The notes beneath the pieces were generated by a model that saw only the letters and a list, made by a program, of their open reading frames with translations, did not search any database and was not told where the DNA came from. DNA of 64,000 bases from an uncultured Chloroflexia bacterium (lineage in GTDB: Bacteria; Chloroflexota; Limnocylindria; Limnocylindrales; CSP1-4). Position numbers and translations under genes: made by a program. Of the stretch, positions 1 to 64,000 are shown piece after piece (positions within the stretch are counted from its first letter, which is position 1; every line of letters starts with the position of its first letter). The DNA lies in the NCBI GenBank assembly GCA_963763775.1, contig CAVXPZ010000004.1:416001-480000 (forward strand), given 5' to 3'.

Positions 1-454
1 CGATGCGCTCCGCCTCGCCGAGCGCGTGGAGCTCGTCGCGCAACATCCCGTCGGAACCCGGGATCGTGGGCAGACCGTACCCGCCGAGGAGGCGCCGCGT
101 GCCCTCCTTGCTGGCGAAGCGCTCGAGGACCCCGGCCGAAGGCCCGATGAAGGTCATCCCGTGGGCCGTGACGACCTCCGCGAACCCCTCGTCCTCGGAG
201 AGGAAGCCGTACCCGGGGTGGATCGCGTCGCAGCCGGTCACCAACGCGGCCGAGATGACCGCCGGCGCCGAGAGATAGGAGCGCTTCGCGTCGGCCGGGC
301 CGATGCAGATGGCCTCGTCGGCGAGCAGCACCGGCAGCGAGTCGCGGTCGGCCTCGCTGTAGGCGACGACCGCCTCGATGCCGAGCGTCCGGCACGCCCG
401 CAGGATGCGCAGGGCGATCTCGCCGCGGTTGGCGATGAGGATCTTGCGGAACAC
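1..454 (-). CDS. accC: Acetyl-CoA carboxylase biotin carboxylase subunit, N-terminal part (runs off window start)
   Basis: Manual translation from GTG at 454: MFRKILIANRGEIALRILRACRTLG...AIHPGYGFLSEDEGFA...FIGPS. Not in the ORF track because it has no stop inside the window. Confidence 0.95.
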   Translation of the reverse strand, partial: MFRKILIANRGEIALRILRACRTLGIEAVVAYSEADRDSLPVLLADEAICIGPADAKRSYLSAPAVISAALVTGCDAIHPGYGFLSEDEGFAEVVTAHGMTFIGPSAGVLERFASKEGTRRLLGGYGLPTIPGSDGMLRDELHALGEAERI

Positions 455-456
455 GC

Positions 457-1065
457 TCAGGCGTCCCCGGCCGGCGACAGCGCCAGCTCGATGACGACGA
501 GCTCCTGCCCGTATTCGACCGCGTCGCCCGGCTCGGCGAGGCTCGACCCCACCACGCCATCGGTGGGGGCGACGACCTCTTGGGCGACCCCGAGCATGTC
601 GACCACGCCGAGGCGGTCACCGGCCCGCACCGATGTCCCCTGGCGAGCCTCGGTACGTGGCTGGTAGATGCCGACAGCCGGCGAGGTGGCCACGACCCGC
701 CGGGGATCGGCGCCGGCGTGGCCGTCGCGACCCGAGTGTCCGTCGCGGCCGTCTCGGCCGTCCCGGCCTGGCCCGACGGGCGTGAGGCCGGCGCCCGGGT
801 GCGAGGCGTGCCCGGACGACCCTCGACCGGCGCGCTCGGTGGATCGCCGTGTCTGGTCCGGATTCGCGGCGACGCCGGGGCGGCGCAGGCGGACCTTCCA
901 GCCGCCTTCGCGCACTTCGAGCTCGCCGAGCCCGGTCGCCGCGAGCTTCACGATCAGGGCTGGCAGCAGCTCGGTCGCGAGTCGGTCGATGGCGGCGTGG
1001 TCGGCGGATCGCTCCGTGGCGCCTCGGGCGGGCCGGCGCGATCCCTGCGGCGTCGAGTCGGGCAC
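457..1065 (-). CDS. Biotin carboxyl carrier protein homolog (AccB-like) lacking the biotinyl-lysine
   Basis: AccB-type N-terminus (TGLGELEVREGGWKVRLRR), a linker, and a biotinyl/lipoyl fold (SPAVG...GDRLGVVDMLGVAQEVVAPTDGVV...GDAVEYGQEL). GTG at 1065 with AGGAGG upstream. Lies between accDA and accC. Confidence 0.85.
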   Translation of the reverse strand: MPDSTPQGSRRPARGATERSADHAAIDRLATELLPALIVKLAATGLGELEVREGGWKVRLRRPGVAANPDQTRRSTERAGRGSSGHASHPGAGLTPVGPGRDGRDGRDGHSGRDGHAGADPRRVVATSPAVGIYQPRTEARQGTSVRAGDRLGVVDMLGVAQEVVAPTDGVVGSSLAEPGDAVEYGQELVVIELALSPAGDA

Positions 1066-1069
1066 GCGC

Positions 1070-3031
1070 TTACACCTCCTCCCGAGCGGGCGGTTCGTCG
1101 CGTGACCACGACGGGACCGAGCCACTCAACCCCCGGCGGCCCGGATCCAGCAGGTCGCGCAGGCGGTCCCCGAGCCCGCGACCGGCCGGCAGGACCATCT
1201 CCGGCAGTTCGGCCTCAGTGTAGGACCCCAGCGCCCGGTAGCGTCGGTAGCGCTGCTCGACGAGGTCGTCGACGGTGAGGGCCGATAGCGCCTCGAGCCG
1301 GTCGAGGATGATCGGCCGGAGCCGACGCGCGGTCTCGGCCGGGTCCGTGTGGGCGCCTTCGCCGGGCTCCGCCACCACGATGTCGACGACGCCGAGCTCG
1401 CGCTGCTCGGCCGCCGTCATGCGCATGGCTGCGGCCGCGGTGTGCGCCTCGTCGGCGGTCCGCCACAGGATCGAGGCGCAGCCCTCCGGACTGATCACCG
1501 AGTAGACCGCGTTCTCCAGGGCGATGACGACGTCGCCGACCGCGATGGCGAGCGCGCCGCCCGAACCGCCCTCGCCGGTGATGATCGCGACGATCGGGGT
1601 GCGCAGGCGCGTCATCAGCGCCACCGACCGCGCGATGGCCTCCGCGATGCCGCGTTCCTCGGACTCCGGGCCCGGATGGGCGCCGGGGACGTCCACGAAC
1701 GTGACGACCGGGAGGCCGAACCGCTCGGCCAGCTCCATGATCCGCATCGCCTTGCGATAGCCCTCGGGATGCGGCATCCCGAAGTTGCGCCGGATGTTCT
1801 CGTCGGTGTCCGCGCCCTTCTGCTGGCCGATGACGACGATGGGACGGCCCTCGAGCCTGGCGAGCCCCGCGACCATCGCCTCGTCGTCGCCGAACAGCCG
1901 GTCGCCGTGGAGCTCGACGAAGTCGTCGGTCATCGCCCGCACGAACTCGAGCGTCCGCGGCCGATGCAGGTTCCGTGCGAGCTGGACCCGCGCCCAGACC
2001 TCGTCGGTCGCGGCGGTCGTCGCGGCCGCGGCGGTCGTCGTCCCGTTCGTCTCGGCGGGGTCGGCCGTGGACCCACCCTCCGCATCGGTGGCGGTCTCGC
2101 CGCCCGCGAGCTCGCTCACGCGGTCGGCGAGCGTCGAGAGGAACGAGAACGGCCGAAAGCCGGCCACCTCGCCGTTCGCGGTCGGCGTCGCGGGCGTCGC
2201 GTCCCGCGTCGGCAGCAGGCGGAGCAGACCGGCCAGCTCGTCGTGGAGCTCGGGCCGTGCGACCACGCGGTCGACGAAACCGTGGCTGAAGAGGAATTCG
2301 GCGCGCTGGAACCCGGGCGGCAGCTCCTGGGCGATCGTACCCGCCGAGACCCGTGCACCCGCGAACCCGATCAGGGCGTTCGGCTCGGCGACATTGACGT
2401 CTCCGACGGCCGCGAACGACGCGAAGACGCCACCCGTCGTCGGGTCCGACAGGATCGAGACGAACGGCACGCCGGCGCCGCGAAGCCGCTCGATGGCCGC
2501 GAGGGTCTTGGCGAGCTGCATGAGCGCCAGCGTGCCCTCCTGCATCCGGGCTCCGCCCGAGGCGCTCACGACGATGAGCGGGATCCGCTCGGCAAGGGCG
2601 TGCTCGGCCGCGCGCGTGACCTTCTCCCCGACCACGGCGCCCATCGAGCCGCCCATGAAGCCGAAGTCCATGACGCAGATCGCCACCGCGGTCCCGCCGA
2701 TGACGCCCGTGCCCCACAGGGCGGCGTCGCGCATGCCGGTCGCGGTCTGCGCCGCGCTCAGTCGGTCCGGATACGCCTTCTGGTCGACGAACCCGAGCGC
2801 GTCCACGGACTGGAGGCCGGCGTCGTGTTCGGCCCAGGTCCCCTCGTCGAGCAACTGCTCCAGGCGGGCCGCCGCGGAGAGCCGGAAGTGGTGCCCGCAC
2901 GTCGGGCAGACGCGCAGGGCCTTCTCGAGCTGCTTGTTGAACAGCATCGTCTCGCACGACGGGCACTTGGTCCACAGGTCCGCCGGGTAGGCGTCCTTGC
3001 GGGCCCGGAACGTCGGCAGCTTGAGCGGCAT
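1070..3031 (-). CDS. accDA: Fused acetyl-CoA carboxylase carboxyltransferase beta+alpha subunits (AccD-AccA)
   Basis: N-terminal CPSC..CPTC zinc finger, GGSMG and GGARMQEG (AccD); acidic Ala/Thr linker; FGMPHPEGYRKA, GEGGSGGALA and YSVISPEGCASILW (AccA). ATG overlaps the upstream stop (TGATG). Confidence 0.95.
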   Translation of the reverse strand: MPLKLPTFRARKDAYPADLWTKCPSCETMLFNKQLEKALRVCPTCGHHFRLSAAARLEQLLDEGTWAEHDAGLQSVDALGFVDQKAYPDRLSAAQTATGMRDAALWGTGVIGGTAVAICVMDFGFMGGSMGAVVGEKVTRAAEHALAERIPLIVVSASGGARMQEGTLALMQLAKTLAAIERLRGAGVPFVSILSDPTTGGVFASFAAVGDVNVAEPNALIGFAGARVSAGTIAQELPPGFQRAEFLFSHGFVDRVVARPELHDELAGLLRLLPTRDATPATPTANGEVAGFRPFSFLSTLADRVSELAGGETATDAEGGSTADPAETNGTTTAAAATTAATDEVWARVQLARNLHRPRTLEFVRAMTDDFVELHGDRLFGDDEAMVAGLARLEGRPIVVIGQQKGADTDENIRRNFGMPHPEGYRKAMRIMELAERFGLPVVTFVDVPGAHPGPESEERGIAEAIARSVALMTRLRTPIVAIITGEGGSGGALAIAVGDVVIALENAVYSVISPEGCASILWRTADEAHTAAAAMRMTAAEQRELGVVDIVVAEPGEGAHTDPAETARRLRPIILDRLEALSALTVDDLVEQRYRRYRALGSYTEAELPEMVLPAGRGLGDRLRDLLDPGRRGLSGSVPSWSRDEPPAREEV

Positions 3032-3549
3032 CAGGCGAGCCTCGTCCGGGCGACCGCGCGGATCGCGCGGGCCATCGGAGTGGACGCCTCGTGACGCAGC
3101 CGCCACGCGACGAACGCCGCGCCGGCGAGCGAGAGGGCCGCGGACGTCAAGGCACCACCGATCAGCAGTGGCCGGACGTGGTCCGCATCGTCGTCGAGCG
3201 AGGCGCCGCCGAGGTAGGCCGCGAGCTCGGCGTCGGCGAGGGGGTCCAGCACGGCTCGCGGCATCGGGACGACCATGCCCCCGCCGCCGGCCGCCGGAGC
3301 CAGGCGACGGGCGAGCGCCGCCGCGGTCAGGCGCGCCGAGAGGGCTTCCTCGAAGCGGAACGACGGGTGGAGCCGCGGCAGGCTCCGCGAGAGCCGCTCG
3401 GCCACGGCGCGGACGCCCGGGTCCAGGTCGACGGGAGCGGGGGCCAGGTCAGCGCCGAGCGCGTGGGCGGCGAGCAGGGACTCGAGGTATCGGTCGGTGA
3501 CCAGCGCGTCGATCTCGGCACCGTCCCGGTTCCCCGGGCTCGGGGTCAC
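3031..3549 (-). CDS. Single-pass membrane protein, putative anti-sigma factor
   Basis: 172 aa with a C-terminal hydrophobic helix (LLIGGALTSAALSLAGAAFVAW). Overlaps the ECF sigma stop. PSFRFEEALSARL resembles anti-sigma N-terminal segments. Confidence 0.55.
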   Translation of the reverse strand: MTPSPGNRDGAEIDALVTDRYLESLLAAHALGADLAPAPVDLDPGVRAVAERLSRSLPRLHPSFRFEEALSARLTAAALARRLAPAAGGGGMVVPMPRAVLDPLADAELAAYLGGASLDDDADHVRPLLIGGALTSAALSLAGAAFVAWRLRHEASTPMARAIRAVARTRLA

Positions 3550-4175
3550 CCGTCCCGTCCGTCGAGGTCGCGCGCGACGCTTCGCAGCGCCCGGTGGATG
3601 AGGACCCGGACAGCCCCCTCCGAGCGCCCGAGCACACCGGCGATCTCGGCGGTCGACATCTCGTCGACGAATCGCAGCACCAGAGCTCGGCGCCGGTCGC
3701 CGGTCAGGCGCCCGATGGCCCCAAGCGCGGCCCGCGCCTCGTCGCGGCGGGCCGCGTCGAGGGCGATGTCGAGCGGGGCGACGAGTTCCGCGGCGGCGTC
3801 GAGCGGGGTCTCCGGCCGGCGGCGGCTGGCACGACGTCGCTCGGCGACGACGTTCCGGGCGATCTGGAAGAGCCAGACCCGGAAGGTCGAGGCCCCGTCG
3901 CCGTCCTCGGGCCGCGCTCGCTCCTCGAACCTCGAGAGGTGGGTGAGCGCGGCCAGGAACGTCCGCTCGGTGGCGTCCTCCGCGTCGTGTCGATCGCGCA
4001 GCTCGTACGCGGCGTAGCTATACACCTGGGCGACGTACTTCCGATACAGGGCCTCGAACCGTGCCGGGTCGGCCTGGGCCGCCTCCACGAGCGGACGATC
4101 CCGATCGAGGTGGACGACGCGCCGGTCCCCGACCTCCTCCGGTCGGCCTACCTTCCTGAATGCCGGACGGGCCAT
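3546..4175 (-). CDS. ECF sigma-70 family RNA polymerase sigma factor
   Basis: Region 2 (DAEDATERTFLAAL, FRVWLFQIARN) and region 4 (MSTAEIAGVLGRSEGAVRVLIHRAL). Confidence 0.93.
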   Translation of the reverse strand: MARPAFRKVGRPEEVGDRRVVHLDRDRPLVEAAQADPARFEALYRKYVAQVYSYAAYELRDRHDAEDATERTFLAALTHLSRFEERARPEDGDGASTFRVWLFQIARNVVAERRRASRRRPETPLDAAAELVAPLDIALDAARRDEARAALGAIGRLTGDRRRALVLRFVDEMSTAEIAGVLGRSEGAVRVLIHRALRSVARDLDGRDG

Positions 4176-4179
4176 CGCG

Positions 4180-5028
4180 TTACACCCCGTCCGCGATCGG
4201 GTCCGGCGAGACATCGGTCAGGCGGACATGGCGGATCTCGCCGACGACGACCTGCCGCTCGCCCTCGGGCGTCGCCGGGTCCGCCACGACCAGGGCGCCG
4301 GTCAGCGAGTCGACGCCGAGCGCGCGGTGGTCGGCCGAGACGCCGTCCGGTCCCTCGATCCGCACGCTGCGGCCGGTGGTGAGCTGGCGGTCGGTCCAGT
4401 CGGCGACGTCGAAGCGGCCGCCCCGCAGGGCCTCGATGCGAGCTTCGAGGCGACCGGTGAACGCCTCGTGCAACGCGATCGCGTCGATCGGTCGGCCGTG
4501 CGAGGCCTCGCGCAGCGACGTCATCGTGTCGGCGAGTCCCGGCGGGAAGTCCGCGGCCGCCCAGTCGGCGTTCAGGCCGATCCCGACCACGACCCGCGGA
4601 TCGTCGGAACCGAGGCCGGACGTCTCGCCGAGGACGCCCGCCACCTTGCGCATCCCGCCCGCGGCGGGCGATCCGTCCTCGACGACGAGGTCGTTCGGCC
4701 ACTTGAGACGGATCATGCGGTCCGGGAGTCCGGCGACCTCCTCGGCGGCGTCCGCCATGGCCAGCGAGGCCGTGGCCGCAAGCCGCCAGACGCGGTCCGG
4801 CTCCAGCCACGTCGGACGGAACCCCAGCGAGAGCAGGTACGCGGCCCCCGCCGGCGCGATCCAGCGCCGGCCGTCCCGGCCACGACCGGCACGCTGCTCG
4901 TCGGCGACGGCGAGGCAGACCTCCGGCGTGCCGTCGGCGAGCCAGTCGCGGACGACGTCGTTGGTCGAGCCGACGACGTCGAAACGCTCGGCGCGGGCCA
5001 GGAACGGGGTCGAGGGCGTCGCCCGCAT
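4180..5028 (-). CDS. birA: Biotin--[acetyl-CoA carboxylase] ligase (no N-terminal HTH)
   Basis: STN, QRAGRGRDGRRW, KWPND, KVAGVL and GIGLN motifs. Confidence 0.95.
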   Translation of the reverse strand: MRATPSTPFLARAERFDVVGSTNDVVRDWLADGTPEVCLAVADEQRAGRGRDGRRWIAPAGAAYLLSLGFRPTWLEPDRVWRLAATASLAMADAAEEVAGLPDRMIRLKWPNDLVVEDGSPAAGGMRKVAGVLGETSGLGSDDPRVVVGIGLNADWAAADFPPGLADTMTSLREASHGRPIDAIALHEAFTGRLEARIEALRGGRFDVADWTDRQLTTGRSVRIEGPDGVSADHRALGVDSLTGALVVADPATPEGERQVVVGEIRHVRLTDVSPDPIADGV

Positions 5029-6290
5029 CAGCCGGCGGCGGCCACGTCGACGGCTTCGGGGCGCTCGAGCTCGAAGGCGTCGTGGAGGGCGCGCAGCGCC
5101 GTCTCGAGCTCGTCCTCGGCGACGATGCAGGTGATCCGGACCTCCGAGGTGGAGATCATCTCGATGTTCACGCCCGCGTCCGCGAGCGTCCCGAACATCC
5201 GCGCCGCGTATCCCGGGGCGTTGTGCAGCCCCGCGCCGACGATCGAGACCTTGCCGACCGAGGCGTCGGTGGTGAGCTCGCGGGCACCGAGCTCGCGGAC
5301 GATCGGGTCGAGGACCTTCTTGCCGCGGGCCAGCTCGGCGCGCGGGACGGTGAACGACATGTCGGTCGCGCCGCCGTGGCCGACGTTCTGGACGATCATG
5401 TCGATGTTGACGCCGGCCTCGGCGAGCGGTTCGAAGATGGCCTTGGCGACGCCGGGTCGGTCGGGGACGTCGACGATCGTGACCTTCGCGACGTTCCGAT
5501 CGTGGGCGAGGCCGCGGACCTTGTTGCGCTGCTCCACGAGCGGGTCCTCCCTGATGAGCGTGCCGGGGGCGTCCTCGAACGAACTGAGGACCTCGATGAC
5601 GACGTCGTTGACCCAGCCGAGCTCGACGGCCCGGACCTGCATGACCTGGGCGCCCTGGTGGGCGAGCTCGAGCATCTCCTCGTAGCCGATGACGGGGAGC
5701 TGGCGCGCCTTCGGGACGAGCCGCGGGTCCGCGGTGTAGATGCCGCGGACGTCGGTGAAGATCTGGCAGCGGTCGGCCCCGAGCGCGGCGGCGAGGGCGA
5801 CGGCGGTGGTGTCGCTGCCGCCGCGGCCCAGGGTGGTGATCTCGCTCTGACCGACCGCCGCGGCACTCCGGCCCTGGAAGCCGGCCACGATGACGACCTT
5901 GCCGGCCTCGATCTCCTGTCGCACGCGGCTCGGCTGGATGTCCGCGATGCGGGCCTTGCCGTACCGACCGTCGGTGGTGATGCCCGCCTGCGGCCCGGTC
6001 AGGCTGATCGCCGCGACGCCCTGCGCGTGCAGCGCCATCGAGAGCAGCGTCGCGGACTGGTGCTCGCCGGTCGCGAGCAGGACGTCGAGTTCGCGCGGGT
6101 CCGGGTCATCGGTGACGGCGGCGGCCAGCCCGAGCAGCTCGTCCGTCGTGTCGCCCATCGCGGAGACCACGACGACGAGGTCGTTGCCGGCCGCGCGCTC
6201 ACGCGCGATCCGCCGAGCCACCCGCTTGATGCGGTCGGCGTCGGCCACGGACGAGCCGCCGTATTTCTGGACGACGAGGGGGGCAGGCAT
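5028..6290 (-). CDS. lysC: Aspartate kinase
   Basis: [34 protein letters not shown] and two ACT domains. Confidence 0.97.
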
Positions 6291-6298
6291 CGGGGCGC

Positions 6299-6304
6299 AT
6301 TCTA
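6299..6304 (-). promoter_or_regulatory. -10 element TAGAAT 8 nt before the aspartate kinase ATG (leaderless-type promoter)
   Basis: Minus strand reads TAGAAT-gcgccccg-ATG with no SD. Confidence 0.6.
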
Positions 6305-6383
6305 CCGCCCGTGCTCAGCCCGACCTCTCTGTCGTAGTGCTGGGCCGCCTTCGAGGCTCCGTCGTTCGGCTGGAGCGGCCGCC

Positions 6384-7407
6384 TCAGTGCTCGACGACGT
6401 GGTCGAGCGTGCCCGCCTCGGCGACCCAGGACGCGACCTCCCCCTCGGTCGGGAGGCGACGGACGATGTCCGGCCGCGCCGCGACGACCTCCTGGAGGGT
6501 GACGAACAGATTCGACGGGTTCCGCTGCGCCAGCTCGGCCGGCGAATCGACGCCGGCGGCCTCGAGCAGGTCGCTGTATTGCGGCCCGACGCCGGGGACC
6601 CGCATGAGGTCCACCTTGTTCACCCAGTCGCGGATGAGGTCGCCGCTGATCCCGGTCTCTTCGGCGATCCGCGCGCGATCATGCGGCTTGGCGCCCGCCG
6701 AGAGCAGGTCCTGCGTCGTCGTGATGCCCACCGCCGCCAGCTTGGCGGCCTGGGCGGGACCGATCCCCTCGACGTCCTCGATGCTCATGCGATGGCTCGT
6801 GGCCGGAGCGTCGCCGTCCGCTGGCGCTGCCGGAGCGGCGGCGGGCTCGACGGGCGCGGCGGCGGGCTCGGGCTGCGCAGCGGCGACGGCCGCGACGGCG
6901 GCAACCGGCGCGGCGGCCGACGGGAGCGGGAGCGGGGGGAGCAGGCGCGGCGGCGGCCAGGGCGACCGGCGCGGCGGCGGCGGCAGGGGCGGGGGCGGCC
7001 GCCGGTGCCGCGGTCGATCCGTCGAGGCCGAACGCGGCCCGGACGTCGGCGGTGCCCAGGTACCAGAGGATCAGGACCGGCATGATCGCCATCGAGAGGC
7101 CGACCCCCGTCCCGGGGAACTGGAAGAATGCGAGGACTGCCTCGAACAGCCCGATCCCCGCGATGATCTGCGCGAAGAAGCGCGCCCAGGGCTGGAGCGC
7201 CCACAGTCCCAGCGCGGCGAGCAGCCACACGATCCCGGTGAAGACCGCCAGCCATCCCCAGAGCCCGACGTGCTCGACCGCCGGCAGGTCGCCGAGGACG
7301 CCGAACCAGTCGAAGCCGATGACGCGCAGGCCGAAGAACAGGAAACCGAATCCTGCGAGCGCCGCGAAGAAGCCGAGGATGGCGATGAGGATCGGCGGGT
7401 TCTTCAT
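6384..7407 (-). CDS. Membrane protein with Pro/Ala linker fused to a C-terminal DUF4332-like (HhH) domain; one frameshift near 6930
   Basis: Four hydrophobic helices from MKNPPILIAILGFF (GGAG upstream). After the frame switch, AAPVAAV...APATSHR runs open into MSIEDVEGIGP...DLMRVPGVGPQYSDLLEAAGVDS. Confidence 0.7.
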
Positions 7408-7604
7408 GGGACTCCTCCACCTGGACCAGACTCGCCTCCGGCGTGAGGCCGGGGCGATGCGATCGACGGTCCGAGTCGAGCGTGCTCGCAACGGTACCGC
7501 AGCCCGCAAGCGACCGGATGGTCACGGCGCACGGGCGCGGGCGAGGATGCGCTGGCACGGACGCCTCGACGACTACCATGGCCGTCCGCGCAGGAGGCCG
7601 ACCC

Positions 7605-8387
7605 GTGTGCTTCGATCTCGATAGCCATCCGCCGATCCCGCCGATCGCCGGCGGCGCGCTCGATTCCGAGCGGCTGACCCTGACGGCGGTCGACGGCAAC
7701 CGCCTCACCGCCTTCGGTGCCCGAGCGGCCGAGTCCGCCGGCGCCGGCGTCGTGATCCTCCCCGATGTCCGCGGCCTGCACCCGTACTACGAGGAGCTCG
7801 CCCTGCGGTTCGCCGAGAACGGCATCGACGCCGTCGCCATCGACTGGTTCGGCCGGACGGCACCCAGCGACGATCGCGGCGACGCCTTCGAGTACATGCC
7901 GCACGCCGGGGCGACGACCTGGGCAGGCATCGCCGCGGACACCGCGGCTGCCGTCGCGGCCATCCGGACGCCGACCAGGGGGCGTGCCGCCCCGACCACC
8001 GTCTTCACGATCGGGTTCTGCATGGGCGGCCGGATGTCGTTCCTCGCGGGAACGCTCGGGCTGGGTCTCGCGGGCGTGATCGGGTTCTACGGGACGCTGG
8101 TCGGGCCGTGGCGGAACGATGCGCCCGCCCCGGTCGACGTCGCGGCGGCCATCGCGTCACCCGTCCTGGGCCTGTTCGGCGGGGCCGACACGGCTATCGC
8201 GCCAGAGGCGATCGAGGCGTTCGACGCCGCGCTGACGGCGGCCGGCACCGACCATCGCCTCGTCTCGTACCCGGGTGCGCCGCACAGCTTCTTCGACCGC
8301 AAGGCCGCCGAGTTCACCGACGCGAGCGCCGCGGCCTGGGCGGAGACGCTGGCCTTCATCGGGGAGCGGACCACGCCGGCCCGCTGA
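7605..8387 (+). CDS. Dienelactone hydrolase family protein
   Basis: GFCMGG nucleophile motif, GGAD and YPGAPHSF. GTG start with AGGAGG. Confidence 0.92.
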   Translation: MCFDLDSHPPIPPIAGGALDSERLTLTAVDGNRLTAFGARAAESAGAGVVILPDVRGLHPYYEELALRFAENGIDAVAIDWFGRTAPSDDRGDAFEYMPHAGATTWAGIAADTAAAVAAIRTPTRGRAAPTTVFTIGFCMGGRMSFLAGTLGLGLAGVIGFYGTLVGPWRNDAPAPVDVAAAIASPVLGLFGGADTAIAPEAIEAFDAALTAAGTDHRLVSYPGAPHSFFDRKAAEFTDASAAAWAETLAFIGERTTPAR

Positions 8388-8393
8388 TCCGGG

Positions 8394-9356
8394 TCAGACC
8401 AGCTTCACGACCTTCGCGCCGGCGTTGCGCGGCTCGACGACCTCGATCCGGCCGGGCAGGTCGGTGTCCGCCGCGGCCGCCGCGAACGCGCCCTCGACCC
8501 GCGTGATCCCGGCCATCGAGTCGACGAAGGCGAGGATCGACGAGCCCGCGCCCGAGAGGCACGCCCCGAGCGCTCCCGCCTCGCGCGCGGCCTCGATCAT
8601 CTGGGGCATCTGCGGATAGACCGATGCCCGGTAGGGCTCGTGGATCCGGTCCACCGTGAGGTATCGAAGGAGGTCGTGCCGCCCGGCGGCGATCCCGGCG
8701 ACGCCCAGGCCGACGGCGCCGATGTTCGCCACGGCGTCCACCAGCGGCACCTTCGCGGGGAGCGCCTTGCGCATCCCCTCCGTCGGGAGCCGGAGCTCGG
8801 GGATGAAGAGGACGATCCGGAGGTCGCGCGGCGTATCGAAGCGCACGGCCTCGACGCCGTCGGGTGTCCGGGCACTCACCGTGAAGCCGCCGAGCAGCGC
8901 CGCGGCGGCGTTGTCCGGGTGGCCCTCGACCTCGCTCGCGAGCCGGAGCAGGTCCGCCTGCGGGAGCGGGTCGCCGAGGAGCGCGTTGCCGGCGACGACG
9001 CCAGCGACCGTCGCGGCGGCGGACGAGCCGAGCCCGCGCGCGAGCGGGATCCGGTTGTGCATGACGATGCGCCACCCCACGCCCGCCGGCAGGTCGCCGC
9101 GCGCGCCCTCGAGCGCGGCCTCGAGGCCCTGGACGAACCGGTTGTCGCGGTCCTCGGTGAGTTCGTTGCGGCCCTCGCCCTCGACCGTCAGCTCGATCTC
9201 GCCGCGACTCCAGCCGCGGACCTCGAGTTCGACCGTGTTCGTCAGGGCCAGCGCGACGCCGAGGCAGTCGTAGCCCGCGCCGAGGTTGGCCGACGACGCG
9301 GGCACCTCCACGGTGACCTTGCGCCCGTCGAGCTCGGCCAGCCAATGCGCGACCAT
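8394..9356 (-). CDS. thrB: Homoserine kinase
   Basis: VPASSANLGAGYD, PLARGLGSSAA, EGHPDN and SGAG. Confidence 0.96.
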   Translation of the reverse strand: MVAHWLAELDGRKVTVEVPASSANLGAGYDCLGVALALTNTVELEVRGWSRGEIELTVEGEGRNELTEDRDNRFVQGLEAALEGARGDLPAGVGWRIVMHNRIPLARGLGSSAAATVAGVVAGNALLGDPLPQADLLRLASEVEGHPDNAAAALLGGFTVSARTPDGVEAVRFDTPRDLRIVLFIPELRLPTEGMRKALPAKVPLVDAVANIGAVGLGVAGIAAGRHDLLRYLTVDRIHEPYRASVYPQMPQMIEAAREAGALGACLSGAGSSILAFVDSMAGITRVEGAFAAAAADTDLPGRIEVVEPRNAGAKVVKLV

Positions 9357-9360
9357 CGGC

Positions 9361-10447
9361 CTACCAGCCCAGCGCCACGGCGACCGCGCCGACCGTCGGC
9401 TCGGCCTCGATGAACGGCCCCGCCTCGAGCTCGGCGGTCGTCGGGTCCTTGAGACCGTGCCCGGTCAGGACGCAGACGACGAGGGCGCCCGGGTCCAGTT
9501 CGCCGGCACGGGCCGCCTTGCGGACCCCGGCCACGGATGCCGCCGAGGCCGGCTCGCAGAAGATGCCCTCGGTCCGGGCGAGGTCGCGATACGCGGCGAG
9601 GATCTCGTCATCGGTCACGGCGCTGATCCGTCCACCGGACGCATCGCGCGCCTCGATGGCCAGGGCCCAGGACGCCGGGTCGCCGATGCGGATCGCGGTG
9701 GCGATCGTCTCGGGGTGGTCCACGCGGACACCGCTGACGAGCGGCGCGGCGCCGGCCGCCTGGAACCCCCACATCCGTGGCGTGCCGGTCACCCGGCCCG
9801 CGGCGGCATACGCCCGGAACCCGGCCCAGTACGCGCTGATGTTCCCGGCATTCCCGACGGGGATCGCCAGGATGTCCGGCGCCCGGCCGAGCTGGTCGCA
9901 GACCTCGAACGCGGCGGTCTGCTGCCCGTCGAGGCGGTACGGATTGACCGAGTTCACCAGCGTCACCGGGTGGTCGTCCTGCTCGGCGAGCGCGCGGACG
10001 ATGGCGAGCGCCTGGTCGAAGTTGCCGTCGATCGCCACGACGCGAGCGCCCGCCATCTGCGCCTGCAGCAGCTTGCCCTTCGCGATCTGGCCGCGCGGCA
10101 GCACGACGATGACCTCCATGCCGGCCGCCGCCCCGTAGGCCGCCGCGGAAGCCGAGGTGTTGCCGGTCGACGCGCAGACGATGGCCCGGGCGCCGGCCTC
10201 CGCGGCCTTCGCGACCGCGACGACCATGCCGCGGTCCTTGAAGGACCCGGTCGGGTTCTGGCCCTCGACCTTGAGGTGGAGGTCCGGCACGCCGATCGCG
10301 GCCCCGAGCCGCGCGGCATGGACGAGCGGCGTGGACCCCTCACCGAGCGTCAGCGGCGGGCGTCGCGTCGGTGACGGGGAGGAACGCCCGATAGCGCTCC
10401 ATCAGGCGCGGCCGGACCGCGGACCCGCTCGTGGCGGCGTCAGTCAT
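9361..10447 (-). CDS. thrC: Threonine synthase (frameshift near 10355)
   Basis: N-terminal [12 protein letters not shown] in one frame, then [26 protein letters not shown] and PVGNAGN in another. Confidence 0.93.
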
Positions 10448-11591
10448 CGAGGGGGTACCGCGTACCACTGGAGGCTTCGAAGACATCGGCCTCGGGACGC
10501 CGGACCGGCCGCTCCGTCGGCGCCATGGCTGGCGGTCGCGGACCCCAGGTCGAGCCGGCGCCATGTGCGACCGCCATCAGGTCGCCGAGCACGGCCGAGG
10601 AGGTGGCGGCACCGCCCGCGCCCGGACCGTCGAGGCCGACCCGACCGACCGGGACGGCGTCGATCTCGATGCGGTTGCGGACCCCCGCGGTCCGCCCGAG
10701 CGGGGAGTCGACCGGCAGCGCGGTGGGGAGGACGGCCGCCGCGATCGCCTCGTCGGCACCCACCGACGCCGTCGCCACGAGACGGATGATCCGCCCGGCA
10801 GCCCGGGCGTCGCGCTGGTCGCCGAGCGTGACGGTCGTGATGCCCGGGCCGGCCGGGCCCTCGCGGCCGTCGGGGCGCGTCGGGATCGCCGAGGGGTCCA
10901 GCCACCGGCCGAACGCCAGCCGCGCCAGGATCACGAGCTTGTTGGCGGCATCGAGGCCCTCGACGTCGCCCGACGGGTCCGCCTCCGCATAGCCGAGGCG
11001 CTGCGCGTCGGCGAGCGCGGTCGCGTAGTCCACCGGGTCGTCGTCGTCGGTCATCGCGGTGAGGATGTGGTTGGTGGTGCCGTTGACGATGCCGCGGACG
11101 CGGGTCACGCGGTTCGCCGCCAGGTCCGAGGCGAGCGGGCCGAGCACGGGGATCCCGCCGCCCACGGCCGCCTCGAACCGCAGGGACGCGCCGGTCCGCC
11201 GCGCGATCGCCTCGAGCGCATCGCCGTGATGCGCGATGACGTGCTTGTTCGCCGTCACGACGTGCTTGCCCATCGACAACGCCGCGGCGATCAACGTGTG
11301 CGCCGGCTCGTCACCGCCCATCAGCTCGACGATGACGTCGATCGACTCGTCCGCGACGAGGTGGGCTGGCGCATCGCTCAGCAGCTCGGCCGGCAGGCCG
11401 CGAGCCTGTGCCCGCGCGGTGTCGCGAACGGCGACCGCCGCCAGCTCGATGGCCGGCCCACCGGACGGCTGGAGCGACCCGGGACGCTCGAGGAGCGCGC
11501 ACGCGACCGCATGCCCGACCGTCCCCGCACCGAGGACGGCGACGCGCAGCGGGGCACCGCTCGAGGCCGGCGCGTGGGCGGGTGACGACAT
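10440..11591 (-). CDS. hom: Homoserine dehydrogenase (no ACT domain)
   Basis: GAGTVG, VTANK, EAAVGGGIP, GYAEADPSGDVEG and GPGAG. Confidence 0.95.
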   Translation of the reverse strand: MSSPAHAPASSGAPLRVAVLGAGTVGHAVACALLERPGSLQPSGGPAIELAAVAVRDTARAQARGLPAELLSDAPAHLVADESIDVIVELMGGDEPAHTLIAAALSMGKHVVTANKHVIAHHGDALEAIARRTGASLRFEAAVGGGIPVLGPLASDLAANRVTRVRGIVNGTTNHILTAMTDDDDPVDYATALADAQRLGYAEADPSGDVEGLDAANKLVILARLAFGRWLDPSAIPTRPDGREGPAGPGITTVTLGDQRDARAAGRIIRLVATASVGADEAIAAAVLPTALPVDSPLGRTAGVRNRIEIDAVPVGRVGLDGPGAGGAATSSAVLGDLMAVAHGAGSTWGPRPPAMAPTERPVRRPEADVFEASSGTRYPLDD

Positions 11592-11666
11592 GGCGGGATG
11601 GTAGCCGACGGGGAGGTCCCGACGAGGTGGCCGAGGGGTGAGAGCGGTCCGCTACACTCGCCCTCG

Positions 11667-12686
11667 ATGACGACCGAGCTCGCCCCTGCCCCGTCGCCGA
11701 GCGCCGCCGCCGCGCCGAGACCGCGGATCTTCAGCGGCATCCAGCCCTCGGGCGCGCCCCACATCGGCAACGACCTCGGGGCCATCCGCAACTACGTCCG
11801 GCTCCAGTGGGAGTACGAGGCGATCTACTGCATCGTCGACTACCACGCGCTCACGAGCCTCCACGACGCGGACCGCCTGCGCCGTCAGACGCGCGAGATG
11901 GCGGCGGCGCTGCTGGCCCTCGGCCTGGACCCGGAGCGCTGCACGCTCTTCGTCCAGAGTCACCGCCCCGAGCACACGGAGCTCGCCTGGCTGCTCGCGA
12001 CGGTCACGCCGGTCAGCTGGCTGGAGCGCACCCCGACGTACAAGGAGAAGAAGCAGAACCAGCCCGACGACGTCAACCACGGCCTGTTGACGTACCCGGT
12101 CCTCCAGGCGGCGGACATCGTCATCTACAAGGCGTCGCTCGTGCCCGTCGGCAAGGACCAGGCGGCGCACCTGGAGCTGAGCCGCGAGATCGTCCGGGCC
12201 TTCAACGCCCGCTACGGCGAGACCTTCCCCGAGCCGCAGGCTGTCCACACCGATTCGCCGATCGTCCTCGGGACCGACGGCGTCCGGAAGATGAGCAAGT
12301 CCCTCGGGAACACCATCGAGATCTTCGCCCCGGAGGACGAGGTCAAGAAGCAGATCATGTCGATGGTGACCGACACGAAGCGGATCCTGCGAACCGACCC
12401 AGGACGCCCCGAGGTCTGCAACGTCTGCCAGCTCCACCGCTCCTTCGGTGACGACTACGAGGAGATCTGGGAGGGCGAGCGGACGGCGCGCACGGGCTGC
12501 GTCGACACGAAGAAGCTGCTCCTCCAACGCGTCCTGGAGCACTACGCGGAGCCGCGCGAACGGTATCGGGAGCTGATGGCCGATCCCGACCGGATCGACC
12601 GGATCCTCGCGGAGGGCGCGGAACGGATCCGGCCCATCGCGGAGGCGACGATGGCCGAGGTCCGCGAGAAGATGGGCCTGCGCTGA
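11667..12686 (+). CDS. trpS: Tryptophan--tRNA ligase
   Basis: FSGIQPSG, HIGN, YPVLQAADI, VPVGKDQ and KMSKS. Confidence 0.97.
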   Translation: MTTELAPAPSPSAAAAPRPRIFSGIQPSGAPHIGNDLGAIRNYVRLQWEYEAIYCIVDYHALTSLHDADRLRRQTREMAAALLALGLDPERCTLFVQSHRPEHTELAWLLATVTPVSWLERTPTYKEKKQNQPDDVNHGLLTYPVLQAADIVIYKASLVPVGKDQAAHLELSREIVRAFNARYGETFPEPQAVHTDSPIVLGTDGVRKMSKSLGNTIEIFAPEDEVKKQIMSMVTDTKRILRTDPGRPEVCNVCQLHRSFGDDYEEIWEGERTARTGCVDTKKLLLQRVLEHYAEPRERYRELMADPDRIDRILAEGAERIRPIAEATMAEVREKMGLR

Positions 12687-12688
12687 CG

Positions 12689-13968
12689 ATGCTCGGTGTC
12701 CAGCCGGGAGGACGGGATCGTCGGCTGATCGACGCCATCCTCGTGCTGGCCGTCGTCGCGCTCTTCTTCATCGTCGTCGGGCAGCTGGCCTCGGTCTTCT
12801 TCTACTTCGGCGACATCTTCCTGACGTTCTTCCTCGCGTGGCTGCTCGCGTTCATCATCAGCCCGGTCGTCACGCGGATCAGCTCGGTCATCCCGCGTCT
12901 GCCGAGGGTCGTGGCGACCGTCCTGGTCTACACCGCGGTCGTCGCGGTCCTCCTGTTGATCCTCATCCTCGTGGCCGGCGCGCTCGCCTCGTCGATCACG
13001 GAGTTCGTCGCCTCGATCCCCGGGCCTCGAACACGACCTCCCGAACATCGTGAAGCCGTGGGAGGACTGGCTCGCCTCGATCGGGCTCGGCCAGGTCGAC
13101 CTCCTCGCGCAGGCCCAGGCCCTGCTGGCGAACCTCGACAACCTGAGCTCGGCCATCGTCGAGCCACTCCAGCAGATCGCGGTCGTCAGCCTGAGCGTGT
13201 TCGGCACGATGCTCATCGTGTTCTTCCTCTCGATCTACATGGTCATCGACCGCGACCAGATCCTCGCGTTCATGTTCCGCCTCGTCCCGCCGACCTACGC
13301 CGAGGAGGCACGGCTCCTCCAGACCGTCCGTCTCGAAGTCCTTCGGCGGGTTCCTCCGGGGCCAGGCACTCATGGGCTTCGTCTACTTCCTCGTCGCGCT
13401 CGCCACGAGCGTGGTGTTCGGCCTGCCGCTCGTCGGGATCACGGCCGCCGCCGCGGGCCTCCTCATGGCGATCCCGTTCTTCGGGCCGTTCGTGGCCTGG
13501 ATGCCCCCGGTGATCGTGGCCCTGCTCTTCAAGCCGGACGCCGTCCTGCCGGTCACGGCGCTGATGGCCGCCGGATGGTTCGTCGTCATGAACGTCCTGC
13601 AGCCGCGGATCATGCAGGGGGCCGTCGGGATCCACCCGATCGTGGTCCTCGGCGCGGTGTTGATCGGCGGGCGGATCGCGGGCATCCCGGGCGCGATCTT
13701 CGGGATCCCGATCGCGGCCGTCGCGTCGGCCTTCTTCTTCCACTTCCTCCATCGCACCTCCGGCGACCGGTCCGTGACCGGGCGCGCGGCGAAGCGGCTC
13801 AGCGAGCGCGAAGGCCGGCCGGTCCGCATCCCTCGCGAGCCGACCCCAGGCAGCGCCAGCGATGTCGACGATCCCGACGATGCCGGGGGGTCGTCCGCCC
13901 CCGCGCCCCCGCCCGGGCCGACGACCGGGCCGGCCGGTACGGACCGACCCGAGGCCGGACCGACATGA
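12689..13968 (+). CDS. AI-2E family transporter (frameshifts near 13025 and 13330)
   Basis: Multi-TM protein spread over three frames; IPFFGP, NVLQPRIM, IHPIVVL and GAIFGIPIAA motifs. Confidence 0.85.
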
Positions 13969-14904
13969 GCGAGGATCGCCCCGACATGACCCGCGAGCGG
14001 GCCCGGACGGAGCGACGCGACCTCGACAAGGAGCGCGGCGAGCCGGTCCCCGGCGGGCCGGCGCGCGGCGGTCCCAGGAAGCTGCGCAAGGGTGCGGCGA
14101 CGGAACCGGCGTCGGGCGCCCGGCCACGGATCCTCGTCACCAACGACGACGGGGTGGAGTCGCGTGGCTTGCTCGCGTTGAAGATGGCCCTGGACCCGAT
14201 CGGCGACGTCACGGTGGTCGCCCCGGACACGAACCAGAGTGCCGTCGGCCACCAGAAGACGCTGATGCGCCCGCTCCGCGTCCGCGAGCGGATCCTGGGC
14301 GACGGATCGACCGCGTATTCGGTGGACGGCTCGCCGACGGATGCCGTGAGCCTGGCGTTCCTCGGGTACTTCGGCCACGGCTTCGACCTCGTCGCGTCCG
14401 GCATCAACTACGGCGCGAATCTCGGCGACGACATCACGTACTCGGGCACGGTGAGCGCCGCGATGGAGGGCGTCATCAACAACTGCCCGGCCTTCGCGAT
14501 CTCGCAGGAGTACTACGAACACCCCGATTTCGCGCTCGCGGCGATGGCAGCGACGACCGTGGCCCGGAACATCCTCGACCATGGCCTCGCACCGGGCGAG
14601 CTCGTCAACGTCAACGTCCCGGGCGTCACGCTCGAGGAGTGCCAGGGGTTCGAGGTGACGCGGCTTGGCAAGCGCATCTACCAGGACCAGCTGGTCGAGC
14701 GGCTCGACCCGCGCGGCATCCCCTACTTCTGGATCGGGGGTCCGCCGCCGTCAGGGCTCGCCGTCGGAGGGGACGGACTTCCACGCCGTCATCAACCGGC
14801 GGATCGCGGTCACGCCGATCCACCTCGACCTGACCGGGCGCCGCCTGCTGAAGCGGCTCCGCACCTGGGCGTGGACGCTGGACGACCCGGGGCCGGCCGA
14901 CTGA
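13965..14904 (+). CDS. surE: 5'/3'-nucleotidase SurE (frameshift near 14765)
   Basis: ILVTNDDG, GSPTDAV, SGINYGANLG and YSGTVSAAMEG; C-terminal GTDFHAVINRRIAVTPI in the second frame. Confidence 0.92.
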
Positions 14905-14956
14905 CCCGGGGTACCATCGCCGTCGTCTGGACGCCCCAGCCGAGACCACCGGGAGG

Positions 14957-15476
14957 ATGCACGCCTTGGACGATCTCACGAACCTCATCACGCAGCTCGG
15001 TGGCGCGACCGAAGGCGCCGGCGCCACGGACCCGGCGGCAGCGCTGAGCGGGCTGCAGCACGCCGTCCAGCAGGAGGGCGGCCTCGACGGCCTGATGGGC
15101 AAGCTCAAGGCCGCGGGTCTCGGCGACCAGGTCGACTCGTGGGTGTCCACCGGCGCAGAACCAGCCGATCGACCCGAACCAGCTCGGCCAGGCGCTCGGC
15201 CCGGAGACGGTCCAGCGTCTCTCGGCGGGCTCGGGGATCGACGTCGGCGCGCTGCTGCCGATGCTCGCGGCGTTCCTGCCGCAGATCATCGACATGCTGA
15301 CCCCGGGCGGTCAGGAGCCGGCCGGCGGGCTGACCGGCCAGGGCATGCCCGACATCGGCTCGATCCTGGGTGGCCTGACCGGCGGCGCCTCGGGGAGCGG
15401 CACGGGCGGCCAGGCCGGCCTCGACGACCTCCTCGGCGGTCTCGGCGGCATCCTCGGGGGCAACAAGGGCAGCTGA
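14957..15476 (+). CDS. YidB/DUF937-like glycine-rich protein (frameshift near 15157)
   Basis: GGLDGLMGKLKAAGLGDQVDSWVSTG followed by NQPIDP...LPQIIDMLTPGG. Confidence 0.8.
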
Positions 15477-15481
15477 GCCCC

Positions 15482-15501
15482 GCCGGGCGTCGACGCCCGG
15501 C
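15482..15501. terminator. GC-rich hairpin after the yidB-like gene
   Basis: Perfect palindrome GCCGGGCG-TCGA-CGCCCGGC; no U-tract. Confidence 0.4.
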
Positions 15502-15575
15502 CATCGTCACTCGTCCATCCCGGACGCCACCGAGGTCGGTGGCCGCCGCGGTCGAGGCTCGGGCATCGTGGCGCC

Positions 15576-16184
15576 ATGGATGACGCCGCCAGCCTGGCCG
15601 CCGCTCGCGTGCGACGGTTCCTCGAGCAGGAGCCGGTCGTCTGGCTGTCCACGGTCCGGCCGGACGGGACCCCGCACATCGTCCCGATCTGGTTCTTCTT
15701 CGACGGCGCCGACGTGCTGGTCTTCTCGAAGCCGCACGCCCAGAAGGTCAGGAACATGCGCGCACACCCGGCCGTGATGCTCGGCGTGGGCGACCCGGAG
15801 GACGACTTCGACGTCGGATTGCTCGAGGGTCGCGCGGAGCTGCTGTCGCGACCGACGTCGGAGGTGCTGCCGCCGGCCCACCTGGCGAAGTACGCCGACC
15901 GGCTGGAGGCGATCGGCCTGTCCGAGGCCGAGTACGCCGAGACGTACTCCCTCGCGATCCGGATCGTGCCCGACCACTACCTGGGCTGGCACGGACGAAC
16001 GACACCGCGGAGCGCACGACTCGCCGGCGCGCCGACGACATCGTTGGCGGAGCCGCCGACCGGGCGGCCCGGGCTCCGCGGGTGGCTGGGCGAACCCCTC
16101 AGTCGCGGGCTTCGCGACCTTCGCGACCTGCGGGCCGGTCTCGGCGCCGGGATCGCGCGTCCCGCCGGCGTCGGCGCCCTCTGA
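15576..16184 (+). CDS. Pyridoxamine 5'-phosphate oxidase-like (PPOX class, possibly F420-dependent) protein
   Basis: WLSTVRPDGTPHIVPIWF and KVRNMRAHPAV. Confidence 0.85.
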   Translation: MDDAASLAAARVRRFLEQEPVVWLSTVRPDGTPHIVPIWFFFDGADVLVFSKPHAQKVRNMRAHPAVMLGVGDPEDDFDVGLLEGRAELLSRPTSEVLPPAHLAKYADRLEAIGLSEAEYAETYSLAIRIVPDHYLGWHGRTTPRSARLAGAPTTSLAEPPTGRPGLRGWLGEPLSRGLRDLRDLRAGLGAGIARPAGVGAL

Positions 16185-16206
16185 TCGATCCCGGGCGAGG
16201 CACGCG

Positions 16207-16824
16207 CTAGTCGATCAGCGGCACGTCCACGACGTGCTCCGCCAGGAACCAGACCTGCAGCTCGTGTCGACGGAGCACGTCACCCATCAGCAGGTCGTTC
16301 GAGCCCCAGTCCTCGTTCCGCTCGGTGGCCTCGATGGCGCGCCGCACCTTGCGGATGATGATCTCGTGGGCGTCGATCGTCCGCTCGATCATCGCCGACA
16401 CCTCCTCGGCCCCGTCCGGCGGACGGGAGATCGACGTCAGTTCGGCGGCGTGGCGCGGGTCGCCCACCGCGATCCCGCCGAGGCTCTGGATCCGCTCGGC
16501 GAGAAGGTCGACGAGGTCGTTCTGCTCCTCGGCGTGCTTGTCGAAGAGGAGGTGGAGCTGGTAGAAGGTCGGACCCGCGACGAGCCAGTGGTGCTTCTTG
16601 TAGAGGCTGTACAGCACCATCGAGTCGGCGAGGATGACGCCGAGCAGCCGGCAGCTCTCGGCCTTGGCGTCCGCGTCGAGGCCGATCGGCAGCCGGCGCA
16701 GCGTCCCGAAGGGCTGCAGCTCGCCGGTAGCTGACCGGCGGCGCGGGTTCGGCGAGGCCGTCGGCGTGCGGGCCGCCCCGTGGCTGGAGCCGTTGCGGCT
16801 CGCCTTGGTCCTGGTCACTGCCAT
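16207..16824 (-). CDS. dps: DNA starvation/stationary phase protection protein Dps
   Basis: KHHWLVAGPTFYQLHLLFD and DLLAERI ferroxidase signature. Confidence 0.93.
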   Translation of the reverse strand: MAVTRTKASRNGSSHGAARTPTASPNPRRRSATGELQPFGTLRRLPIGLDADAKAESCRLLGVILADSMVLYSLYKKHHWLVAGPTFYQLHLLFDKHAEEQNDLVDLLAERIQSLGGIAVGDPRHAAELTSISRPPDGAEEVSAMIERTIDAHEIIIRKVRRAIEATERNEDWGSNDLLMGDVLRRHELQVWFLAEHVVDVPLID

Positions 16825-16939
16825 GGGTCGTCCTCCGTCACGTCAGGGTGGGTCCCTACCGTCGCCGACGGCGCATCCTTGCGATGCCATCGCGACCGAC
16901 GCTGGCATCGCAACGGCGTTGCACCACCACGAGGGGGTC

Positions 16940-17296
16940 ATGCCACAGGATCCGACCCGCCGGTCCGACCGCTCGCCATGGCGGATGGCGACGCTCATCG
17001 TGGTCGCCCTGGCCCTCGGCCTCGTCATCGCCCGCATCGACAGCCGCCCGGGCTGGGACGACACCGGGACCAGCGCCGGGCTCCTGCTCCTCGGCACCGC
17101 CACGATCGCCGCCGTGGGCGGTGCGCGGCCGTGGCTGTGGGCGATCCTCGTCGGCGCGCCGACGCCCATCACAGAGATCGTCTCGACCGGGAACACCGGA
17201 TCGACCCTGGCGCTCGTCTTCGCGGCCATCGGCGCCGCCGTCGGCTGGTGGATCGGGTCCATCGTCCGCGGCACGGACGGCGGGGGTCGCCGCTAG
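16940..17296 (+). CDS. Small four-TM membrane protein
   Basis: GAGGGG SD before the ATG; hydrophobic helices around DSRPGWDDTG. Confidence 0.7.
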   Translation: MPQDPTRRSDRSPWRMATLIVVALALGLVIARIDSRPGWDDTGTSAGLLLLGTATIAAVGGARPWLWAILVGAPTPITEIVSTGNTGSTLALVFAAIGAAVGWWIGSIVRGTDGGGRR

Positions 17297-18417
17297 CGGA
17301 GCGTGTGCGCCGCGAACCCCTCGAACCGATCCAGCGCCACGGGCAGGTCGGTCCGTCCGAACCCCAGGCGGAAGTGATTCCCGTGGTGGTCGAACGTCGA
17401 TCCGGGAAGGAGCAGGACGCCGGTCTCCTCGACCAGCTGGGCCGCCCACTCGTCGATACGGACGCCCGGGACGGTCAGGCGGGGGAAGCCGATCGACCCG
17501 CCGCGCGGCCGGACCCAGGCGAACCGGTCGGCCCAATCCTCGAAGAACCCGTCGAGACGGTCGAGGTTCGCCGTCACGATCGAACGCGACCGCCCCAGGA
17601 CGCGATCCCTGGCCCGCAGCCCGACCAGCGCGAGGATCTCCGACGGCGCGGACGAGCAGATGGTCGTGTAGTCCTTGAACGCCGCGCACCGGGCCAGCAG
17701 CTCGCGGTCGCGAGTGGCGAGCCAGCCGATGCGCAGGCCGGCCATCGCGAACGACTTGGACATGACGCCGAGCGAGATCCCGCGCTCGAACGTGTCGGCG
17801 CCGGCCGTCAGGCGGTCGGCCTCGTCGAACTCGAGGAAGCGGTAGACCTCGTCCGCGAGGAGGTGGATCCCTCGCGCTTCCAGCGTCCCGGTCAGCGATG
17901 CCCACTCGTCGTGGCTCGGGAGCATCCCGGTCGGGTTGTGCGGGGCGTTGACCACGACGAGCCGGGTCGCCTCGGTCAGGGACGCCACGAGGCGGGGCAC
18001 GTCGAGCGACCAGCCGTCGGGCTCGTGGAGTTCGTGGAGCGTGACATCGGCGCCCGCGGCGCGGCCGACCTCGTACAAGCTCTGATAGCCCGGCCAGGTG
18101 ACCACGGCGTGGTCGCCCGGGCCGAGCAGGACGTTGGCCAGGCAGAAGATCGCCTCCTCGGCGCCCGCGAACACGAGCACGTCCTCGGCCGCGAGCGAGT
18201 CGTACATCGAGGCGATCTCGTGCCGAAGGAGCGGGTGGCCGGTCGACTCCGTGTACCCGAGCGTCAGCCCGTCCCAGAGACCGCGGGACTCCGGGTCCGC
18301 CATCTCGAGGAGGTCGGCCATCGGGACGCCCTGGACGTCGGACGCGCACAGCAGGTGGTCGACCGCGAACTCCCAGCGGGCGAAGTAGCGTTCGAGCGCG
18401 AAATCGGCGATGCGCAT
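17293..18417 (-). CDS. PLP-dependent aminotransferase class I/II
   Basis: FALERYF, NAPHNPTG, ADEVY and SKSFAMAGLRIGW. Confidence 0.93.
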   Translation of the reverse strand: MRIADFALERYFARWEFAVDHLLCASDVQGVPMADLLEMADPESRGLWDGLTLGYTESTGHPLLRHEIASMYDSLAAEDVLVFAGAEEAIFCLANVLLGPGDHAVVTWPGYQSLYEVGRAAGADVTLHELHEPDGWSLDVPRLVASLTEATRLVVVNAPHNPTGMLPSHDEWASLTGTLEARGIHLLADEVYRFLEFDEADRLTAGADTFERGISLGVMSKSFAMAGLRIGWLATRDRELLARCAAFKDYTTICSSAPSEILALVGLRARDRVLGRSRSIVTANLDRLDGFFEDWADRFAWVRPRGGSIGFPRLTVPGVRIDEWAAQLVEETGVLLLPGSTFDHHGNHFRLGFGRTDLPVALDRFEGFAAHTLR

Positions 18418-18446
18418 GGCTCGCATGATGCGGCACCATGACCGGC

Positions 18447-19361
18447 ATGCGTGGCTCCATCGCGATGCTCGGCGTCCCGACCGCTCTCGGCGGCCATCTC
18501 TCCGGGATGGAGCGCACACCGGCCGGCCTGCGTGCAGCCGGTCTCGTCGAGGCGATCCGCGGCCGCGAGGCGCTTCGTGACGTGGACGTTCGCGACATGG
18601 GCGACGTGCCGATCGATCCGGGATTCCGCCCCGACCCGGACCCCCGGGCCAAGAACCGGGCGGCCATCGCCGCGTTCCTGCCGGTGGAGCGGGACATGGT
18701 GGCGGAGGTGGTCTCGGGCCCGGACGCCGGCGCGGATGCGCGACTGCTCGTCATCGGCGGCGACTGCACCGCGCACGCCGGCGCGATGGCCGGTCTGCGA
18801 CGCGCCCGACCCGACCGGACGCTCGCCATCGCCTGGTTCGACGCGCACGGCGACTTCAACACGCCCGACACCACGCCGTCGGGCAACGTCTGGGGGATGC
18901 CGTTCGCGATGCTCTGCGGGCGCGGCGCACCGGACCTCGTGGCGGCTTGCGACGGCCCGACGGTCCGCGAGGCCGATGCCGCGCTGATCGGCGGCCAGGT
19001 GCTCGACGAGACGGAGTCGCGGATGCTGGCCGCCTCGTCGGTCGCGGTGTTCGGGCCGGGGATGCTCGCCGACCCCGCGGGGATGGCCGCGCTGGACGCC
19101 TGGGCGCGGACCGTCGCCGATCGGGTCGACGGACTCTACATCGCGTTCGACCTGGACTGCCTCGACGGCGCGGACGGCTGGGCGCTGACGATGCCCGAGC
19201 CCGACGGCCTGTCGCTGGCGACGGCACTCGCGGCGGTTCGGACGCTCGCCGCGGCGATCCCGGTCGTGGGGTTCGGGGCGACGGCCGTCACCCTCGCCAA
19301 TGGCGACGTCCCGGCTACGGTGGAGGCGATCGCGGCCCTCGTGGAGGCGGCCTTCGCCTGA
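18447..19361 (+). CDS. Arginase/ureohydrolase family protein (divergent active site)
   Basis: GGDC, DAHGDFNTPDTTPSGN and FDLDCLD. Confidence 0.88.
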   Translation: MRGSIAMLGVPTALGGHLSGMERTPAGLRAAGLVEAIRGREALRDVDVRDMGDVPIDPGFRPDPDPRAKNRAAIAAFLPVERDMVAEVVSGPDAGADARLLVIGGDCTAHAGAMAGLRRARPDRTLAIAWFDAHGDFNTPDTTPSGNVWGMPFAMLCGRGAPDLVAACDGPTVREADAALIGGQVLDETESRMLAASSVAVFGPGMLADPAGMAALDAWARTVADRVDGLYIAFDLDCLDGADGWALTMPEPDGLSLATALAAVRTLAAAIPVVGFGATAVTLANGDVPATVEAIAALVEAAFA

Positions 19362-19370
19362 CCGGCGGCC

Positions 19371-20126
19371 CTAGTCGCCGATGGCGACGAGCGCTCCGGC
19401 GATCTTCGTGAAGGCCGCCTGGTCCAGACCGCTCCCCTCGATGAGCCAGCTCGGCTTCTGCGCCTGGTCCACGACGATCGCCCAGGATCCGTCGCTGGCC
19501 GCGATCAGCGTCCCGTCCTGGTCGCCGAACGCCGCGGATCCGGCGTCGCTGCCGGACGGGACACAGCCGTCCGCGTCCGTGCAGAACGACCCCTCGCGCA
19601 GCATGAGCTTCGCGCCGCCCGGTCCGTGGTACCCGATCTCCATCCGCCCGCCGTTGGCGAGCCGGTACTGACCGGAGTCCACGAACCAGCCTCCCGGCAG
19701 GACCGGGCAGTAGACCGTCCAGTCCACCGCGGCCGTCACGGCGGCATAGAAGTCGCGATTCTCGGCGTTGCCGGTGCACGCCGCGGCCGGCCCGGGTGTG
19801 GCCGACGTCTCGGCGGCGGGCGTCGGCGAGGCTTCGTCGGTCGGGCTCGTGGCGGGGGTCTCGGTGGGACTCGGCTCGGACGAGGCCGTCGGCGACGCCT
19901 CGTCGGTCGGGCTCGTGGCGGGGGTCTCGGGCGAGCCCGATGACCCGTCGTCGTGCGTCGGCGCCGCGGATGTCGCCGACGGCGACCCGCCGCCTGGGGA
20001 CGTCGTGGTCGTCGCGCCGCCGCAGGCGACTGCGAGGACGGCCACCACCGCCAGCAGGAGGATCGGAAGGGACCGATGTCGGTCGGGGCGCGGGCGCTCC
20101 GACGCGCTCGATGGACGTCGGGTCAT
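19371..20126 (-). CDS. Lipoprotein with Pro/Thr/Ser-rich linker and Cys-containing C-terminal domain
   Basis: Lipobox LAVAC; duplicated ETPATSPTDEASPT; VYCPVLPGGW domain. Confidence 0.75.
   Translation of the reverse strand: MTRRPSSASERPRPDRHRSLPILLLAVVAVLAVACGGATTTTSPGGGSPSATSAAPTHDDGSSGSPETPATSPTDEASPTASSEPSPTETPATSPTDEASPTPAAETSATPGPAAACTGNAENRDFYAAVTAAVDWTVYCPVLPGGWFVDSGQYRLANGGRMEIGYHGPGGAKLMLREGSFCTDADGCVPSGSDAGSAAFGDQDGTLIAASDGSWAIVVDQAQKPSWLIEGSGLDQAAFTKIAGALVAIGD
19835..19930. repeat. Intragenic direct repeat (two copies of about 30 bp, 66 bp apart)
   Basis: CGTCGGTCGGGCTCGTGGCGGGGGTCTCGG at about 19835 and 19901. Confidence 0.8.
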
Positions 20127-20211
20127 CGCGTGGAGCGTAGCAGAGCCGGTGCGTGACCGACGCCGGGCGCTCCGACGGTCGCGGCGATGACGATCGCGGC
20201 CGCGATCCGGG

Positions 20212-20961
20212 TCAGACGCCGATCCGGACGAACGTCGGGTCGACGCCGAAGACCTCGCGGATCCGATCCGGGGCGAGCACCACGGCCGGGGGGCCGTCGC
20301 CGACGATCGCCCCGCCGTCGAGCAGCACGAGGCGCGGGAAGAAGTGCGCGGCGAGGGCCAGGTCGTGGAGCACCGCGACGATCGTCGTGCCGTCACGCTC
20401 GTTGAGGTCGACGAGCAGCTCCATCGTGCTGACCTGGTGCCGAAGGTCGAGGTGGACCGTCGGCTCGTCGAGGACCAGGATCGGCGCCTCCTGGGCCACG
20501 GCAAGGGCGATCAGCACCAGCTGGCGCTCGCCGAGCGAGAGCTCGCGCGCGTCGCGCCCGAGCAGGTGCCCGACCCCCACGCGCTCGATCGCGGCGGCGA
20601 CCGCCGCCTTGTCCGCCGGCCGGGCGCCGCGGAACGGGTCCTCGTGCGGCAGGCGGCCCAACCCGACGATCTCCTCGACGGTCGCCGAGAACGGCATGCT
20701 CGGCTCCTGGGGCACGAACGCCAGACGGCGAGCGATCGCCATCCGGTCGAGGTCCGCGAGCGGGCGCCCCCCGAGCTCCACCGTGCCGGCGCTCGGCGCG
20801 ATGACGCCGCCGGCGACGCGGAGGAGCGTCGACTTGCCGGCACCGTTGGGGCCGACGAGCGCGAGGCGCTCGCCCGGCTCGACCGAGAAGCTCACGTCGT
20901 GGAGGACGGGGGCGCGCCGATAGGCGGCGTCAACGCCGGCCAACCGCAGGATCGCGCTCAC
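20212..20961 (-). CDS. Cobalamin/iron-siderophore ABC transporter ATP-binding protein
   Basis: GPNGAGKS, LSLGERQ and LDEPTVHLDLRHQ. Confidence 0.93.
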   Translation of the reverse strand: MSAILRLAGVDAAYRRAPVLHDVSFSVEPGERLALVGPNGAGKSTLLRVAGGVIAPSAGTVELGGRPLADLDRMAIARRLAFVPQEPSMPFSATVEEIVGLGRLPHEDPFRGARPADKAAVAAAIERVGVGHLLGRDARELSLGERQLVLIALAVAQEAPILVLDEPTVHLDLRHQVSTMELLVDLNERDGTTIVAVLHDLALAAHFFPRLVLLDGGAIVGDGPPAVVLAPDRIREVFGVDPTFVRIGV

Positions 20962-22040
20962 AACTCGTACCCCGCCCGGGACCGCCGGAGGACGATGAGG
21001 AAGAACGGCGCGCCGATGACCGCGGTCACGACCCCGACGGGGATGTCGCCCATCAGTCGGGCCGCCAGGTCCGCGTAGGCCAGCAGCACGGCGCCGCCGA
21101 GCGCCGAGAGCGGCAGCACGAGGCGCGCCGACGGGCCGACGAGCAGCCGGACGACGTGCGGCACGACGAGGCCCACGAAGCCGATCAGCCCGCTGATCGC
21201 GACCGCCGCGGCCGTCACGAGCGAGGCGAGGCCGAGCAGGATCCGCCGCTCCCGGCGGACGTCGATGCCGAGGTGCGCGGCGGTCTCCTCGCCGAGCAGC
21301 AGGCCGTTGAGCGTCCTCGCCCGCATCAGGATCAGCACCGTGCCGATGAGGACGATCGGGAGCGTCCCGATCAGGTGCTCCCACGACGCGTTGGAGAAGC
21401 CGCCCAGGAGGTAGCCGAAGATCTGGCGCAGCCCCGCGCCGGACACGTACATGGCGAGGGTCAGGCCGGCGGCCAGCAACGAGCCGACGGCGTAGCCCGT
21501 CAGCAACAGACCCGTGAGGGGCGCGAGGCCGGTGAGCCTCGCGAGCCGGTAGACGACGACCACGGCCAGCAGGGCGCCGAGGAAGGCGAGCCCGTTCAGG
21601 AGCCCGAACCCGAGCACCACCGAGCGCACCGGGATCAGGACCGCGATCGCGGCCCCGAGGGCGGCGCCGGACGCCGTGCCGAGCACGTACGGGTCGGCCA
21701 GCGGGTTCCGCAGCAGCCCCTGGAACGTCACGCCGGCGACCGCGAGCGCGAGCCCGACGAGCATCGTCGTGAGGACTCGCGGCAGCCGCAGGTCCATCAC
21801 GATGACTTCGGATTGCTCGGTCCACGTCCGGGCGAGGTCCAGGCCGAGCAGGCGATGGCCGAGGATCGCGAGGGTGTCGCCCGGGTCGACCGCGACCGTG
21901 CCCATCCCGACCCCGAGCACGAGGGCGACGAGCAACAGGAGGACCAGGGCGATCCCGATGACGACCGGCCGTCGGCCGTGCGCCGCCGCCCTCGCGAGGC
22001 GAGGGCGGGCGGGCGCGAGCGGCTCGGACCGGGCGACCAT
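20958..22040 (-). CDS. FecCD/BtuC family ABC permease
   Basis: LRLPRV, RNPLADPYVLG and GLIGFVGLVVPH. Confidence 0.93.
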   Translation of the reverse strand: MVARSEPLAPARPRLARAAAHGRRPVVIGIALVLLLLVALVLGVGMGTVAVDPGDTLAILGHRLLGLDLARTWTEQSEVIVMDLRLPRVLTTMLVGLALAVAGVTFQGLLRNPLADPYVLGTASGAALGAAIAVLIPVRSVVLGFGLLNGLAFLGALLAVVVVYRLARLTGLAPLTGLLLTGYAVGSLLAAGLTLAMYVSGAGLRQIFGYLLGGFSNASWEHLIGTLPIVLIGTVLILMRARTLNGLLLGEETAAHLGIDVRRERRILLGLASLVTAAAVAISGLIGFVGLVVPHVVRLLVGPSARLVLPLSALGGAVLLAYADLAARLMGDIPVGVVTAVIGAPFFLIVLRRSRAGYEL

Positions 22041-22045
22041 CGGGC

Positions 22046-23096
22046 CTACGGGGTGGCGGGCGCGAGTGACGGCAGGACGGCGTCCGGGTGGAGCGCCTTG
22101 GCCAGCACGAGGAGGCCGTCGACGAGCCGCGGCCCGGGCCGGGTCACGACGATGTCGTCCACGGGCGCGATCGCGCCGTCCTTGACGGCCGTCAGGACCT
22201 TCCACCCGGGGCGGGCCGCCACGTTGTCGGCCGTGACGCCGTAGGCCCCGTCGCCGAGCAGGATGATCTGCGGATCCGCGGCCACCAGGGCCTCGGTCGA
22301 CTGCTCCCAGTTGGTCGTACTCCCCGTGGTGACCGGGTCGCCGCCGGCGAGCTTGATCAGGCCGGCGTAGACGGAGTCGTCGGCGATGCCGTAGACCGCC
22401 GTGTCGCTGGTGCCCGTCTCGTAGAAGACGCGCGGCGCGGGCAGGGTCTTCGTCGCGGCGGCGATCTGGTCGACGCCGGCGCGCATCGAGGCGGCTCAGG
22501 TCCTTGGCGGACGCCGACTCGCCGACCGCGTCACCGATCAGCTCGATGTCCTTGAGCGCGCCGTCGACATCGGCCGCGTAGACGACGAGCACCGGGACGC
22601 CGAGCGAGCGGAGCTTGGTGACGGCGTCGGGCGGCGTCCCGAAGTTGCCGCCGGCGATGACGAGGTCCGCGCCGAGGCCGACGATCTTCTCGGTGTCGAC
22701 CCCCTCGAAGGTCGCCACGACCGGGACGGCGCTCGCTTCCGGCGGGAAGTTCGCGACGTCCTCGACCTTGCCGACCACCCGGTCGCCGGCGCCGATCTTG
22801 TAGAGGATCTCGGTCGCGGCCGGGGTCAGGGACACGATCTTCTGCGGCGGCTTCGCGATCGCGACGGCCGTGCCCTCGTCGTCGGTCAGAGCCGCGGGGA
22901 ACGCCGGCACCGGCGTCGGCGTCGCGGTGGGCTCGGGGGTCGGCGCGGGCGTCGCCGAGGCGACGGCCGTGGAGGGCGCGACGCTCGGCGTGGCGGACGG
23001 GGACGACCCGCTCGAGGTGCATGCCGCGACGAGGACGAGGAGCGCGAGGAGCGCGCCGGACACGGCGCGGATGGGGGGACGGGTGGCTGGGGACAC
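22046..23096 (-). CDS. BtuF-like substrate-binding lipoprotein (frameshift near 22495)
   Basis: Lipobox LVAAC, PQKIVSLTPAATEIL; second frame ends RPGPRLVDGL. Lies downstream of the B12 riboswitch. Confidence 0.88.
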
Positions 23097-23199
23097 GAGA
23101 GGACGCCTCCGGGGGGACGGGGAGCGCGAGGGGCGTGAGGAATCACGAACCCCTCGCATCGATGGGGTCGACGGAGGGGCCTCAGCCGGTCGCGATCAC

Positions 23200-23345
23200 G
23201 GTCCTGCCTACCTTTCTCTCGAAGGTTCGAGCATGCACCGTGGGTCGGCGACCGGACTTCCACCCCTCGACGGGGCGGTCACCGTAGCGGGACTGTGCCG
23301 GAATCTCACCGGCTTCGCGACCACGCGGCGTTCGGACTTGGTCGT
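23200..23345 (-). ncRNA. Cobalamin riboswitch
   Basis: Minus strand GAAGCCGGTGAGATTCCGGCACAGTCCCGCTACGGTGA...GGAAGTCCGGTCGCC matches the B12-element core. In the leader of a Btu-type operon, with extended -10 TGCTACGCT at 23354-23362. Confidence 0.88.
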
Positions 23346-23485
23346 CCGAGCCGAGCGTAGCACAGGTCTTTCGGGCCGATCCGGCGACGCACCGCCGCGC
23401 CCGATGAGCCCCGGATGAGCGCCGCGTGCGAGCATCCCGACCTCGCCCTCCTCCCGCCACGAGCCACCGCCGGAGGAGGTCTGTG

Positions 23486-24565
23486 ATGGTGGAAGTTCGA
23501 TGTCGGCGGGTGATGGGTGCCTTGGTCGTGTCACTCGGGATCGTCGCGGCCGTCGGATCCGGGGCGAACGCCGGGTCGGCCCCGGCCGACGCCTCCTGGG
23601 AGCCGCCGACGTGCGGCGGCGGCATCGCCCGGACCGTCGCGGCCCGATCGCGCGAGGCCGTCGCGGTCGGCGAGGTGCCGCCCGCGCCGATCCGGCCGTT
23701 CGAGCTCACACCGCGGCTCGACTCGACAGGGACGCTGGTGGGTCAGCGGTTCGCGCTCGATGTCGGACGGTCCGCGGTCCGGCGCACGCTGGACCTGCCC
23801 GCGGAGTCGTTCGCGGCCGGCGTGTTCGGCCGAATCGTCCTCGTGGGGTCCGATGACGGGACCCGGTCGCGGCTGCAGGCGTTCGATGTCGTGGCTGGCT
23901 GCGCGTGGGCCATCGCCGACTCGACCGATGTCATCCGACGCGCGACCTTGAGCCCGGACGGCGTGAGCGTCTACGAGACACGCGTGGACCGGTCGACGCG
24001 CCGGGACCTCGGCGTCTGGCGTCGATGGCTCGACGGCACCGGCCTGCCGCGGCGCGCCCTCGCCCCGATCGAGGCGGACGAGCGGTTCGGGCGCACCTGG
24101 TCGACGGAGTTCGCGTGGTCCACGGACGGTGATCGCCTGGCGGTCCAGTCATGCGGCTCCGTGGCCTGCCGCACCCGCATCCTCGACCCGCAGACGGGCG
24201 GCGTCCAGGTCGTCGCAGACCCGTCAGGCGGCCCGATGGTCGGCCTGACGCGAGACCGCCTCGTCGCGTACGGGGCGTGCCGCGGGCTCCCCTGCCGTCT
24301 CGAGTCGACGGACCTCGCCACGGGCCGCGCGACGACGCTGACGATCGCGTCCGGCGTCGCGGTCGTGGTCGGGCGCGGCCGCGATGCCCGGGTCGTCCAC
24401 GAGTGGCGCGATGGGCTCGGCGATCGGCACCTTCGCCGCGTCGACATGGCCGGGGACGACGCCGTCGACCTCGGGGGGATCCCGCCCGGGAGGCACCTGG
24501 ACCCTGACCTGGCTCGCCGTCTCGGTGACGGCCGCGTGCCCGCCATCGACGAGGTGACCCGATGA
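23486..24565 (+). CDS. Secreted hypothetical protein, beta-propeller-like with Cys pairs
   Basis: GGAGGA SD, signal peptide, LSPDG and AWSTDGDRLAV (PD40/TolB-like) motifs. Confidence 0.7.
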   Translation: MVEVRCRRVMGALVVSLGIVAAVGSGANAGSAPADASWEPPTCGGGIARTVAARSREAVAVGEVPPAPIRPFELTPRLDSTGTLVGQRFALDVGRSAVRRTLDLPAESFAAGVFGRIVLVGSDDGTRSRLQAFDVVAGCAWAIADSTDVIRRATLSPDGVSVYETRVDRSTRRDLGVWRRWLDGTGLPRRALAPIEADERFGRTWSTEFAWSTDGDRLAVQSCGSVACRTRILDPQTGGVQVVADPSGGPMVGLTRDRLVAYGACRGLPCRLESTDLATGRATTLTIASGVAVVVGRGRDARVVHEWRDGLGDRHLRRVDMAGDDAVDLGGIPPGRHLDPDLARRLGDGRVPAIDEVTR

Positions 24566-25618
24566 ACCGGATCCAGGACCGACGACACGCCCGGCCGCTC
24601 GCGGCTGTCGCGGCAGGACTCATGCTCGCGAGCTCGATGGCGCTGCCGGTCGCCGCGCACGACCCGGACCCCGTGCTCAGCGGGTCGTTCTTCGCCCAGG
24701 ACCAGGCGCTGCTGTTCGATTGGCGCACGGGGTCCGAGCCGCCGGCCAGTCTCAAGAGCGCCATCAAGGCCGCCGCGGGCGACGCCACGTCCAGCCGCGC
24801 GTCGCGAGCCGCGACGTTCGCCTTCGACAGCGCCGGCAAGAACCCGATCGGGTACGGCGCGGGCAACACGTGCGGCCCCAACGGGATCGCGTGCTTCACC
24901 CGGGACGTCCCGGACGGCTTCACGATGTGGTTCCGCGAGCAGGGCCACAAGTTCGACTGGGGCAGCCTCAAGTGGTGCCAGTCGTACGCCGACCCGCCGA
25001 CTGGTTGCTTCGACGCGGAGACGATCGCCCTCGATGAATTCGGGCACGTGGAAGGCCTCGACCACCACGTCAACTACGGCGACGACCACGACTACCTCGA
25101 TGCCGTGGTCCAGACGGTCTCGCGCGCCAAGCCAGCCGACGGGCTGGAACACGCACCAATTCGGCCGGTGCGACATCGCGACGCTCCAGCGCGAGTACGA
25201 CGTGGCGTCGGCATCCGCGTCGTACTCGACCTGCCTCGATCTCACCACGGTCCTCACGATCTCGGCCAGTCCGACATCGATCGCCTACGGGGCGTCGACG
25301 ACCCTGACGGCCACGCTCAAGGTGGCCGGCACGGCGTCGTATGACCGGCTTCGCAGCAACGTCGTCACCGGCCGGACCGTGGCGCTCCAGCGCCGCCCCG
25401 CTGGCGCGACCACCTGGGTCACGGTCGGCACGATGACGCCCGGCACCAGCGGCACGTACCGCCTCGCGGTCAAGCTCCAGGCGGCCACCGAGTTCCGTGC
25501 GGTCTTCAAGACGCCCACGAACGAGGGCCTGAACGGCGATACGTCCCCGTCGGTCGCCGTGTCGGTCGGCGCATGCACCGTCGGGCCGTGCCCGCTCAGC
25601 GCCACGGAGACCCGATGA
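24562..25618 (+). CDS. Secreted matrixin/metzincin-like protein with C-terminal beta-sandwich (frameshift near 25142)
   Basis: Signal peptide; FDAETIALDEFGHVEGLDH fits the HExxHxxGxxH spacing with the first His replaced by Asp. Confidence 0.7.
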
Positions 25619-26205
25619 CCCCGGTCCGGGCCTTGCGCGCCGCCGGCCATCCGGCGTGGTGGGTGGCACCGCTGGTGGCCGTCGTCGTGCTGGCGTGCGG
25701 CGGCACGCCGGTCGCCAGCGACGGCGGGTCGCCGACACCGCCGCCGGCCGTCTCGACGGCGCCGCCGGCCGGTGCGGTCACCGCGCGAGCGACCGCCCGC
25801 CCGCCGGACCCGACGCCAGACCCGGACCGGCCGCCCGCGGCCTCGCTGGCGGTCGAGGGCGGAGACCCGGTCGTCGGCGACCTCGGCGCGTACAGCTGGG
25901 CGGGCGGCGGGTCGGACTCGCCGTGGCTGCCGGGCGCGCCGATCCGCGTCGGCGCCGGGGAGCCGCTTCGGGTGACGCTGGCGGGCGCGCCGCGGACGGC
26001 GTCCTGGACGGTCCGGGCGGCCGCCGCGCCCCGCGTCGGCACCGACGGGACCCGTGCGCTCGGTGACGGGGACGGCGACCGGCCGATCGTCTTCCCTGCC
26101 CCACGGCCAGGATCGTGGACGGTCGCGGTGACGGTGCGCTTCGCCGCGGGCGGCTCCGCGACGTACTACTGGCGGGTCGAGGTCGCGGGGACGGGGTCGC
26201 CGTGA
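25615..26205 (+). CDS. Hypothetical lipoprotein
   Basis: Lipobox VVLAC, Pro-rich linker, Ig-like C-terminus; ATGA overlap with the upstream gene. Confidence 0.7.
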   Translation: MTPVRALRAAGHPAWWVAPLVAVVVLACGGTPVASDGGSPTPPPAVSTAPPAGAVTARATARPPDPTPDPDRPPAASLAVEGGDPVVGDLGAYSWAGGGSDSPWLPGAPIRVGAGEPLRVTLAGAPRTASWTVRAAAAPRVGTDGTRALGDGDGDRPIVFPAPRPGSWTVAVTVRFAAGGSATYYWRVEVAGTGSP

Positions 26206-26242
26206 GCGTCCCGCGCGTCCCGGGTGGCACACTTCGTCCGCG

Positions 26243-27184
26243 ATGCGACCATCCCGCCGCCGACCCGCCGTGCTCACCGTCCTGCTCGTCGCGTCGCTGG
26301 TCGTGGGTCTCGCGGCCTGCGACCAGGGGCAGATCGGCGGACAGCCGGACCTCGGAGGCCTGCTCGTCCTGGCGGGCGACCCGGGCGATTCGACCCTCAG
26401 GACCTGGGCGCCCGGGGCCGCGGCGGATGGCGGCGATGCGGTCAAGACCCCCAAGGGCACCGCGTGGGTCGCTGCGGGCCGAGCCGCCGTCCTCGTCGCG
26501 AGCCTGGTCGGCGGCGACCTCCGCACGAGCGACCCGATCCATGCCGGGGATGCGCCGACGTGGCGCAAGGTGTCGGCCGCCGGGGCGGACGGCCAGGATG
26601 CCGCCGGGCCGTTCTACTTCCCGACGTGGGACCCGGAAGGCGGCCGGTTCGCGGCGCTCGCCGGCGATCTCGACGCCGCGCCGGTGCTGACCCTCGTCGA
26701 CCCGTCCGCCGGCAGCGCGTTCGAGGTGGACCTCGGGCGCCCGGTCGTCGCCGCGCCCCCGGCGTGGGTCGGTCCCGACCTGGTCGCCATCGCGGTCGGC
26801 GATGCGTCGGCGCCGGGGTCGATCCTCGTCGATACGACCACCGGCGAGATCCGCGACGGGCCGGCGGGCGGCCGCCTGTTCGCGACATCGGCGGACGGCG
26901 CCACCATCGCCGTGGTCGGCGACGGCGACACGATCACGATCCGCTCGACCGAGGGCTGGCTCGCCGGTGACGGCTCGTCGATCGGCTCGGTCGACGCGCC
27001 GCCCGGGGCCGTCGCGCCCACGGCGCTCGCGCTCGACGCGGACGCAGGACGCCTCGCGATCGCGTGGCTCGACGATGGCGGCGCCATCTCGGTGGCCGTC
27101 CACGAACGGACCGCCGCATGGCGGCGGACGGCGAAGATCGATCAGCCGAAGGCGGCCGGGGCGGTCGTCGCGTGGTTGCGCTGA
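26243..27184 (+). CDS. Hypothetical lipoprotein, beta-propeller-like
   Basis: Lipobox LAAC; PTWDPEGGRFA and SADGATIAV motifs. Confidence 0.7.
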   Translation: MRPSRRRPAVLTVLLVASLVVGLAACDQGQIGGQPDLGGLLVLAGDPGDSTLRTWAPGAAADGGDAVKTPKGTAWVAAGRAAVLVASLVGGDLRTSDPIHAGDAPTWRKVSAAGADGQDAAGPFYFPTWDPEGGRFAALAGDLDAAPVLTLVDPSAGSAFEVDLGRPVVAAPPAWVGPDLVAIAVGDASAPGSILVDTTTGEIRDGPAGGRLFATSADGATIAVVGDGDTITIRSTEGWLAGDGSSIGSVDAPPGAVAPTALALDADAGRLAIAWLDDGGAISVAVHERTAAWRRTAKIDQPKAAGAVVAWLR

Positions 27185-27207
27185 CCCCGGCTCAGGTCAC
27201 CGGGGCG

Positions 27208-27486
27208 TCACGCGGTCGGGACGGCCTCCGGCGCGGAGAAGATCGAGATCTGGGCGTCCTCGGGCAGCATGACGCCGAACACCTTCTGCAGGGTGAGGAG
27301 GTGGACGCAGGAGCCCCAACTCTCGAAGTAGTGGCAGGTGCATCGCCACTGACCGACGTCGAGACTCACGTGATGGGTGTCGTTGTCGCCACGGAAGGTG
27401 AGCGAGAGACGGTCGATGGTGATCCGATCGAGCTCTCGCGCGTAGCGATTCGCCTTCTCGACCTTGCCGATCAGGGAGCTGTGCAT
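27208..27486 (-). CDS. Small SWIM-type zinc finger protein
   Basis: MHSSLIGKVEKANRYA...CTC-x8-CVH; GGAGG SD. Confidence 0.8.
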   Translation of the reverse strand: MHSSLIGKVEKANRYARELDRITIDRLSLTFRGDNDTHHVSLDVGQWRCTCHYFESWGSCVHLLTLQKVFGVMLPEDAQISIFSAPEAVPTA

Positions 27487-27617
27487 CGCCCTGCTACCTC
27501 CGTCGCCCCAGTGGGGCGCTGGCGAGGCCGCCGTCCGGTCATGCACCTCGACCGGTGATGGCGGTCGCGTGCCGAAAGAGTACACCCGCCATGACCCCGG
27601 GTCACCCCCCGATCCAC

Positions 27618-27998
27618 CTACGGGGCGCTGGTCCCTTCGCGCCCGAAGTCGTCCTGGAGCCGCACGACGTCGTCGAGTTCGGGGGTGGAGACCTCGACCA
27701 GTTCACAGCGCTCGATGGCCTCGTAGCGGTGGATCCGCCCGGTCCGGACCCGACGGTGCTCGCCGGCCCCCAGCTCCTCGACGACCACCTCGCCCGCGTC
27801 GTCCTCGAGGTACAACCGGAGCCGGCCGGACAGCACGAGGATCGACTCGTCCTTGACCTCGTGCTTCTGGAGCGAGAGCCGCTTTCCGGCCTCGATGACG
27901 AGGATCTTGCCGACGTACTGCTCGGTGTGCGCCCAGATCAGCTCGTGGCCCCAGGGCTTCTCGACCCGGCGTCCACCGCCGGCGGCGGGGTCACTCAT
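27618..27998 (-). CDS. Cupin domain protein (mannose-6-phosphate isomerase type II C-terminal-like)
   Basis: VEKPWG, LSLQKHEVKDE and EVSTPELDDVVRLQDDFGR. Confidence 0.88.
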   Translation of the reverse strand: MSDPAAGGGRRVEKPWGHELIWAHTEQYVGKILVIEAGKRLSLQKHEVKDESILVLSGRLRLYLEDDAGEVVVEELGAGEHRRVRTGRIHRYEAIERCELVEVSTPELDDVVRLQDDFGREGTSAP

Positions 27999-29470
27999 CG
28001 GCCGCGCACCAGGTCCTCTCCGGCGACCAGAAGCGCGTCGCGCAACTCGGCCGAGGTGGCCTCGGTGTAGACACGGACGAGCGGCTCGGTCCCCGACGCT
28101 CGGATGAGCAGCCACGACCCATCGGCGAGGAAGAACTTGAACCCGTCGCCGGTGTCGAGCGGCATCGTGCGCGCGATCGCCTCGCCGGCGAGCTCCACCG
28201 GCGCCTGCCCCGCGAGATCGACGAGGAGGCGCCGCTTCGTCTCGGGGTAGGCCGATCGCTCGACGTGGACGTCGATCCGCAGGTACCACGACGGCCCGGC
28301 AAGCTCGTGGAACCGCTCGATCGCGCTCGAGACAGGCCACCGGCCTGCGGCGCGCTCGCGGAGGAAGAGGTCGAGGAGAAGGAGGTCGGCATAGATCCCG
28401 TCACGCTCGGGGAGGTGCATCCCGAACCCGAAGCCGCCGGACTCCTCGGCGCCCATCATCGCGCCGGTCTCGATCATCTTCGGACCGATGAACTTGAAGC
28501 CGACCGGGGTCTCGTACGTCTCGATCCCGTAGTGCGCTCCGAGCCTCGCGGCCATCGACGTGTTGTTGACGCTCACGACGACCGGGTCGCGCCAGCCCCG
28601 GTGCTCGGCGAGGTAGTACATCAAGAGTCCGGTGACCTGGAGTTGGTGGATGAACGTGCCACGCTCGTCGGCCGCGCCCGCCCGGTCGGCGTCGCCGTCG
28701 AGCAGGAGCCCGAGGTCGTAGCCGCCCCCGGCGAGCAGCGCCAGCGCCTCGTCCACGTTCGGCCGGATCGGCTCGGGGTTGACGCCGCCGAAGTACGGGT
28801 TCCGTTCGAGATGGATCTCGTGGACGTCGATCCGTCCGCCCGACAGCAGGCGGCTGATCCAGCCGGCGCCGGCGCCCCACAGCGGGTCGACGAGGATCCG
28901 CACGTCGGCGGCCTTGAGCGCGTCGATGTCGACGGTGCGTCGAACGAACCGCTCGTATCCCTCGAAGGGGTCGAACCGCTCGACGAGACCGGCCGCCTCG
29001 GCGTCCTCCAGTGGACGACGGTCGATCCCGGCGCTCCCGTTCTGCGCGAGGCGCGACTCGATGACGCCGAGGATGTCCGCGCCCGCGGCCGCGCCGGTCG
29101 GGGCCTTGACCTTGAACCCGTTGTCGACCCACGGGTTGTGGCTCGCCGTGATGACGATCCCGGCCGCGGCCCCGCGCTGGACGACCTCGTAGGAGCTCAT
29201 CTGCGTCGGGACGGCACCGGTCGCGAGGGCCACGGGGATGTCGCGCGCCAGCAGGACCTCGGCGACGGCCGCGGCGAAGTGCTCCGACGCGAAGCGGCGG
29301 TCGTACGCGACGACCACGCCCTTCGCGGTCTCGCCGCGATCGACGACGTACTGCGCGACGCCGTCGGCGCACCGCCGGACGTTCTCGAACGTGAACTCGT
29401 CGGCGATCCTGGCGCGCCAGCCATCGGTCCCGAAGACGATGCTGGTCGGCGCGGGCGCGCTGGTCGTCAT
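27995..29470 (-). CDS. Phosphoglucomutase/phosphomannomutase
   Basis: FGTDGWR, TASHNP, DGDADR, EESGG and RASGTEP. Confidence 0.95.
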   Translation of the reverse strand: MTTSAPAPTSIVFGTDGWRARIADEFTFENVRRCADGVAQYVVDRGETAKGVVVAYDRRFASEHFAAAVAEVLLARDIPVALATGAVPTQMSSYEVVQRGAAAGIVITASHNPWVDNGFKVKAPTGAAAGADILGVIESRLAQNGSAGIDRRPLEDAEAAGLVERFDPFEGYERFVRRTVDIDALKAADVRILVDPLWGAGAGWISRLLSGGRIDVHEIHLERNPYFGGVNPEPIRPNVDEALALLAGGGYDLGLLLDGDADRAGAADERGTFIHQLQVTGLLMYYLAEHRGWRDPVVVSVNNTSMAARLGAHYGIETYETPVGFKFIGPKMIETGAMMGAEESGGFGFGMHLPERDGIYADLLLLDLFLRERAAGRWPVSSAIERFHELAGPSWYLRIDVHVERSAYPETKRRLLVDLAGQAPVELAGEAIARTMPLDTGDGFKFFLADGSWLLIRASGTEPLVRVYTEATSAELRDALLVAGEDLVRGR

Positions 29471-30540
29471 GCTCGGTCCATCCTCCCCGGTTCGGCACAG
29501 CGCTCGATGAGCGCCTCGATCCTCCCCAGGTCCGGGGCCGTGCCGCGCAGGACCGCGATCGGCTGCGTGGCGGTCATGCTACCCCGACCCAGCGGTGCGA
29601 CGACGCCGAGGCGTCCGGCGATCCGACGGATCACGAGGTCGTCGACCTCCACGTCGACGGTCTCGCCGGGCTGGACCACCGATCCCGTGCCGCGCGCCCC
29701 GATCCCGTCCAGGAGCGACGTCCACGACCCGAGGTCGGACCAGCCCACGTCCATCGACGCCATGACCACGCCGCCGTTGCGAGCCGCGCTCTCCATGACG
29801 GCGTAGTCGATCGAGACCGGCTTGAGCTGCTCGTACGCGTGCTGCAGGAGGGTCGGGGCCTGGATGGTCGGCTCGATGAGCTGGATCAGCCCCGTGTAGC
29901 GCTCGAGGGCGCTCCGGATCGCCCGCCGGCGCCACAGGAACATCCCCGCGTTCCACGCCACGCCGGTCTCCTCGAACAGCGCCTCGGCGCGGGCCGGCTT
30001 CGGCTTCTCCTCGAAGGCCTGGAGCGGATAGGCCTCGATGCCGCCGATCCGCTCGCGGGCCGCCAGACGCGGGATCAGGTAGCCGTACTCCGTCGCCGGG
30101 TAGGTGACCGCGACGCCGAGCGTGACGAGCGGGTCATCGATCCCGAACGACCCGGTCGCGAGATCGGAGCCGGCCGTCCGCAGGACGTCCCGGAACACCT
30201 CGACCTTGGCGGGGTCGATGTAGGCGTCCGCCGGCAGCACGAGCATGACCTCGTCGTCCGGGCGGTCGATGGCCGCCGTGGCGAGCGCGATGGCCGCCGC
30301 CGTGTTGCGGCCCATGGGCTCGCTCAGCACGTCGACACCGGGCAGTTGGTCCCGGACGAGGCGCTCGTAGCGGTGGTCCGTGACGACGGTCACGTGGTCG
30401 ACGACGCCGTCGAGCCGGTCCGCCGTCGCCTGCAGCAGCGACGTGTCGCCGAGGAGAGGGAGGAAGGGTTTGGGGCGCTCGGACCGGCTCAGCGGGTAGA
30501 GTCGCGTCCCGCCGCCGCCGGCCATGATGACGGCATACAT
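29467..30540 (-). CDS. manC: Mannose-1-phosphate guanylyltransferase
   Basis: MAGGGGTRLYPLSR..PKPF, EPMGRNTA, FEEKP, WNAGMF, SIDYAVME and GWSDLGSW. Confidence 0.92.
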   Translation of the reverse strand: MYAVIMAGGGGTRLYPLSRSERPKPFLPLLGDTSLLQATADRLDGVVDHVTVVTDHRYERLVRDQLPGVDVLSEPMGRNTAAAIALATAAIDRPDDEVMLVLPADAYIDPAKVEVFRDVLRTAGSDLATGSFGIDDPLVTLGVAVTYPATEYGYLIPRLAARERIGGIEAYPLQAFEEKPKPARAEALFEETGVAWNAGMFLWRRRAIRSALERYTGLIQLIEPTIQAPTLLQHAYEQLKPVSIDYAVMESAARNGGVVMASMDVGWSDLGSWTSLLDGIGARGTGSVVQPGETVDVEVDDLVIRRIAGRLGVVAPLGRGSMTATQPIAVLRGTAPDLGRIEALIERCAEPGRMDRA

Positions 30541-30594
30541 TCGCGACCCATTCTAGGGGCCGCCGTCCCCGGTCATCGGGACCGCGCCGGGTCG

Positions 30595-31464
30595 TCAGTC
30601 GCCGACGAAGACGTACCGGCCTTCCCAGATCACCCGGCGGGTCGACTCGTGGTACTTGGTGTAGACCTTGTTGAGGGCGGCGACCGACAGGTACCGGTAC
30701 TTCCACGGGTCCTTCGAACCCGGGCCCATCGGCCCGCTCACGTAGTAGCCGAGGATCGTCCGGCGGGTCGGGTCGGAGGCGAGCGGCTGCGACTTGTACC
30801 CCAGCACGATCCAGGCGTGGCTGCCGTGGTTCACGGTGATCCCCACGGGATCGCCGGTCCGGTCGATCGTCGCGGCGATGGCAGCGAGGGCCGTGGACCG
30901 GGTGACATAGGACCGCCACTGGTAGGGCCGCAGCGTGTAGTTGCGAAGGGCCCAGGCCCAGCCGGCGATGTCATTGCCCTTGGTCGGGTAGCGATACCGA
31001 TTGTGGCGATGGATGCTCCCGTACAGCGACTTCTGACGGGCATAGGTGCCGTTCGACGTCCCGCTGATGAGGTTCCACATCGTCTGGGTGGCCGCAGGGA
31101 CGCACCAGTAGTTCGTGTACTGCCGGATGACGGCCGTGGAGCGGTAGTTGAGGACGGAGAAGATGACCGGGCCGGGCGAGGGCGACGGCGTGGGCTCCGG
31201 CGGCGGCGTCGGGTCGCCCGTGGGCGTCGGGTCGGGGGTCGGGGTCGGGGTCGGCTCGGGCGTCGGGGTCGGGTCCGGCGTCGGGGTCGGCTCGGCCGCA
31301 GGCTCGACGGTCGGCGGCTCGGTCGGCGGGTCCGTCGGGGTGTCCCCATCGGCCGCGAAGGCGGGGAGCGGGAGGATCACCAGGACGAGGGCGGCCAGCA
31401 ACCCCGCGCGGACGAGCGCGATCAGGCGGACGCGATGGGCTTCGGTCGGAGCGGCGGGTCGCAT
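30595..31464 (-). CDS. Secreted peptidase C39-like protein with Pro/Thr linker
   Basis: Signal peptide, (PT)n linker, QYTNYWCVPA and HAWIVLGY. Confidence 0.7.
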   Translation of the reverse strand: MRPAAPTEAHRVRLIALVRAGLLAALVLVILPLPAFAADGDTPTDPPTEPPTVEPAAEPTPTPDPTPTPEPTPTPTPDPTPTGDPTPPPEPTPSPSPGPVIFSVLNYRSTAVIRQYTNYWCVPAATQTMWNLISGTSNGTYARQKSLYGSIHRHNRYRYPTKGNDIAGWAWALRNYTLRPYQWRSYVTRSTALAAIAATIDRTGDPVGITVNHGSHAWIVLGYKSQPLASDPTRRTILGYYVSGPMGPGSKDPWKYRYLSVAALNKVYTKYHESTRRVIWEGRYVFVGD

Positions 31465-31675
31465 GGCATCCCGGTGAGCAGGGCCACCCGACGATGGGTG
31501 TCCGTCCCAGTATCACGGTGCCCGGAGGGTGCCGGCATGCCCGGATGGTCGTCGAGGCGAGGGTCGGATGGTCCGGTGCATCCGGGCACAACGTGGGGGG
31601 CGTCAGCCACATCCGCCCGCGTCGCGGGTCGCGCGGCCGGTGCGATACTCGGCGCATGGCGCGAACGGTGGCTTG

Positions 31676-32569
31676 ATGCCCCACGACCACGCGACCGCCG
31701 CCGGCGGCGATCGATCCCGACTCCAGGCCGTCTTCGGCCTGACTGTCGCCGTCATGGTCGTCCAGGTCGTCGGCGGCCTCGCCGCGAACAGCCTCGCGCT
31801 CCTCGCGGACGCGGGCCACCTCCTGACGGACGTCGTCGGCATCGGCCTCGCGCTCCTCGCGATCTCCTTCGCCGCGCGACCGGCGAGCGAGGAGCGGACG
31901 TTCGGCTACCTGCGCCTCGAGATCCTCGCGGCCGTCATCAACGCGGTCCTGCTGTTCGGCGTGGCCGCCTTCGTCCTGGTCGAGGCGTGGATCCGCTGGA
32001 GCTCGCCGCCGGTGATCGAGTCCGGCGTGATGCTTGCGATCGCGGTCGTCGGGCTCGCGGTGAACGGGGTGTCGCTGTGGCTCCTGCGAGAGGCTCGCAC
32101 CCGGAGCCTGAACATGCGCGGCGCCTATCTGGAGGTCCTTGGGGACCTCCTTGGATCGTGCGCGGTGATCGTGGCAGCGGTCGTCATCGGGATCACCGGG
32201 TGGACGCAGGCTGACGCCGTGGCCTCGGTCGCGATCGCGATCATGATCGTGCCGCGCACGGTCGGGCTTCTCCGCGATGCCGTCCACGTCCTCCTCGAAG
32301 CCACGCCAAAGGGGATGGACATGCGCGAGGTCCGAGCCCACATCCTCGACGCCGACGGGGTCGCGGATGTCCACGACCTGCACGCCTGGACGATCACCTC
32401 GGGGATGAACGTCGTGTCGGCCCATGTCGTGCTGGGCGAAGGCGCCGACGGGCCGGCGGTCCTCGACGAGCTGTGCCGCTGTCTGTCGGGAGACTTCGAC
32501 ATCGAGCACTCGACGTTCCAGCTCGAGACCGGCGACCGGCGCCGGCTCGAGGAACGTAGCCATGCCTGA
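31676..32569 (+). CDS. Cation diffusion facilitator (CzcD/ZitB-like)
   Basis: SLALLADAGHLLTD, TFGYLRLE, NMRGAYLEVLGD, VHDLHAW and HSTFQLE. Confidence 0.94.
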   Translation: MPHDHATAAGGDRSRLQAVFGLTVAVMVVQVVGGLAANSLALLADAGHLLTDVVGIGLALLAISFAARPASEERTFGYLRLEILAAVINAVLLFGVAAFVLVEAWIRWSSPPVIESGVMLAIAVVGLAVNGVSLWLLREARTRSLNMRGAYLEVLGDLLGSCAVIVAAVVIGITGWTQADAVASVAIAIMIVPRTVGLLRDAVHVLLEATPKGMDMREVRAHILDADGVADVHDLHAWTITSGMNVVSAHVVLGEGADGPAVLDELCRCLSGDFDIEHSTFQLETGDRRRLEERSHA

Positions 32570-32590
32570 GGACGCGGCGCGGGCCGGCCG

Positions 32591-33148
32591 TCAGTAGCTG
32601 GGCGGGGTCAGGCAGAAGAGGACGGTGACGGGGGCGGTGCCGCGGTTCATGTTCCAGTGCGGCAGCCGCGACGGGAACTGGATGGCGTCGCCTTCGCGCA
32701 GGACGTAGTGCTCGTCGGCGACCCACAGGTCGAGGACGCCGGCGATGATCACGACGACCTCCTCGTCCGAGTCGTGGCTGTACGGCTCCTCGCCCGTGCC
32801 GCCGCCGGGCTCGATCGTCGACATGATCACCTGGAGTCGTCCGGCCATGTTCGCGGTCAGGAACTCGTCGATGGACTTGAGTCCCGGGTAGGCGACGCGG
32901 CGACGCGCCTCGCGTCGGACGACGCGGCCCGTGATCGGCTCCTCGGCGAATAGCTGGGCGATCGAGACATCGAGCGCGTGCGCGATCCGGCCGACGGTCG
33001 CGATCGAGGGGCTCGTGACGTCGCGCTCCACCTGCGAGAGGAAGCTCTCGGTCACGCCGGCCCGGTCCGCGACGGTGCGCAGCGTGAGCCGCCGCGATTG
33101 GCGCAGGGCACGGATGCGGGTCCCGAGTCCGAGGTCCGTGTCGGCCAT
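32591..33148 (-). CDS. XRE family transcriptional regulator with cupin domain (PuuR-like)
   Basis: HTH (LRTVADRAGVTESFLSQVERD..PS) plus cupin (HDSDEE...PH). Confidence 0.92.
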   Translation of the reverse strand: MADTDLGLGTRIRALRQSRRLTLRTVADRAGVTESFLSQVERDVTSPSIATVGRIAHALDVSIAQLFAEEPITGRVVRREARRRVAYPGLKSIDEFLTANMAGRLQVIMSTIEPGGGTGEEPYSHDSDEEVVVIIAGVLDLWVADEHYVLREGDAIQFPSRLPHWNMNRGTAPVTVLFCLTPPSY

Positions 33149-33182
33149 GCGTCCCTCCCGTCCCGTGACCCTGTCGTGTGCG

Positions 33183-33200
33183 ACTTCAGAGAGCTGAAGT
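33183..33200. promoter_or_regulatory. Palindrome, candidate XRE operator
   Basis: ACTTCAG-AGAG-CTGAAGT overlapping the minus-strand -10 TATACT (33198-33203). Confidence 0.55.
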
Positions 33201-33271
33201 ATAGGTTCAGCCGGTCGCTGATCGGCAACGTCGGATTCCCGATCCGGTGCGAGATTTGCACGATCCGCGCG

Positions 33272-33327
33272 TTGACTCGCCCGCGTCTCGCCCGTACCAT
33301 CGCGCCTACCTGTAGCGAGGCTACAGG
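33272..33327 (+). promoter_or_regulatory. Sigma-70 promoter of the pot operon with downstream inverted repeat
   Basis: TTGACT-17 bp-TACCAT, followed by CCTGTAGC-GAG-GCTACAGG (33309-33327). Confidence 0.65.
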
Positions 33328-33372
33328 GATGCCGCTCAGCGCCTGGACCGTCCGCCCCCGAGGACCCGCCCG

Positions 33373-34563
33373 TTGACCGCCTCCCTGACCCCCGACGCCA
33401 GCACCGGATCCCCTGCCGCCGCCCGCCCGGCCACGAGTGCCGCGGCGGGGTCGAGCCCGGACGTCGAGCTGCTCGGTGTCACGAAGCGCTTCGGTGGCGT
33501 GACTGCGGTCGACCACATGAACCTGCGCATCGAGCGCGGCGAGTTCTACAGCCTGCTCGGACCGTCGGGCTGCGGCAAGACCACGACCCTCCGGATGATC
33601 GCGGGCTTCGAGCAGCCGACCGAGGGCGAGATCACCTTGGCCGGCCAGCCGATCGCCGGCGTGCCGCCCTACAAGCGGAACGTGAACACCGTCTTCCAGC
33701 ACTACGCGCTCTTCCCGCACATGGACGTGGCCCGCAACGTCGGGTACGGCCTGCGCCAGGTGAAGGTCGGCAAGGCCGAGGAGACGCGGCGCGTCGCCGA
33801 GGCGCTTGCCCTCGTGCGGCTGTCGGGCTACGAGCGCCGGCGGACGTGGGAGATGTCCGGCGGCCAGCAGCAGCGCGTCGCCCTGGCCCGAGCGCTCGTG
33901 AACCACCCGACGGTGCTGCTGCTCGACGAACCGCTCGGCGCGCTCGACCTGAAGCTCCGCAAGGAGATGCAGCTCGAGCTGAAGGCCCTCCAGCGCGAGG
34001 TCGGGATCACGTTCGTCTACGTGACCCACGACCAGGAGGAAGCCCTGACGATGAGCGACGTGATCGTCGTCATGCGTGACGGCCTCATCCAGCAGATGGG
34101 CGGGCCGACCGAGCTGTACGAACGTCCGGTCAACCGGTTCGTGGCCGACTTCATCGGCACCTCGAACTTCGTGACCGGCGCGGTCGAATCCATCGATGCG
34201 AACGCCCACAAGGTCATCGTCCGGAGCGAACGCGGCCTGATCCTGCGTGGCACGGCCACGGATCCGACCGCGACGTTCGGCCCGGGCCAATCCGTCACGG
34301 TCGCGATGCGGCCGGAGCGACTCGATGTCGCCCCGGCCGATGCCGGCTCGACGGAGACCGGGTGGTCGTCCGTGCTGGGACGCATCAACCAGGGCACCTA
34401 TCTCGGCGACCAGACCGAGTTCCGGGTGCAGACCGATCAGGCGGGCGAGCTCATCGTCCGTCGCCAGAACGCCATGGGGGCGGGTGCCAGTCTGGGTCTG
34501 GGACCGGGAGATCCGGTCCAGGTCCGCTGGCGTGACGAAGCCAACCTGGTCCTCGCGGGCTAG
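33373..34563 (+). CDS. potA: Spermidine/putrescine-type ABC transporter ATP-binding protein
   Basis: GPSGCGKT, NTVFQHYALFPHM, SGGQQQR, LDEPLGALDLKLR and a TOBE domain. Confidence 0.92.
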   Translation: MTASLTPDASTGSPAAARPATSAAAGSSPDVELLGVTKRFGGVTAVDHMNLRIERGEFYSLLGPSGCGKTTTLRMIAGFEQPTEGEITLAGQPIAGVPPYKRNVNTVFQHYALFPHMDVARNVGYGLRQVKVGKAEETRRVAEALALVRLSGYERRRTWEMSGGQQQRVALARALVNHPTVLLLDEPLGALDLKLRKEMQLELKALQREVGITFVYVTHDQEEALTMSDVIVVMRDGLIQQMGGPTELYERPVNRFVADFIGTSNFVTGAVESIDANAHKVIVRSERGLILRGTATDPTATFGPGQSVTVAMRPERLDVAPADAGSTETGWSSVLGRINQGTYLGDQTEFRVQTDQAGELIVRRQNAMGAGASLGLGPGDPVQVRWRDEANLVLAG

Positions 34564-34609
34564 GACGGAACGGGACCCCGACGAGGTCGGGATCGGAGGA
34601 GGCATCCAC

Positions 34610-35858
34610 GTGAGCGAACAGGATCTCGACAACATCCTTCGGCGGATGTCGGAGACGCGGATCAACCGGCGCGGCTTCCTCGCGGCGGCCGGGCTGACGG
34701 GGACGGCCGCGTTCCTCGCGGCATGTTCGGCTGGCGGCGCCGCCAGCGCGGCCCCGAGCGAGGCCGCTTCGGCGGCCGCGCCGTCGGCCTCGGCTGCCCC
34801 ACCGTCCGCCGCCGCGTCGGCCGAGGCGTCCGCGGCGGCATCGGCGGCGGCGTACGAGCACACCGACGTCGAAAAAGAGCTCTTCATGTACAACTGGAGC
34901 GACTACATCTCCCCGAAGAACATCGAGGCCTTCAAGGCCGAGTACGGGCTCGACGAAGTTCCAGTACGACATCTTCGCCAACAACGACGAGCTGATGGCC
35001 AAGCTCCAGGCTGGAGCGTCCGGGTACGACATCACCGCGCCGACCGCGAACTACGTGCCGGCGATGATCGAGGGTGGGTTCATCCAGAAGCTCGACATGA
35101 CGAAGATCCCGAACGCCGCGAAGATCAACAAGGCGTTCAAGGGCCAGGCGTGGGATCCGAACGACGAGTACCAGGTCCCGAAGGACTACGGCACGACCGG
35201 GATCCTCTATCGCTCCAAGATGATCCCGTCGGTCCCGACGTCGTGGAAGGACTTCTACGACCTCACCAAGGGCGCCGCTTCGGGCAAGGTCGATCTTCGT
35301 CGACTCGAGAGACGACGTCCTCGACTTCCCGCTCAAGATGCTGGGCTACTCGCTCAACTCCGTCGTGAAGGAGGAGCTCGACGAGGCGCGTACCGTGCTG
35401 CTCGATGTCGCCCCGCACATCCTCGCGCTCGACTCCGACACCTACGGCCAGAAGATGGCCGACGGCGAGGCCGCGATGACCCTCGGCTGGACCGGACCGC
35501 TTGGTCAGGAGATGAAGGACACGCAAGGACAAGGGCTACGTCGTCCCGAGTGAGGGCACGGCCTTCTGGATCGACACGTGGGTCATGCTCACCGACGCCC
35601 CGCACCCGAACGCCTCGTACGCCTGGCTGGACTTCATCCACCGACCCGAGGTCCAGGGCGAGGAGACCAACTACAACCTGCTACGCGACGCCCGAACGAC
35701 GAGGCGAAGGCGTTCGTCGACCCGACCATCCTGCTGACCCGGCGATCTTCCCGCCCGCGGATCGTCATCGCGAAGCTCGAGAGGCGCAGGCCGACACCTC
35801 GGGCAACGCCCAGCGCATCGACATCTGGGAAGAGTTCAAGTCGAAGATCGGCGGCTGA
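34610..35858 (+). CDS. potD: PotD/PotF-like substrate-binding Tat lipoprotein (several frameshifts)
   Basis: RRGFL...LAAC signal; YNWSDYI, WDPNDEYQVP and PSEGTAFWID across frames. Confidence 0.85.
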
Positions 35859-35885
35859 CGCCGCATCAGCCGCGAGATCGCGCCG

Positions 35886-36797
35886 ATGTCGACGACCGCA
35901 TCGGCGATCGCGAAAGGACCGGACGAGGCCGGCCGGCGCCCGGCTCCGTTCCGGCCTGCTCACGACGGTCCTGCTGCTGCCGGCCGGCCTCTGGTACCTC
36001 GTCCTGCTCGTCCTGCCGCTGGCGATCGTCGTCGTCTTCTCCTTCGGGACACGAGCCAAGAACGGCGGCTACTCAGCCGGGCTTCGTCTTCGACAACTAC
36101 GTCCGCGCGATCGAGAAGTCCGACCCGTTCGTCACGAGCCTGCAGATGGCCATCGCCGGCACCGTCGGGTGCCTGCTCGTCGGGCTGCCGCTCGCCTACT
36201 TCCTGGCGACGCGCGCCGGCAAGCGCAAGAGCGTCTACATCCTGCCTGCTCGTCGTCCCGTTCTGGACGAGCTTCCTCATCCGCACCTACGCGTGGCTGA
36301 TCATCCTCGGCCCGAACCTCGGGCTGGCCGGCCAGCTCGAGTCGATCACCGGCGCGGACAAGATCCAGATCCTCGGCACCCCGTTCGCGGTCCTGCTCGG
36401 ACTCATCTACGGCTACCTGCCGCTGATGGTCTTCCCGCTCTACGTGACGCTGGAGCGGATGGACCGAACGCTCGGCGAGGCCTCCAAGGACCTCGGGGCG
36501 GGGCGCTGGGCGACGTTCCGGCAGATCACCCTGCCCATCGCGCTCCCCGGCCTCGTGACCGGGAGCATCCTCGTCTTCATCCCGATGATGGGCGAGTACG
36601 TGATCCCGCAGATCCTCGGATACGGCCGCACGTACCTCATGGGCAATGCCCTGGTGACCGACTTCCTCGAGGCGCGGAACTGGCCGTCGGGATCCGCCCG
36701 GGCGGTCTTCCTGATCCTCATCATGATCGTCACCATCGCGGGCTACCTCTGGTTCGTGAACCGCGGGCGGCAGACCCGTGAAGTGAGCGTCCTGTGA
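35886..36797 (+). CDS. potB: Polyamine ABC permease PotB-like (frameshifts)
   Basis: VPFWTSFLIRTYAW, YLPLMVFPLY and EASKDLGA. Confidence 0.85.
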   Translation: MSTTASAIAKGPDEAGRRPAPFRPAHDGPAAAGRPLVPRPARPAAGDRRRLLLRDTSQERRLLSRASSSTTTSARSRSPTRSSRACRWPSPAPSGACSSGCRSPTSWRRAPASARASTSCLLVVPFWTSFLIRTYAWLIILGPNLGLAGQLESITGADKIQILGTPFAVLLGLIYGYLPLMVFPLYVTLERMDRTLGEASKDLGAGRWATFRQITLPIALPGLVTGSILVFIPMMGEYVIPQILGYGRTYLMGNALVTDFLEARNWPSGSARAVFLILIMIVTIAGYLWFVNRGRQTREVSVL

Positions 36798-37731
36798 CCG
36801 CGCCAGCCGTCACCGACCGGCGAGCCGCGGCGGCGCGCCGCGCGAACGCGCCTCGCGCAGACCGATCGATGGGCGCGGCCTCGTCGAGTTCTACTTCCGG
36901 TTCCACACGGTCGCTCGTCTACGTCTTCCTGTACCTGCCGATCGTCGTCGTCGTCCTGTTCGCCTTCAACGGCACCGACCGGGTCGTGACGAAGTGGGGC
37001 GGCCTCTCGATCAAGTGGTTCGAGACCGCGCTCGGCGACGAGGTCGTCAAGACCGCGCTGACGAACAGCTTCATCGTCGCGATCCCGAACGCGTTCATGG
37101 CGACCATCTTCGGGACGATGGCGGCGCTCGGCCTCCAGCGCGTCGGCAAGAAGCTGCGCCTCGGGTTCGACACCCTGACGTACATGAGCGTCATCGTCCC
37201 CGAGATCGTCATCGCGCTCTCGACGCTCGTGCTGTTCGCGACCGGCTTCGACTTCATCCAGTCGACGTTCGGCATCCGGCTGGAACATCGGGCTACCCGA
37301 CGATCATCGCGGCGCACGTGCTGTTCAACCTGAGCCTGGTCCTGCTGCTCGTCCGCGCCCGCCTGTCGGGGATGGACCGCAGCCTCGTCGATGCGAGCGC
37401 GGACCTCTTCGCCACCCCGTGGCGGACGTTCCGCCAGATCACCTTCCCGCAACTGCTCCCGGCGATCGTCGCGGGATTCCTGCTGGCCTTCACGTTCAGC
37501 TTCGACGATTACGTCATCACCACGTTCACGTCCGGCCCTGGTTCCTCGACGCTGCCGCTGTACATCTTCGGGCAGGTCAAGCGAGGGGTGACCCCGGAGA
37601 CCAACGCGGTCGCCACGATGATGCTGGCGCTCACGCTGATCCTGCTGTTCATCGGCCAGCTCGTGCTGATCTGGCAATCGCGACGCGCGGGGCGGCGCGC
37701 CTCGATGGCGTCCGTGATCGCCGAGACCTGA
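36794..37731 (+). CDS. potC: Polyamine ABC permease PotC-like (frameshifts)
   Basis: FLYLPIVVVV, DASADLFA and FTFSFDD..TLPLYI. Confidence 0.85.
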
Positions 37732-37742
37732 GCCCCTCGTCG

Positions 37743-38208
37743 ATGGCGCACCCCCTCGACAACGTGGACGGATGGCGGGGTCCGACGGCCTCCCAGGCCA
37801 GCGGCCTGACCCTCGCCGCGGCGCGGGCCGTCATCGATGCCGTGCAGGCCGCGGCCCGCGACCTCGGCGTGGCGATGAGCTGCGCGGTCGTCGATTTCGG
37901 GCGACCAGCTCGTGGCCTTCGAGCGGATGGACGCGGCGGACCTCGTCGGGATCACGCTCGCCCGGGACAAGGCGTTCACCGCGCTGGTCAACCGGATGCC
38001 GACCCGCGACCTCGCCCCGATCGTCGGCCCGGGCACGGAGTTCTACGGCTACGACTCGGTCGCGGCGGGCCGGATGATCGTCTTCGCGGGCGGCATGCCG
38101 CTGGAACGCGACGGCGTCCTCGTGGGCGCGGTGGGCGTCAGCGGCGGCGATGCCGCCCAGGACCAGCAGGCCGTCGACGCGGGTGTCGCGGCGTTCATCG
38201 GCGACTGA
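37743..38208 (+). CDS. GlcG/HbpS family heme-binding protein (frameshift near 37897)
   Basis: LTLAAARAVI..AVVD, RMD, KAFTA and GAVGVSGG..QD. Confidence 0.85.
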
Positions 38209-38248
38209 GGCCGGCTGCACCGCCAGCCGCAGGTCAGCCGGCGGGGAG

Positions 38249-39472
38249 TCAGCTCGCGGCGACCAGCTCCGGTTCGGGCAGGCCGGCGTCGGATGCCAGC
38301 AGCGCGGCCTTGTCGGTCCGCTCCCACGGCAGGTCGAGGTCCGGACGGCCGAAGTGGCCGTACGCCGCGGTCTGGCGGTAGATCGGGCGCCGCAGGTCGA
38401 GGGCCGCGATGATCGAGGCCGGTCGCAGGTCGAAGTGGCGCTCGATGAGCGTCTGGATCTCCGCATCGGCGATCCGGCCGGTGCCGAAGGAGTCGACCGT
38501 GAAGCTGATCGGCCGGGCGATCCCGATGCCGTAGGCGACCTCGACCTCGAAGCGGTCGGCGAGGCCCGCGGCCACGACGTTCTTCGCGACCCAGCGGGCC
38601 GCATAGGCCGCGGAGCGGTCCACCTTCGTCGGATCCTTGCCCGAGAACGCGCCGCCGCCGTGCCGGGCCATGCCGCCGTAGCTATCGACGATGATCTTGC
38701 GTCCGGTCAGACCGGCGTCGCCCATCGGCCCGCCCGTCACGAAGCGGCCGGTCGGGTTCACGTGCATGACCGGGTCGGTGCTGCGCAGCTCGTGGGGGAT
38801 CGTCGGCAGGACGACGGTCTCGACGATCTCCGAGCGCAGGCGCTCGGCCCGGACGTCCGGGTCGTGCTGGGCCGACACCACGACCGTGCGGACGCGCTTC
38901 GGGACGCCGCGCTCGTACTCGACGGTGACCTGGGTCTTGCCGTCCGGGCGGAGGTAGGGCAGCTGGCCGGACTTGCGGACCTCCGCGAGCCGGCGGGCCA
39001 TCCGATGCGCGAGCGCGATCGGGAGCGGCATCAGCTCCGGCGTCTCGCGGCAGGCGAACCCGAACATCATGCCCTGGTCGCCGGCGCCCAGCTCGAACGC
39101 CGGGGCCGCGTCGTCGCGGACCTCGAGGGCGGCGTCCACGCCCTGGGCGATGTCGGCGGACTGCTCCTTGACCGAGACGAGCGTCCCGCAGGTCAGGTAG
39201 TCGAAGCCGTAGTCCGCGCGCGTGTAGCCGATGTCGCGGACCGTCTCGCGGACGACGGACTGGAAGTCGATGTAGGTCGAGGTCGAGATCTCGCCGAGGA
39301 CCATCACGAGCCCGGTCGTCGTCGCGGTCTCGCAGGCCACGCGCGCCTCGGGGTCGTCGCGGATGATCGCGTCCAGGATCGCGTCGCTGATCTGGTCGCA
39401 CATCTTGTCCGGGTGGCCCTCGGTCACCGACTCGGACGTGAACAGGTACTGCGCGGCGTCGACGATGCTCAT
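38249..39472 (-). CDS. metK: S-adenosylmethionine synthetase
   Basis: [19 protein letters not shown] and GGGAFSGKD. Confidence 0.98.
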
Positions 39473-39542
39473 GCGGCGGATGGGTCCTCACTGGGTGGGT
39501 GCGGTTCGGGCGGAGGGTACCACGCGTCCCGGCCGCGGCTCC

Positions 39543-41133
39543 TCAGACGCCCGAGCGCAGCGCCTCGAGATCCAGGTCACGTTCGACCCGATGCAACGCT
39601 TCGTCGCCGATCACGCCCTCGTCGCGCAGCCGGATGACCGCGTCCCGCTGCGTCTCGACGATGGCCAGCCGGATCGCCTGGTGGTCGACGCGCTCGCGGT
39701 CGGCCTCGTCCAGGTCCCCGTCGGCGTCGGGCCACGCATGGTCGGCTTCGTGCTCGTAGCGGGCCCGCAGCTGGTCCACAAGCGGCGAGTGGTCGGGATA
39801 CTCCTGCGCCAACCCGATGAGCCGGTCGAGCGCGGCATCGACGGCGGCCTGGCGCGCGACGCTCTCCTCCCGGGCGAGACCCGTCCCGACGACGAGTCCG
39901 GCGCGCGAGATGACCCACGGCAGCGTCAGCCCCTGTCCCACGAGCGTGGCCAGGATCACGCAGAACGTGAGGAAGATGATGAGGTTGCGCTCGGGGAAGG
40001 GCGACGGGTCGACCGGCAGCGAGAGGGCCGCGGCGAGCGAGACGGCGCCGCGCATCCCGGCCCAGGAGATGACCACGACCGCCCCGCGCGGCGGCGATGG
40101 GTCACCCTCGCGGATCCGCGCGCTGAGCATCCTGGGCAGGTAGGTCGCGGGGAACACCCACACGAACCGCGCGACGATCACGGTCAGGCTGATCGCGACC
40201 CCGAGCCCCACCAGCTCGCCCGGTGCTGTAGCCGGTCAGGCCCTGGACGACGAACGGCAGCTGCAGGCCGATGAGCATGAACAACAGGCTGTCGATGAGG
40301 AAGTAGAGGACCGCCCAGACACCGTTGCCCAGCAATCGCCCGTCCGGCGACAGGGCCCGTGCGGCGCTCCTGCCGGCGATGAGCCCGGCGGTCACGGTCG
40401 CAAGGACGCCGCTGACGCCGACCGCCTCGGCGGCGAGGTAGGCGGTGATCGGCGCGATGAGCGACAGGATGATCTCGAGCGTCGGGTCGCCCGTCCGCCG
40501 CCATGCGCCGGTGATCAGGATGCCGACCACGACCCCGATCGCGATGCCGCCGAGGCCGACGACGACGAACGACACGCCGGCGTCCAGCGCGGCGAAGGAC
40601 CCCGTGAGGACGGCCGCCACCGCGACCCGGTACGCGATGAGGGCCGACGCGTCGTTGACGAGGCTCTCGCCCTCGAGGATCGTGACGACGCGGCGCGGGA
40701 CGCCGAGCCGGCGAAGGACCGAGGTCGCGGCGACGGCGTCCGGCGGGGCGACGATCGCCCCGAGCGCGAAGGCCGGTGCCCACTGGAGGGCCGGGACCAG
40801 GAGGCCGGCCACGACCCCCACGACGAGCGTGCTGAAGAGCACGAGCCCGATGGCGAGCAGCCCGATGGGTCGCAGGTTGGCCTTGATGTCGCGCAGCTGC
40901 GACGAGTACCCCGACCCGAAGAGGATCGGCGGCAGGAACACCAGGAACACGACCTCGGGCGGGAGCTGGACCGTCGGCGCGTCCGGCACCATCCCGAGCA
41001 CGATGCCCAGGCCAAGGCCGCCCAGGACCAGGAGGATCGGGTAGGCGACGCCGATCCGGCGCGCGAGATACGCGAGGCCGGTGGCGACCACGAGCAGCAG
41101 CAGGACCAGCTCGATGGCGGCCTTCGCGTCCAT
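39543..41133 (-). CDS. CPA1 family Na+/H+ antiporter (frameshift near 40220)
   Basis: LPPILF, PPDAVA, EGESLVNDA and GMRGAVSLAAAL. Confidence 0.9.
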
Positions 41134-41160
41134 GGGAGATCGGCTCGGACCGGGCCGCGG

Positions 41161-43209
41161 TCAGGCCGGACGGGCGGCCAGGCGGCCGCGTCCGAGCGCG
41201 AGCCAGTCCGCGAGTCCCGGCAGGTCGAGCGGTTCGAGGTCATCGGCCGGCGCGAAGCCGAAGACCGCGCCGAGGAAGGCCAGCTCGGCCTCGAGGGCTC
41301 GGCGGATCGCGGTCGCGCCGCGGAACCCGTGGCCCTCGCCCTCGAACGCGAGATAGGCATGCGGCACCCCGTTCGCCGCCAGGGCCGCGACCACGGCCTC
41401 GGACTGCGACGGCGGGACCACGCGGTCGTCGAGGCCCTGCATGACGAGCATCGGGCTCGCGATCCGATCGAGACGGTGGACCGGCGACCGCTCCCGGTAG
41501 CGCTCGGCGGTCTCGGGATACGGCCCGACCAGCCGGTCCATGTACCGGCTCTCGAACTTGTGGGTGTCGCGTGCGAGCCACTCGAGGTCCGCGACGCCGT
41601 ACCGGCTGATCCCCGCCGCGAAGACGCGGTGGTCCGCGAGGGCCGCGAGCGTCGTGAGGCCGCCGGCGCTGCCGCCCTCGATCGCCATCCGGTCGGCGTC
41701 GACGTCGCCCCGATCGGCGAGGAACCGCGCCGCGGCGACGCAGTCCTCCACGTCGGCCACGCCCCACAGGCCGCGCAGCGAGTCCCGGTAGTCGCGCCCA
41801 TAGCCGGTACTGCCGGCGTAGTCGACGTCGACCACGGCGATCCCCCGGCTCGTCAGCAGCTGGATGCCGAGATCGAGGGCGCCCGACGCGTTCGCCGTCG
41901 GGCCGCCATGCGACGACACCAGGAGGGGCGGCCGCTCGTCCGTCGGGCCGGTGAACCCGGCGTTGACCGGCGGGTAGAAGAGGGCGTGGGCGATCCGGCC
42001 GTCGGCGGAGGGGAACCGGATCGCCTCGGGGATCGAGACGACGCCGGGGTCGGGCGTGATCGACGACGACCGGCGCAGGATGCCCGTCACGTTGAGCGTC
42101 GTCGGGTCGAACGCGGCGACTGCCGCGGCCTCGGCCGCCGAGGCGGCGATCGCGACGACCGCCCCGGGTCCGACGCGCAGGCCGTCCAGCTCGGTGAACG
42201 GGGACTCGACCTCGCCGACGTACTCGCCGGGGAGGATGTGCAGCAGGCGGTCGTGGCCGTCGGAGCGGGCGGCCGCCACGATCGAGCCGTCGGCGAGGAA
42301 GCCGTACGTCGAGCGGTCGAGGGTCCAGGACGGGTCCGCGAACTCGGCCTCCATCGCCGCGAGCGGCTCCAGTCGCGGGCCTTCCACGAGCCGGTAGAGG
42401 TTCCACCAGCCGCTGCGATCGCTGACGAGGTGCAGCACCCCGTCGGCCGACCACTCCGGCTGGACGATCGACTCCTCCGGCCCGCCGGCGGCCAGGTCGG
42501 ACGGTCCGAGCGTCCCATCCTCGAGGATCGGGGCGGTCCGGAGCCGCGTCGCATCCCACGGCATGTCCGGGTGGTCCCACTCCAGCCACGCCAGCGTCGT
42601 CCCGTCCGGGGAGATCCGCGGCGAGGCCAGGAAGTCCGGCCCCTCGACGAGGATCACCGGATCGCGCTCGCCGTCGAGCGGCACGTCCACGATGGCGGCC
42701 AGGGGCTTGCCGTCGGGGACGCGCTCCTCGCGGATCGCGAGGAACCGGCGCCGGGCGGCGTCGAAGCGCAGGTCGGCGTAGCGGTACGGCCCGTCGGGCG
42801 TGATCGCCACCGGGGTCGCGTCGCCAGGGTCCAGACGATGGAGGCGACCATCGCCGGCGTGCGAGAACACGACCGTGCCGCCGACGGCGGTGTACGCGCC
42901 ACCGCCGTATTCGTGGACTCGCGTCCGGACGTCGAATGGCGGCGGGTTCAGCTCGGTCGACGCCCCGTCGGCGCCACGCCGGACCAGGACCTGCCGGCCG
43001 CCCTCAGCCGGACGGCCCTCCAGCCAGTAGACGTCGTCACCGTCGATCCACGGCTCGCCGAGACGGACGACCTCCCCGACGAGGTCGTCGATGCGGATCG
43101 GCGACGACCAGCTCCCGAACGGCGCGACGACCGGCCCGGGACCGGCGACATCATCGCCGGCCGGGGCGGCCTCGTCGGACCGGTCGCCCGTCAGGTCCCG
43201 TGCTGCCAC
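41161..43209 (-). CDS. S9 family (prolyl oligopeptidase/acylaminoacyl) peptidase; start uncertain
   Basis: [33 protein letters not shown] and EGHGF. Confidence 0.92.
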
Positions 43210-44465
43210 GAGGCGACGTAGGCGGCCTGCTCTGCGGTCATCGGCTCGAGCTCGATCCCGAGGGCGGCGAGCTTGAGCCGGGCGACCTCGGCGTCGATCG
43301 CCTCGGGCACGACGTAAACGCGGGCCTCGAGCTCGGCATGGTGGGTGGCCACGTACTCGGCAGAGAGCGCCTGGTTCGCGAAGCTCATGTCCATGACGGC
43401 GGCCGGGTGGCCTTCGGCGGCGCCGAGGTTGACGAGCCGGCCTTCCGCGATGAGGTTGAGCTTCTTGCCGCCGAGGTCGAACTCCTGGACGTTCTCGCGG
43501 ACCTCGCGGACATGGCCCTCGGCCATCTCGCGCAGCGCCGCGAGGTCCAACTCCGCGTCGAAGTGACCGGAGTTGGCCATGATCGCGCCGTCGCCCATCG
43601 CCGCGAAATGCTCGCGCCGGAAGACGTTGAGGTTGCCCGTCGCGGTCACGAACAGCTCGCCCCAGCGGGCCGCATCGATGTGGGACATCACGGCGAACCC
43701 GTCCATCAGGGCCTCGAGCGCCCGGACCGGGTCCACCTCGACGACCGCGACATGGGCGCCGTGCCCGTCCATCCGGGCCGCGATGCCCTTGCCGACCCAG
43801 CCGTACCCGGCGACGACCACCTTGCGGCCGGCGATGAGGATGTTCGTCGCCCGCAGGATCCCGTCGAGCGTGCTCTGGCCGGTCCCGTAGCGGTTGTCGA
43901 AGAGGTGCTTGGTCTGGGCCTCGTTGACGGCCACGACCGGGAAGCCGAGTGCGCCGTCGGCGGCCATCGCCTTGAGGCGGATGACGCCGGTCGTCGTCTC
44001 CTCGGTCCCGGCGAGGACCTCCGCGATCTGGGCCGGACGCTCGCTGTGGAGGAGCGACACGAGATCGCAGCCGTCGTCCATCGTGATCTGCGGATGGCCG
44101 TCGGCGACGCTGTTGAGATGGGCGTAGTAGGTGTCCCGGTCCTCGCCGCGTCGGGCGTAGACGCCGATCCCGTACTCCGCGACGAGGGCCGCCGCGACGT
44201 CGTCCTTGGTCGAGAGCGGGTTCGAGGCCGCGAGCACCACGTGAGCGCCCCCCGCCTTGAGCGTTCGCATCAGGTTGGCGGTCTCGGTGGTGACGTGCAG
44301 GCACGCGCCGATGCGCAGGCCGTCGAGCGGGCGATCGCGCTCGAAGCGCTCGCGGATCAGGCGCAGGACGGGCATCTCGCGCTCGGCCCATTCGATCCGG
44401 CGGACGCCCTCGGCGGCGAGGCCGAGATCGGTCACGTCGTGGGCCGGCAGGGTGGTGGAGGTCAT
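43191..44465 (-). CDS. ahcY: Adenosylhomocysteinase
   Basis: [38 protein letters not shown] and GHP..VMDMSF. Confidence 0.97.
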
Positions 44466-45328
44466 CGAGGGTCGGTCTCCTTGCGGGTGAAGAGCCGCCG
44501 CAGCGGCGCGGCGAGGTCGGGCCAGGGCGAGCCCAGGCGGTGGACGAGACGTTCTTCGAACCGCACGTGCTCGGTGAACCCGAGGCGTCGGTACGCGTTG
44601 AGGGCCGGTGGGTTGTCCGACCGGACGTTGAGCACGACCTGGTCGCACGAGCGGAGGAGCTCCGCGGTCACCGCACCGGTGACGGCCGTCGCGAAGCCAC
44701 GCCCACGATAGTCGATGTGGGTGAACACGTTGCCGACCACCGCGAGCCGCGCCGACGGGCTGACCACATGCGTGCCCGCGGCGGCCACGAGGTTGCCGTT
44801 GACCCGGACGCCGTAGTACACGCCCTCCGCGAGCGAGGACGAGGGCAGCCACGACGCGAACCCCAGCTGATAGAGCCGGTTGAGGTCCCCGATGTCGACG
44901 GGCAGGATCCGCGACACCGACGCCGGGTACGGCCGGAATCGGGTCCGGTCGACCCACATCCGGACCATCGGCGGGCCGGGGTCGACGCGGTAGTGGGCCT
45001 CCACGGCCGCCATGACGTCCGGACGCAGCGCGACGTAGGCGGCACGCGGCCGCACGAGGTCCCGCAGGATCGTGTCGATCCCGTCCGTGCGGCCCATGAC
45101 GAACAGCGGCTGCGGGGTCGGGCCGTTGTACTCGAGGACCAGGCTGACCGGCTCGTCGCCGGCATAGCCGACCGCCCAGCGGGTCCGGGCGAACTCGCGT
45201 TCCTCGAGGTCGCAGATCGCGTAGGCGGCGAACAGCCGGTCGCGCTCGAGGAAATCGCGCAGGACCGCCCGGTCCGTCGTGGTCCGCGCGATGACGTCGC
45301 CACGGCGACCGATCGCGACGGTCGCCAT
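44462..45328 (-). CDS. GNAT family N-acetyltransferase (two-domain, FR47-like C-terminus)
   Basis: [16 protein letters not shown] and [13 protein letters not shown]. Confidence 0.88.
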
Positions 45329-46776
45329 CAGGGCCGGACCTCGGCGGGCTCGGTCAGTCGCACGGGCCGGTCGTGTCCGGGCAGCTGCGCCCATCGCGCG
45401 ATCGCGGCGGCCTGGGCGGCGCGCAGGCCGTCCTCGAACGGCGGCCGGACGATCCCCTCCTCCGTGATGATCCCGGTGATCAACTCGGCCGGGGTCACGT
45501 CGAAGGCGGGATTGCGGACGGCCGTGTCGGGCGGGGCGATCCGGATGCCGCGGATCAGGAGGACCTCGTCGGCCTTGCGCTCCTCGATGGGGATCGCCGA
45601 CCCGTCGGGCGTGTCGAGGTCGACGGAACTCGTCGGCGCGCAGATGTAGAACGGGATCCCGTGACGCGCCGCAAGGACGGCCAGCTGGTACGTGCCGATC
45701 TTGTTGGCGGTATCGCCGTTGGCCGCCACGCGGTCGGCGCCGACCAGGATGACGTCGACCTCGCCGTTGGCCATCAGGTGACCCGCGGCCACATCGGGGA
45801 GCAGCGTGTGGGGCACCCCGGCCTGGGCGAGCTCCCACGCGGTGAGGCGGGCGCCCTGGAGGTAGGGCCGGGTCTCGTCGACCCAGACGTGGACAGCCCG
45901 GCCGGCATGGTGGGCGGCCTGGACCACCCCGAGCGCCGTGCCGAACTGGCCGCAGGCTAGCGGCCCGGTGTTGCAGTGGGTGAGGATGCGGACGAGGTCC
46001 TCGGGGGCGCCCGGGAGCGCCTCGAGCCCGAACGTCGCGAGGCGGCCGTGGTCCGTGGTTGCCTCCAGGACGATGGCGTCTGCCTCCGCGCGCATCGCGT
46101 CGGCGATCGCGTCGCCGTCCTCGGAGAGGTCGCCGATCGCCTCGTAGCGGGCCATCAGCCGGTCCACGGCCCAGCGCAGGTTCACGGCCGTGGGCCGCGA
46201 CTGGACCAGGGCGTTGGACGCGCCGCGCAACGTCGCCCGGCGCGCGTACGGCCGGGTCTCGCGGATCCGGTCCGCCGTCATGGCCAGCCCGATGGCCGCG
46301 ACCTGGCCGATCGCGGGTGCGCCCCGGATGACCATGCCGCGGATCGAGTACGCGACCTCGGCCGCGGAGGCGTGCGGGACCTCGACGAGCGCCCCCGGCA
46401 GCTCGCGCTGGTCGATCATGTACAGGACGCCGCCATCCTCGCGGAACGGGGTCCGGAACCCGGTCGGGGCGGCGGGCGTGGCCGCCGGCGCGGCGTCGGG
46501 CCCGGGCGGCGCCGGCGCGATGGCGCCGCCGATCATGCTGGCCCCGGTGGTCGGGTCGAGGATGCCCGCGGCCGCCTCCACGGACGCCCGTTGGATCGCC
46601 TGGGCGGCGCCCGCGACGGTCGCGGCCGTCTGGACGAGCTCACCCGCGAACTGTCGGAAGAACCGGCGCCGGCCGAGGTCGACGGGTTCGGGTCCGGGTC
46701 CGCGCGCCTGATCGGCGACGGCCGGTCCGGCAGGCGCCGCCGGGACCACGGGCTCCGACGTGGTCGGCTCGCTCAT
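45328..46776 (-). CDS. mtnA: S-methyl-5-thioribose-1-phosphate isomerase with long N-terminal extension
   Basis: [41 protein letters not shown] and NPAFD. Confidence 0.93.
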
Positions 46777-46837
46777 CGCGTCGTCGTGGCGCTCGCCATC
46801 GGACCCCAACGATGCGCCTGCCTCGCGGTCCCGCGGC

Positions 46838-47359
46838 TCAGTACTGGATGACGCTGGTGACCCGTCGTCCATCGAGACGGTCGCGGCCCTTCAGGAAGTC
46901 GAGCTCGACGAGGAAGGCCAGCCCGGCCACGTCGCCGCGCAACCGTTCCACGAGTTCGATGGTCCCCTTCACGGTCCCGCCGGTCGCCAGCAGGTCGTCG
47001 ACGATGAGGACCTTCTGACCGGGCTGGATCGCATCCCGGTGGATCTCGAGGGTGTTCGAGCCGTACTCGAGCGCGTACTCGACGGAGATCGTCTCGGCCG
47101 GGAGCTTGCCCAGCTTGCGGACCGGGACGAGGCCGGCATCGAGCTTGTACGCCATCGGCGCGCTGAAGATGAAGCCGCGGGACTCCATCCCGACCACGAT
47201 GTCGATCCCCTCGCCCACGTACGGGGCGAGCATGAGGTCGATGGACTCCTTATAGGAGACCGGGTCCTTCAGCAGCGTGGTGATGTCGTAGAAGAGGATC
47301 CCGGGCTTCGGGAAGTCGGGGATCTCGCGGATCTTCGCGCGAAGCTCCTCAGCGGACAC
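46838..47359 (-). CDS. apt: Adenine phosphoribosyltransferase
   Basis: IPDFPKPGILFYDIT, ESRGF, RKLGKLP, YALEYG and VDDLLATGGT. Confidence 0.97.
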   Translation of the reverse strand: MSAEELRAKIREIPDFPKPGILFYDITTLLKDPVSYKESIDLMLAPYVGEGIDIVVGMESRGFIFSAPMAYKLDAGLVPVRKLGKLPAETISVEYALEYGSNTLEIHRDAIQPGQKVLIVDDLLATGGTVKGTIELVERLRGDVAGLAFLVELDFLKGRDRLDGRRVTSVIQY

Positions 47360-47455
47360 TGGATCGGGACCTCCATCGGGCGGCAGGCAGGCGCTTCCGG
47401 GTGGCGATGGCGCTGGGGCGCGGGCCGGCTCGAAGTCTACCGCAGGCGGACGCCA

Positions 47456-47481
47456 CGTCCAGCCTTGGAACGGGCTGGACG
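47456..47481. terminator. Hairpin downstream of the MFS gene
   Basis: CGTCCAGCC-8 nt-GGCTGGACG, a 9-bp stem; no U-tract. Confidence 0.4.
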
Positions 47482-47506
47482 GGCCCGTCGGGACGTCCGA
47501 AGACGC

Positions 47507-48946
47507 TCAGGTCGCTTCGGGCACCGACGGCACGACAGCGGGGGCGCGGTGCGCGGCGGTCGAGCGGAGCCGGCCGGTCATCGCGAGGCCGCCGATCCCG
47601 ACGGCGATCGCGACGGCGAACGCCCCGGCGAGCCCGGGACCGTAGTCGCCGGCACCACGCAGGCTCGCCGCGATGATCGCGCCGCTGACCCCTGTCCCGA
47701 GGGCCGTCCCCAGCGTGTCGGACAGGCTCAGCGCACTCGAGGCGGAGCCCTGGGTCTCCGGTGACGCTTCCTTGAGGACGATCAGCGAGAGCGGGGCGTA
47801 GGCCAGCCCCATCCCGAGACCGGCCAGCGCGAAGCTCGGCACGGCCCAGACGACGGGCACCTCCGGGATGAGCACGAGCGCGAACGCGGCCAACCCCGCC
47901 AGGGCCACCACGTATCCGGCGCGCACGAACCGGTCGGTGGACCAGCGCTCGGAGCCGCGCGCCTGGATCCACGAGCCGGCCGTCCACGAGATCGTGGCCG
48001 CGGTCAGCGCGATCCCGGCGGCGATCGCCGACAGGCCTCGGTACTCCTCGAGGGTGAGGGACACGTAGGCGTCCACCCCGAAGAACATGAAGGTCAGCAC
48101 GCCGCGCAGCAACACAGCGGCCGGCAGCACGGGGCGAGCCGTGAGCGTGCCGGCGGGCGTAAGGCGGCGGATGCCCGGGAGCAGCGCGACGAGACCGAGG
48201 GCGACGAAGCCGACCGTCGCGACCGGCAAGCCGCTGGTCAGGCCGACGGTGATCAGGCCGGCGCCGAACGCCACGAGCAGCGCGTACGGCAGCCGGCGAC
48301 GCTCCGCCCGGCCAGCCGCCGACTCGGCGGCCGCGGCGGCATCACTCGGCGGCACGGCGACCACGGAGCGGATCGTCAGCAGGCCCGCGACCGCGATGAG
48401 CGGCAGCAACCCGAGGAACACGTACCGCCAGCCTAGGAATTCGCCGACCACGCCCGCCAGGGCCGGCCCGATGACCCCGGGCAGGACCCATGCCGTCGAG
48501 AGGGTCGCGAACATCCGGGGCCGGAGGCGTTCCGGCAGGCTGCGGCCGATCGCCACGTACGCGATCGGCGGGATCGCCCCGGCCCCGAGCCCCTGGATGA
48601 ACCGGGCGGCCACGAGCACGCCCATCGACGGCGCGAGGCCGCCGATCAGCAGCCCGATGGCGAAGAGGCCGAGCCCGGCGGCGAAGGGACGGCCGAGGCC
48701 GCCACGGTCGAGCGCGCCGCCGACGACGGCGATCCCGATGAGCGACCCGAGGAAGAACGCCGTGAAGACCCAGCCGTACAGGGCCTTGTCGCCGAGTTCG
48801 TCGGCGACGATCGGCATGACCGTCGAGACGGCGAGGGCCTCGAACGCGACGAGGGTGATCGTGAGGACCAGGCCACCGGTCAGGGCGCGCCGTTTCGGCG
48901 ACCACAGGCCGTCGTCGCGCGGATCGATGGTGGCTTGGGCGTCCAT
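47507..48946 (-). CDS. MFS transporter (DHA2-like, 14 TM)
   Basis: AFEALAVSTVMP and ARFIQGLG; many TM helices. Confidence 0.9.
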   Translation of the reverse strand: MDAQATIDPRDDGLWSPKRRALTGGLVLTITLVAFEALAVSTVMPIVADELGDKALYGWVFTAFFLGSLIGIAVVGGALDRGGLGRPFAAGLGLFAIGLLIGGLAPSMGVLVAARFIQGLGAGAIPPIAYVAIGRSLPERLRPRMFATLSTAWVLPGVIGPALAGVVGEFLGWRYVFLGLLPLIAVAGLLTIRSVVAVPPSDAAAAAESAAGRAERRRLPYALLVAFGAGLITVGLTSGLPVATVGFVALGLVALLPGIRRLTPAGTLTARPVLPAAVLLRGVLTFMFFGVDAYVSLTLEEYRGLSAIAAGIALTAATISWTAGSWIQARGSERWSTDRFVRAGYVVALAGLAAFALVLIPEVPVVWAVPSFALAGLGMGLAYAPLSLIVLKEASPETQGSASSALSLSDTLGTALGTGVSGAIIAASLRGAGDYGPGLAGAFAVAIAVGIGGLAMTGRLRSTAAHRAPAVVPSVPEAT

Positions 48947-49048
48947 GTCGACAAGGATGCGGCGCGGCGCCGATCCGCGCCACGGCCGTGCGTCGCAGGC
49001 CGGGCACCGTCGTTCGTCGCGGGCGCCGTCCGCGCCGCGGCCCGCGTC

Positions 49049-50095
49049 TCAGTCGCGCACGATCGCCTCCGGCCCGAGGTCGCGGCGAAGCTGCATGGCG
49101 GCGGCGTCGTGGACCGCCCCCGTGATCGCCCCCGTCTCCCGGAGGCGGTCCAGACCGAGCAACGCCGCTCCGAGTACGGGCGGCGGATCGAGGCGGTGGA
49201 TGCGCGCCAGCGGCGCCACCGCGTGGATCCCGGCCGCGATCCGCGCCTCGAAGTCCGCGTCGTCGGCGCGGAACACGCCGCCGGCGAGCGTCACGTCGAC
49301 GTCGCGCCTCGTCAGGTGAAGGCGGCGGACGATCGCGATGGCCATCGTCGCGACCTCGTCCGCGAGCCGGTCGATGATCCCGCGGGCCACCGCGTCGCCG
49401 TCGCGGGCGGCGCCGAAGACCACCGGCGAGAGCTCTCGCACCCGCGTCCAGGGGATCCGGTCGATCTCGAACGCGATCGTGAGGTCGAGCGGGCGCTTCA
49501 GGCCGAAGTGGGCCGGCACCGAGCGCTCGAGGCTCGTCCGCGGTCCACGCGCGTCGCGGGCTCGGACGGCCGCGCCGAGACCGGCGATGCCGACATCGGT
49601 CCCGCCGCCCCAGTCGCCCGAGGCGTTCCCCAGCGCGGCGAGCCGCGCCGTCCGCCCGTCGGGCGCGATCCCGGCGGCATTCACGCCGGCCCCGCAGATG
49701 ACCCCAACGCCCCAGCCGCGATCGGTTCCCGCGCGGACCGGCGCGAAGGCGTCATTGACGACCCGGATCTCCTCGGCAAGACCGGCGGCCCGGTACGCGC
49801 GCTCGAGTCGGCGCACGTCGCCGGCCGAGTCGGCGCCGGCCACGGTGCAGGACGCGACCCTTGCCCGCGTGCCGGCGCCGGTGGCGGCGTCCAGGCCCGC
49901 GGCTCGGCGCGCCTCGTCGGCCAGGCGGGCGAGCCCCTCGGCACCGGCCGCCATCCCGACGACCTGGTGCGAGGTGGTAGGCCCGCGAACAGCGGCGAGC
50001 AGCCGGCCATCAGGGCCGACGAGCACGAGTTCGGTCTTGGAGTTCCCGCCGTCGACCGCGAGGACGGCCACGGGCGGCGGTGCCTCGTGACTCAT
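49049..50095 (-). CDS. BadF/BadG/BcrA/BcrD-type (N-acetyl)glucosamine kinase
   Basis: AVDGGNSKT, VVND, ICGAG and SGDWGGG. Confidence 0.88.
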   Translation of the reverse strand: MSHEAPPPVAVLAVDGGNSKTELVLVGPDGRLLAAVRGPTTSHQVVGMAAGAEGLARLADEARRAAGLDAATGAGTRARVASCTVAGADSAGDVRRLERAYRAAGLAEEIRVVNDAFAPVRAGTDRGWGVGVICGAGVNAAGIAPDGRTARLAALGNASGDWGGGTDVGIAGLGAAVRARDARGPRTSLERSVPAHFGLKRPLDLTIAFEIDRIPWTRVRELSPVVFGAARDGDAVARGIIDRLADEVATMAIAIVRRLHLTRRDVDVTLAGGVFRADDADFEARIAAGIHAVAPLARIHRLDPPPVLGAALLGLDRLRETGAITGAVHDAAAMQLRRDLGPEAIVRD

Positions 50096-50725
50096 GCCCA
50101 GCTCGGGCGCGCCGGGACCTCGTCGAGCTCGTCGATGCGCACGAAGACCGCGCCGGCGTCGCGGAGTCGGGCCACCGTGGCCGGCACCGCAGCGAGCGTG
50201 CCTCGGGGCCAGCTGTGGAGCAGGACCACGGCGCCGTCACCACGGGCCTCGACCCCGGCGAGCACGTCGGCCGTGATCATCGCGCCGGTCCGCGTCCGGT
50301 TCCCAGTCTTCCGCGGCCACGTCCCAGCCGACATGCCGGTACCCGTCGGACGTCGCCGCGGCCAGCACGCGTGGGTCGTCCCAGCCCGCCCCGAACGGGC
50401 AGCGGAACCACGGTCGCGGGTCCACGCCGGTCGAGTCCAGGATGATCCGGCCGGCCTCGGCGATGTCCTCGGCCAGACCGGCGTCCGTCAGGAGCGGCAT
50501 GCGGGCATGGTAGTGCGAGTGATTGCCCACCAGGTGACCGGCCGTCGCGATCGCCCGTGCCGTGGCGGGATAGGCTTCGGCCCAGCGCCCCTGGACGAAG
50601 AACGTGGCTCGGACGCCGGCGCTCGCCAGCGTCTCGAGCAGTCGCTCGGTCACGCCCGCCTCGCTCGGTCGATCGGGGTGCTCCGCATCGAACGTCAGCG
50701 CGACCCGCAGGCGATCGCCGCTCAC
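50092..50725 (-). CDS. Polysaccharide deacetylase, CE4/NodB family (frameshift near 50300)
   Basis: VALTFDAE, ATFF, GNHSHYH, FRCPFG, DW and VVLLH. Confidence 0.85.
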
Positions 50726-51831
50726 TTGTCGATCCCGGTGACGACGAGACCTCGGGTGAAGAACCGCTGGGCGAGGATGAACGCCACCACGGGGACGATC
50801 AGAGTCATCAGGGTTCCCGCCTGGATCAGGCCTGGCTCGCGGTAGTGGATCCCGTCGAACCGCTGGAGACCGAGGGCGAGCGTCTGGATCTGGGTGTTGC
50901 CGGCCGTATAGATGAGCGGGCCGAAGAAGTCGTTCCACGAATACACGAGGTGGAAGACCGCCACGGCGATGATCACCGGGATCGACTGCGGCAGGATGAC
51001 CGACCACAGCGTCCGGAACGGACCTGCGCCGTCGATCGCGGCCGCCTCGTCCATCTCGAGCGGGATCGTCATGAAGTACTGGCGCATCAGGAACACGTCG
51101 AAGGCGTTCGCGAAGAAGGTCGGCACGAGCAGCGGGAGCCAGGTGCCGACCCAGCCGAGCTTCAGGAAGATCGTATAGGTCGGGATGATGGTCACGGCCG
51201 TGGGCAGGAAGATCGTCGCGATCAGGATCGTGAAGAGCAAGCCTCGACCGGGGAACTGGAACCGGGCGAACCCGTAGGCGACGAGGGTGCATGAAAGCAG
51301 GGTCCCGATCGTCGAGATGAGGGCGATCGCGGCCGTGTTGAACAGCAGCCGCGGATAGTCGATCAGGTTCCAGACCTTGCCGAAGTTCTCCCAGTGCGGG
51401 GCGAACTTCCAGGTCTGCTCGAGCGTCCGCCACGACCCCACCCAGGTGATGGGTGCCAGGTCGGGTGCCGCCGGATCGATGAACGTGCTCTGCTTGCGGC
51501 CGGGCTCGAAGAGCGCCATCTCCCGCGTGGTCCCGTCGATCGGCACCAACAGGATCGGCAGCTCCTTGCCCTGGTACGGGAACGTGACCGGATCGGCTGG
51601 GAAGAGCGGGGTACCGGCCTGGGTGATCTGGTCCGTGCTCTTGATGGCATAGGTGAAGGATCGAAGCAGCGGCGACAGGAACGCGGCAAGGAACAGGACC
51701 GCGATCAAGGTCAACAGGAACGTCTTCGGACGGTCACCACGCTGACGCGGCGGCCGACTCTCGGTCGCCGCGGCGCGCGTACGACCGAACCATCGAGACC
51801 GTCTGGCGACGCTGGGAACCTCGGCGGTCAC
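50722..51831 (-). CDS. Carbohydrate ABC transporter permease
   Basis: EAAAIDGA and WNDFFGPLIY. Confidence 0.93.
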   Translation of the reverse strand: MTAEVPSVARRSRWFGRTRAAATESRPPRQRGDRPKTFLLTLIAVLFLAAFLSPLLRSFTYAIKSTDQITQAGTPLFPADPVTFPYQGKELPILLVPIDGTTREMALFEPGRKQSTFIDPAAPDLAPITWVGSWRTLEQTWKFAPHWENFGKVWNLIDYPRLLFNTAAIALISTIGTLLSCTLVAYGFARFQFPGRGLLFTILIATIFLPTAVTIIPTYTIFLKLGWVGTWLPLLVPTFFANAFDVFLMRQYFMTIPLEMDEAAAIDGAGPFRTLWSVILPQSIPVIIAVAVFHLVYSWNDFFGPLIYTAGNTQIQTLALGLQRFDGIHYREPGLIQAGTLMTLIVPVVAFILAQRFFTRGLVVTGIDK

Positions 51832-51844
51832 CGACGGACCGCTG

Positions 51845-52793
51845 TCATCGGTTGTCGCCGGCGTAGTAGACCCAGCGACGGGCCCCAGCGAAGAGGAGCA
51901 ACGTGATCGCGAGCGTGATCACGAAGAGGAGCCAGCCCATGGTGGCGCCGTAGGACATGTTCTGGAACGTGAAGAAGTTCTTGTAGAGGTAGAGGTTGAA
52001 GAAGTTGGTCGAGCCGGCCGGCTCACCTGTCCCGTTCTTGAGCACCAGCGGTACGAGAAAGTACTGGAGGACCTCCACGGTCGCGAGGACGATCGTGTAG
52101 AAGATCACCGGCGAGAGCATCGGGATCGTGATGTGGCGGATCTGCGCGAAGGACCCCGCCCCGTCGATCCGAGCCGCGTCGTAGAGCTCGGACGGGATGC
52201 CCTTGAGGCCCGCGAGATAGACGATCATCCCGGCGCCGATCCCCCAGATCCCCATCAGCACGAGCCCCGGGTAGATCCACGCCGGATCCTCCAGCCAGGC
52301 CGGCGGATGCGCGACGCCGACGAATTGGAGCGCGCCGTTGATCCAGCCGCTGTCGGGGTTCAGCATGCTGCGCCAGATGAAGACCCCGGCCACGAATGGG
52401 ACCACGTACGGCAGGTAGAACAGGATCCGGAAGCCACTCGAGCCCCGCAGATGCCGGGAGTGCAGCATCAGGGCGATGAGCAGGGGCAGGATCGACCGCG
52501 ACCGGAAGTGCCAGTGCCGCGTACTTGAAGGTGACGGCCAGGGACTCCCACATCTGCTGGTCGCCGAGGAGCGTCTGGTAGTTCTTGAGGCCGACGAACT
52601 GGAGCGGTTCCGCCTGCGCGAGATTGATGTTCGTGAAGGTGAACGCGAGCGTCGCGATCATCGGGAAGAGCGTGAACAGGAAGAACCCGATGAGCCACGG
52701 CGCGATGAAGACGTAGCCCCAGCGCGCCCGACGCCACGCCAGACCCGACATCCGGGTGCGGCGGCGGGCGCGGGGCGCGCTGAGGGTCGTCAC
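51845..52793 (-). CDS. Sugar ABC transporter permease (frameshift near 52497)
   Basis: FVGLKNY, YDAARIDGA and ITIPMLSPVIFY. Confidence 0.9.
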
Positions 52794-52797
52794 CGGT

Positions 52798-54320
52798 TCA
52801 GGACGCCTTGTCCCAGATGGCCTGCATCTGGACGCGCATGTCCTCGATCTCCTTGTCGAGGTCGAGGCCGGGCGTCGATTGCCACTTCTGGGAGAACTTC
52901 TGGATCAGGTCGAAGGTCTCGTTGTAGGCCGGCGTGTAGGACTCGAAGTTCGGCACGTCGGCGAACTGGACGGCGTCCTTGGCCACCTTCCAGTCGATCG
53001 GCTGGGTGTAGTCGGCCTGGAGCGACTGCAGGAACGCATCCTGCTTGGCTTCGACCGCCGGCATCCCGCCGTACAGCTTGAGGAGATCCTCGTTCTGGAG
53101 CAGGTAGGTCAGGACCGTGAACGCTGCGTCCTGGTCCTTGCAGTCCTTGAGGATGCGGAACGTGTCGGCATTGAACGCCGCGGTCGTCTGCCCCTGGTAG
53201 GACGGCGTGGCCGCCATGTTCCAGTCGTCGCCGGCGTCCTTGACGCCGTACTTGGACCACAGGTAGTTGGTGCTCATCGCGACCTTGCCGGTGAAGAAGG
53301 GATACCCACCGGGGTTGAAGTCGGTGTTCTGGAACTTGGCATAGTCGACGGCCGTGTGATCGGTCCAGATGGAGTCGTAGAAGGCGTGCCACGCGGCCTT
53401 CCAGGCATCCGGGATCACGACGGTCTTGCCGTCGGGCGCCGACGAAGGAACCGGCCTTCCAGTACGCACCGGTCTGTCGAAGGTCATCGCGCTGCGGCTC
53501 GAAGCCCCACTGGACCACGTTGGTCGGATCGAAGCCGGCCTCGGTCGCGTCCTTGCCGTTCTTGTCTACCGTCAGGAGCAGGGCCAGCTTCCGGATCGGT
53601 GTCGTAGTCCCAGGGGACGACCGAACCGTCCGGCATCGTGTACTTGCTGTTGAAGGTATGGGGCGGTTCGTTGAGACCGGCTTCCTTGAAGAGGCCGGAC
53701 TTGTACCAGAGGACGGATGGGTAGATGGCATACGGGATCCCGACCTGTCCCTCGCCGCCGACGTTGTAGAGCTCGACCGTCGACTTCGGGTACTGGGTCA
53801 TGTCGTAGTGGTTCTTGTCGATGAGCGGCTGCAGGTCGAGCCACTGGTTGTGGAACGAATTCGCGCCGCCGATGCCGATCGGACCGACGATGCATGGAGC
53901 GTTGCCGGCGCCGATCTGCACGGCCAGTCCGTCACGCGCCGCGGCGTAGACGTAGCCCTCGAACCCGAGGTGGATGCCCGGGTGCGACGCATTGAAGTCA
54001 TCGGCGACCTTCTGTTCGACGACGACCTGGTCGGGTGAGTCGCCGGTGCCAAGGCAGCAGAACCAGCGGACGTCGATGTCGCCGGGCTTGGCGGTCGATG
54101 TGTTGGCGGGCAGCGGCGTCGGGACCGGGGTGGCCGAGGGCGTGGCGCTGTCGGCCGAAGCCTCGGCACTGGCCGAGGCCTCCGCTGCGGCAGACGCGGA
54201 TGGCGCCGCCGACGCGGCATCGGCCGAGGCCGCCGGCGAACCGGTCGATGATGAGCATGCGGACAGGATCAGCGCGAATGATGCGAACAGGACGCCGAAA
54301 CGTCCGAACCTTCGATCCAT
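52798..54320 (-). CDS. Sugar ABC substrate-binding lipoprotein (frameshifts near 53440-53600)
   Basis: Lipobox LSAC, Ala/Ser linker, FNASHP, LDLQPLID and LWYKSGLFKEAG; C-terminus in another frame. Confidence 0.85.
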
Positions 54321-54339
54321 GATGTTCCTCCGTGTCCGT

Positions 54340-55152
54340 CTACCGGGTGACCAGGCGAGTGGCGATGGCATGCGATTGCTCCTCCTCCTCGTGCGCCGCA
54401 CCCTCCCAGTGCGGCCGCACCACCACCCGCTCCACGTAGTAGCGGGTCCGATCGCCACGCACGAACGTCCGGCCGAACTCGACCGGTGTGCCGTCCGCGG
54501 TGGAAGCGATACCTTCGATGAGCAGCGCCGGCGACCCCGGCTTCCGGCCCAGCAATCGCGCCTCCCGGGCGCGGAGCAGGACCGGCTCCATGAGCTCACG
54601 GGCCTTCGCGACCCGCACGTCATAGCGCTCGGTGAGCAGGTCGTAGAGCGAACCGTGCTCGAGGTCCGAGGCGAGCAATCCGGGGAACCGCTCCGCGGGC
54701 AGGTGGACCTGCTCGAGGAGCAGCGGCTCGCCGCCGGCGACGCGGAGCCGCTCCAGGTACAACGTCGGCGACCCGAGCTCGAGACCGAGGGCGTTGGCGA
54801 CGGCCTCGCCGGCCGACTCGGGACGCGAGGCCAACAACCGCGTCTCGGGATCCAGGCCGCGGAGCTGCATCTCCTCGGTGAAGGAGAGCTCACCCGCGAA
54901 GTCGCGGTCGATCCGCGGATGGAGGACGAAGGTCCCCCGCCCACGGGTCCGCTCCAGTCGCTGCTCGCGGACGAGCTCGCTCAGCGCCCGGCGGATCGTG
55001 ATGAGGCTGCAGCCGTAGCGGGACGCGAGGTCGCGTTCGGTGGGCAACCGGTCGCCGGGGCGCCATTCACCGGCATCCAGGGCCGCCGTCAGGTCGAGGT
55101 AGACCTGATGATGCAGCGGGATCGGGCCGAGCTCGAGTCGGAAGCGGGCCAT
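54340..55152 (-). CDS. GntR/HutC family regulator with UTRA domain
   Basis: LPTERDLASRYGCSLITIRRAL..GRGTFV plus UTRA. Confidence 0.94.
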   Translation of the reverse strand: MARFRLELGPIPLHHQVYLDLTAALDAGEWRPGDRLPTERDLASRYGCSLITIRRALSELVREQRLERTRGRGTFVLHPRIDRDFAGELSFTEEMQLRGLDPETRLLASRPESAGEAVANALGLELGSPTLYLERLRVAGGEPLLLEQVHLPAERFPGLLASDLEHGSLYDLLTERYDVRVAKARELMEPVLLRAREARLLGRKPGSPALLIEGIASTADGTPVEFGRTFVRGDRTRYYVERVVVRPHWEGAAHEEEEQSHAIATRLVTR

Positions 55153-55210
55153 CGGGCGGGGCGAGCCTCGTGCGACGGGACGGGGATTTCCGGGTCTTGT
55201 GCGCGCGGCG

Positions 55211-55234
55211 ATTGCTGATAACGTTATAAGCAAT
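55211..55234. promoter_or_regulatory. Near-perfect 24-bp palindrome, candidate GntR operator
   Basis: ATTGCTGATAACGTTATAAGCAAT, an AT-rich island between divergent genes; adjacent to minus-strand TTGACA (55237-55242). Confidence 0.7.
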
Positions 55235-55276
55235 GGTGTCAAGCCCCGTGGGTGGCACGAGGAGCGAGGAAGGCAC

Positions 55277-56545
55277 ATGGGTCTGAAGGTCGCCGTGGTC
55301 GGCGGCGGGAGCACCTACACCCCCGAGCTGGTCGAGGGCTTCGAGGCCCGCCGCGACCGGATGCCGATCGACGAGCTGGTCCTGCTCGACATCGACGCCG
55401 AGCGGCTCGCGATCGTCGGCGGCCTTGCCCAGCGGATGCTGGACCGGCTCGACTGGACCGGCCGTCTGACCCTGACCGACGATCGCGACGCGGCGATCGA
55501 CGGCGCGGACTTCGTCCTCATCCAGCTTCGCGTCGGCGGTCAGGCCGCCCGCCTCGTCGACGAGACGCTCCCCCCGACCTTCGGCGTCATCGGGCAGGAG
55601 ACGACGGGAGCCGGCGGCTTCGCGAAAGCGCTGCGGACCGTCCCGCTCGTCCTGGACCTCGCCGAGATCACCGCGCGGCGTGGCGCGAAGGACGCCTGGA
55701 TCGTGGACTTCACGAATCCGGTCGGCATCGTCAGCCAGGCCCTGCTCGACGCCGGACACCGGGCGATCGGCCTGTGCAACGTGGCCATCAACATCCAGCG
55801 CAGCCTGGCCGAGCGGTTCGAGGTCACGCCCGACCGCGTCGAGTTGGAGCACGTCGGCCTGAACCACCTGAGCTGGGAGCGGGCCGTCCGGGTGGATGGC
55901 GTCGATCGCCTGCCGGGGCTCATCGCGGACGACGCCGCGTCGCTCGCCGAGCACGTCGGCCTGCCCGCCGAGCTGATCCGCAGCCTCGGCGCCATCCCGT
56001 CCTACTACCTGCACTACTACTACCAGACTCGCCAGGTGGTCGAGGACCAGCGGTCCGGCGGCACACGGGCGCAGGAGGTCATCGACATCGAGCACGAGCT
56101 GCTCGAGATGTATCGCGATCAGGGGCTCGCCGAGAAGCCGGCGCTGCTCGCGAGCCGGGGCGGTGCCTACTACAGCGAGGCGGCCGCGCAGCTCATCGCC
56201 TCGCTCCACGACGGCGCCGGCGATGTCCAGGTCGTCGACGTCCGGAACGACGGCGCGATCCCCGACCTGCCGGACGACGCGGTGGTCGAGATCCCGGCGC
56301 GCATCGACCGCGATGGCGCGCATCCCCTCCCGCTCGGCCCGCTCGCGCCCGAGATGCGCGGGCTCGTCCAGGCGGTGAAGGCCTACGAGAACCTGGCGAT
56401 CGAGGCGGCGCTGAGCGGCGATCGCGACGTCGCGCTTCGGGCGCTGCTCGCCAATCCGCTGGTCGCCGACTACGACGTCGCGGCGCCACTTCTCGACGCC
56501 TTGCTCGAGGCGAACCGGGCGCACCTGCCGCGGTTCTTCCGCTAG
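55277..56545 (+). CDS. Glycoside hydrolase family 4 (6-phospho-beta-glucosidase-like)
   Basis: VGGGSTYTPE, GQETTGAGG, FTNP, GLCN and GLNH. Confidence 0.94.
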   Translation: MGLKVAVVGGGSTYTPELVEGFEARRDRMPIDELVLLDIDAERLAIVGGLAQRMLDRLDWTGRLTLTDDRDAAIDGADFVLIQLRVGGQAARLVDETLPPTFGVIGQETTGAGGFAKALRTVPLVLDLAEITARRGAKDAWIVDFTNPVGIVSQALLDAGHRAIGLCNVAINIQRSLAERFEVTPDRVELEHVGLNHLSWERAVRVDGVDRLPGLIADDAASLAEHVGLPAELIRSLGAIPSYYLHYYYQTRQVVEDQRSGGTRAQEVIDIEHELLEMYRDQGLAEKPALLASRGGAYYSEAAAQLIASLHDGAGDVQVVDVRNDGAIPDLPDDAVVEIPARIDRDGAHPLPLGPLAPEMRGLVQAVKAYENLAIEAALSGDRDVALRALLANPLVADYDVAAPLLDALLEANRAHLPRFFR

Positions 56546-57843
56546 GGCAGCGGCCCGCTCGCGACGGTCAGGACGCGCTCCCACGCGTGTCCGGAGGGTC
56601 CCTCGCGAACCCAGGCGACGACGAGGGTCGAGCCCACGAGCACCGCGCCCAACGGGACGGGACACGTCGGTGCGGTCGATCGAACGCCCGCCGGTCGCCA
56701 GGTCGCTCACGCCGGCCACGCGAAGGCCCGTGGTCCTGCACCCCACCTGGCACGCCTGCCAGACGATGACCGTGGCCGCCGGCGACGTCGCCAGGGACAT
56801 GTCGCCGGCACCCGGCCCGTCCCAGCGGCCGGCCTCCGACCAGGTCTCCGCCCGGTCGTCCGAGGTGGACACGATGACGTGCGCCTGCGGTCCGATGCGG
56901 GTGGCCACAGCCGAGACCACCTGCGCCCCGTCGGAGGCGAGCCGCGGGGCCGCCCAGACCGGGTGGTCGACGTACGCGGTGCCATGGCTCGTGACGTGGT
57001 CCTGCGTCACCTTGACCGAGATGTGGTCCACCCCGTGGGTCGCGAACACCGCCTGCGGGCCGACGGCCGTCGCGGCGAGGCCGCCGTCACGGAACGGATC
57101 GTCGGTATACAGCTCGCGAGCCGTCGCGTACTGGAAGGCGGGTTCCCCGACGGCCGCACCTGACGCATCGAGGGGCTGGACCAGGATGTCGCCGGTCTGC
57201 CCATCCGTGTACGCCACGAACCGCTGGTCCGGCGTCATCACGAGGGCCGGCACGCCGACCTCGCCGATGTCGTCGCCGGTCACCCGCACGGGCTCGTCCC
57301 AGGTCACGCCCCGATCGCGAGAGCGGCGGAGCATCAGCCGCTGGGTCGCCACTTGCGGGCCGCGCTGCGCCCAGGCGGCCCACAGGGTGCCGTCGGGCTC
57401 GATGGCCAGCGCGTGGCGTGCGGCGTCCGGATCCTCGGACGCCGAGACCCGGACCGGATCGCTCCACGACGACGCCGGCGTCATCGGACCAGCGGACTCG
57501 CAGCACGCCCCAGAAACCCTGGATGTCCTCGCGGGTCATCAGGAAGACGCGCGACCCGTCGCTCACGAGGTTGCCGTCCCAGGTGTCACCCGTGATGTAG
57601 GTCGTGGCCGCCGGCGTCCATCGGTCGGGCGAGGCGTCCACGCCGGTCGCCGGCCCGTAGCCACCCGAGGTGCCGCCCGCCGCCGGGTCGATGCGGCCGG
57701 TCAGGAGGCCGGTCACCAGGACCGTGATCGCCACGACCACGACGATCGTGGCGATCGGCCGCCGCGGCCCGGGTCGGGACGTCAGCTCGCTCGGCGGCGG
57801 CGCGGGCGTCCGTCCAGTCGACGAGCGGGCGTTCTTCGGTCAT
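56542..57843 (-). CDS. Membrane-anchored BNR/Asp-box (sialidase-like) protein, several frameshifts
   Basis: N-terminal TM helix; Asp-box-like motifs WSDDAG..W, SRDRGVTW and TSDDRAETW; C-terminus LVVAWVREG...SGPLP in another frame. Confidence 0.6.
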
Positions 57844-57922
57844 GCCCGCAGAGTCGCGACGCGGCGGCTGGTCGTCCATGGGCCATCGGTCCGGGTCTCC
57901 CGGCCGGTCGGGGCGGCCCCGG

Positions 57923-58870
57923 TCAGGTGCCCGCGAGCCGCTCCACGACCGGCGCCAGCTCGTCGACGCCGCCGACCATGATCGAGGTGATGCCGAGCCG
58001 CTCGCGGAGCGACTCGAACTTCTCGACGAACCGGTCGATCGATCCGATGAACAGGTGCGGCGAATCGAGCACCTCCGCCTCGGTCAGCTCGATGCCGGTC
58101 CGGCCCTTGAGGTAGTCGATGACGGCCCGTGCCTCGGCGCCGACGTCGTCGGTCACCGTGACCGGCCACGCCGACGGGTAGATGTTGAAGATGAGGTCGT
58201 CGAACCGCTCGCCGGCGGCCTCGCGGACCCAGGCGATCTTCTCGGCCGTCGCCTCGAAGGTGATGCTCCGCGGATCCGACCGCTGCTCCCCGAGGATCCG
58301 CGGCGCGAGCCCGACGATGTCCGCCTCGCGGGCGGCCAGTTCGAGCGTCCGACGGCCGCCACCGCCGATGAAGAAGGGCGGGTGCGGGCGCTGGACCGGC
58401 TTGGGCCCGGCGTCGTAGTCGGTGATCGTGTAGTGCTCGCCGGCGAAGCTGAACGGCCCGTCGGCGAAGCAGCCTTTGAGCACCGCGATGGCCTCGGCGA
58501 GACGGGCGCCGCGCGTCGCGACGGCCTCGAACGGCAGGCCGATCGCCGCGTACTCCGGCTGGTTCCAGCCGGACCCCATCGCGATGTCGAGCCGGCCCTC
58601 CGACAGGACGTCGAGGCTCGCGAGGTCCTGGGCAAGGACCGCCGGGTGCCGCAGGTCGTTGTTCAGGACGAACGTGCCGATCCGGAGCGTCGTCGTCGCT
58701 GCGGCGATCGTCGCCATGGCCGGGACGGGTGAGAGCTGCGGGATCAGGTGATCCGGGATGACCAGGGCGTGGAACCCCATCGACTCGGCGCGACGCGCCA
58801 GCTCGGCCAGCTCGCGTCCGGGCATCGGATCGCGGGCGTCGGCCAGGAACGTGAAGGGACGCATCGTCAT
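57923..58870 (-). CDS. LLM class (probably F420-dependent) oxidoreductase
   Basis: PDHL, RHPAVLA, LDVLSEGRL and PKPVQRPHPP. Confidence 0.92.
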   Translation of the reverse strand: MTMRPFTFLADARDPMPGRELAELARRAESMGFHALVIPDHLIPQLSPVPAMATIAAATTTLRIGTFVLNNDLRHPAVLAQDLASLDVLSEGRLDIAMGSGWNQPEYAAIGLPFEAVATRGARLAEAIAVLKGCFADGPFSFAGEHYTITDYDAGPKPVQRPHPPFFIGGGGRRTLELAAREADIVGLAPRILGEQRSDPRSITFEATAEKIAWVREAAGERFDDLIFNIYPSAWPVTVTDDVGAEARAVIDYLKGRTGIELTEAEVLDSPHLFIGSIDRFVEKFESLRERLGITSIMVGGVDELAPVVERLAGT

Positions 58871-58929
58871 CGACCGATCGTGCCACATCGCATCGGGACG
58901 CGAGTCGGCTGGATGCCTAGACTCCCCGC

Positions 58930-59331
58930 ATGGAGTGGTTCGCCGGGTTCGCGGTCGCGGTCGTCGCGGTCCTGCTCGTCGGGGTGCGGCACGTCGGCGC
59001 CCGCCGCGTCGCCGCGGGCGATCAGCGCGCCGTGTGGCTGGTGTTTGCGCCGACGATCTTCTTCGCCTTCGTGTTCCTGTTCGCTGGCCTCCTCGTGACG
59101 GTCCGCAGCGGGCCGATCGGCCTCTTCATGGTCGGGCTGGGGGTGGTGTCCCTGGTCCTGCTGATCCGGATGGCGCGCGCCACGGCCAAGGCGCCGACCG
59201 GTCCCGATGGCGTCGACATCGACATCGGCGACGGGCCGTGGATCGACTACATCGTTTGGGGAGCGCTGCTCGTCCCGCTCCTGATCGGCGTCGCGCTGGT
59301 GATCGCGGTGATCATCGACCGTCTGAGCTGA
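58930..59331 (+). CDS. Hypothetical membrane protein
   Basis: 133 aa with four hydrophobic helices; TAGACT 6 nt before the ATG. Confidence 0.7.
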   Translation: MEWFAGFAVAVVAVLLVGVRHVGARRVAAGDQRAVWLVFAPTIFFAFVFLFAGLLVTVRSGPIGLFMVGLGVVSLVLLIRMARATAKAPTGPDGVDIDIGDGPWIDYIVWGALLVPLLIGVALVIAVIIDRLS

Positions 59332-59899
59332 CCGCGTCCCATCGTTCGCGGTCAAGCCGGTAGAGCACGTGCGGCCGCAGCGGGTCGCCGGGGTCGAGCC
59401 GCGGGTGGTCGAAGTCGTCGGCCGGGTCGTGGGTCATGCCGATCCGCTCCATGACGCGGCGCGACGGGGCATTGGCGACGGTCGTCCACGACAGGATCTC
59501 GTCCAGGCCCGCCACGGCGAACGCGTGGTCCCGCACGGCGACCGCACCCTCGGTCGCATAGCCGTGACCCCAGGCCTCGCGGGCCAGGCGCCAGCCGATC
59601 TCGACGCAGGGCGTGAACGCCATCTCGAACGTCGGCCGGGCGAGCCCGACGAACCCGATGAAGGTCTCGTCCTCGAGGCGTTCCACCGCCCACAGCCCGA
59701 ACCCGTCCCGATCGAACGAGGCCTCGGCTTTGTCGATGATCAGGTCGCTCGTCGCGCGGTCCGGACGGCTCGGGAAGTAGCGCATGACCTCCGGGTCGGC
59801 GTTCAGCGCGGCGAATGGTGCCCGGTCCGCCGCGCGCCATCGGCGCAGCACCAGTCGCTCCGTGCGGAGCTCCGGGCCAGGACCCGGCGTCGCGACCAC
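59312..59899 (-). CDS. RimJ/RimL-type GNAT N-acetyltransferase
   Basis: TERLVLR, EIGWRL..WGHGYATE and NAPSRRVMERIGM. Confidence 0.92.
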   Translation of the reverse strand: MVATPGPGPELRTERLVLRRWRAADRAPFAALNADPEVMRYFPSRPDRATSDLIIDKAEASFDRDGFGLWAVERLEDETFIGFVGLARPTFEMAFTPCVEIGWRLAREAWGHGYATEGAVAVRDHAFAVAGLDEILSWTTVANAPSRRVMERIGMTHDPADDFDHPRLDPGDPLRPHVLYRLDRERWDAVSSDGR

Positions 59900-59904
59900 G
59901 GGCC

Positions 59905-63724
<3,820 letters not shown>

Positions 63725-63732
<8 letters not shown>

Positions 63733-64000
63733 CGGGCGCGTCCTTCCGGAGGACCCGCCGCCAGCCGGTCTTCGTCCGCCGTACGCCGGCGGCGTCGGGT
63801 GGCCCGTCGACCTCGCCCGGGGCGGCCAGGCGCTCGGTGTCGGCCGGGCGCAGCGCGAACGTGTTGAAGCGGTTGGCTGCCTTGCTGGTGCCGTCCCGCG
63901 CCCAGGCCTCCACCGCCTCGGCCGCCGCATCGAGCAGCTCGTCGAGCCGTTGCTGCTCGTCGGGTGCGAACTTGCTCAGGACATGATCGGTCGCCGTTCG
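63725..64000 (-). CDS. pth: Peptidyl-tRNA hydrolase, C-terminal part
   Basis: Manual translation: DHVLSKFAPDEQQRLDELLDAAAEAVEAW..G..KAANRFN; the usual pth-mfd synteny. Confidence 0.85.

What the first reader, a model, noticed from the sequence alone, without database searches (positions are those of the whole stretch)
457..1065. Non-biotinylatable BCCP homolog in the accB slot: a possible bacterial BADC-like regulator or scaffold of acetyl-CoA carboxylase
Seen: the biotinyl domain reads GDRLGVV-DMLG-VAQEV where AccB has GDTLCIV-EAMK-MMNQI. The biotin-accepting Lys is Gly (GGG at 589-591, at least two substitutions from a Lys codon, so not a single miscall), and the domain has no other Lys. 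The AccB-type N-terminal segment is kept, while the thumb loop after SPxVG looks shortened. Known: BirA needs the MK lysine. Plant/algal BADC (BLP) proteins are BCCP paralogs that lack this Lys, show an E/D-Q-L/F-G type motif, and modulate heteromeric ACCase. Inference: this intact gene, with its own SD, sits between accDA and accC in a birA operon and may encode a bacterial decoy, assembly or regulatory subunit. The true biotin carrier would then be encoded elsewhere.
Basis: partly seen in the sequence, partly recalled or inferred. Interest (0 to 1): 0.82.

Follow-up and report, generated by a model that had tools for sequence, protein, structure and literature searches.

The report
Lysine-less biotin-carrier paralog in Chloroflexota
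This intact, strongly conserved gene encodes a copy of the biotin carrier protein of acetyl-CoA carboxylase that cannot carry biotin, which resembles the plant BADC proteins and occurs in many lineages of the bacterial phylum Chloroflexota beside a normal carrier.

Summary
Window 457-1065 (-) encodes a 202-aa AccB-like protein. It keeps the AccB N-terminal segment. Its biotinyl domain reads DMLG where AccB has AMK, its thumb is 6 residues shorter, and the domain has no lysine.

It is not a miscall or a pseudogene. All 30 relatives aligned and all 147 distant representatives that cover the site read L-G there. dN/dS is 0.15 for the N-terminal segment and 0.21 for the domain.

A canonical AccB (IEAMKL, with thumb) lies 4.5 kb downstream, next to fabF and fabH. 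The order accDA-accB'-accC-fabZ-phosphoesterase-fabF-accB-fabH is kept in the 80 related loci as far as the contigs reach.

New here: lysine-less AccB homologs (G, N, R, A, Q, E or M at the lysine site) also sit in the efp-accB-xseA slot of other Chloroflexota classes. These include proteins whose records name cultured Ktedonobacteria. A second, canonical AccB was found in 25 of 25 such genomes checked.

Best reading (0.55): a non-catalytic, BADC-like subunit that binds biotin carboxylase. I did not test outside the phylum. Key BADC evolution papers were not readable.

The parts
457..1065 (-). accB' : lysine-less AccB paralog, 202 aa (GTG 1065-1063, TGA 459-457)
   Evidence: ORF and translation. 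Pfam PF00364 at 24.1 bits. Orthologs in 22 of 24 same-genus and 16 of 16 second-family genomes.
589..591 (-). GGG codon (Gly159) at the position of the biotinyl-lysine; the preceding Leu158 replaces the Met of AMK
   Evidence: Sequence. Alignment to own AccB and to E. coli BCCP 4hr7_B. L-G in all 147 representatives that cover the site.
877..990 (-). AccB-type N-terminal segment (residues 26-63: helix plus ELEV..G..RVRLRR hairpin motif)
   Evidence: Invariant L33 P35 L37 L41 T44 L46 E48 E50 R59 R61 in 26 orthologs. Aligns with E. coli BCCP N-terminus from residue 29. dN/dS median 0.15.
697..876 (-). Low-complexity Arg/Asp/Gly/Pro-rich linker (residues 64-123), variable in length
   Evidence: Alignment gaps. 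dN/dS median 0.50, the same as the linker of canonical AccB at 0.52.
484..696 (-). Biotinyl-like domain without lysine and with a shortened thumb (residues 124-194), ending in the conserved G[DE]AVEYGQ motif
   Evidence: Pfam match to residues 138-192. Column statistics. No Lys in this domain in 122 of 150 representatives, and no column has Lys in more than 8 of 150. dN/dS median 0.21.
1075..1083 (-). Shine-Dalgarno GGGAGGAGG, 9 nt upstream of the GTG, inside the last codons of accDA
   Evidence: Sequence. Conserved in 19 of 19 complete same-genus orthologs.
1070..3031 (-). accDA: fused carboxyltransferase beta-alpha. The likely start is ATG 3031-3029, which overlaps the upstream stop as TGATG. 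The listed ORF runs to GTG 3106.
   Evidence: Pfam Zn_ribbon_ACC, Carboxyl_trans and ACCA. Overlap read.
2..454 (-). accC (biotin carboxylase), 5' part; the gene runs off the window start (456 aa in all, L007:11084-12454)
   Evidence: Pfam Biotin_carb_N. Full gene has CPSase_L_D2 and Biotin_carb_C.
3031..3549 (-). 172-aa ORF with no family match, in the position of an anti-sigma factor
   Evidence: No Pfam hit. Conserved in position in related loci. The name is an inference from position only.
3546..4214 (-). ECF-type sigma factor
   Evidence: Pfam Sigma70_r2 and Sigma70_r4_2.
4180..5028 (-). birA (biotin-protein ligase, 282 aa)
   Evidence: Pfam BPL_LplA_LipB. Found upstream in 30 of 80 related loci.

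Best explanation
The gene encodes a functional pseudo-carrier: an AccB (BCCP) paralog that cannot be biotinylated.

Steps shown:
- The biotinyl-lysine is lost (AMK to L-G).
- The thumb that cradles biotin is lost.
- The AccB N-terminal segment and the fold-defining residues of the biotinyl domain are kept under purifying selection.

Steps inferred:
- The N-terminal hairpin segment, and perhaps the domain surface, dock onto biotin carboxylase (AccC), alone or mixed with the true carrier AccB.
- The protein therefore acts as a non-catalytic subunit that organises or tunes the BC-BCCP half of acetyl-CoA carboxylase, much as plant BADC proteins do.

Its tight translational coupling to accDA and accC suggests it is made in step with them. 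The real carrier is encoded 4.5 kb downstream with fabF and fabH.

Whether the protein activates (as an assembly 'glue') or restrains (by competing for BC) cannot be told from sequence.

On origin, it most likely descends from the ancestral efp-linked accB of Chloroflexota. That copy lost its lysine in lineages that also hold a second, canonical accB.
For: Conservation of the lysine-less state:
- K to G with M to L in 30 of 30 aligned relatives.
- The same in 147 of 147 site-covering representatives of a family with 150 clusters at E<=1e-30.
- No alternative conserved Lys.

Selection. Median dN/dS is 0.15 (N-terminal segment), 0.21 (domain) and 0.50 (linker), over 127 of 171 pairs. The canonical AccB of the same genomes gives 0.15, 0.09 and 0.52.

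AccB likeness. There is end-to-end profile alignment with E. coli BCCP, including the N-terminal segment.

Gene context:
- The gene sits between accDA and accC with 2-5 nt gaps.
- Across 80 related loci, accDA lies upstream in 76 and accC downstream in 78. The rest end at contig edges.
- A canonical AccB (IEAMKL) co-occurs in the own genome and in 30 of 30 relatives' loci.

Phylum-wide pattern. I examined 60 non-Limnocylindria genomes, chosen as the best scorers to the lysine-less profile, so the sample is biased.
- 44 have a lysine-less AccB homolog (G 15, N 17, R 7, A 2, Q 1, E 1, M 1).
- A separate canonical AccB was found in 25 of the 25 checked.

Literature:
- In a Chloroflexus BC-BCCP fusion, the BCCP N-terminal beta-hairpin, not the core, joins BC dimers into a more active tetramer (PMC11077971; sections and passages read).
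- BADCs lack the biotinylation motif, bind BC and BCCP, and are reported both as inhibitors and as assembly 'glue' (PMC11926652 and PMC10440990; passages read).
Against: No binding, stoichiometry or activity data exist.

Outside Limnocylindria the lysine-less gene is linked to efp and xseA, not to any ACC gene. There, genomic context says nothing about ACC.

The domain evolves about twice as fast as that of canonical AccB (0.21 against 0.09).

The residue replacing Lys varies widely across the phylum. This fits 'anything but Lys' and does not point to a new specific function.

The hairpin of the Chloroflexus fusion is of a different sequence type from the AccB-type N-terminus, so transferring that mechanism is an analogy. 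Of the five BC residues the paper names as hairpin contacts, this AccC keeps 2 identically (Tyr32, Arg37) and 1 conservatively.
Confidence: 0.55

Rival explanations
1. Pure decoy or negative regulator. The protein competes with holo-AccB for its site on biotin carboxylase (or on carboxyltransferase) and so lowers ACC flux. It is a sub-case of the best explanation with a fixed sign.
For: The protein keeps both AccB parts that could occupy carrier sites. BADC is described as a competitor of BCCP for BC (PMC10440990 and PMC13585458; passages read).
Against: It is translationally coupled to accDA and accC, so it is made together with the enzyme it would inhibit. It is fixed in every Limnocylindria genome that gave a match. 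This looks more like a constitutive subunit than a conditional brake. Later BADC work favours an assembly role (PMC11926652).
Confidence: 0.2
2. Expression autoregulator. The retained AccB N-terminal segment controls transcription or translation of the acc/fab cluster, as the N-terminal domain of E. coli AccB autoregulates accBC. The lysine-less domain would be a passive stabiliser.
For: E. coli AccB autoregulation through its N-terminal domain is stated in PMC3896788 (passages read). The N-terminal segment is the most constrained part here (dN/dS 0.15).
Against: The C-terminal domain is also constrained (0.21). It has invariant G132, G143, L158, G159, E184, G186 and near-invariant Q187. No nucleic-acid-binding motif was found.
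Confidence: 0.08
3. It partners an enzyme other than the AccC/AccDA acetyl-CoA carboxylase. Candidates are one of the two BC-BCCP fusion acyl-CoA carboxylases of this genome, or the carboxyltransferase, in the way the small epsilon subunit serves actinobacterial carboxylases.
For: The genome holds two further carboxylase alpha subunits with their own EAMK domains. Outside Limnocylindria the gene is not linked to ACC genes. Non-catalytic 'glue' subunits of bacterial acyl-CoA carboxylases are mentioned in PMC11926652.
Against: In Limnocylindria the gene is wedged between accDA and accC in 76 and 78 of 80 loci respectively. It is AccB-like over its whole length.
Confidence: 0.12
4. Decaying relic or sequencing artefact: a dead accB copy or a miscalled codon.
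For: The NCBIfam BCCP score is far below its cut-off. The domain evolves faster than that of canonical AccB.
Against: The frame is intact, with a conserved start and Shine-Dalgarno sequence, in 19 of 19 complete same-genus orthologs. L-G is invariant across hundreds of clusters. dN/dS is well below 1. Synteny is kept across a class.
Confidence: 0.02
5. A carrier after all, modified at another residue or with another cofactor.
For: None beyond the fold.
Against: 122 of 150 representatives have no Lys at all in the domain, and no column holds Lys in more than 8 of 150. The thumb that accompanies biotin is deleted.
Confidence: 0.03

Closest known systems
Plant and algal BADC (BCCP-like, BLP) proteins of plastid heteromeric ACCase
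   Same: Both are BCCP homologs without the biotinylation motif, encoded beside true BCCPs. BADCs are reported to bind BC and BCCP and to modulate or assemble ACCase (PMC11926652, PMC10440990, PMC12706156, PMC13585458; passages read).
   Different: This protein is bacterial and sits inside an acc/fab gene cluster. On my trees it lies among Chloroflexota AccB sequences, so an independent origin is likely. No BADC sequence was in the tree. BADC binding data have no counterpart here.
Canonical AccB/BCCP (E. coli AccB, PDB 4HR7/1BDO; NCBIfam TIGR00531)
   Same: The architecture is the same: an N-terminal BC-interacting segment, a flexible linker and a C-terminal biotinyl domain. Profile alignment over residues 29-176 of 4hr7_B gives E 7.6e-18.
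   Different: AMK is replaced by L-G, so there is no lysine in the domain. The thumb is shortened by 6 residues. The equivalog score is 34 bits against a cut-off of 115.
BCCP domain of the Chloroflexus aurantiacus BC1 fusion (PMC11077971)
   Same: It comes from the same phylum. It shows that a BCCP N-terminal hairpin can organise BC dimers into tetramers and raise BC activity independently of the biotinyl core.
   Different: BC1's domain is fused to BC and is biotinylated on Lys553. Its hairpin sequence is of another type. That paper does not mention lysine-less paralogs in the sections and passages I read.

Membership tests
AccB / BCCP (acetyl-CoA carboxylase biotin carboxyl carrier protein, TIGR00531) | Biotinyl/lipoyl beta-sandwich domain (PF00364) | tested here: met
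   24.1 bits against a cut-off of 22.1, residues 138-192.
AccB / BCCP (acetyl-CoA carboxylase biotin carboxyl carrier protein, TIGR00531) | Biotin-accepting lysine in the (A/V)MK(M/L) hairpin | tested here: not met
   DMLG, with GGG at 591-589. L-G in 30 of 30 relatives and in 147 of 147 representatives that cover the site.
AccB / BCCP (acetyl-CoA carboxylase biotin carboxyl carrier protein, TIGR00531) | Curated equivalog score (115.2 bits) | tested here: not met
   34.1 bits. The genome's canonical AccB scores 103.1 bits, also under the cut-off.
AccB / BCCP (acetyl-CoA carboxylase biotin carboxyl carrier protein, TIGR00531) | AccB-type N-terminal segment followed by a flexible linker | tested here: met
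   The profile aligns from residue 29 of E. coli BCCP. Invariant residues are listed.
AccB / BCCP (acetyl-CoA carboxylase biotin carboxyl carrier protein, TIGR00531) | Thumb loop of ACC-type BCCPs | tested here: not met
   6-residue deletion against own AccB. Gaps of 2+4 against E. coli BCCP.
AccB / BCCP (acetyl-CoA carboxylase biotin carboxyl carrier protein, TIGR00531) | Biotinylation by BirA | not testable with these tools
   Needs a streptavidin blot or mass spectrometry.
BADC-like non-catalytic BCCP paralogs (as a functional kind) | BCCP homolog lacking the biotinyl-lysine, under selection | tested here: met
BADC-like non-catalytic BCCP paralogs (as a functional kind) | Coexists with a canonical, biotinylatable BCCP in the same genome | tested here: met
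   Own genome. 30 of 30 relatives' loci read IEAMKL. 25 of 25 other Chloroflexota genomes checked.
BADC-like non-catalytic BCCP paralogs (as a functional kind) | Binds biotin carboxylase and/or BCCP | not testable with these tools
BADC-like non-catalytic BCCP paralogs (as a functional kind) | Changes ACCase activity or assembly | not testable with these tools
   Needs biochemistry or genetics.
Plant/algal BADC family (by descent) | Groups with BADC1-3 rather than with bacterial AccB in a tree | not tested
   No BADC sequence could be obtained. Within Chloroflexota the protein lies among AccB homologs.
Pseudogene | Broken frame or neutral evolution | tested here: not met
   Intact frames. dN/dS 0.15 and 0.21 in the two structured parts.

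The most novel reading that the evidence does not exclude
Across much of Chloroflexota, acetyl-CoA carboxylase is a five-part enzyme. A dedicated, biotin-free pseudo-carrier, descended from the ancestral efp-linked AccB, has become an obligatory organiser of biotin carboxylase oligomers. A second AccB does the carrying. On this reading, bacteria invented the BADC principle independently of plants, and cultured Ktedonobacteria (Thermogemmatispora, Dictyobacter) offer a simple system to settle whether such subunits activate or inhibit.
Probability: 0.3. Interest if true: 0.85.

Novelty: new variant of a known kind. Interest (0 to 1): 0.68.

Why it matters
Non-biotinylatable BCCP look-alikes (BADC) are treated in the papers I could read as a feature of plant and algal plastid ACCase. 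Their role as inhibitor or as assembly factor is still argued.

A bacterial counterpart that is conserved, syntenic with ACC genes and present in cultivable relatives would have three uses:
- It would show that the solution evolved more than once.
- It would give a simpler system for testing how a biotin-free carrier shapes BC-BCCP assembly.
- It would flag a systematic mis-annotation. Databases name these proteins 'acetyl-CoA carboxylase biotin carboxyl carrier protein' or 'biotin/lipoyl-containing protein', which can mislead metabolic reconstruction and counts of biotin-dependent proteins.

Caveat. My full-text searches found no bacterial case. However, Salie et al. 2016, Shivaiah et al. 2020, Ye et al. 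2020 and Conrado et al. 2024 (on the evolution of these subunits) were not held and may treat prokaryotes.

Tried and rejected
Miscall or pseudogene: rejected.

'No true carrier in the genome': rejected. The Pfam PF00364 scan of the whole assembly (87% complete) found 6 matches:
- the canonical AccB;
- two BC-BCCP fusion carboxylases with EAMK;
- one E2 lipoyl domain;
- a weak hit inside rpoC;
- the gene itself.

Single versus repeated loss of the lysine: unresolved.
- The free quick trees needed 2-3 changes.
- A tree with all 48 K-bearing rows held as one side was not rejected and had higher likelihood (p-AU 0.596).
- The alignment has only 102-105 columns, and I removed the four motif columns before building.
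- Rows left out: 40 of 62 Limnocylindria lysine-less rows and 23 of 30 Limnocylindria canonical rows were dropped from the second tree to thin near-copies.

Transfer of the Chloroflexus BC1 hairpin contacts: only weakly informative.

Sigma-70 promoter and terminator scan of window 1-5400: 0 promoter-like sites and 1 terminator-like site, inside accDA. This is no more than the shuffles give, so it says nothing about the operon.

Expression: no RNA holder was listed, and the 24 DNA runs held only 5-8% of the sampled words. I did not use read laying, so raw-read support at the Gly codon was not obtained.

Distribution outside Chloroflexota: not tested. Six of its 80 loci carry titles of other phyla, but they have the full Limnocylindria gene order. 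I take the labels to be doubtful and do not count them as evidence of spread.

Tallies include the genomes flagged unpublished (G184, G309). Nothing else in this report rests on them.

Supplements of papers were not consulted.
Full report
THE GENE.
Window 457-1065 on the - strand holds an open frame that starts at GTG 1065-1063 and stops at TGA 459-457, giving 202 aa. A GGGAGGAGG Shine-Dalgarno sequence lies 9 nt upstream, inside the last codons of the fused carboxyltransferase gene accDA. The accDA stop TAA is at 1072-1070. The stop of the gene is 2 nt from the GTG of accC (454-452). A longer frame from GTG 1125 overlaps accDA and is not the conserved start. In 19 of 19 complete same-genus orthologs the start follows the accDA stop by a few bases and is preceded by GAGGAGG.

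THE PROTEIN.
It has three parts:
- an AccB-type N-terminal segment (residues 26-63, ...LLPALIVKLAATGLGELEVREGGWKVRLRRP);
- a low-complexity Arg/Asp/Gly-rich linker;
- a C-terminal biotinyl-like domain.

Pfam finds Biotin_lipoyl just above its cut-off (24.1 against 22.1 bits). The NCBIfam BCCP equivalog is far below its cut-off (34.1 against 115.2 bits).

The domain reads VVDMLGVAQEV where the genome's own AccB reads LIEAMKLFNEI. So Met becomes Leu and the biotinyl-Lys becomes Gly (GGG 591-589). Six residues of the thumb are missing. The domain holds no lysine.

A profile of 26 orthologs aligns with E. coli BCCP from residue 29 to the C-terminus (4hr7_B, E 7.6e-18). It shows the same L-G opposite M-K and gaps in the thumb.

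IT IS REAL AND SELECTED.
Orthologs were found in 22 of 24 same-genus genomes and in 16 of 16 genomes of a second family with 1.0-1.4-Mb genomes. The two genomes without a match are 69% and 59% complete. All 30 aligned rows read [DE][MV]LG.

Of these, 147 cover the site and all 147 read L-G. The other three are truncated there. In 122 of the 150 the domain has no lysine at all, and no column carries Lys in more than 8.

Pairwise dN/dS among 19 same-genus orthologs used the 127 of 171 pairs with dS between 0.05 and 1.0. Medians are 0.15 for the N-terminal segment, 0.21 for the domain and 0.50 for the linker. The canonical AccB of the same genomes gives 0.15, 0.09 and 0.52, from 166 of 190 pairs. 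The N-terminal segment is as constrained as in the true carrier. The domain is about twice as free but clearly constrained.

THE TRUE CARRIER AND THE GENE CLUSTER.
The whole assembly is 3.3 Mb, 71% G+C and 87% complete. It has six PF00364 matches:
- a canonical AccB with thumb and IEAMKL at C4:411849-412508, on the same strand 4.5 kb downstream of the finding;
- two BC-BCCP fusion carboxylases with EAMK;
- an E2 lipoyl domain;
- a weak match inside rpoC;
- the finding itself.

Read along the - strand, the cluster is: birA, an ECF sigma factor, a 172-aa ORF without family match, accDA, the lysine-less accB', accC, a FabA/FabZ-like dehydratase, a metallophosphoesterase, a FabF-type ketoacyl synthase, accB, fabH. 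Several junctions overlap or nearly touch. The unnamed ORF's TGA overlaps the accDA ATG as TGATG.

In 80 related public loci the order is the same wherever the contig reaches:
- accDA lies upstream in 76;
- accC lies downstream in 78;
- accB follows in 56;
- birA lies upstream in 30.

The relatives' records are titled Candidatus Limnocylindria or Limnocylindrales, or Chloroflexota, for the most part. The canonical AccB co-occurs in 38 of 40 relatives, and all 30 loci inspected read IEAMKL.

BEYOND THE CLASS.
I searched 401 genomes of the phylum with the lysine-less profile. All sampled Limnocylindria families matched (f1 23/23, f2 4/4, f3 16/16, f4 2/2), with the accDA-accB'-(gap)-accC arrangement in the loci examined.

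Outside the class, the best-scoring AccB-like gene lies between efp and xseA, often after a pepP-like peptidase gene. I examined 60 such genomes. They were picked from the top of the score list, so the sample is biased towards the lysine-less type. The results:
- 44 lack the lysine. The aligned site is G in 15, N in 17, R in 7, A in 2, and Q, E and M in one each. The preceding Met is nearly always Leu.
- 16 keep EAMK.

In 25 of the 25 lysine-less genomes that I checked, a second, canonical AccB with thumb and [AT]MK lies elsewhere. Among the 20 second loci inspected, that gene is next to accC in 9 and next to fabH in 8.

Ten genomes whose efp/xseA-linked gene keeps the lysine had that same gene as their best match to a canonical AccB query. 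For three of them the full match list showed no second AccB-sized canonical gene.

One lysine-less group is 98% identical to a protein whose records name Thermogemmatispora tikiterensis. Others carry the names Dictyobacter and Ktedonobacteraceae. All 120 listed hits read [EQ][SA]LN, and NCBI names them 'acetyl-CoA carboxylase biotin carboxyl carrier protein'. The Limnocylindria proteins are named 'biotin/lipoyl-containing protein', 'acetyl-CoA carboxylase biotin carboxyl carrier protein' or 'hypothetical'.

ORIGIN.
In the window's own genome, efp is followed directly by xseA with about 70 bp between them, so the ancestral slot is empty.

On trees of the N-terminal segment plus domain, with the four motif columns removed (102-105 columns, quick search):
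- the Limnocylindria lysine-less proteins form one side of a branch (SH-aLRT 95-98);
- their nearest neighbours are the efp-linked VDVLG proteins of family f21 (branch support 81);
- the fabH/accC-linked canonical AccBs group together, with support 74-92 depending on the tree.

The free trees need 2-3 changes of the lysine state. However, a tree holding all 48 lysine-bearing rows together is not rejected and is slightly better (p-AU 0.596). One ancient loss and several losses both remain possible.

My reading is an inference. The efp-linked accB is ancestral. Where a second canonical accB exists, the old copy lost its lysine but was kept. In Limnocylindria it moved between accDA and accC.

MECHANISM.
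Shown:
- The protein cannot accept biotin at the canonical site and offers no other conserved lysine.
- It keeps the AccB N-terminal segment and a folded-domain signature under selection.
- In this class it is co-encoded and translationally coupled with the two catalytic components.

Known from the literature:
- E. coli BC and BCCP form a subcomplex, and the AccB N-terminal domain autoregulates accBC (PMC3896788, passages).
- In a Chloroflexus BC-BCCP fusion, four BCCP N-terminal hairpins form a barrel that joins BC dimers and raises BC activity without needing the biotinyl core (PMC11077971, section 5 and passages).
- Plant BADCs lack the biotinylation motif and bind BC and BCCP. They are described both as inhibitors and as assembly 'glue' (PMC11926652, PMC10440990, PMC12706156, PMC13585458; passages).

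Inferred: the protein binds AccC, alone or mixed with AccB, as a non-catalytic subunit that organises or tunes the BC-BCCP half of the enzyme. I put this at 0.55, with the sign of the effect open. The rivals are a pure decoy (0.2), another partner enzyme (0.12), an expression autoregulator (0.08), an alternative modification (0.03) and a relic (0.02).

Against the reading:
- There are no binding data.
- The hairpin of the Chloroflexus fusion is of another sequence type.
- Outside Limnocylindria the gene's neighbours say nothing about ACC.

COMPARISON AND NOVELTY.
The protein works like a BADC as far as sequence can tell. It is not shown to be a BADC by descent. It fails two defining features of AccB (the lysine and the thumb) while meeting the architectural ones.

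Full-text searches for bacterial lysine-less BCCPs or bacterial BADC-like proteins found only plant and algal work. The Chloroflexus ACC paper does not mention such paralogs in what I read. Four directly relevant papers were not held: Salie 2016, Shivaiah 2020, Ye 2020 and Conrado 2024. The claim of novelty is therefore provisional. I rate the finding a new variant of a known kind, with interest 0.68.

LIMITS.
- No RNA data were found.
- Phyla other than Chloroflexota were not searched.
- Tree resolution is low.
- Counts outside Limnocylindria come from a score-biased sample.
- Genomes G184 and G309, flagged unpublished, enter only the tallies.

Noticed in passing
G000:C1:659621-661519 (outside the window): In the window's own genome, efp is followed directly by xseA with about 70 bp between them. 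In other Chloroflexota an accB-like gene sits in that gap, so the slot looks vacated here.
   Followed up: partly
L007:8499-10980 (G000:C4, just below the window start): Three genes lie between accC and the canonical accB: a FabA/FabZ-like dehydratase, a metallophosphoesterase and a FabF-type ketoacyl synthase. The FabF frame was found only by third-position G+C periodicity, because plain ORF listing hid it inside a longer frame. A phosphoesterase inside an acc/fab cluster is unexplained.
   Followed up: partly
window 3031-4214 (-): An ECF-type sigma factor and a 172-aa ORF with no family match sit between birA and accDA with overlapping ends. The arrangement is conserved in most of the 80 related loci. 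A sigma/anti-sigma pair inside a biotin ligase-ACC cluster is unusual.
   Followed up: no
proteins P0272-P0391: Proteins whose records name cultured Ktedonobacteria (Thermogemmatispora, Dictyobacter) have Asn at the biotinyl-lysine site (120 of 120 hits read [EQ][SA]LN). NCBI nevertheless names them acetyl-CoA carboxylase biotin carboxyl carrier protein. This is likely systematic mis-annotation.
   Followed up: partly
L060, L070, L071, L085, L112, L115: Six of the 80 loci with the full Limnocylindria-type gene order come from MAG records titled with other phyla (Methylomirabilota, Patescibacteria, Verrucomicrobiia, Saccharimonadales, Deferrimicrobiaceae). These are probably mis-binned or mislabelled contigs.
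   Followed up: no
L206, L207, L209, L210: In two other Limnocylindria families (f3, f4), 1 to 3.5 kb of unexamined sequence separates the lysine-less gene from accC. In the window's family the two genes nearly abut.
   Followed up: no
window 700-770 (-): The linker carries a short RDG-type repeat (GRDGRDGRDGHSGRDGHAG). Its length varies among orthologs.
   Followed up: no
G303: One genome with a lysine-less efp-linked gene shows two separate canonical AccB loci of nearly equal score.
   Followed up: no
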